UHGV virus genome: UHGV-1354680
DNA: 22,016 nt
DNA from: a virus
Direction: 5' to 3' (one strand)
In this document: positions 1-22,016 of the stretch, one piece after another
How positions within the stretch are numbered: the stretch's first letter is position 1
Layout of the letters: each line of letters opens with the position of its first letter
Notes under the pieces: generated by a model
Told to the model about the DNA's origin: nothing
Databases searched by the model: none
What the model saw: the letters and a program-made list of their open reading frames with translations, nothing else
Made by a program: the position numbers and the translations under genes

Positions 1-7
1 ATAAATA

Positions 8-24
8 AAGTGGTCTGACCTGAT
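8..24. promoter_or_regulatory. FadR-type operator, probably serving the divergent fadIJ promoter left of the window
   Basis: AAGTGGTCTGACCTGAT matches the remembered FadR palindrome core TGGTCnGACC flanked by A/T. It lies downstream of the yfcZ 3' end, where fadI would begin in the E. coli map. Confidence 0.45.
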
Positions 25-107
25 CATAGTCTTAACCATTTTTTTACATTTAGCCAAGTGGAGAAAAGGGAAAGTGGGAGCTATGACACAGAGAGAAAAG
101 TTGAAGA

Positions 108-145
108 GAAAATAAAACGCCCCTGCCAGCAGCTGACAGGGGCGT
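108..145 (-). terminator. rho-independent terminator downstream of yfcZ
   Basis: GC-rich imperfect hairpin acgcccctgccagc/gctgacaggggcgt. On the minus strand it is followed by TTTTATTTT (plus-strand A-run 108-116) and sits just past the yfcZ stop at 162-164. Confidence 0.6.
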
Positions 146-161
146 ATGTACCCGAGAGGAA

Positions 162-446
162 TTAACGCAGACCCAGCTGGAAGATCAGCATTTCAGCTTC
201 GCAGGCAAAAGTGAAATCGATATCCAGGCGCACACCGTCAGACTCTTCAGTGAAAGTCGGGGTGATTTTGCACGGTTCGGATTCCACGCTACGGGCTTTT
301 TCAGTCAGCGCCGCCAGCGTTTGTTCTGCTTCTGCGCGGTTTGCAAACACACGGCTGTAAGACGCGGTGCAGTCGGAGTTGTCCATAATGGTGCCAACAT
401 CCATACAGCAGCAAACCGGGGTTTCATCAGCACTACATTTACTCAT
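162..446 (-). CDS. yfcZ: YfcZ family small protein (UPF0381)
   Basis: The ORF-track translation from MSKCSADETPVCCCMDVGTIMDNSD... matches remembered YfcZ. Start trimmed to the internal ATG at 446 because AGAGGAAA lies about 7 nt upstream of it; the track start at 470 has no SD. Confidence 0.8.
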   Translation of the reverse strand: MSKCSADETPVCCCMDVGTIMDNSDCTASYSRVFANRAEAEQTLAALTEKARSVESEPCKITPTFTEESDGVRLDIDFTFACEAEMLIFQLGLR

Positions 447-691
447 CGTTGATTTCCTCTGTATGTGCACCCAAGGTGCCAGATAAACGTTGTGGATATT
501 TTACGCTTCCGGAAAGTGCTGCTCCAGTTGTTAATTCTGCAAAATCGGATAAGTGACCGAAATCACACTTAAAAATGATCTAAAACAAAATTCACCCGAA
601 TCCATGAGTGCGCCACCTCCCAATTTTGCCAGCTGGATCGCGTTTCTTAGATCATATCTGAAAAAAGATAGAAACATACTTGCAACATTCC

Positions 692-708
692 AGCTGGTCC
701 GACCTATA
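692..708. promoter_or_regulatory. FadR operator in the fadL promoter region
   Basis: AGCTGGTCCGACCTATA contains the TGGTCnGACC core. It lies about 110 nt upstream of the fadL start, where FadR sites in the fadL promoter are expected. Confidence 0.55.
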
Positions 709-714
709 CTCTCG

Positions 715-731
715 CCACTGGTCTGATTTCT
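715..731. promoter_or_regulatory. second, weaker FadR-like half-site cluster
   Basis: CCACTGGTCTGATTTCT has the left half CTGGTC but a degenerate right half, 6 bp downstream of the first box. Confidence 0.35.
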
Positions 732-817
732 AAGATGTACCTCAGACCCTACACTTCGCGCTCCTGTTACAGCACGTAACATAGTTTGTATAAAAATAAA
801 TCATTGAGGTTATGGTC

Positions 818-2158
818 ATGAGCCAGAAAACCCTGTTTACAAAGTCTGCTCTCGCAGTCGCAGTGGCACTTATCTCCACCCAGGCCTGGTCGGCAGGCTT
901 TCAGTTAAACGAATTTTCTTCCTCTGGCCTGGGCCGGGCTTATTCAGGGGAAGGTGCAATTGCCGATGATGCAGGTAACGTTAGCCGTAACCCCGCATTG
1001 ATTACCATGTTTGACCGCCCGACATTTTCTGCGGGTGCGGTTTATATTGATCCGGATGTAGATATTACCGGACATTCTGATTTAACCGGTCAGAGTGCAA
1101 ATGCTAAAAATATCGCACCGACAGCATGGGTACCTAACCTGCACTTTGTTGCGCCTATTAACGATCAGTTTGGTTGGGGAGCGTCAATAACTTCCAACTA
1201 TGGCCTGGCTACGGAATTTACCGACAACTACGCTGCTGGTATCTATGGCGGTAAAACCGATCTGCAAACAATCAACCTTAACCTTAGCGGGGCTTATCGC
1301 CTTAACAATAGCTGGAGTTTTGGTCTTGGTTTTGATGCAGTTTATGCCAAGGCAAAAATTGAGCGTTACGCCGGTTCGCTGGGGCCATTGTTGTCTCAAC
1401 AGTTGATTGCCCAGGGTGTACCCGCTTCATTAACCAATGGTATTAATACTCCGGACTCTCAAATTGCTCATTTGAAAGGTGACGAATGGGGCTTTGGCTG
1501 GAACGCGGGTATTCTTTATGAACTGGATAAAGATAACCGTTGGGGGCTGACATATCGTTCAGAAGTTAAAATCGACTTCGAAGGGGATTACAAAAGCTCC
1601 ATTAACCCAAATCTGAACAACATTTTGGGTAACATGGGCTTACCATATGGCACGATGGGTGCAACCCAAAATGGATCCCTGACGCTGAATTTACCTGAGA
1701 TGTGGGAGATTTCTGGTTATAACCGTGTTGCGCCGCAGTGGGCAATTCACTACAGCATGGCCTATACCAGTTGGAGCCAGTTCCAGGAGCTGAAAGCGAA
1801 AGGCGATAGTGGTCAGACTCTGTTCTATAAAGATGAAGGATTCCGGGACGCGTATCGTATCGCGTTGGGTACAACCTACTATTATGATAAAAACTGGACC
1901 TTCCGTACCGGTATCGCTTATGACGACAGCCCGGTTCCGGCAGATAAACGTTCTATTTCCATTCCTGACCAGGATCGTTTGTGGTTAAGTGCTGGGTTAA
2001 CCTACGCATTTAATGAAGATGCATCCATTGACGTTGGCGCATCTTATATGCATGGTCAGAAAGTGAAATTCACCGAAGGTGAAGGAGCGGCAGCTTATTC
2101 CTTCGAGTCTGAAGGTAAAGCCTGGCTGTTCGGTACTAACTTTAACTACGCGTTCTGA
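818..2158 (+). CDS. fadL: long-chain fatty acid outer membrane transporter FadL
   Basis: [26 protein letters not shown] signal peptide and a C-terminal aromatic residue (…NFNYAF), typical of outer membrane beta-barrels. GAGGT at 806-810 is 7 nt upstream of the ATG at 818; the track ATG at 812 is too close to it. This gives 446 aa. Confidence 0.9.
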
Positions 2159-2178
2159 TAACGCGTTAGCTTAATAAG

Positions 2179-2210
2179 AAAAAAGGTGAGTTTTGCGACT
2201 CACCTTTTTT
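2179..2210. terminator. bidirectional rho-independent terminator between convergent fadL and mlaA
   Basis: aaaaaAGGTGAGTtttgcgACTCACCTtttttt: a 9-bp perfect stem flanked by an A-run on the left and a T-run on the right. Confidence 0.75.
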
Positions 2211-2219
2211 GTTTGTTTC

Positions 2220-2975
2220 TTATTCAGAATCGATATCTTTTAAATCATCCTGAATCGCTTGCGCGTTCGGATTTTCCTGCGGTTTGAGTTCACCGCCATT
2301 AGCGATGAAATCATGACGCTGGAAGTACGCTTCACGCACCATAATATAAGGATCGGAGGACTGACGCAGCAGACCGTCGGAATCCAACAACTGCGCACGA
2401 GTTTCTATCCCTTCAAGCGTCCATTTACCCACAGACATCGGCCAGGTCAGCCAGGAAAGAACCGGGTAAAGACTATCCGCCATATCACCACCGTCATCAC
2501 GCAGCGTGAAGCTACCGTAGAACGGTAACTGAACGTACGGCCCATAACCCACACCATAATGACCAAGCGTACTACCGAAGCGGTGAGGTTCAGTCCGTTG
2601 CAGTTTCGGGTTCGCCATCCCTGCAACATCAATAAAGCCGCCCATTCCCAAAATGGTATTCAGGAAAAAGCGGGTAAAGTGGACCATCCCCTGATAAGGG
2701 TCGCCCTGCAAGAAGTAGTTAACCATCACCGCAGGTTCTTCAAGGTTGCCGGTAAAGTTGCTCAAACCGTTACGCGCAGGTTGCGGAACATAATCACGCC
2801 AGGCGACAGCGACCGGTCGAACAATATACGGGTCTAATACATTGAAGTTGAAGTTGTACATAGTGCGGTTAAACCCTTCTAACGGGTCAGAACGCCCTTG
2901 CTGATCTGTACCGGAACTCGCACACCCCACCAGAAGCGTAGTTCCCAGAGCAAGCGCCGACAGGCGAAGCTTCAT
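2220..2975 (-). CDS. mlaA: outer-membrane lipoprotein MlaA (VacJ), phospholipid asymmetry maintenance
   Basis: 251 aa with lipobox LLVGC after the signal peptide; translation matches remembered E. coli MlaA/VacJ. Confidence 0.9.
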   Translation of the reverse strand: MKLRLSALALGTTLLVGCASSGTDQQGRSDPLEGFNRTMYNFNFNVLDPYIVRPVAVAWRDYVPQPARNGLSNFTGNLEEPAVMVNYFLQGDPYQGMVHFTRFFLNTILGMGGFIDVAGMANPKLQRTEPHRFGSTLGHYGVGYGPYVQLPFYGSFTLRDDGGDMADSLYPVLSWLTWPMSVGKWTLEGIETRAQLLDSDGLLRQSSDPYIMVREAYFQRHDFIANGGELKPQENPNAQAIQDDLKDIDSE

Positions 2976-3268
2976 AAATGTCTCCCTGTTTTTTTATGGC
3001 TTATGCAGTTTGCCATCCATGACGGAACGATACCGTATCCGCCTGTTTAGGTGTGGGCGATTGTAACAGCACGTCAACTGATGTCCAGACGCCCTGATTT
3101 GCTGATTTGATCATAGCCTGGTAATCGCCGCCCTGTAGGCTACTTGATTCAATAGAAACAGAAAAAGGCAAACGCGGCCTTTTCTACATTTTCAGAGTAA
3201 CTCCCGCCAGTTGCGAGCAAAAAAGCCGCTACGCTTTAGCTATACGTGCTAATTCAAGAGAAGAGACC

Positions 3269-4201
3269 ATGGACAACGACAAAATTGATCAACACAGCGA
3301 CGAAATTGAAGTTGAGAGCGAAGAAAAAGAGCGCGGTAAAAAAATAGAAATAGATGAAGACCGACTCCCCTCCCGGGCGATGGCAATTCATGAGCATATC
3401 CGCCAGGATGGTGAAAAAGAGCTGGAACGCGACGCAATGGCGCTACTGTGGTCAGCCATTGCGGCGGGCCTGTCGATGGGCGCTTCGCTACTGGCAAAAG
3501 GGATATTTCATGTCGAACTGGAAGGCGTGCCGGGCAGCTTCTTGCTGGAGAATCTCGGTTATACCTTTGGTTTTATTATCGTCATAATGGCCCGCCAGCA
3601 ATTATTTACCGAAAACACCGTAACTGCGGTACTACCCGTCATGCAAAAACCGACAATGAGCAACGTCGGCTTACTTATGCGGTTATGGGGCATCGTGCTG
3701 CTGGGTAATATTCTCGGGACAGGTATTGCTGCGTGGGCATTTGAATATATGCCTATCTTCAATGAAGAAACTCGCGATGCATTTGTCAAAATCGGCATGG
3801 ATGTGATGAAGAACACCCCCAGCGAGATGTTTGCCAACGCGATCATTTCCGGCTGGCTGATCGCCACTATGGTATGGATGTTTCCTGCAGCGGGTGCGGC
3901 AAAGATTGTGGTGATTATATTGATGACCTGGCTTATTGCCCTGGGTGACACCACCCACATCGTTGTCGGTTCTGTTGAAATCCTCTATCTGGTGTTTAAC
4001 GGCACGCTGCACTGGAGCGATTTCATCTGGCCCTTCGCACTACCTACTTTAGCGGGGAACATCTGCGGCGGCACCTTTATCTTCGCGTTAATGAGTCATG
4101 CACAGATTCGTAACGACATGAGCAACAAGCGCAAAGCAGAAGCACGTCAAAAAGCAGAACGTGCGGAAAACATTAAGAAAAATGATAAAAACCCGGCATA
4201 A
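3269..4201 (+). CDS. yfdC: inner membrane protein YfdC, formate/nitrite transporter (FNT) family
   Basis: 310 aa with multiple hydrophobic segments and a charged N-terminus; sits between mlaA and argW as in the E. coli map. Confidence 0.8.
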   Translation: MDNDKIDQHSDEIEVESEEKERGKKIEIDEDRLPSRAMAIHEHIRQDGEKELERDAMALLWSAIAAGLSMGASLLAKGIFHVELEGVPGSFLLENLGYTFGFIIVIMARQQLFTENTVTAVLPVMQKPTMSNVGLLMRLWGIVLLGNILGTGIAAWAFEYMPIFNEETRDAFVKIGMDVMKNTPSEMFANAIISGWLIATMVWMFPAAGAAKIVVIILMTWLIALGDTTHIVVGSVEILYLVFNGTLHWSDFIWPFALPTLAGNICGGTFIFALMSHAQIRNDMSNKRKAEARQKAERAENIKKNDKNPA

Positions 4202-4276
4202 ATGGCGAGGGTTTAAGCAATCGAGCGGCTGTGTACTTACCCCGTAGTCCATTAGCGGGTATACTCATGCCGCATT

Positions 4277-4351
4277 GTCCTCTTAGTTAAATGGATATAA
4301 CGAGCCCCTCCTAAGGGCTAATTGCAGGTTCGATTCCTGCAGGGGACACCA
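4277..4351 (+). tRNA. argW: tRNA-Arg (anticodon CCU)
   Basis: GTCCTCTTAGTTAAATGGATATAACGAGCCCCTCCTAAGGGCTAATTGCAGGTTCGATTCCTGCAGGGGACACCA. Acceptor stem GTCCTCT/AGGGGAC, anticodon loop CT-CCT-AA, T-arm GGTTCGATTCC, 3' CCA encoded. Confidence 0.9.
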
Positions 4352-4446
4352 TTTATCAGTTCGCTCCCATCCGTACCAGTCCGCAAAATTCCCTGAATAT
4401 CAAGCCTTCCGTAGATTGACAGTTCGTAATGGTTCGCGTCAGATCG

Positions 4447-4476
4447 TTGACAGCCGTACTCCATGACGGGTAAAAA
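4447..4476 (+). promoter_or_regulatory. candidate sigma70 promoter for the integrase gene
   Basis: TTGACA at 4447-4452, an 18-nt spacer, then TAAAAA at 4471-4476. A second TTGACAG repeat at 4421-4427 could instead be an arm-type site. Weak call. Confidence 0.25.
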
Positions 4477-4512
4477 GTGGATAAAATAATTTTACCCACC
4501 GGATTTTTACCC

Positions 4513-5670
4513 ATGCTCACTGTTAAGCAGATTGAAGCAGCAAAGCCGAAAGAAAAACCATACCGCCTTCTCGATGGTAATGGCCTGTACCTTTATGTCC
4601 CTGTGTCAGGGAAAAAGGTATGGCAGCTTCGCTACAAGATTGACGGTAAGGAGAAAATCCTGACCGTCGGAAAATATCCGCTTATGACTTTGCAAGAGGC
4701 AAGGGATAAAGCATGGACTGCGAGGAAAGACATCTCGGTTGGCATCGATCCGGTAAAGGCGAAAAAGGCTTCGTCTAACAACAATTCCTTTAGTGCGATT
4801 TACAAGGAATGGTACGAGCACAAGAAGCAGGTCTGGTCAGTAGGATATGCAACTGAACTTGCAAAAATGTTTGATGACGACATTTTACCTATCATCGGCG
4901 GTCTTGAGATTCAGGATATTGAGCCGATGCAACTGCTGGAAGTAATCCGCAGATTTGAAGATCGCGGCGCAATGGAGCGAGCCAACAAAGCACGCAGAAG
5001 ATGCGGCGAGGTTTTCCGTTACGCTATTGTCACCGGAAGGGCTAAATATAACCCGGCACCTGACCTTGCAGACGCCATGAAAGGATACCGCAAGAAGAAC
5101 TTCCCGTTTCTTCCTGCAGACCAGATCCCGGCATTCAACAAAGCACTGGCAACATTTTCAGGAAGTATCGTATCGCTCATTGCGACCAAAGTTTTACGCT
5201 ACACAGCCCTAAGAACAAAAGAGCTTCGTTCCATGCAATGGAAGAACGTCGATTTTGAAAACAGGATTATCACCATCGACGCCAGTGTGATGAAGGGACG
5301 CAAAATTCATGTGGTCCCGATGTCGGACCAGGTGGTTGAACTTCTCACTACGCTAAGCTCAATCACTAAACCAGTATCAGAGTTTGTTTTTGCCGGGCGC
5401 AACGATAAGAAGAAGCCAATCTGCGAGAACGCGGTACTGCTTGTGATCAAACAAATCGGCTATGAAGGTCTGGAAAGCGGTCACGGATTCAGGCATGAAT
5501 TCAGCACGATTATGAACGAGCACGAATGGCCCGCTGATGCTATTGAAGTGCAACTGGCACATGCCAACGGCGGATCTGTGCGCGGGATTTACAACCATGC
5601 TCAGTATCTCGATAAGCGCAGAGAAATGATGCAGTGGTGGGCGGATTGGCTTGATGAAAAGGTGGCATAG
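4513..5670 (+). CDS. intS: P4-type tyrosine integrase
   Basis: Translation MLTVKQIEAAKPKEKPYRLLDGNGLYLYVPVSGKKVWQLRYK… with a C-terminal catalytic region (…HGFRHEF…HANGGSVRGIYNHAQY). ATG at 4513 gives 385 aa, the length remembered for argW-associated IntS; the track start at 4477 is GTG. Confidence 0.85.
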   Translation: MLTVKQIEAAKPKEKPYRLLDGNGLYLYVPVSGKKVWQLRYKIDGKEKILTVGKYPLMTLQEARDKAWTARKDISVGIDPVKAKKASSNNNSFSAIYKEWYEHKKQVWSVGYATELAKMFDDDILPIIGGLEIQDIEPMQLLEVIRRFEDRGAMERANKARRRCGEVFRYAIVTGRAKYNPAPDLADAMKGYRKKNFPFLPADQIPAFNKALATFSGSIVSLIATKVLRYTALRTKELRSMQWKNVDFENRIITIDASVMKGRKIHVVPMSDQVVELLTTLSSITKPVSEFVFAGRNDKKKPICENAVLLVIKQIGYEGLESGHGFRHEFSTIMNEHEWPADAIEVQLAHANGGSVRGIYNHAQYLDKRREMMQWWADWLDEKVA

Positions 5671-5673
5671 CGC

Positions 5674-5746
5674 CACCTACATCCCTGGGCAATCATCAAA
5701 CTAACCTGCACGCGCATCGTTGATGATGTAGGTGATCACCACAAAT
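5674..5746. repeat. long imperfect inverted repeat
   Basis: cacctacatc…aatcatcaa // ttgatgat gtaggtg: 10-bp outer and 8-bp inner arms around a ~20-nt loop. No U-tract follows on either strand, so it is not a clear intrinsic terminator. Confidence 0.4.
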
Positions 5747-5769
5747 ACAGGTCGAGAAGTCTCAGAGGC

Positions 5770-6066
5770 CTAATTCTTGTCAGGAATCCTCTCCCTCTTT
5801 CCGTTATCCAGATTTTCCAGATGCGGTTGCGGGTATGTCAGGTAACGCTTAATTCTGAACTCACCATCAGTTGCACAAACCAGCAATGAGCCATCACATG
5901 GGTTCAAAGATGCATCAACGACAAAGAGAGCGCCACTTAGGATGCCTTCCCGGTAGTGTGTTGCCCCCGTTTTCATGAAGTAGGTAGCCACTGGCCTCGA
6001 TATGATACGCTTGTCGATCGATATGTGCTCCTCTATGCAGTCTTGTGCAGGACTGGGGAATCCCAT
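5770..6066 (-). CDS. UmuD'-like (S24 LexA/UmuD-fold) protein lacking the N-terminal arm and the serine nucleophile motif; ends at an in-frame TAG
   Basis: From the ATG at 6066: MGFPSPAQDCIEEHISIDKRIISRPVATYFMKTGATHYREG…DGEFRIKRY… is colinear with E. coli UmuD residues 25-100 (GFPSPAADYVEQRIDL…ATYFVKASGDSM…DGEFTVKKL). GGAGGT lies 5 nt upstream of this ATG. The 64 upstream codons of the 162-aa track ORF cover the SD and LexA box and are Y/H-rich, so they are treated as 5' UTR. Confidence 0.7.
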   Translation of the reverse strand: MGFPSPAQDCIEEHISIDKRIISRPVATYFMKTGATHYREGILSGALFVVDASLNPCDGSLLVCATDGEFRIKRYLTYPQPHLENLDNGKRERIPDKN

Positions 6067-6083
6067 GATGCACCTCCGATAAT

Positions 6084-6103
6084 CGCTGTATGCACATACA
6101 GTA
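6084..6103. promoter_or_regulatory. LexA box (SOS operator) upstream of the UmuD'-like gene
   Basis: CGCTGTATGCACATACAGTA has an exact CTGT-N8-ACAG core, centred about 28 nt upstream of the ATG at 6066 and next to a possible promoter (TTGAAC…AATAAT on the minus strand). Confidence 0.7.
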
Positions 6104-6294
6104 ATTATTTGTTGGTGGCGGAGTTCAACAAGAATGGAGTATGCTTTTGCTAAGCACGCGAATGCGTATAGGGAATTTTTTGAGTGGTAGAAGTACGAGT
6201 GTAAGACTGAATGATAGACACGCAAGACCATGGAGACTTGAATGTACATGGAAATCAATGAGACTCTAACTTTACCTACCTATAGGGGTCACTG

Positions 6295-6381
6295 ATGAAT
6301 AGCAAAATTGTAGTTGCAATTAACATCGTCGCGTTTTTGCTTCTGGTTTACTTCGTAAACAAGCACCACCCATTCATGTAG
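6295..6381 (+). CDS. hypothetical 28-aa hydrophobic peptide (candidate single-pass membrane peptide)
   Basis: ATG at 6295 preceded by AGGGGT with 5-nt spacing. Translation MNSKIVVAINIVAFLLLVYFVNKHHPFM, stop TAG 6379-6381. Below the 60-aa ORF-track cutoff; no homology evidence. Confidence 0.3.
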   Translation: MNSKIVVAINIVAFLLLVYFVNKHHPFM

Positions 6382-6399
6382 CCATCCATGGCTGCATCA

Positions 6400-16344: not shown

Positions 16345-17616
16345 TTACGGATTACCGAAGAACTGACCGCCCATGTGAGGGTTAAAGCACACATATGCAG
16401 GCAGTAAGTCGAAGCGCATTTTTTGCACGTTGGCATCGCCATCTGCGTATTTATGTACGCGGATGGAGAAACCTTCATATGTTGCAACAGCAGAATCAAT
16501 ACTGTGCAGTTTCGGCAGTGGGATAGAGCCAAGTCCACAGAAGAACTTGTTATAGAACAGGTTTGGCTTCATTGTCTGGCTAGCAGTGCCTACTACAGAT
16601 ACGGCATCGCCTGCCTCTACCTGACGACTTACAGAGTTGTACTGCGGGTTTGTAGTGTCATAAATCGGAACACCAGAAAGCGTAACCGTCACATCGCCAC
16701 TGCTGTCTGAATTAGCATCAGCAGTAACCGTTGCAGTGAAGCTAATTGGTGTGGCTCCGTTATACAACGCCTGTTTGGTCTGCTGTTGCAGCCAGTAGGT
16801 ATTGGTGAATTTGACCTGATCACCAGCTTTCAGAAAACCTGTAACGCTGGCTGTCGCTCCGGTCAATGTTACAGTGAACTGGTATGAGTCTTTAACTGCG
16901 TTATAGGTAACAGTTGGCTGTGTTTTGACTGTCAGTGTTCCGCCAAATGCCCCCTGCGTACGAGAGGCAAGCCCATTAGACATCAGTGCGCGAATGCCGC
17001 CAAAATTGGTTGGGATCTGTGCGTTCTCCCATGCAGTACGAACCAATTGATCTGAAGCATGCAAACCAGTCTGCGCATCAGCAAGTCGCTGTGCAGACCA
17101 TGGATCCATTACAGCATAGTTTTCACCTTCATTAACGCCGAGGTCTTTCAGGAAAGATGCCGTCTGCGCAACATCAGACCATTTGGTGATTGGAGTATTG
17201 GGGCTACCAAGTGACAACGCACCGTTATTCATCATGAAGTGAGCAAGCTCTGTTTCAAGGTCGGTAACGATTCGCTGGCGAACCGGCGCGAGAATTTCTT
17301 CCAGCTGGTTAAGCTTGATCGCTTCCTCCAGTTGCTGATATTCAACAGCAACAGTGATGTAGTTACCTACACGCCCCGTAGCTTTACCTGAGATCAGGTT
17401 GTTTTTATTTTGCCCTGAAATATCACCAGTGGGAGTACGGAGGGATGAGAATTGATGCGGACGTTTAAAGCTAACGCTATCGCCAGTGCTGGAGTTGATT
17501 TCACCTGCCAGCAACTGACGGTCTACGGTTTTCGCCAGAACTAAATCTGACATAAAACCCGGAAGGAATTTTTTCAGAACGATTTGACTGACGTTACTGT
17601 CGAGATTGTTAGGCAT
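16345..17616 (-). CDS. major capsid (coat) protein
   Basis: 423 aa, directly downstream of the scaffold and portal genes; AAGGA SD; followed by a strong terminator hairpin, as expected for the most abundant virion protein. Assigned by synteny and size. Confidence 0.75.
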   Translation of the reverse strand: MPNNLDSNVSQIVLKKFLPGFMSDLVLAKTVDRQLLAGEINSSTGDSVSFKRPHQFSSLRTPTGDISGQNKNNLISGKATGRVGNYITVAVEYQQLEEAIKLNQLEEILAPVRQRIVTDLETELAHFMMNNGALSLGSPNTPITKWSDVAQTASFLKDLGVNEGENYAVMDPWSAQRLADAQTGLHASDQLVRTAWENAQIPTNFGGIRALMSNGLASRTQGAFGGTLTVKTQPTVTYNAVKDSYQFTVTLTGATASVTGFLKAGDQVKFTNTYWLQQQTKQALYNGATPISFTATVTADANSDSSGDVTVTLSGVPIYDTTNPQYNSVSRQVEAGDAVSVVGTASQTMKPNLFYNKFFCGLGSIPLPKLHSIDSAVATYEGFSIRVHKYADGDANVQKMRFDLLPAYVCFNPHMGGQFFGNP

Positions 17617-17627
17617 TTATCTTTTCC

Positions 17628-18512
17628 TTATTCGATTTTTGCGCCGGGGCATAATTTGTTGAATTCGTCTTGTTTCGCATCAGCACCGCCACCACGTACT
17701 TCCGGCTCTGGCTTGATGGCTTTCTTTGGTTTTGGAGCAAGGCTTACCTGTTTGCTAATCTGCCCCAAGAGGAATGCTGCGCGAATTGGATCTGTCTCAG
17801 CGGCTACACGCTGGCGTAATTGCTGGCTCTTACCTAAGCCATAGGCGAGTAGTTCAGAGCCTTCGTCTGCACAGTGAATGATGATTTCCTGCTGAATTGG
17901 TGGTAGCTCACTAAGAACAATGGCTTCCATTTCCTGATAATCTTTCACAGGAAGTTTGGCTGCCCGTTGTTTATGCGCTTCTACCCTTTGCTGGAAACGC
18001 TGCTGGTATTCCTGTTGCTGACGTAGTTTTTGTTGCTGCTGCTGTTCGACACGGCCTTTTTTCTCATGCCAATCAGTCAATGCCTGTTCAAACGCCTGTT
18101 CGTCATAATCACACGACTCAAGAGTCGGTTTTGGTGGAATAGCGTCTGGTTGTGGTTGCTGATGTTCCGCTGGCTTGGCTAATGCTTCCTCAAGCTGGCG
18201 GCGCAACTCACGGTTTTCTTTCTGTGTTTCTTTGAAGCCTTTGCGAAGATCTTTCACCCATTGCGGTGCAGGTTGCCCGTCAATGTGATCATCATCGTCA
18301 GCGTTAAGCTGAATTTCTTCATCACCAATACGCAAGGCGTAATCTTCTGGTGTCTCTTCGGTTTTTTCAGGCTCAGTTGCCACCTCTTTACCGTTGTCAT
18401 CCTGGCTTTCATTCTCAGGCTGTGACTCTGTTTGGATGATGGTTTCTTCTGCATTTTCCTGTGTTTCAGACAGGTCAATAACCTGACCGTCGATGATCAG
18501 TTCGTTTTCCAT
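17628..18512 (-). CDS. scaffolding protein (positional assignment)
   Basis: 294 aa between portal and coat; very acidic N-terminus, Q/R/E-rich predicted coiled coil (EQQQQQKLRQQQEYQQRFQQRVEAHKQR), basic C-terminal tail. AGGAG SD 7 nt upstream. Confidence 0.6.
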   Translation of the reverse strand: MENELIIDGQVIDLSETQENAEETIIQTESQPENESQDDNGKEVATEPEKTEETPEDYALRIGDEEIQLNADDDDHIDGQPAPQWVKDLRKGFKETQKENRELRRQLEEALAKPAEHQQPQPDAIPPKPTLESCDYDEQAFEQALTDWHEKKGRVEQQQQQKLRQQQEYQQRFQQRVEAHKQRAAKLPVKDYQEMEAIVLSELPPIQQEIIIHCADEGSELLAYGLGKSQQLRQRVAAETDPIRAAFLLGQISKQVSLAPKPKKAIKPEPEVRGGGADAKQDEFNKLCPGAKIE

Positions 18513-18525
18513 TGATTACTCCTGG

Positions 18526-20652
18526 TTAACTCGGCATTAAGTCTGCCGGTGACTGTGGTGGTGACTGGAATTGCTGTTGTTGTGACTCGGCGACATCTTT
18601 CAGAAGGCGTATTGCCTCCATCACTGCTTTGTCATCGATGTTTCTGGCTTGAGCCAGTTTATAGACAGTGTTTGCCTGACTCTCCATCGCATCCTGCTGG
18701 GCAGTAAATGCTTTGATTTGAGTTTGAGCAGTTTCGTTAGTTGCTTTTTGCGCTTCTGCCTGCGCTGCTACCATTTGCGCCTGAGCGAGAACCATTTCAG
18801 GATTTGGCTGGCTTTGTGCTGCCATTTGCGCCTGTTGAACAATCTGCTGCTCTTTCTCATTGCGTGGTTTTGCAATACCAGATATCAGCAGTTGGTTTCG
18901 GTTGTACTCTTTGAAGTCATCAAGGCCTTCGCCATCGATATTGTCCAGAATAATACCCTGAATTGCCGGGCGCATTGGGTCTGTTGGAAGCATAGAGCTA
19001 AGGACATTTGTCAGTACAGAAACCGTTGCATCACGTCGTGCTGTGTAGCTTGGTCCAACATCAACCGTCACATCGTATCGACCGACAGAAAGGTCATTTA
19101 ACGCAACAACAGCCCCTGTTTGCCTGTCAACAACCTGTGCGCTCATGACAGCGATATCATCACTTCCATCTTCGTTAACGATGCGCACTTCACGTTCTGA
19201 ACCGTACACTTCACGCGCCATTGACAGCCATACTTCACCAGCGCGTTTAAGACTTTTCGCCATATTGTCCAGATAGATAAACGAAGCCATATCTGCTCTG
19301 TTCATCAAGTTGTTAACCGTTTCCTGAGCAATATTACTTGGCATCTGCTGCATGGCCTGACTGCCGCCTGTAACCTCCTGAATATCTGCACTGGTTTGCT
19401 GTAGTAATGCAGCCAATGCCTGATTCATAACCGCAGGCTGTGTATATCCTGCCGGGGTAGCTCCAGCGATAATGTTGCCAGATTTATCTCTCACTTCGCG
19501 CAACGGCAAGAACGCTGGGCGTTTCTTGTTACGAGCCTCCCAGTGCTTCTCAAGTCCACGAATTTGCTCCATGCCAACTATAGGGATCTGACCGGGGTCT
19601 TGCGCTGCAGTATCAGCCAGCATTGATACCTGAAGGTTATACAAACGCTGTGGATCCATTGCTTTTGCAATGTGCCCTTCGACACGCTCAATGTCATCAA
19701 TGAACCAGCGTTTTCCATAAACCGGGATGAGGGGGATATGTTCACCAGGAATACGTCGAGGTTTCTCAAGGAAACCATCACCATCCACTACGGATACATA
19801 CACACGACGGCGCTTCACTGAGCGCCTTGCCACTTCATGAAATCCAGCTATTGCCAGTTCATCTTCAATATCTTCAACCTGATCACTGTCGTATGTTGCA
19901 ATCTCTCCAGTGATTGGATGTCGATAACTGATGACGTCAACAGACTCTTTACGAACTTCGTAATACTTCGCTATGTAAATAACATCTGCATCAAACCAGT
20001 CATATTCCCAACTGGTCATAGACGTTACGTCCAGAGAAGCAGGAGGTTTCTTTCCGTATTCAGCCTCATATTTTTCAGGTGACAACGAATACATGCAGAA
20101 CGCCCACAACGCGTCAGATTTGTCGTACTTCTTAGCGTCAGGGTCAAACCACACAGAGCGCGACGGGTCGTATATTGGTTCAATAGCAATACGCTGACGA
20201 TCGTCCATGGGGTCGAATTCATTGACCAGCATCGACGTCAAACGGAAGCAACCGAAACCACCGGTAGCAGCGTCGTCAAATGCATTATCGCAAGCCTCAC
20301 CGCCATCAGTTTCTTCGTAGTCAGCACGGAACAGACCATTTAATTTATTGGCTAACTCTTCGCTTGCCTCTCTGTCACCAGGACGAAACTTAACAGTGAT
20401 TCTGTTATTGCGGTATTCTGCAATGATGCGGTTAAGTTCAGTTGCTACCTTATTGATTTCAAACTTAGGATACTTCTCGAACTGCTCATCAAGCTTAGTT
20501 CCAGCCGCCGTTGCTCCTTCCCATTGACCTCCGGGGACACGAGCAAACCTCGTAGCTTCAATGCACTTTTCGCGCACTTCCTGCTGTGGAGAATAGGCGC
20601 GGTCAAACCTGAGCATGATCCGCTCATGTTTTTTCTCTAATGTCTCTGCCAT
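18526..20652 (-). CDS. portal protein (P22 gp1-like)
   Basis: Segment VARRSVKRRRVYVSVVDGDGFLEKPRRIPGEHIPLIPVYGKRWF matches the remembered P22 portal region (IAERQIKRRRVYKS…AGEHIPIVPVFGEWGF); Q/A-rich C-terminal tail. Start set at the ATG at 20652, 2 nt after the terminase stop; the track start at 20724 would overlap terminase by 70 nt. Confidence 0.85.
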   Translation of the reverse strand: MAETLEKKHERIMLRFDRAYSPQQEVREKCIEATRFARVPGGQWEGATAAGTKLDEQFEKYPKFEINKVATELNRIIAEYRNNRITVKFRPGDREASEELANKLNGLFRADYEETDGGEACDNAFDDAATGGFGCFRLTSMLVNEFDPMDDRQRIAIEPIYDPSRSVWFDPDAKKYDKSDALWAFCMYSLSPEKYEAEYGKKPPASLDVTSMTSWEYDWFDADVIYIAKYYEVRKESVDVISYRHPITGEIATYDSDQVEDIEDELAIAGFHEVARRSVKRRRVYVSVVDGDGFLEKPRRIPGEHIPLIPVYGKRWFIDDIERVEGHIAKAMDPQRLYNLQVSMLADTAAQDPGQIPIVGMEQIRGLEKHWEARNKKRPAFLPLREVRDKSGNIIAGATPAGYTQPAVMNQALAALLQQTSADIQEVTGGSQAMQQMPSNIAQETVNNLMNRADMASFIYLDNMAKSLKRAGEVWLSMAREVYGSEREVRIVNEDGSDDIAVMSAQVVDRQTGAVVALNDLSVGRYDVTVDVGPSYTARRDATVSVLTNVLSSMLPTDPMRPAIQGIILDNIDGEGLDDFKEYNRNQLLISGIAKPRNEKEQQIVQQAQMAAQSQPNPEMVLAQAQMVAAQAEAQKATNETAQTQIKAFTAQQDAMESQANTVYKLAQARNIDDKAVMEAIRLLKDVAESQQQQFQSPPQSPADLMPS

Positions 20653-20654
20653 GT

Positions 20655-22016
20655 TTACCAACCGGAGGATGAGGGAACGTATATTTCTGTTTCTTCGCGG
20701 ACCAATGCCGGGCAATGCATACACATCATCAGCGCATCAGCCAGGTTAGGAGATGGGATACCGAGCTTCTGCTTCATTTCGACCTTAGTCATAAGCTCCA
20801 GCTTCCCGTTATTATTGAATTTGCGCTGAATCTGCGTCAGTTCTGCAAACAGCTTCTCCAGCATCTTCTCGCCTATCGCTTCTTTGTCGAAGCTCAGCAT
20901 GTCGTCGGGGTCTGCATACTCACCGTGGACAACCGCCCGATATGTCAGATACAGCCTGTCAGCCAGCGCGTAATAGAATTGCGCTCGCTTATTGCGGAAT
21001 ACATCGCCAATAGTGCGAACGTTGTCGCCCTGTACGACTTCATCAGCCCATGCTCCGGCCTGATAAGGCGCATCTTCATCGAATGGCGATTCGCTGCCCT
21101 TGAACATCGTAGCGGTAATTTTCTTGCCGGAGAATGCTTCCGTTGTCTGTCTGCGTAGCCCTGCACCGACACCATCGCCATCCCACAGGTAATGGTCAGC
21201 GCCGTCTTCAATCGCCAGCGAAGTAGCCCAGTCAGCACCCTCGTTGATGTCCATCAGCAGACCTTCGGCAATGCGCTTAACTACCGAACCGTGACGCGAT
21301 GCATAACCTTTAGCATCTGGCCCTGTATCTGACGGGTCATGTGCAGAAACAACAGCGCCTTTCGCTTTCCATCCGAGTTTCTTGTGCGCATCGGTTGCAG
21401 CTTCAAGCCATTCACGTTTGATGATTGCCATATCACTTGCGCTTACCGGCTCACCCAGCCAGATGTGACGATACAGTGTCGGATTTCTGCGTTTGCACTC
21501 TTCCATCTCCAGACGGAGAACTTCAGGAAAGTGCGGGTTGTCGGTGTAGTTCACCGTCAGCAGACAAATATCATCAGGAGGATTTACGACGAATCGCTGA
21601 TAGGTATCGTCGAGGATGTTCTTCGGGTTAAAGCTCACCCATATTTCAGAGAACGGCTTACGGATGGTTGGAATCAGGATATCCCATGATTCCTTCGTTA
21701 CCGCTTCCGCTTCTTCCACCCAGCAGATATCAATGCCTTCGAGCGATTTAATCTTCGTCGGGTTGTTTTTGATGCCATAGAACATGAATTCAGCATTCGT
21801 TCCGAGATGACGGATCATTGAACGCTGAATTTCAAACTCAGCCGAATACCCTTCCCGCTCTATGGTGTCTTCAAGCAACCGGATTACCGAATCGCTGATA
21901 CTGTTTTGCAGTTCACGAGCGCAGAGAATACGCACAGGCTGCCGACGCGCCGCTTCAACAAGTAGCCTCGCAATTGCCCATGACTTACCGCTACCTCGAC
22001 CGCCTTTGGCGACTTT
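20655..22016 (-). CDS. terminase large subunit, partial (N-terminus beyond the window edge)
   Basis: The frame stays open to the window edge and encodes KVAKGGRGSGKSWAIARLL… (Walker A GxxxxGKS at about 21981-22004). The track M at 21935 is a GTG inside the frame. C-terminal nuclease region is acidic. Confidence 0.9.
   Translation of the reverse strand, partial: KVAKGGRGSGKSWAIARLLVEAARRQPVRILCARELQNSISDSVIRLLEDTIEREGYSAEFEIQRSMIRHLGTNAEFMFYGIKNNPTKIKSLEGIDICWVEEAEAVTKESWDILIPTIRKPFSEIWVSFNPKNILDDTYQRFVVNPPDDICLLTVNYTDNPHFPEVLRLEMEECKRRNPTLYRHIWLGEPVSASDMAIIKREWLEAATDAHKKLGWKAKGAVVSAHDPSDTGPDAKGYASRHGSVVKRIAEGLLMDINEGADWATSLAIEDGADHYLWDGDGVGAGLRRQTTEAFSGKKITATMFKGSESPFDEDAPYQAGAWADEVVQGDNVRTIGDVFRNKRAQFYYALADRLYLTYRAVVHGEYADPDDMLSFDKEAIGEKMLEKLFAELTQIQRKFNNNGKLELMTKVEMKQKLGIPSPNLADALMMCMHCPALVREETEIYVPSSSGW

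What the first reader, a model, noticed from the sequence alone, without database searches (positions are those of the whole stretch)
5701..5772. In-frame amber codon splits the UmuD'-like gene; UmuD C-terminal homology continues after the stop
The ORF ends …RIPDKN-TAG (5772-5770), but the same frame continues for 22 more sense codons, ASETSRPVFVVITYIINDARAG, before a second TAG at 5703-5701. That segment resembles the UmuD C-terminus (…SSEDTLDVFGVVIHVV…), so coding-type conservation extends past the stop. Either this is a recent nonsense mutation (decaying cargo gene), or the full-length 121-aa product is made only under amber suppression or read-through. The long inverted repeat at 5674-5746 lies inside this extension.
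Basis: seen in the sequence. Interest (0 to 1): 0.6.

Follow-up and report, generated by a model that had tools for sequence, protein, structure and literature searches.

The report
Decaying phage UmuD'-like (HumD) pseudogene
A small SOS-repair accessory gene carried as cargo by a P22-like prophage of E. coli has been knocked out by two point mutations that each turned a glutamate codon into a stop, and related phages show it being deleted piecemeal, so this is an ordinary dying gene rather than a case of stop-codon read-through.

Summary
On the minus strand, an ORF starting at ATG 6066 ends at TAG 5772-5770. The same frame runs 22 sense codons to a second TAG (5703-5701), then 7 more codons to a third TAG (5679-5677).

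The gene belongs to the 129-aa HumD family: phage P1-type UmuD' analogues that lack the UmuD pro-segment. The post-stop peptide alone matches the family profile at E=5.7e-10. Full-length relatives carry GAG (Glu) at both internal TAG positions, so there were two G>T nonsense mutations. A third G>T change hits an invariant Gly (G109V).

All ~25 carriers examined have both TAGs, including phages Huey and APC_JM3.2, E. coli assemblies and metagenome contigs.

- Sibling phages Louie and Bas106, and one metagenome contig, have two different deletions. Each removes the promoter, SOS box, start codon and about 60 codons.
- Salmonella BTP1-like phages have independently broken the homologous gene.
- The window lineage shows roughly 5-fold faster amino-acid change, including before the first stop.
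- TAG is a normal stop for other genes of this prophage, and no suppressor tRNA was found.

Verdict: a pseudogenised lysogenic-conversion cargo gene. Read-through is very unlikely. Low interest.

The parts
5677..6066 (-). Ancestral HumD-family (UmuD'-like) reading frame: 129 codons plus the original stop TAG at 5679-5677. It is now interrupted by two amber codons.
   Evidence: Translation is. The reconstructed product matches NF051876 at 1-129/129 with 196.9 bits. Full-length relatives of 129-130 aa end at this position.
5770..6066 (-). Present-day ORF: 98 codons plus TAG. This is the N-terminal three quarters of HumD.
   Evidence: It hits NF051876 at 1-97/129 with 145.8 bits. The same ORF is annotated as a 98-aa 'DNA polymerase V subunit' in phage APC_JM3.2.
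5770..5772 (-). First amber codon (codon 99). It derives from GAG (Glu) by a G>T change.
   Evidence: DNA alignment and polarised substitutions. HK140, E. coli 14EC047, L023 and L024 all have GAG here.
5701..5703 (-). Second amber codon (codon 122). It derives from an invariant GAG (Glu) by a G>T change.
   Evidence: E122 is invariant in 43 aligned relatives and at least 95% conserved in 111.
5740..5742 (-). GTG codon 109: a Gly>Val (GGG>GTG) replacement of an invariant Gly in the last long beta-strand. It corresponds to the FGVV motif of UmuD'.
   Evidence: alignment to UmuD'.
6086..6103 (-). LexA (SOS) box TACTGTATGTGCATACAG, upstream of the gene.
   Evidence: It is the only match in the window; 0.03 matches are expected by chance. 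Some sibling copies carry point changes inside it, at -23 and -31.
6073..6077 (-). Shine-Dalgarno GGAGG, 6 nt before the ATG.
   Evidence: Read from the sequence. It is mutated to TGAGG in the Huey haplotype.
5657..5677 (-). Hairpin GGTGGCGCTATGCCACC followed by TTTT. This is a plausible terminator of the HumD/late transcript. It overlaps the last codons of the convergent integrase gene.
   Evidence: Sequence and predicted hairpin. It did not pass the strict terminator scan because it has only 4 T. Function is inferred, not shown.
4477..5670 (+). IntS-type integrase, convergent with the HumD gene. It lies next to tRNA-Arg(CCT) argW at 4277-4351, which marks the prophage left end.
   Evidence: The host flank is 100% identical to E. 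coli chromosomes.
6400..8391 (-). Tailspike gene immediately upstream. The HumD allele always travels with this tailspike.
   Evidence: Huey, Dewey and Louie use O16 O-antigen as receptor (PMC12243541).

Best explanation
The locus is a pseudogenised HumD-family gene. HumD is the phage P1-type, pre-processed UmuD' analogue that would partner host UmuC in SOS translesion synthesis. The gene sits as a LexA-controlled moron between the tailspike and the integrase of an O16-type P22-like (Lederbergvirus) prophage at argW in E. coli.

In an ancestor of this phage clade, two GAG (Glu) codons, 99 and 122, each became TAG by a G>T transversion. A third G>T change replaced an invariant Gly (G109V).

Translation now stops after 98 residues. 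The product lacks the last long beta-strand, which aligns with the VFGVVIHVV strand of UmuD'. By inference it cannot fold or dimerise as UmuD' does.

The gene is no longer maintained by selection. It is drifting and being deleted in sister phages.

Shown: the mutations, their ancestry, their distribution, the deletions and the relaxed constraint. Inferred: loss of function of the 98-aa product.
For: **1. Family and ancestral state**
- The gene matches NF051876 HumD.
- It is 60.6% identical to P1/P7 HumD over 127 aa.
- 111 full-length relatives of 126-132 aa exist; the closest is 81% identical.
- Relatives have GAG at both TAG positions.

**2. The allele is fixed**
- Every carrier examined has both TAGs.
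- Carriers comprise three haplotypes in three integration contexts: argW/IntS, the dacD-sbmC-yeeA side, and the ybhB-bioA side.
- Pattern scans with NNN at the first TAG (codon 99) found no close allele with a sense codon there.

**3. Continuing decay**
- Louie and Bas106 share a ~490-bp deletion that removes the promoter, SOS box, SD, ATG and about 62 codons. Dewey shows the same match pattern.
- Metagenome contig L031 has a different deletion junction.
- Both kinds of remnant still carry both TAGs.
- Sibling copies have point changes in the SOS box and the SD.

**4. Relaxed constraint**
- The window allele violates 6 of 57 columns that are at least 95% conserved: R14H, L17I, L48F, R76L, G109V, E122*. 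Among 111 intact members the mean is 0.77 and the maximum is 5.
- From the pairwise distances, I derived three-taxon branch estimates by hand: dN ~0.097 and dS ~0.49 on the window branch, against dN ~0.018 and dS ~0.43 on the nearest intact allele. The pre-stop 98 codons alone are about 4-fold accelerated.
- Within the clade, diversity in the ORF (6/294) equals that of the upstream non-coding DNA (7/330).

**5. No recoding**
- TAG ends int and two virion genes.
- The window holds only tRNA-Arg(CCT). Huey and APC_JM3.2 hold no tRNA.

**6. Precedent**
- The homologous gene in Salmonella BTP1/MG40 is independently broken by a TAA at codon 29 plus a frameshift near codon 100.

**7. What is lost**
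- In an AF2 model of an intact relative, strands 107-117 and 122-124 lie after the first stop (moderate confidence).
- These residues align with the C-terminal strand of solved UmuD'.
Against: - The 98-codon ORF, its SD and its SOS box are intact in the window itself.
- Many lineage-specific replacements before the stop are conservative (V>I, L>I, R>K, T>S).
- Within-clade changes in the ORF are 3 nonsynonymous to 3 synonymous. That is too few to exclude residual purifying selection on the truncated product.
- Synonymous sites between alleles are near saturation (dS about 1 to over 2), so the branch estimates are rough.
- The post-stop DNA is well conserved within the clade. This could also reflect a second function such as a terminator or recombination site.
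- No expression or activity data exist.
Confidence: 0.85

Rival explanations
1. The 98-aa C-terminally truncated HumD is a functional, selected product. One possibility is a monomeric UmuD'-like fragment that binds UmuC, RecA or the beta-clamp and modulates (perhaps dampens) SOS mutagenesis in the lysogen. On this reading the first TAG is a new, genuine stop codon.
For: - The ORF, SD and SOS box are intact in the window and in most carriers.
- The allele has persisted through three haplotypes and three integration-module swaps.
- Most pre-stop replacements are conservative.
- The 98-aa ORF still scores above the HumD family cutoff, at 145.8 against 120 bits.
Against: - Two independent deletions remove its 5' half and all expression signals in viable sibling phages.
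- Four columns that are at least 95% conserved are violated within the 98 residues, and dN there is about 4-fold accelerated.
- The SD or SOS box is mutated in some carriers.
- The lost segment includes the longest beta-strand of the fold.
- ORF diversity equals non-coding diversity.
Confidence: 0.1
2. A full-length 129-aa HumD is made conditionally, by amber suppression or read-through of both TAG codons. This would gate a mutagenic protein to suppressor-bearing hosts or to particular physiological states.
For: - The frame is preserved through both TAGs with no indel.
- The post-stop peptide still matches the family profile at E=5.7e-10.
- Both stops are the same codon, TAG, in all carriers.
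Against: - Two successive ambers multiply the already low basal read-through (this rests on general knowledge, not a test here).
- TAG is used as the true stop of int and two virion genes in the same prophage.
- No suppressor tRNA was found in the window or in the Huey and APC_JM3.2 genomes.
- The invariant Gly109 in the post-stop part is mutated to Val.
- Sibling phages delete the gene's 5' half.
- Huey was isolated on E. coli K-12 with restored O16 O-antigen (PMC12243541). Its suppressor status was not checked here.
Confidence: 0.03
3. The TAGs are sequencing or assembly errors in this window.
For: None found.
Against: The same two TAGs occur in about 25 independent sequences. These include two isolated phages, NCBI E. 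coli assemblies, and ENA, Logan, IMG/VR and JGI contigs.
Confidence: 0.01

Closest known systems
Bacteriophage P1/P7 HumD (NCBIfam NF051876, 'HumD family translesion DNA polymerase'). It is described as a functional UmuD' homologue by McLenigan et al. 1999, J Bacteriol 181:7005. I know that paper only from its title as cited in PMC8460599 and PMC4713147; the paper itself is not held.
   Same: - The protein starts at the MGFPSPA motif, which corresponds to the post-cleavage N-terminus of UmuD'.
- The ancestral length is 129 aa.
- It is 60.6% identical to P1/P7 HumD over 127 residues.
- A LexA box lies upstream.
- It is carried by a temperate phage, and no umuC partner gene is seen among the P22-like structural ORFs of the window.
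   Different: - The reading frame is interrupted by two amber codons and carries G109V.
- It is located in a P22-like podovirus between tailspike and integrase, not in a P1 plasmid-prophage.
E. coli UmuD / UmuD' (PDB 1umu, 1i4v, 1ay9, 8gmt)
   Same: - It has the S24-type fold sequence signature. phmmer gives E=4.5e-15 over query residues 2-116.
- Lys73 aligns with catalytic Lys97.
- The C-terminal strand VFxVIxxII aligns with VFGVVIHVV.
   Different: - There is no 24-residue pro-segment and no cleavage site.
- Thr36 stands in place of the nucleophile Ser60 (GATHY against GDSM). Thr is the consensus here in the aligned relatives.
- There is no adjacent umuC.
- The protein is truncated.
UmuD-like genes of lambdoid and linear-plasmid phages: HK140 gp28, HK639, N15 gp26, phiKO2 gp23
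   Same: - They are intact 127-130-aa homologues, 61-76% identical.
- They occupy the same late-operon-distal, att/int-proximal position.
- HK140 shares the DNA up to the last few codons.
   Different: These copies are intact, with GAG at both positions.
Decayed HumD-like gene of Salmonella Lederbergvirus BTP1 / MG40 / ST-35 / BIS08P22
   Same: - The genomic slot is the same, between the O-antigen conversion/tailspike end and int.
- A LexA box is present.
- The gene is inactivated.
   Different: The lesions are independent and different: a TAA at codon 29 and a frameshift near codon 100, instead of two ambers.

Membership tests
HumD family (NCBIfam NF051876, equivalog, 129 positions) | Whole-protein score above the curated cutoff (120 bits). 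| tested here: met
   The 98-aa ORF scores 145.8 bits. The reconstructed 129-aa protein scores 196.9 bits.
HumD family (NCBIfam NF051876, equivalog, 129 positions) | Uninterrupted ORF covering the full profile (about 129 aa). | tested here: not met
   The ORF covers profile positions 1-97 only. Codons 99 and 122 are TAG. It is therefore a pseudogene of the family, not a functional member.
HumD family (NCBIfam NF051876, equivalog, 129 positions) | Pre-processed form: the protein starts at the residue equivalent to UmuD Gly25, with no pro-segment or cleavage site. | tested here: met
   Query residue 2 aligns with UmuD' residue 1 and with residue 25 of full-length UmuD (8gmt_B). The SD sits 6 nt before this ATG, and the SOS box lies inside the longer TTG-initiated ORF.
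HumD family (NCBIfam NF051876, equivalog, 129 positions) | Supports SOS mutagenesis together with UmuC. | not testable with these tools
   This needs a genetic complementation assay in a umuD-null, umuC+ host.
SOS regulon gene | LexA operator (CTGT-N8-ACAG) in the promoter region. | tested here: met
   TACTGTATGTGCATACAG lies at 6086-6103 (-). It is the only match in the window, with 0.03 expected by chance. LexA binding itself was not tested.
Peptidase S24 (Pfam PF00717; LexA/UmuD self-cleaving proteases) | Domain match above the gathering score. | tested here: met
   28.5 bits against a cutoff of 23.3, aligning residues 1-76.
Peptidase S24 (Pfam PF00717; LexA/UmuD self-cleaving proteases) | Ser-Lys catalytic dyad. 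| tested here: not met
   Thr36 aligns with UmuD Ser60 (GATHY against GDSM). Lys73 aligns with Lys97. Thr is the consensus at this position among the aligned relatives.
Programmed stop-codon read-through or recoded TAG | TAG is not used as a terminator elsewhere in the element, and/or a cognate suppressor tRNA is present. | tested here: not met
   TAG terminates int (4477-5670) and the ORFs at 12930-13388 and 15660-16142. The only tRNA in the window is Arg(CCT), and there is none in Huey or APC_JM3.2. Host genomes beyond the window were not examined.

The most novel reading that the evidence does not exclude
The doubly amber-marked allele is not junk. On this reading, either the 98-aa N-terminal fragment is a selected anti-mutagenic or regulatory UmuD' decoy expressed from an intact SOS promoter, or rare double read-through supplies trace amounts of an otherwise too-mutagenic, constitutively active UmuD'. 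That would explain why the allele spread with the O16 tailspike module across three integration backgrounds.
Probability: 0.08. Interest if true: 0.5.

Novelty: new member of a known kind. Interest (0 to 1): 0.15.

Why it matters
There are three modest points.

- **Annotation.** Public records call this ORF a 98-aa 'DNA polymerase V subunit' (APC_JM3.2) or a 159-aa 'UmuD-like protein' (Huey). Neither flags it as a broken 129-aa HumD gene.
- **Moron decay.** HumD-type SOS-mutagenesis morons appear to be repeatedly lost from P22-like phages. Here this happens by nonsense mutations, at least two independent deletions, and an independent stop plus frameshift in BTP1. This fits weak or transient selective value, or a cost, for a constitutively active UmuD' in lysogens.
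- **Phylogenetic marker.** The allele marks a tailspike-linked module moving between integration modules.

The locus does not bear on stop-codon recoding.

Tried and rejected
- **Pfam.** The NCBIfam HumD profile and the PDB alignment could.
- **E. coli genomes.** Megablast of the locus against 5,426 complete E. coli genomes found no copy of this allele. The best hit was an intact 80%-identical relative in strain 14EC047. PGAP flags that copy as partial although its 129-codon frame is open.
- **Pattern scans.** I scanned for a close allele with any other codon at the first TAG. Genome contigs gave nothing; viral and metagenome contigs gave three loci, all with TAG.
- **Terminator scan.** The strict consensus scan found nothing in 5500-6450.
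- **RNA fold.** The inverted-repeat region folds no better than shuffled sequence (z = -1.2). I do not treat the 'long inverted repeat' as a demonstrated structure. Its arms are conserved coding sequence (ITYIIN / FDD...M*) in intact relatives too.
- **Rfam.** An E-value scan of 5400-6500 gave no hit.
- **Substitution analysis.** Counting window-specific substitutions at sites where four outgroups agree is biased toward nonsynonymous sites. I did not use it as a dN/dS estimate. Pairwise NG86 values have saturated dS and are used only as rough relative rates.
- **Structure model.** The AF2 model of the intact relative has only moderate confidence (pLDDT 64.6). I ran no fold search on it.
- **Literature.** McLenigan et al. 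1999 (PMC94175) is not held.

Full report
**1. What is in the sequence**

On the minus strand an ATG at 6066-6064 is preceded by GGAGG (6077-6073). A perfect LexA box, TACTGTATGTGCATACAG, lies at 6103-6086. It is the only match in the window, with 0.03 expected by chance.

The frame reads MGFPSPAQDC...RIPDKN for 98 codons, then TAG (5772-5770). It continues with ASETSRPVFVVITYIINDARAG, then TAG (5703-5701), then FDDCPGM, then TAG (5679-5677). It missed that the frame continues for seven more codons past the second TAG.

A hairpin GGTGGCGCTATGCCACC followed by TTTT comes next (5677-5657). It overlaps the end of the convergent integrase gene (4477-5670, +).

**2. Context**

- The left 4.27 kb of the window is E. 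coli chromosome (yfcZ-fadL-mlaA-yfdC) at 100% identity.
- tRNA-Arg(CCT), argW, is at 4277-4351.
- An IntS-type integrase follows. The rest of the window is a P22-like virion module: tailspike 6400-8391, ejection proteins, coat, scaffold, portal, terminase.
- The closest phage records over the locus are Escherichia phages Huey (98.6%) and APC_JM3.2 (98.9%), both Lederbergvirus. Huey and its siblings use the O16 O-antigen as receptor (PMC12243541).
- The gene therefore sits in the classic moron slot between the tailspike and the integration module.

**3. Identity of the gene**

- The 98-aa ORF hits NCBIfam NF051876, 'HumD family translesion DNA polymerase' (an equivalog with a 129-position profile), at positions 1-97 with 145.8 bits against a cutoff of 120.
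- With Glu placed at the two TAGs, the 129-aa product covers 1-129 at 196.9 bits.
- The 30-aa post-stop peptive alone hits positions 102-129 at E=5.7e-10.
- Against solved structures the product aligns with UmuD' (1umu) over residues 2-116 at E=4.5e-15. Residue 2 pairs with the first residue of processed UmuD', and RPVFVVITYII pairs with LDVFGVVIHVV.
- P1/P7 HumD is 60.6% identical over 127 residues.
- Thr36 stands in place of the S24 nucleophile Ser60, and Lys73 aligns with Lys97. Thr is the consensus at this position in the aligned relatives.

**4. Ancestral state of the stops**

In a search of 5.8 billion proteins, 466 relatives were found. Almost all of the best 120 are 128-129 aa, and the closest intact one is 81% identical.

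DNA alignment with HK140 gp28 (130 aa), E. coli 14EC047 (open 129-codon frame) and two metagenomic intact alleles shows GAG at both TAG positions, with the same final stop. Both ambers are therefore G>T transversions of Glu codons.

A third G>T change in between converts the invariant Gly of the FGV motif to Val (G109V). E122 and G109 are invariant in 43 aligned relatives.

**5. Distribution**

The truncated protein clusters (98-aa and 159-aa calls of the same ORF) are carried on 21 and 12 contigs. In every sequence examined both TAGs are present. These include the window, Huey, APC_JM3.2, NCBI E. coli assemblies, and ENA, Logan, IMG/VR and JGI contigs.

There are three haplotypes and three right-hand contexts:
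- IntS and argW, as in the window;
- a junction next to dacD-sbmC-yeeA-type genes;
- a junction next to ybhB-bioA-bioB-type genes.

The similarity to APC_JM3.2 and HK140 breaks within the last few codons, where a different integration module begins.

Pattern scans allowing any codon at the first TAG found no sense-codon variant of this allele in viral, genome or metagenome collections. The double-amber allele is thus older than the diversification of this clade. It has been carried along with the tailspike through several recombination events.

**6. Evidence that it is decaying rather than recoded**

- (a) *Deletions.* Phages Louie and CurroJimenez_Bas106 share a ~490-bp deletion, with junction ...GGGTGGTGC|AACTGATGG.... 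Dewey shows the same match pattern. The deletion removes the promoter, SOS box, SD, ATG and about 62 codons. Metagenome contig L031 has a different junction (CCATGGATGGCT|CATTGCTGG). Both remnants retain both TAGs. These are viable, plaque-forming phages.
- (b) *Expression signals.* Sibling copies carry point changes in the SD (GGAGG>TGAGG, Huey type) and in the SOS box (-23 in APC_JM3.2, -31 in L008).
- (c) *Conserved columns.* The window allele violates 6 of 57 columns that are at least 95% conserved in 111 intact relatives. Four of these lie before the first stop. Intact members average 0.77, with a maximum of 5.
- (d) *Substitution rates.* From the pairwise distances, I derived three-taxon branch estimates by hand. 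The window branch has dN ~0.097 at dS ~0.49 (omega ~0.2). The nearest intact allele has dN ~0.018 at dS ~0.43 (omega ~0.04). The first 98 codons alone show about 4-fold acceleration. dS is near saturation, so these figures are rough.
- (e) *Within-clade diversity.* It is the same in the ORF (6/294, 3 nonsynonymous to 3 synonymous) as in the upstream non-coding DNA (7/330).
- (f) *TAG usage.* TAG is the genuine stop of int and of the ORFs at 12930-13388 and 15660-16142.
- (g) *tRNAs.* No tRNA other than argW is present in the window, and none in the Huey or APC_JM3.2 genomes.
- (h) *Precedent.* The homologous gene in Salmonella phages BTP1/MG40 occupies the same slot and has its own SOS box. 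It is independently broken by a TAA at codon 29 and a frameshift near codon 100. Other phages (Sf101, mEp234, E212, Stx phages) hold only 3' fragments.

**7. What the truncation removes**

In an AlphaFold model of the closest intact relative (mean pLDDT 64.6, moderate), the longest strand (107-117) and a short strand (122-124) lie after codon 99.

By alignment these correspond to the C-terminal strand of UmuD'. From my own knowledge of the UmuD' structures, that strand is part of the core sheet and of the dimer interface; I did not test this here. Loss of function of the 98-aa product is therefore inferred, not shown.

**8. Rivals**

- *Functional truncated protein.* This cannot be excluded. 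The ORF and its signals are intact in the window, many pre-stop replacements are conservative, and within-clade counts are too small to measure selection. The deletions, the violations of conserved columns and the accelerated dN in the retained part argue against it (probability ~0.1).
- *Read-through or suppression.* This would need two ambers to be read through, and would yield a protein with a damaged invariant Gly, in an element that uses TAG as a stop (probability ~0.03).
- *Sequencing error.* Excluded by the independent assemblies.

**9. Verdict**

This is a pseudogenised member of a known family (HumD, the UmuD' analogues of temperate phages). It is of low general interest beyond annotation and as an example of recurrent loss of SOS-mutagenesis morons in P22-like phages.

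Noticed in passing
L032 (Louie) 1501-1811, L033 (Bas106) 1501-1811, L031 5850-6090; these correspond to window ~5873-6362: Two independent deletions with different junctions remove the 5' half of the HumD pseudogene and the whole intergenic region. Both spare the ~200-bp 3' remnant. The deletion junctions lie in short similar sequences.
   Followed up: yes
L034 (BTP1) 1160-1610; L035 (MG40): Salmonella Lederbergvirus BTP1/MG40 carries a HumD-like gene between gtrA and int, with its own LexA box (TACTGTATTAATATACAGTA). It is broken by a TAA at codon 29 and a frameshift near codon 100. The records annotate it as unrelated small ORFs or on the opposite strand.
   Followed up: partly
phage records (Sf101, mEp234, E212: query 45-127; Stx phages 2851, 1717, Stx2a_F349 etc.: query 73-127); L004 (HK140) 2818-2964: Many lambdoid and Stx phages keep only an unannotated 3' fragment of a HumD-like gene, at the very end of the prophage record. 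In HK140 the annotated putative attP overlaps the 3' end of the intact gene. The 3' end of humD may be retained because it overlaps att or integration-module sequence.
   Followed up: no
window 6295-6381 (+): A 28-codon ORF encodes a hydrophobic peptide (MNSKIVVAINIVAFLLLVYFVNKHHPFM). It lies between the tailspike stop and the HumD promoter, convergent with the tailspike. It has no Pfam match, and there is no Rfam hit in the region. It is removed by the Louie/Bas106 deletion. It could be a small membrane protein or type I toxin-like moron, or nothing.
   Followed up: partly
window 5959-5961 (codon 36, Thr) and relatives: The aligned HumD-type relatives have Thr as the consensus (GxTHY) where UmuD and LexA have the nucleophilic Ser (GDSM). 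The general-base Lys is kept. This fits a protein that no longer needs self-cleavage.
   Followed up: partly
L002 (Huey) 3184-3301 against window 5600-5717: Huey matches the window through the last ~70 nt of the IntS-type integrase gene, but it then carries a different integrase/excisionase pair. It therefore holds a short IntS 3' remnant, a scar of an integration-module swap.
   Followed up: no
L001 (E. coli 14EC047) 3043-3432: PGAP annotates this HumD homologue as a partial pseudogene that is 'missing C-terminus'. Its 129-codon frame is open and ends at the family's normal stop. This is probably an annotation artefact.
   Followed up: partly
Both arms are conserved coding sequence in intact relatives, and the predicted RNA structure is not significantly stable. 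Only the adjacent 7-bp GC-rich hairpin plus TTTT (5657-5677) looks like a functional element.
   Followed up: partly

Follow-up and report, generated by a model that had tools for sequence, protein, structure and literature searches.

UmuD carries a 24-residue N-terminal arm that is removed by RecA-stimulated self-cleavage, and HumD is made without this arm. P1 HumD, the founding member of its family, was reportedly characterised in 1999 and is said, in the title of a paper by McLenigan et al. (1999), to substitute for UmuD′. According to the note in the P1 record, the protein ‘functionally complements E. coli UmuD′’; such complementation is reported for P1 HumD (Ser type) only. The P1 protein (129 aa) starts MGFPSPA with no cleavable arm, carries the general-base Lys and has Ser at the position of UmuD Ser60 (ADSHH); its gene stands alone, with no umuC partner, and has a LexA box ~35 nt 5′ of the ATG. 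P1 is a plasmid prophage, in which humD lies beside phd-doc and not beside tail genes. HK140 gp28, N15 gp26, phiKO2 gp23 and the HK639 protein form a Thr-type subgroup, all intact (128–129 aa), with the motif GATHYREGI and an SGEFDD tail, and their genes close the late region, downstream of the tail-fibre genes; that of HK140 abuts attP and int. Intact HumD proteins differ from UmuD in an extra conserved tail of ~10 residues, SGEFDDCPVM having no UmuD counterpart.

The window (the whole stretch of DNA analysed, 22,016 nt) belongs to an Sf6-like (Lederbergvirus) prophage lying at argW of the E. coli chromosome, and contains a truncated copy of a gene of this type (Table 1). Its protein resembles P1 HumD in the MGFPSPA start without an arm, the stand-alone gene, the Lys and the upstream LexA box, but has Thr (GATHY) for Ser and amber codons at 99 and 122. 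It resembles the Thr-type proteins in motif and tail sequence (59–74% identity), but these are not truncated. The same double-amber allele, with the same upstream region and tailspike, is found in the P22-like phages APC_JM3.2 (ATN92737.1, ‘DNA polymerase V subunit’) and Huey (XPK41496.1, ‘UmuD-like protein’), which differ from the window in their integrase/att modules (dacD-side and ybhB-bioA-side, respectively).

Table 1 Features of the humD locus and its surroundings in the window.
Feature	Position	Strand	Remarks
tRNA-Arg(CCT), argW	4277..4351	plus	Single tRNA in the window
IntS-type integrase	4513..5670	plus	385 aa from ATG 4513; convergent with the humD copy; matches Sf6 int
Natural family stop	5679..5677	minus	TAG
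Second premature amber	5703..5701	minus	TAG = codon 122; 99% of relatives have Glu
Cut-off 3′ part of ancestral 129-codon gene	5769..5677	minus	Still in frame; matches the HumD profile
First premature amber	5772..5770	minus	TAG = codon 99, premature relative to the HumD family; GAA/GAG (Glu) in close intact relatives
Truncated HumD-family ORF	6066..5770	minus	98 codons + TAG; Thr35 for UmuD Ser60, Lys73 for UmuD Lys97
Shine-Dalgarno GGAGG	6077..6073	minus	6 nt 5′ of ATG 6066
Putative LexA (SOS) box TACTGTATGTGCATACAGCG	6103..6084	minus	Core CTGT-N8-ACAG at 6101..6086; 35 nt 5′ of ATG
P22-type tailspike	6400..8295	minus	631 aa, from MSDITPN; tailspike annotated in APC_JM3.2, Huey and Louie

To the left of the prophage, fadL-mlaA-yfdC-argW shares 99.5% identity with E. 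coli. The part homologous to Sf6 begins at 4337, on the annotated attP core of Sf6, which places attL in the 3′ end of the argW tRNA gene. The integrase is 99% identical to those of four prophage loci (L011, L031, L066 and L069); the mechanically called integrase ORF begins at GTG 4477, ahead of ATG 4513. The humD copy is the sole feature between the integrase stop (5670) and the tailspike stop (6400), as a previous reading made from the sequence alone had described. This slot holds oac in Sf6, gtrA and gtrC in BTP1 and, presumably, gtrABC in P22. The same reading had treated the location as an open point and suggested comparing the slot across argW prophages; humD next to att, after a tail-fibre or tailspike gene, turns out to be usual for the family. 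The gene lies downstream of a tail-fibre gene in N15 and HK140 (where the annotated attP overlaps its last 30 nt) and in other P22-like prophages it comes after a tailspike gene and lies beside att. In L031, L066 and L069 the same slot holds an intact humD convergent with the 99%-identical argW integrase, and in L069 the DNA upstream of it also matches the N-terminal domain of the tailspike. Many IMG/VR prophage contigs stop exactly at the humD stop codon.

Profile searches place the window protein in the S24/UmuD family, and within it in HumD. The 98-aa product (MGFPSPAQDCIEEHISIDKRIISRPVATYFMKTGATHYREGILSGALFVVDASLNPCDGSLLVCATDGEFRIKRYLTYPQPHLENLDNGKRERIPDKN) scores 145.8 bits against NCBIfam NF051876 (‘HumD family translesion DNA polymerase’, an equivalog model of 129 positions with a curated cut-off of 120 bits), matching profile positions 1–97, with residue 1 of the ORF at profile position 1. 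The match continues past the stop at codon 99, the read-through form reaching 177.7 bits over positions 1–121. The NCBIfam UmuD model gives 68.7 bits, below its cut-off of 110; Pfam PF00717 (Peptidase_S24) gives 28.5 bits (cut-off 23.3; profile positions 8–83 of 116) and PHROG 811 (‘UmuD-like protein’) E 1.5e-36. In tblastn searches of phage genomes the closest matches were APC_JM3.2 and Huey (97.5–98.3% over the 121 residues compared), followed by HK140 gp28 (74.4%), N15 gp26 (65.6%), HK639 (64.5%), phiKO2 gp23 (59.5%) and HumD of P1, P7 and SJ46 (58.7%; for P1 over 121 aligned residues). The precedent of P1 HumD, which the sequence-only reading had named, thus applies. Profile and alignment evidence places the window gene in the HumD family, as a copy that encodes what is predicted to be a protein of pre-processed UmuD′ format.

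The product (N-terminus MGFPSPAQD) is colinear with UmuD from Gly25, as had been noticed from its first residues: the alignment to PDB 1umu (UmuD′; E 2.2e-15) starts at residue 1 of the ORF and at the first residue of the structure. Compared with E. coli UmuD/UmuD′ (PDB 1umu, 1i4v, 8gmt), the window protein belongs to the same S24 fold family and has the equivalent of Lys97, but lacks residues 1–24 and the Cys24-Gly25 site, has Thr at Ser60, and has a loop one residue shorter than KASGDSM. No Ala/Cys-Gly cleavage site with a preceding N-terminal arm is present, the protein beginning at the Gly.

KASGDSM of UmuD reads KT-GATHY in the window protein, HMMER and MAFFT agreeing on Thr beneath Ser60, and the other two frames over this DNA do not encode GDSM; the Ser nucleophile of the S24 Ser-Lys dyad is absent by both alignments and from those two frames. 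The general-base context is retained (EFRIKR, compared with EFTVKK in UmuD), with Lys73 aligned to Lys97. Both observations stand as originally made, but the serine loss is not novel. Among the 120 best homologues from a search of 5.8 billion proteins, the Ser60 column holds Thr in 107, Ser in 11 (P1 type, ADSHH) and another residue in two, and the Lys97 column holds Lys in 114; GATHYREGI is a HumD family motif. At the nucleophile position the majority of HumD proteins therefore carry Thr in place of Ser, with a hydroxyl residue and the Lys both conserved, which raises the question of why a protein that needs no self-cleavage retains a Thr/Ser-Lys dyad. One possibility is that the Thr-Lys pair in pre-processed HumD might be catalytic, for example in trans-cleavage of host UmuD, rather than structural.

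The start codon agrees with the family: Met occupies the start column in 120/120 aligned relatives, followed by Gly in 117/120 and then Phe. The ATG-GGA-TTC-CC start, the GGAGG and the LexA box are common to relatives, as is the cassette ATCGGAGGTGCATCATG. Among the relatives examined, the layout seen most often is the cassette of LexA box, ATCGGAGGTG and ATGGGATTCCC, in which the box lies 35 nt 5′ of the start codon. In the P1 record the corresponding site is annotated as a LexA binding site, ~20 nt before humD. In the HK140-like subgroup, unlike the window, the box lies ~280 nt upstream, with a small extra ORF between and a divergent dinI. CTGT-N8-ACAG occurs once in the 22-kb window, with 0.35 matches expected by chance anywhere in it. 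The SOS control proposed from the sequence alone is accordingly matched by a predicted operator at the usual family spacing. A simple sigma-70 scan upstream of the window gene found no promoter, and an Rfam scan of 5500..6500 gave no matches; the TTGATC...GATAAT-LexA box cassette of relatives is partly altered in the window. By eye, the only promoter candidate upstream of the gene is a weak TTGTTG-16-AATAAT.

The ORF ends at codon 98, short of the full HumD length (~128–129 aa) and without the near-invariant C-terminal block FGVITYIINDARSGEFDDCPVM, which lies within the removed residues 99–129. Beyond codon 98 the frame reads TAG-ASETSRPVFVVITYIINDARAG-TAG-FDDCPGM-TAG, the premature stops being defined by codon comparison with L027, L031 and L003. 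The in-frame read-through of 121 codons noted earlier is real, and is homologous to the C-terminus of UmuD′/HumD. Intact proteins of 128–129 aa account for 96/120 of the best homologues, and 44/52 IMG/VR relatives are intact at 127–129 aa. In both alignments (A1 and A2) the residues from F108 to D125 are either invariant or conserved to 90% or more, and no block of the family is better conserved; relatives differ synonymously in its codons, which indicates constraint at the protein level. In the PDB search the read-through aligns to UmuD′ residues 123–136, the lost block matching the last hydrophobic strand of UmuD′, VFGVVIHVV. AlphaFold models were used just for locating this strand, both being weak (pLDDT 62.9, pTM 0.52 for an intact relative; pLDDT 51.6, pTM 0.34 for the 98-aa product), although the truncated product gave the poorer of the two, in keeping with inactivation. 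In the low-confidence model of the relative, the lost strand (residues 107–116) is the longest predicted. Missing from the 98-aa product are thus VFGVITYIIN, predicted to be the last core beta-strand, and the family tail SGEFDDCPVM. The literature consulted gave no usable structural detail on the UmuD′ C-terminus and no notes on N15 or phiKO2.

Exact-protein look-ups and a scan of IMG/VR yielded 27 full-length copies of the double-amber allele, plus a 5′-deleted remnant in Louie; the allele was found in 0 of 5,426 complete E. coli genomes, where the best matches were 77% identical. Differences among the full-length copies amount to 5 of 366 nt at most, none of them has an indel, and wherever the locus reaches the tailspike it is of one type (95–99% identical). 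This low divergence and the linkage to one tailspike type suggest that the 27 copies derive from one recent event. They occur in three attachment contexts: argW/yfdC (the window, L011 and L026, together with Louie), dacD-sbmC-yeeA (APC_JM3.2 type) and ybhB-bioA (Huey type). Huey-type copies retain 26–27 codons of the 3′ end of the argW-type integrase gene, suggesting that the argW arrangement is ancestral and that int modules were exchanged downstream. The start codon, the 98-codon ORF and the LexA core (CTG-N10-CAG) are intact in 27/27 full-length copies, and GGAGG has become TGAGG in eight Huey-type copies. Variable sites within the lineage cluster in the operator/RBS region (5 of about 14 in 37 nt); changes before the stop comprise three nonsynonymous and two or three synonymous, too few to weigh selection. 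In Louie, whose copy is a further decayed descendant of the allele, a 461-nt deletion (window 6362..5902) has taken the upstream region, operator, start and codons 1–55 with no replacement, and the remnant has gained a third stop.

Comparison of the window gene with intact relatives gives a pN/pS of 0.21, and comparison of intact pairs 0.20; synonymous sites are saturated against all intact relatives (pS ~0.72). This equality argues against long neutral decay and for recent stops; through most of its past the double-amber lineage evolved under constraint. Among the 46 columns with 95% conservation or more, the retained 98 residues depart from the family at 5 (R14H, L17I, A33T, L48F and R76L), and the 136 intact members do so at 0.56 on average (maximum 4). 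This excess is suggestive of decay, though partly expected for an isolated branch. In other P22-like prophages humD has been broken independently of the double-amber allele: that of BTP1 shows G2E, a frameshift and a stop at codon 29 while its LexA box remains perfect, that of E. coli S163-2 is ‘frameshifted’ according to PGAP, and that of L075 is also broken. The BTP1 virulence gene st313-td was considered as a possible humD remnant and rejected; it is STMMW_03531, which adjoins the cI repressor gene and is unrelated.

The window copy is probably a recently inactivated relic of a HumD-family gene, generated by two Glu-to-amber changes (codons 99 and 122). This is the most likely reading because the product has at most 98 aa, without the last core strand and the family tail, and the relic would persist by being carried along with its neighbours, the tailspike gene on one side and the int/att module on the other. 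In the intact relatives (128–129 aa), LexA would repress humD from an operator over or next to the promoter; DNA damage, by inactivating LexA, would allow HumD to be made, already in UmuD′ format, and HumD would then join host UmuC in a Pol V-like translesion polymerase. For the Thr-type majority, this Pol V role is proposed by analogy. The suggestion in the sequence-only reading that the gene could supply UmuD′ to UmuC is thus plausible for intact relatives and unlikely for the window copy, in which the two ambers remove residues 99–129; we infer that this copy has lost its function. That reading had also offered titration of host proteins, and the 98-aa product, as a mini-HumD retaining the N-terminal arm together with most of the globular domain, could in principle be an SOS-induced modulator that forms dead-end heterodimers with UmuD/UmuD′ or occupies UmuC or the RecA filament, with an anti-mutator or checkpoint-like effect. 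Such a role is unlikely. It would fit the start and LexA core kept in all 27 full-length copies without indels (with GGAGG altered in eight), the persistence of the allele in three int/att backgrounds (argW, dacD, ybhB-bioA), a first stop that leaves a clean ORF called as a gene by annotators, and the clustering of variable sites in the operator/RBS, which could reflect selection on expression level. However, at ~1% divergence within the lineage the absence of indels says little, and constant linkage to one tailspike type fits hitchhiking; Louie deleted promoter, start and the first 55 codons without replacement, and the strand lost is the longest in the relative's model and aligns with VFGVVIHVV of UmuD′. 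The second amber gives no sign of selection for a usable reading frame downstream, nothing favours an end at 98 aa, and other broken humD copies break at other points. That the fragment works specifically as a truncated UmuD′ mimic (N-terminal arm plus part of the globular domain, forming no proper dimer and poisoning or tuning Pol V assembly) is quite improbable; if true, it would be a phage-encoded anti-mutator or checkpoint factor.

Low, regulated production of a working 129-aa HumD by amber read-through, through a suppressor tRNA in host or phage or through codon context, is very unlikely, even though both premature stops are amber, the frame is perfect through 129 codons, and nucleotide identity to intact relatives is 0.77–0.81 after the stop compared with 0.70–0.75 before it. 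The natural stop is also TAG, so that suppression would extend the protein too; argW is the only tRNA gene in the window, double read-through would be very inefficient, near-invariant positions after the stop have changed (G109V and the E122 codon), and preservation of frame is expected anyway after a recent event. It is just as unlikely that the real product is longer, a UmuD-like protein left unprocessed and having an N-terminal arm of a new kind. The mechanical ORF reaches back to 6258, where the sequence-only reading had placed an ATG; the codon there is TTG (162 aa) and the first in-frame ATG is at 6249 (159 aa), and a long start is used in the annotation of Huey and in an NCBI E. coli record. 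Against this, the extension is confined to the double-amber lineage, the upstream DNA of relatives being unrelated, and it would contain the LexA box and GGAGG, which lie immediately 5′ of ATG 6066; the HumD profile and the invariant Met column (MGFPSP) begin at that ATG. The extension (MISMYIQVSMVLRVYHSV...) has no Pfam match, and for the 159-aa form (cluster P0002) the precomputed list gives PF00717 alone.

The HumD family, its SOS control, the pre-processed format and the double-amber allele itself are already in public databases and annotation. Discovery value is therefore small, the family being curated (NF051876, PHROG 811) and the allele already deposited in phage genomes, and the main use of the analysis is for annotation. 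The truncation is unflagged in APC_JM3.2 and Huey, the latter using a spurious long start, and their 98-aa and 159-aa entries (ATN92737.1 and XPK41496.1) represent a truncated, probably dead allele and should not be read as evidence of mutator lysogens. In BTP1, the humD pseudogene with its LexA box is absent from the annotation of the record.

The humD relic has three in-frame stops, every one of them TAG (amber), and each of the two premature ones (5770..5772 and 5701..5703) is consistent with a single G-to-T change in a GAG Glu codon. Among the 27 full-length humD alleles with amber codons at positions 99 and 122 (double-amber copies; loci L001, L002 and L008-L026 compared) there are ~14 variable sites, five of which lie inside the 37 nt carrying the candidate LexA box and the RBS, with just two in the other 300 nt upstream of the relic. 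Variants here include ACAG to GCAG in the LexA box of APC_JM3.2 and GGAGG to TGAGG in the RBS of the Huey group. This cluster could stem from a loosening of constraint, from a mutational hotspot at a hairpin or from selection acting on the level of expression.

Coordinates of humD-associated features in the window and in related loci
Feature	Position	Remark
In-frame stops of humD relic	window 5770..5772, 5701..5703, 5677..5679	all amber (TAG)
LexA box/RBS variable stretch	window 6077..6113	-11 to -47 relative to humD ATG
HumD tail/att junction region	window 5677..5710; L003 (HK140) 3360..3506; ends of many IMG/VR loci	
argW-type integrase 3′ remnant	L002 4400..4480; L018-L020 and L025, e.g. 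L018 4586..4663	Huey type
LexA box/dinI/gp27/humD region of HK140	L003 2410..3390	
BTP1 humD pseudogene	L005 (BTP1) 4001..4400; record NC_042346.1 18586..18990	

At the other end of the gene, the HumD tail (SGEFDDCPVM), which is absent from UmuD, is nearly invariant at the protein level, and exchange junctions of the int module fall within it or just past it. Differing att sites or prophage ends directly follow the tail in many IMG/VR loci (including L027, L034, L036 and L041-L044), and the attP annotated in HK140 shares the final 30 nt of humD. Homology of the window to APC_JM3.2 stops at 5687, and that to Huey at 5587. In Huey-type prophages, at the ybhB-bioA site, 26-27 codons of the 3′ end of an argW-type integrase are left downstream of the humD relic; this remnant is a scar from a replaced integrase module.

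HK140-type phages (HK140 and relatives L033-L046) have their LexA box ~280 nt ahead of humD. An ORF of 79 aa (gp27) adjoins the humD start, and a divergent dinI gene lies farther out, an arrangement suggestive of a small accessory cluster under SOS control.

In BTP1 (NC_042346.1), a humD pseudogene missing from the annotation of the record lies between gtrA and int. Its LexA box (TACTGTATTAATATACAGTA), just ahead of it, is still perfect, but the coding sequence has the change G2E, a stop codon at position 29 and a frameshift near the C-terminus. On the opposite strand the record places a hypothetical protein, STMMW_03931, over the pseudogene; this may be a spurious gene call.

Mechanical ORF starts in the window overshoot for both the tailspike (8296..8391) and the integrase (4477..4512). 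For the tailspike the most likely start is ATG 8295 (631 aa) rather than 8391, and for the integrase it is ATG 4513 rather than GTG 4477, giving an integrase of 385 aa, the same length as Sf6 IntS.

What the first reader, a model, noticed from the sequence alone, without database searches (positions are those of the whole stretch)
6084..6103. Exact-core LexA box places a prophage cargo gene under SOS control
CGCTGTATGCACATACAGTA has the exact CTGT-N8-ACAG core, centred about 28 nt upstream of the UmuD'-like ATG and next to the only plausible -35/-10 pair on the minus strand. Expression of this gene would then rise with DNA damage. In some temperate phages LexA-boxed small genes are antirepressors (for example coliphage 186 Tum), so an alternative reading is an SOS-triggered regulator with a UmuD-like fold. 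The site sits at the late-gene end of the prophage, not in an immunity region.
Basis: partly seen in the sequence, partly recalled or inferred. Interest (0 to 1): 0.5.

Follow-up and report, generated by a model that had tools for sequence, protein, structure and literature searches.

The report
SOS box before truncated phage humD
The palindrome is very probably a real binding site for the DNA-damage repressor LexA, sitting where phage P1's humD (a ready-made UmuD' mutagenesis factor) has its annotated LexA site, but the gene it controls in this E. coli prophage carries two premature stop codons, so this is a known and here decaying arrangement.

Summary
Window 6084-6103 reads TACTGTATGTGCATACAGCG on the minus strand, centred 27 nt upstream of an ATG at 6066. 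My LexA matrix scores it 20.7 bits; the next best site in the window scores 8.7, and none of 300 random windows reached it.

The gene is a HumD-family (UmuD'-like) gene: NCBIfam equivalog 145.8 bits against a cutoff of 120, and 62% identity to P1 HumD. All 57 related phage loci examined, plus P1, carry a LexA box. In 40 loci, counting the window itself, it lies about 27 nt before the ATG, inside a conserved cassette (-35 TTGATC, 17-18 nt, TACTGT, box, GGAGG, ATG). In 18 loci it lies ahead of a two-gene operon. The P1 reference record already annotates this LexA site at humD.

SOS control is therefore well supported by comparison, and it is a known arrangement. The antirepressor reading is not supported.

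These remove the family's highly conserved C-terminus. Sister phages show further damage: an operator mutation, a Shine-Dalgarno mutation and a 489-bp deletion. The most likely reading is an SOS-regulated moron that is being lost. Interest is low.

The parts
6084..6103 (-). LexA operator (SOS box). It reads TACTGTATGTGCATACAGCG on the minus strand; the core CTGT-N8-ACAG spans 6086-6101.
   Evidence: Sequence. It is the only such core in the window. The matrix score is 20.7 bits against 8.7 for the next best site, and 0 of 300 random windows reach it. A box sits at the same position in 40 one-gene humD cassettes and in P1, where it is annotated as a LexA site.
6098..6103 (-). Inferred -10 hexamer TACTGT, which is the first half of the LexA box.
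   Evidence: Inferred from family architecture: 31 of 37 non-redundant cassettes have a TTG-type hexamer (TTGATC in 29) 17-18 nt upstream of TACTGT. It matches TATAAT at only 3 of 6 positions, and no transcription start data are available.
6123..6128 (-). Inferred -35 hexamer TTGAAC, 19 nt upstream of TACTGT. The family norm is TTGATC at 17-18 nt.
   Evidence: Sequence conservation across cassettes begins abruptly at this hexamer. The window lineage has a deviant spacer length.
6109..6131 (-). Perfect inverted repeat TTGTTG-N11-CAACAA overlapping the -35 and spacer. Its role is unknown.
   Evidence: The family counterpart TTGATCG-N7-CGATCAA carries two GATC sites. A repeat of 6 or more occurs in 3.8% of shuffled 32-mers. 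It is broken in APC_JM3.2.
6073..6077 (-). Shine-Dalgarno sequence GGAGG, 6 nt before the ATG.
   Evidence: It is conserved in the cassette consensus and mutated to TGAGG in phage Huey.
5770..6066 (-). Truncated humD (UmuD'-like) reading frame: ATG 6066-6064, 98 codons, amber stop 5772-5770.
   Evidence: NCBIfam HumD NF051876 scores 145.8 bits (cutoff 120) but covers only profile positions 1-97 of 129. PHROG 811. 62% identity to P1 HumD. APC_JM3.2 annotates the same 98-aa CDS.
5677..6066 (-). Ancestral 129-codon humD frame. Codon 99 (5772-5770) and codon 122 (5703-5701) are TAG where full-length homologues have Glu. The original stop is at 5679-5677.
   Evidence: The same frame continues after the first stop as ASETSRPVFVVITYIINDARAG*FDDCPGM*. 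This compares with P0003 ...DKNEASDTSRPVFGVITYIINDARSGEFDDCPVM and with HK639 and N15 DNA.
5652..5677 (-). Terminator-like hairpin (GGUGGC-GCUAU-GCCACC followed by UUUUC) directly after the ancestral humD stop. The integrase stop codon (5668-5670) lies in its loop.
   Evidence: Fold gives -16.4 kcal/mol, z = -1.7. N15 has an annotated rho-independent terminator at the same place. The generic terminator scan did not call it.
6400..8391 (-). Context: P22-type tailspike gene, upstream on the same strand as humD.
   Evidence: Pfam Head_binding 8.6e-66. Annotated as tail spike in Huey and APC_JM3.2.
4477..5670 (+). Context: IntS-type integrase, convergent with humD. tRNA-Arg(CCT) at 4277-4351 is the attachment site.
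   Evidence: Pfam Phage_integrase. tRNA. 99% identity to the E. coli yfdC-argW-intS loci, ending at 5663-5665.

Best explanation
The 20-mer is the LexA operator of a self-contained humD 'moron' cassette: promoter, SOS box, Shine-Dalgarno sequence, a UmuD'-like gene and a terminator. The cassette sits between the tailspike and the integrase of a P22-like prophage integrated at argW in E. coli.

Proposed mechanism:
- In the lysogen, a LexA dimer binds 6084-6103. This covers the inferred -10 (TACTGT) and the start site, predicted near 6091 on the minus strand, so the promoter stays shut.
- DNA damage activates RecA, LexA cleaves itself, and the cassette is transcribed.
- In intact family members the product is HumD. 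This is a UmuD' look-alike made without the N-terminal 24 residues and without the catalytic serine, so it needs no RecA-mediated processing. P1 HumD can replace UmuD' alongside host UmuC.
- In this window the gene has two Glu-to-amber mutations, at codons 99 and 122. Induction would therefore yield a 98-residue product that lacks the conserved terminal beta-strand and tail, and that product is most likely inactive.

The locus is therefore an SOS-wired cargo gene caught in decay.

Shown here: the sequence, family membership, positional conservation of the box, the nonsense codons and the damage in sister phages. Inferred: LexA binding, the promoter hexamers and start site, and loss of function.
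For: Operator:
- It scores 20.7 bits against 8.7 for the next best site, and 0 of 300 random windows reach it.
- It differs from my recalled recA box at 3 of 20 positions.

Family:
- NCBIfam HumD equivalog 145.8 bits against a cutoff of 120.
- 62% identity to P1 HumD.
- UmuD' 1UMU at 1e-20, with UmuD Ser60 aligned to a His and Lys97 retained.

Conservation of the box:
- Among the window plus 57 related loci, 40 have a box about 27 nt before the ATG. Thirty-nine of these score at least 19 bits; APC_JM3.2 scores 14.5.
- The other 18 have a box of at least 19 bits 264-272 nt upstream, ahead of a two-gene operon.
- Only one other hit of at least 19 bits occurs in 186 kb of locus sequence.
- Flanks upstream of the -35 are unrelated between loci, and conservation begins at the -35 hexamer.
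- The P1 reference record annotates a 'LexA binding site in the regulatory region of lxr and humD' 19 nt before the humD ATG, and states that HumD functionally complements UmuD'. PMC9603915 calls humD LexA-regulated.

Truncation and decay:
- TAG at codons 99 and 122 where full-length homologues have Glu, GAG in the two read as DNA (HK639, N15).
- The missing 31 residues include 9 invariant and 8 nearly invariant columns in a 40-sequence alignment. They align to the last strand of UmuD' and are predicted as strand 107-116, although that model is of low confidence.
- The allele deviates at 5 of 45 positions that are at least 95% conserved, against a family mean of 0.9.
- Sister phages: APC_JM3.2 has ACAG changed to GCAG in the box (score falls to 14.5), Huey has GGAGG changed to TGAGG, and CurroJimenez, Dewey and Louie have deleted the promoter, the box and about 64 codons while keeping both TAGs.
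- Independent pseudogenes exist elsewhere: BTP1 has TAA at codon 29, and the E. coli S163-2 copy is annotated 'frameshifted'.
Against: - There is no binding or expression data for this locus.
- The inferred promoter is weak: the -10 matches 3 of 6 positions, the spacer is 19 nt against the family's 17-18, and the generic promoter scan did not find it.
- The truncated allele occurs in at least four phage or prophage backgrounds with three different integrase modules, and in about 18 contigs of the protein collection. Some retained function therefore cannot be excluded.
- Substitutions among the copies are too few to measure selection: about 3 non-synonymous against 3 synonymous.
- The LexA matrix rests on sites recalled from memory.
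Confidence: 0.75

Rival explanations
1. The box is functional and the 98-residue product is also functional. It could act as a shortened UmuD' substitute, or as a new SOS-induced modulator such as a dominant-negative partner of UmuD/UmuD' or UmuC.
For: The truncated allele is shared at 98-99% identity by Huey, APC_JM3.2, an IMG/VR contig and this prophage, across three different integrase modules. It is seen on about 18 contigs. In the window the box, the Shine-Dalgarno sequence and the ATG are all intact.
Against: The lost C-terminus is the best conserved stretch of the family and corresponds to the final core strand of UmuD'. There is a second in-frame TAG downstream. Sister copies have lost the operator core, the Shine-Dalgarno sequence or the whole 5' two-thirds of the gene. 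The allele has excess changes at conserved positions.
Confidence: 0.12
2. The box mainly controls a divergent plus-strand transcript, as the P1 site is annotated to do for lxr. A candidate product is the 28-residue hydrophobic ORF at 6295-6381, which resembles LexA-controlled small toxins.
For: P1 annotates its site as shared by the divergent genes lxr and humD. A GATAAT hexamer lies just upstream of the box on the plus strand (6079-6084). A small hydrophobic ORF follows at 6295.
Against: Across the family, sequence on that side of the cassette is unrelated between loci, so no divergent partner is conserved. No -35 hexamer accompanies the GATAAT. The small ORF starts 192 nt from the box, has no PHROG hit, and its region is confined to this lineage.
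Confidence: 0.05
3. The gene is an SOS-triggered antirepressor or regulator with a UmuD-like fold, as in 186 Tum, the Gifsy antirepressors or N15 AntC.
For: LexA-boxed antirepressors exist in temperate phages (PMC3121763, title and abstract listed; 186 Tum and N15 AntC are from my own knowledge).
Against: The protein is a HumD equivalog and is 62% identical to P1 HumD, which the P1 record says complements UmuD'. It matches no antirepressor family in Pfam, NCBIfam or PHROGs. It lies at the tailspike/integrase junction, which is a moron site. It is truncated.
Confidence: 0.02
4. The palindrome is a chance match and LexA does not bind it.
For: The 16-bp core alone appears at least once in 28% of shuffled windows.
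Against: The full 20-mer score was reached by none of 300 random windows. A box occurs at a fixed position in 40 cassettes whose flanks differ, and in P1.
Confidence: 0.02

Closest known systems
Bacteriophage P1 humD with its annotated LexA site (NC_005856, 87545-87564 and 87584-87973)
   Same: The protein family is the same: 62% identity and the same MGFPSPA start. A 20-bp LexA box lies 19 nt (P1) or 17 nt (window) before the ATG, followed by a GAGG/GGAGG Shine-Dalgarno sequence. Both are accessory genes of a temperate phage.
   Different: P1 HumD is full length at 129 aa, while the window allele stops at codon 99. In P1 the site is annotated as shared with the divergent gene lxr, and the window has no lxr. 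P1 is a plasmid prophage; this is an integrated P22-like prophage.
N15 gp26, phiKO2 gp23, HK639 gp28 and HK140 gp28 (UmuD-like genes of linear-plasmid and lambdoid phages)
   Same: They are homologous at the DNA level at 66-75% identity. N15 and HK639 have a LexA box 24-27 nt before the ATG. All lie after the tail-fibre genes, next to the integrase or partition module.
   Different: These genes are intact at 128-132 aa. HK140-type loci place the box 264-272 nt upstream, ahead of an extra 79-aa gene, and have a divergent dinI.
E. coli umuDC operon (UmuD/UmuD', DNA polymerase V)
   Same: It has the S24 fold, is LexA-repressed through a box at the promoter, and its product partners UmuC in translesion synthesis (UmuD' 1UMU match at 1e-20; the function is from established knowledge).
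   Different: HumD lacks residues 1-24 and the Cys24-Gly25 cleavage site. It has His in place of the catalytic Ser60. No umuC partner gene is adjacent. It carries an extra conserved C-terminal tail, GEFDDCPVM.
BTP1 prophage umuD'-like pseudogene (Salmonella Typhimurium D23580)
   Same: It is also a P22-like phage, with the same cassette and a strong LexA box (26.7 bits) 27 nt before the ATG. It is also inactivated.
   Different: The lesion differs (TAA at codon 29). The cassette lies next to attP/thrW after gtrAC. It is not annotated as a gene in the record.

Membership tests
Gammaproteobacterial LexA operator (SOS box) | Palindromic core CTGT-N8-ACAG | tested here: met
   There is an exact core at 6086-6101, the only one in the window.
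Gammaproteobacterial LexA operator (SOS box) | The whole 20-mer resembles TACTGTATATATATACAGTA to the degree seen in validated sites | tested here: met
   It matches the consensus at 15 of 20 positions and scores 20.7 bits, within the 12.8-26.2 range of the training sites. None of 300 random windows reach it. The matrix was built from sites recalled from memory.
Gammaproteobacterial LexA operator (SOS box) | Overlaps or abuts the promoter of the regulated gene | tested here: inconclusive
   The position, 27 nt before the ATG, is conserved in 40 cassettes, and a conserved -35 lies 17-18 nt upstream of the box. The promoter is inferred only. The window lineage has a 19-nt spacer and the generic scan found nothing.
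Gammaproteobacterial LexA operator (SOS box) | Bound by LexA, with the gene derepressed on DNA damage in a lexA-dependent way | not testable with these tools
   This needs a gel shift or footprint and a reporter or RNA assay. For P1 humD, LexA regulation is stated in the record and in PMC9603915.
HumD family (NCBIfam NF051876, UmuD' analogues of phages) | Scores above the curated equivalog cutoff | tested here: met
   145.8 bits against a cutoff of 120.
HumD family (NCBIfam NF051876, UmuD' analogues of phages) | Starts at the residue equivalent to UmuD Gly25, with no N-terminal arm or cleavage site | tested here: met
   The sequence MGFPSPA aligns to UmuD' residue 1 (GFPSPA). A Shine-Dalgarno sequence precedes this ATG and the LexA box lies in the upstream 'extension'. 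All family members start here.
HumD family (NCBIfam NF051876, UmuD' analogues of phages) | Full length of about 128-129 aa, with the conserved C-terminus FGVITYIINDAR-GEFDDCPVM | tested here: not met
   The profile is covered only at positions 1-97 of 129. There are amber codons at positions 99 and 122. The locus is a truncated or pseudogenised member.
HumD family (NCBIfam NF051876, UmuD' analogues of phages) | Substitutes for UmuD' with UmuC in SOS mutagenesis | not testable with these tools
   This is reported for P1 HumD (note in the P1 record; McLenigan 1999 is cited but the paper is not held).
Self-cleaving S24 peptidases (LexA, UmuD, lambda CI) | Ser-Lys catalytic dyad and an Ala-Gly or Cys-Gly cleavage site | tested here: not met
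   UmuD Ser60 aligns to His37, and Lys97 is retained as Lys73. The cleavage site is absent because the protein begins after it.
LexA-controlled phage antirepressors (186 Tum, Gifsy GfoA/GfhA, N15 AntC) | Sequence or family relationship to a known antirepressor | tested here: not met
   Only UmuD-like, S24 or HumD families match in Pfam, NCBIfam and PHROGs.
LexA-controlled phage antirepressors (186 Tum, Gifsy GfoA/GfhA, N15 AntC) | Inactivates the prophage repressor on SOS induction | not testable with these tools

The most novel reading that the evidence does not exclude
The 98-residue amber-truncated HumD may be maintained rather than decaying. On this reading it is an SOS-induced fragment that keeps the N-terminal arm and part of the core, and acts as a modulator of host UmuD/UmuD'-UmuC assembly, for example as a dominant-negative brake on polymerase V. 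That would explain why one truncated allele is found in several P22-like phages with different integrase modules.
Probability: 0.06. Interest if true: 0.45.

Novelty: new member of a known kind. Interest (0 to 1): 0.15.

Why it matters
This is a further example of a pattern already annotated in P1: temperate phages of enterobacteria carry a pre-activated UmuD' analogue wired to the host SOS switch. The useful results here are two. First, the wiring holds in every case examined: all 58 loci analysed, the window among them, plus P1, have a LexA box, in one of two fixed architectures. Second, the gene is often broken, in this lineage, in BTP1 and in E. coli S163-2, which suggests its benefit is conditional. 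For annotation, this copy should be flagged as an internal-stop pseudogene, and the 159-aa ORF call that runs through the operator (Huey; protein cluster P0002) is wrong. None of this opens a new question.

Tried and rejected
- The generic sigma-70 and terminator scan of 5600-6500 found nothing at the box or after the gene. The promoter and terminator had to be inferred from family comparison and folding.
- An Rfam search of 5600-6500 at E <= 1 gave only a chance miRNA hit.
- A BLAST search of the 297-nt spacer 6104-6400 found only the same phage lineage.
- The 28-aa ORF has no PHROG match.
- The McLenigan 1999 HumD paper is not held. Literature searches for a phage UmuD-like gene with an SOS box, and for UmuD' C-terminal truncations, gave nothing directly usable.
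- The AlphaFold model of a full-length homologue had low confidence (mean pLDDT 63). I used it only as weak support for a terminal strand at 107-116 and did not take it to a fold search.
- Counting substitutions among the four near-identical copies to estimate selection gave too few events.
- The upstream inverted repeat might be a structural element, but a perfect repeat of 6 or more occurs in 3.8% of shuffles and several family members lack it, so this remains unexplained.
- The long 162-aa TTG ORF (5770-6258) was rejected as the gene. It runs through the operator and the Shine-Dalgarno sequence, and its extension has no homologue.

Full report
**Observation.** Window 6084-6103 is CGCTGTATGCACATACAGTA. 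On the minus strand it reads TACTGTATGTGCATACAGCG. The CTGT-N8-ACAG core at 6086-6101 is the only one in the 22-kb window. The core alone is weak evidence, because 28 of 100 shuffles contain one.

I scored the full 20-mer with a symmetrised position weight matrix built from 28 E. coli LexA sites. I recalled these sites from the literature (Lewis 1994; Fernandez de Henestrosa 2000), so absolute values are approximate. The site scores 20.7 bits, close to the median of the training sites. The next best position in the window scores 8.7 bits. None of 300 first-order Markov random windows reached 20.7; their maximum was 19.4. The site differs from the recA operator, as I recall it, at 3 of 20 positions.

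On the minus strand the box is followed by seven bases, then GGAGG (6077-6073), then six bases, then the ATG at 6066-6064. The box centre is 27 nt from the A of the ATG.

**What the gene is.**
- The frame from ATG 6066 to the TAG at 5772-5770 encodes 98 residues beginning MGFPSPAQD.
- It matches Pfam Peptidase_S24 at 1.3e-6.
- It matches the NCBIfam equivalog 'HumD family translesion DNA polymerase' at 145.8 bits against a cutoff of 120.
- It matches PHROG 811 'UmuD-like protein'.
- It is 62% identical to phage P1 HumD over 95 residues.
- A full-length relative matches the solved UmuD' structures (1UMU, 1e-20), starting at the first residue of UmuD'. UmuD Ser60 aligns to a His that is nearly invariant in the family, and Lys97 is kept.

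The product class is therefore a 'pre-cleaved' UmuD' analogue that cannot and need not self-cleave. The mechanical 162-aa ORF and the 159-aa annotation in phage Huey and protein cluster P0002 run through the Shine-Dalgarno sequence and the operator. They have no homologous N-terminus and are over-calls. APC_JM3.2 annotates the 98-aa version.

**Context.** The left 5.66 kb of the window is 99% identical to the E. coli fadL-yfcZ-mlaA-yfdC-argW-intS locus. tRNA-Arg(CCT) lies at 4277-4351, and an IntS-type integrase at 4477-5670. To the right, all on the minus strand, are a P22-type tailspike (Head_binding domain), a DNA-transfer protein (PHROG 770) and further large minus-strand ORFs out to the right-hand end of the window, which I did not annotate. 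The gene therefore sits in the tailspike-integrase gap of a P22-like prophage. From my own knowledge, this is the classic moron position, occupied by gtr genes in P22 and BTP1 and by oac in Sf6.

**Comparative test of the operator.** DNA and protein searches gave 57 related loci. These were Huey, APC_JM3.2, HK639, BTP1 and N15 from GenBank, and 52 IMG/VR contigs. The window was analysed with them, making 58 loci.
- In 40 of the 58, including the window, a LexA box lies just upstream of the ATG. The centre is at 27 nt in most, 24-31 nt in three, and 54 nt in one. Thirty-nine score at least 19 bits, and APC_JM3.2 scores 14.5 after a point mutation.
- The other 18 are of the HK140 type and lack a box there. 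Each has one of 19-26.5 bits 264-272 nt upstream, ahead of a small gene that forms an operon with humD and is divergent from a dinI homologue.
- In 186 kb of locus sequence there is only one further hit of at least 19 bits.
- Aligned on the box, non-redundant cassettes show no conservation until a TTGATC hexamer. Everything is then conserved through the box, ATCGGAGGTG and the ATG. Of 37 cassettes, 31 have a TTG-type hexamer 17-18 nt upstream of TACTGT: TTGATC in 29, TTGACG and TTGCAT in one each.

This is the signature of a portable promoter-operator-gene unit. TACTGT, the first half of the box, is the likely -10. The window lineage has TTGAAC with a 19-nt spacer, which is a deviant and probably weaker promoter.

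**Already known.** The P1 reference record annotates a protein_bind feature, 'LexA binding site in the regulatory region of lxr and humD', at 87545-87564. It lies 19 nt before humD, whose note says it functionally complements E. coli UmuD' and is 69% identical to N15 gp26. [quoted passage not shown] The experimental paper on HumD (McLenigan et al. 1999) is cited, but I could not read it. The arrangement in the window is therefore the P1 humD arrangement in a different phage type.

Full-length family members are 128-129 aa.
- In the window, homology continues in the same frame beyond the stop...IPDKN*ASETSRPVFVVITYIINDARAG*FDDCPGM*.
- The nearest full-length protein, P0003 (80% identical), reads ...LPDKNEASDTSRPVFGVITYIINDARSGEFDDCPVM.
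- Both stops are TAG where relatives have Glu, at codon 99 (5772-5770) and codon 122 (5703-5701). The Glu codon is GAG in the two relatives I read as DNA, HK639 and N15. The ancestral stop is at 5679-5677.
- The ancestral stop is followed directly by a terminator-like hairpin (5652-5677, -16.4 kcal/mol). The integrase stop codon lies in the loop of this hairpin.
- The missing 31 residues contain 9 invariant and 8 nearly invariant columns of a 40-sequence alignment.
- They align with the last beta-strand of UmuD'. A homologue model predicts them as strand 107-116, but with a mean pLDDT of only 63, so this is weak support.
- Within its first 98 residues, the allele departs from the family at 5 of 45 positions that are at least 95% conserved (R14H, L17I, A33T, L48F, R76L). 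The family mean is 0.9 and the maximum is 5.

**Sister phages.** The same two TAGs occur in Huey, APC_JM3.2 and IMG/VR contig 2778261689_000007 at 98-100% identity. They are therefore not sequencing errors. These copies show further damage:
- APC_JM3.2 has ACAG changed to GCAG in the operator, which lowers the score to 14.5.
- Huey has GGAGG changed to TGAGG.
- CurroJimenez, Dewey and Louie have a 489-bp deletion. It removes the promoter, the box and about 64 codons, and leaves the 3' third with both TAGs.

Other lineages are broken independently. BTP1 has TAA at codon 29, and the E. coli S163-2 copy is annotated 'frameshifted'.

Against simple decay, the truncated allele occurs with three different integrase modules and on about 18 contigs of the protein collection. 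The few substitutions among copies, about 3 non-synonymous against 3 synonymous, cannot discriminate between selection and drift.

**Mechanism proposed.** In the lysogen, LexA occupies 6084-6103 and blocks a weak sigma-70 promoter whose -10 lies inside the box. After DNA damage, LexA self-cleavage frees the promoter and a short-leader mRNA is made, with a predicted start near 6091. In intact relatives this supplies a UmuD' analogue immediately, without the RecA-dependent processing delay, to pair with host UmuC. Here it would yield a 98-residue fragment that is probably inactive. During lytic growth, read-through from the tailspike operon is also possible, because I found no terminator between 6400 and the cassette.

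The sequence, homology, positional conservation and lesions are shown here. LexA binding, the promoter hexamers, the start site and loss of function are inferred.

**Rivals.**
- A functional truncated protein, whether a UmuD' substitute or a dominant-negative modulator, is not excluded but is disfavoured.
- A divergent plus-strand target, by analogy with P1 lxr, is unlikely, because nothing on that side is conserved across the family.
- The antirepressor reading has no support.
- A chance match is excluded for practical purposes.

**Verdict.** The LexA box is very probably real, its interpretation as SOS control of a UmuD'-like cargo gene is sound, and the arrangement is already known from P1. 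This copy is a nonsense-truncated and probably dying member of the HumD family. Interest is low.

Noticed in passing
window 6295-6381 (+): A 28-codon ORF encodes a hydrophobic peptide (MNSKIVVAINIVAFLLLVYFVNKHHPFM). It lies between the humD promoter and the tailspike stop, on the opposite strand. It has no PHROG match, and the surrounding 297 nt occur only in Huey and APC_JM3.2. It could be a small membrane protein or toxin, or simply noise.
   Followed up: partly
window 6109-6131 (-): A perfect inverted repeat TTGTTG-N11-CAACAA overlies the inferred -35 and spacer. About 24 of 35 non-redundant family cassettes have a different repeat at the same place (TTGATCG-N7-CGATCAA, with two GATC Dam sites). 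Chance expectation for a perfect repeat of 6 or more is 3.8%. It is broken in APC_JM3.2 and absent in N15 and HK639. Its function is unknown.
   Followed up: partly
L059 (HK140) 2991-3971; L012-L025, L031, L042, L044, L056: There is a second architecture for humD. The gene is translationally coupled to a 79-aa upstream gene (gp27), the LexA box lies 264-272 nt upstream of humD ahead of that gene, and a dinI homologue is divergently transcribed.
   Followed up: partly
window 5687-5747; one search hits H35-H43: The last 60 nt or so of humD occur as isolated remnants beside the integrase or attP in many lambdoid and P22-like phages, including mEp234, Sf101, HK544 and E212. In HK140 the annotated 'putative attP' overlaps the humD 3' end. 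This looks like a module-exchange junction.
   Followed up: no
window 5652-5679: The convergent integrase and ancestral humD share a single hairpin. The integrase stop codon (5668-5670) lies in its loop, and the ancestral humD stop (5677-5679) is at its base. Homology to E. coli intS loci ends at 5663-5665, inside the hairpin.
   Followed up: partly
L057 (CurroJimenez_Bas106) 2440-2760; also Dewey and Louie: These phages carry a 489-bp deletion relative to the window. It joins the sequence just after the tailspike stop to humD codon ~65 at a short GTGC microhomology. The remnant keeps both amber codons.
   Followed up: yes
L003 (BTP1) 2520-2910 (-): BTP1 carries an unannotated humD pseudogene (TAA at codon 29) with a near-consensus LexA box (26.7 bits), next to the thrW-like attP core. 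The record instead annotates an opposite-strand hypothetical protein there (BTP1_017 / STMMW_03931).
   Followed up: partly
window 8293-8391 (-): The mechanical tailspike ORF starts 32 codons upstream of the Head_binding domain, with a signal-peptide-like extension ([24 protein letters not shown]). APC_JM3.2 annotates the shorter start ([13 protein letters not shown] at 8295), and Huey annotates the longer one.
   Followed up: no
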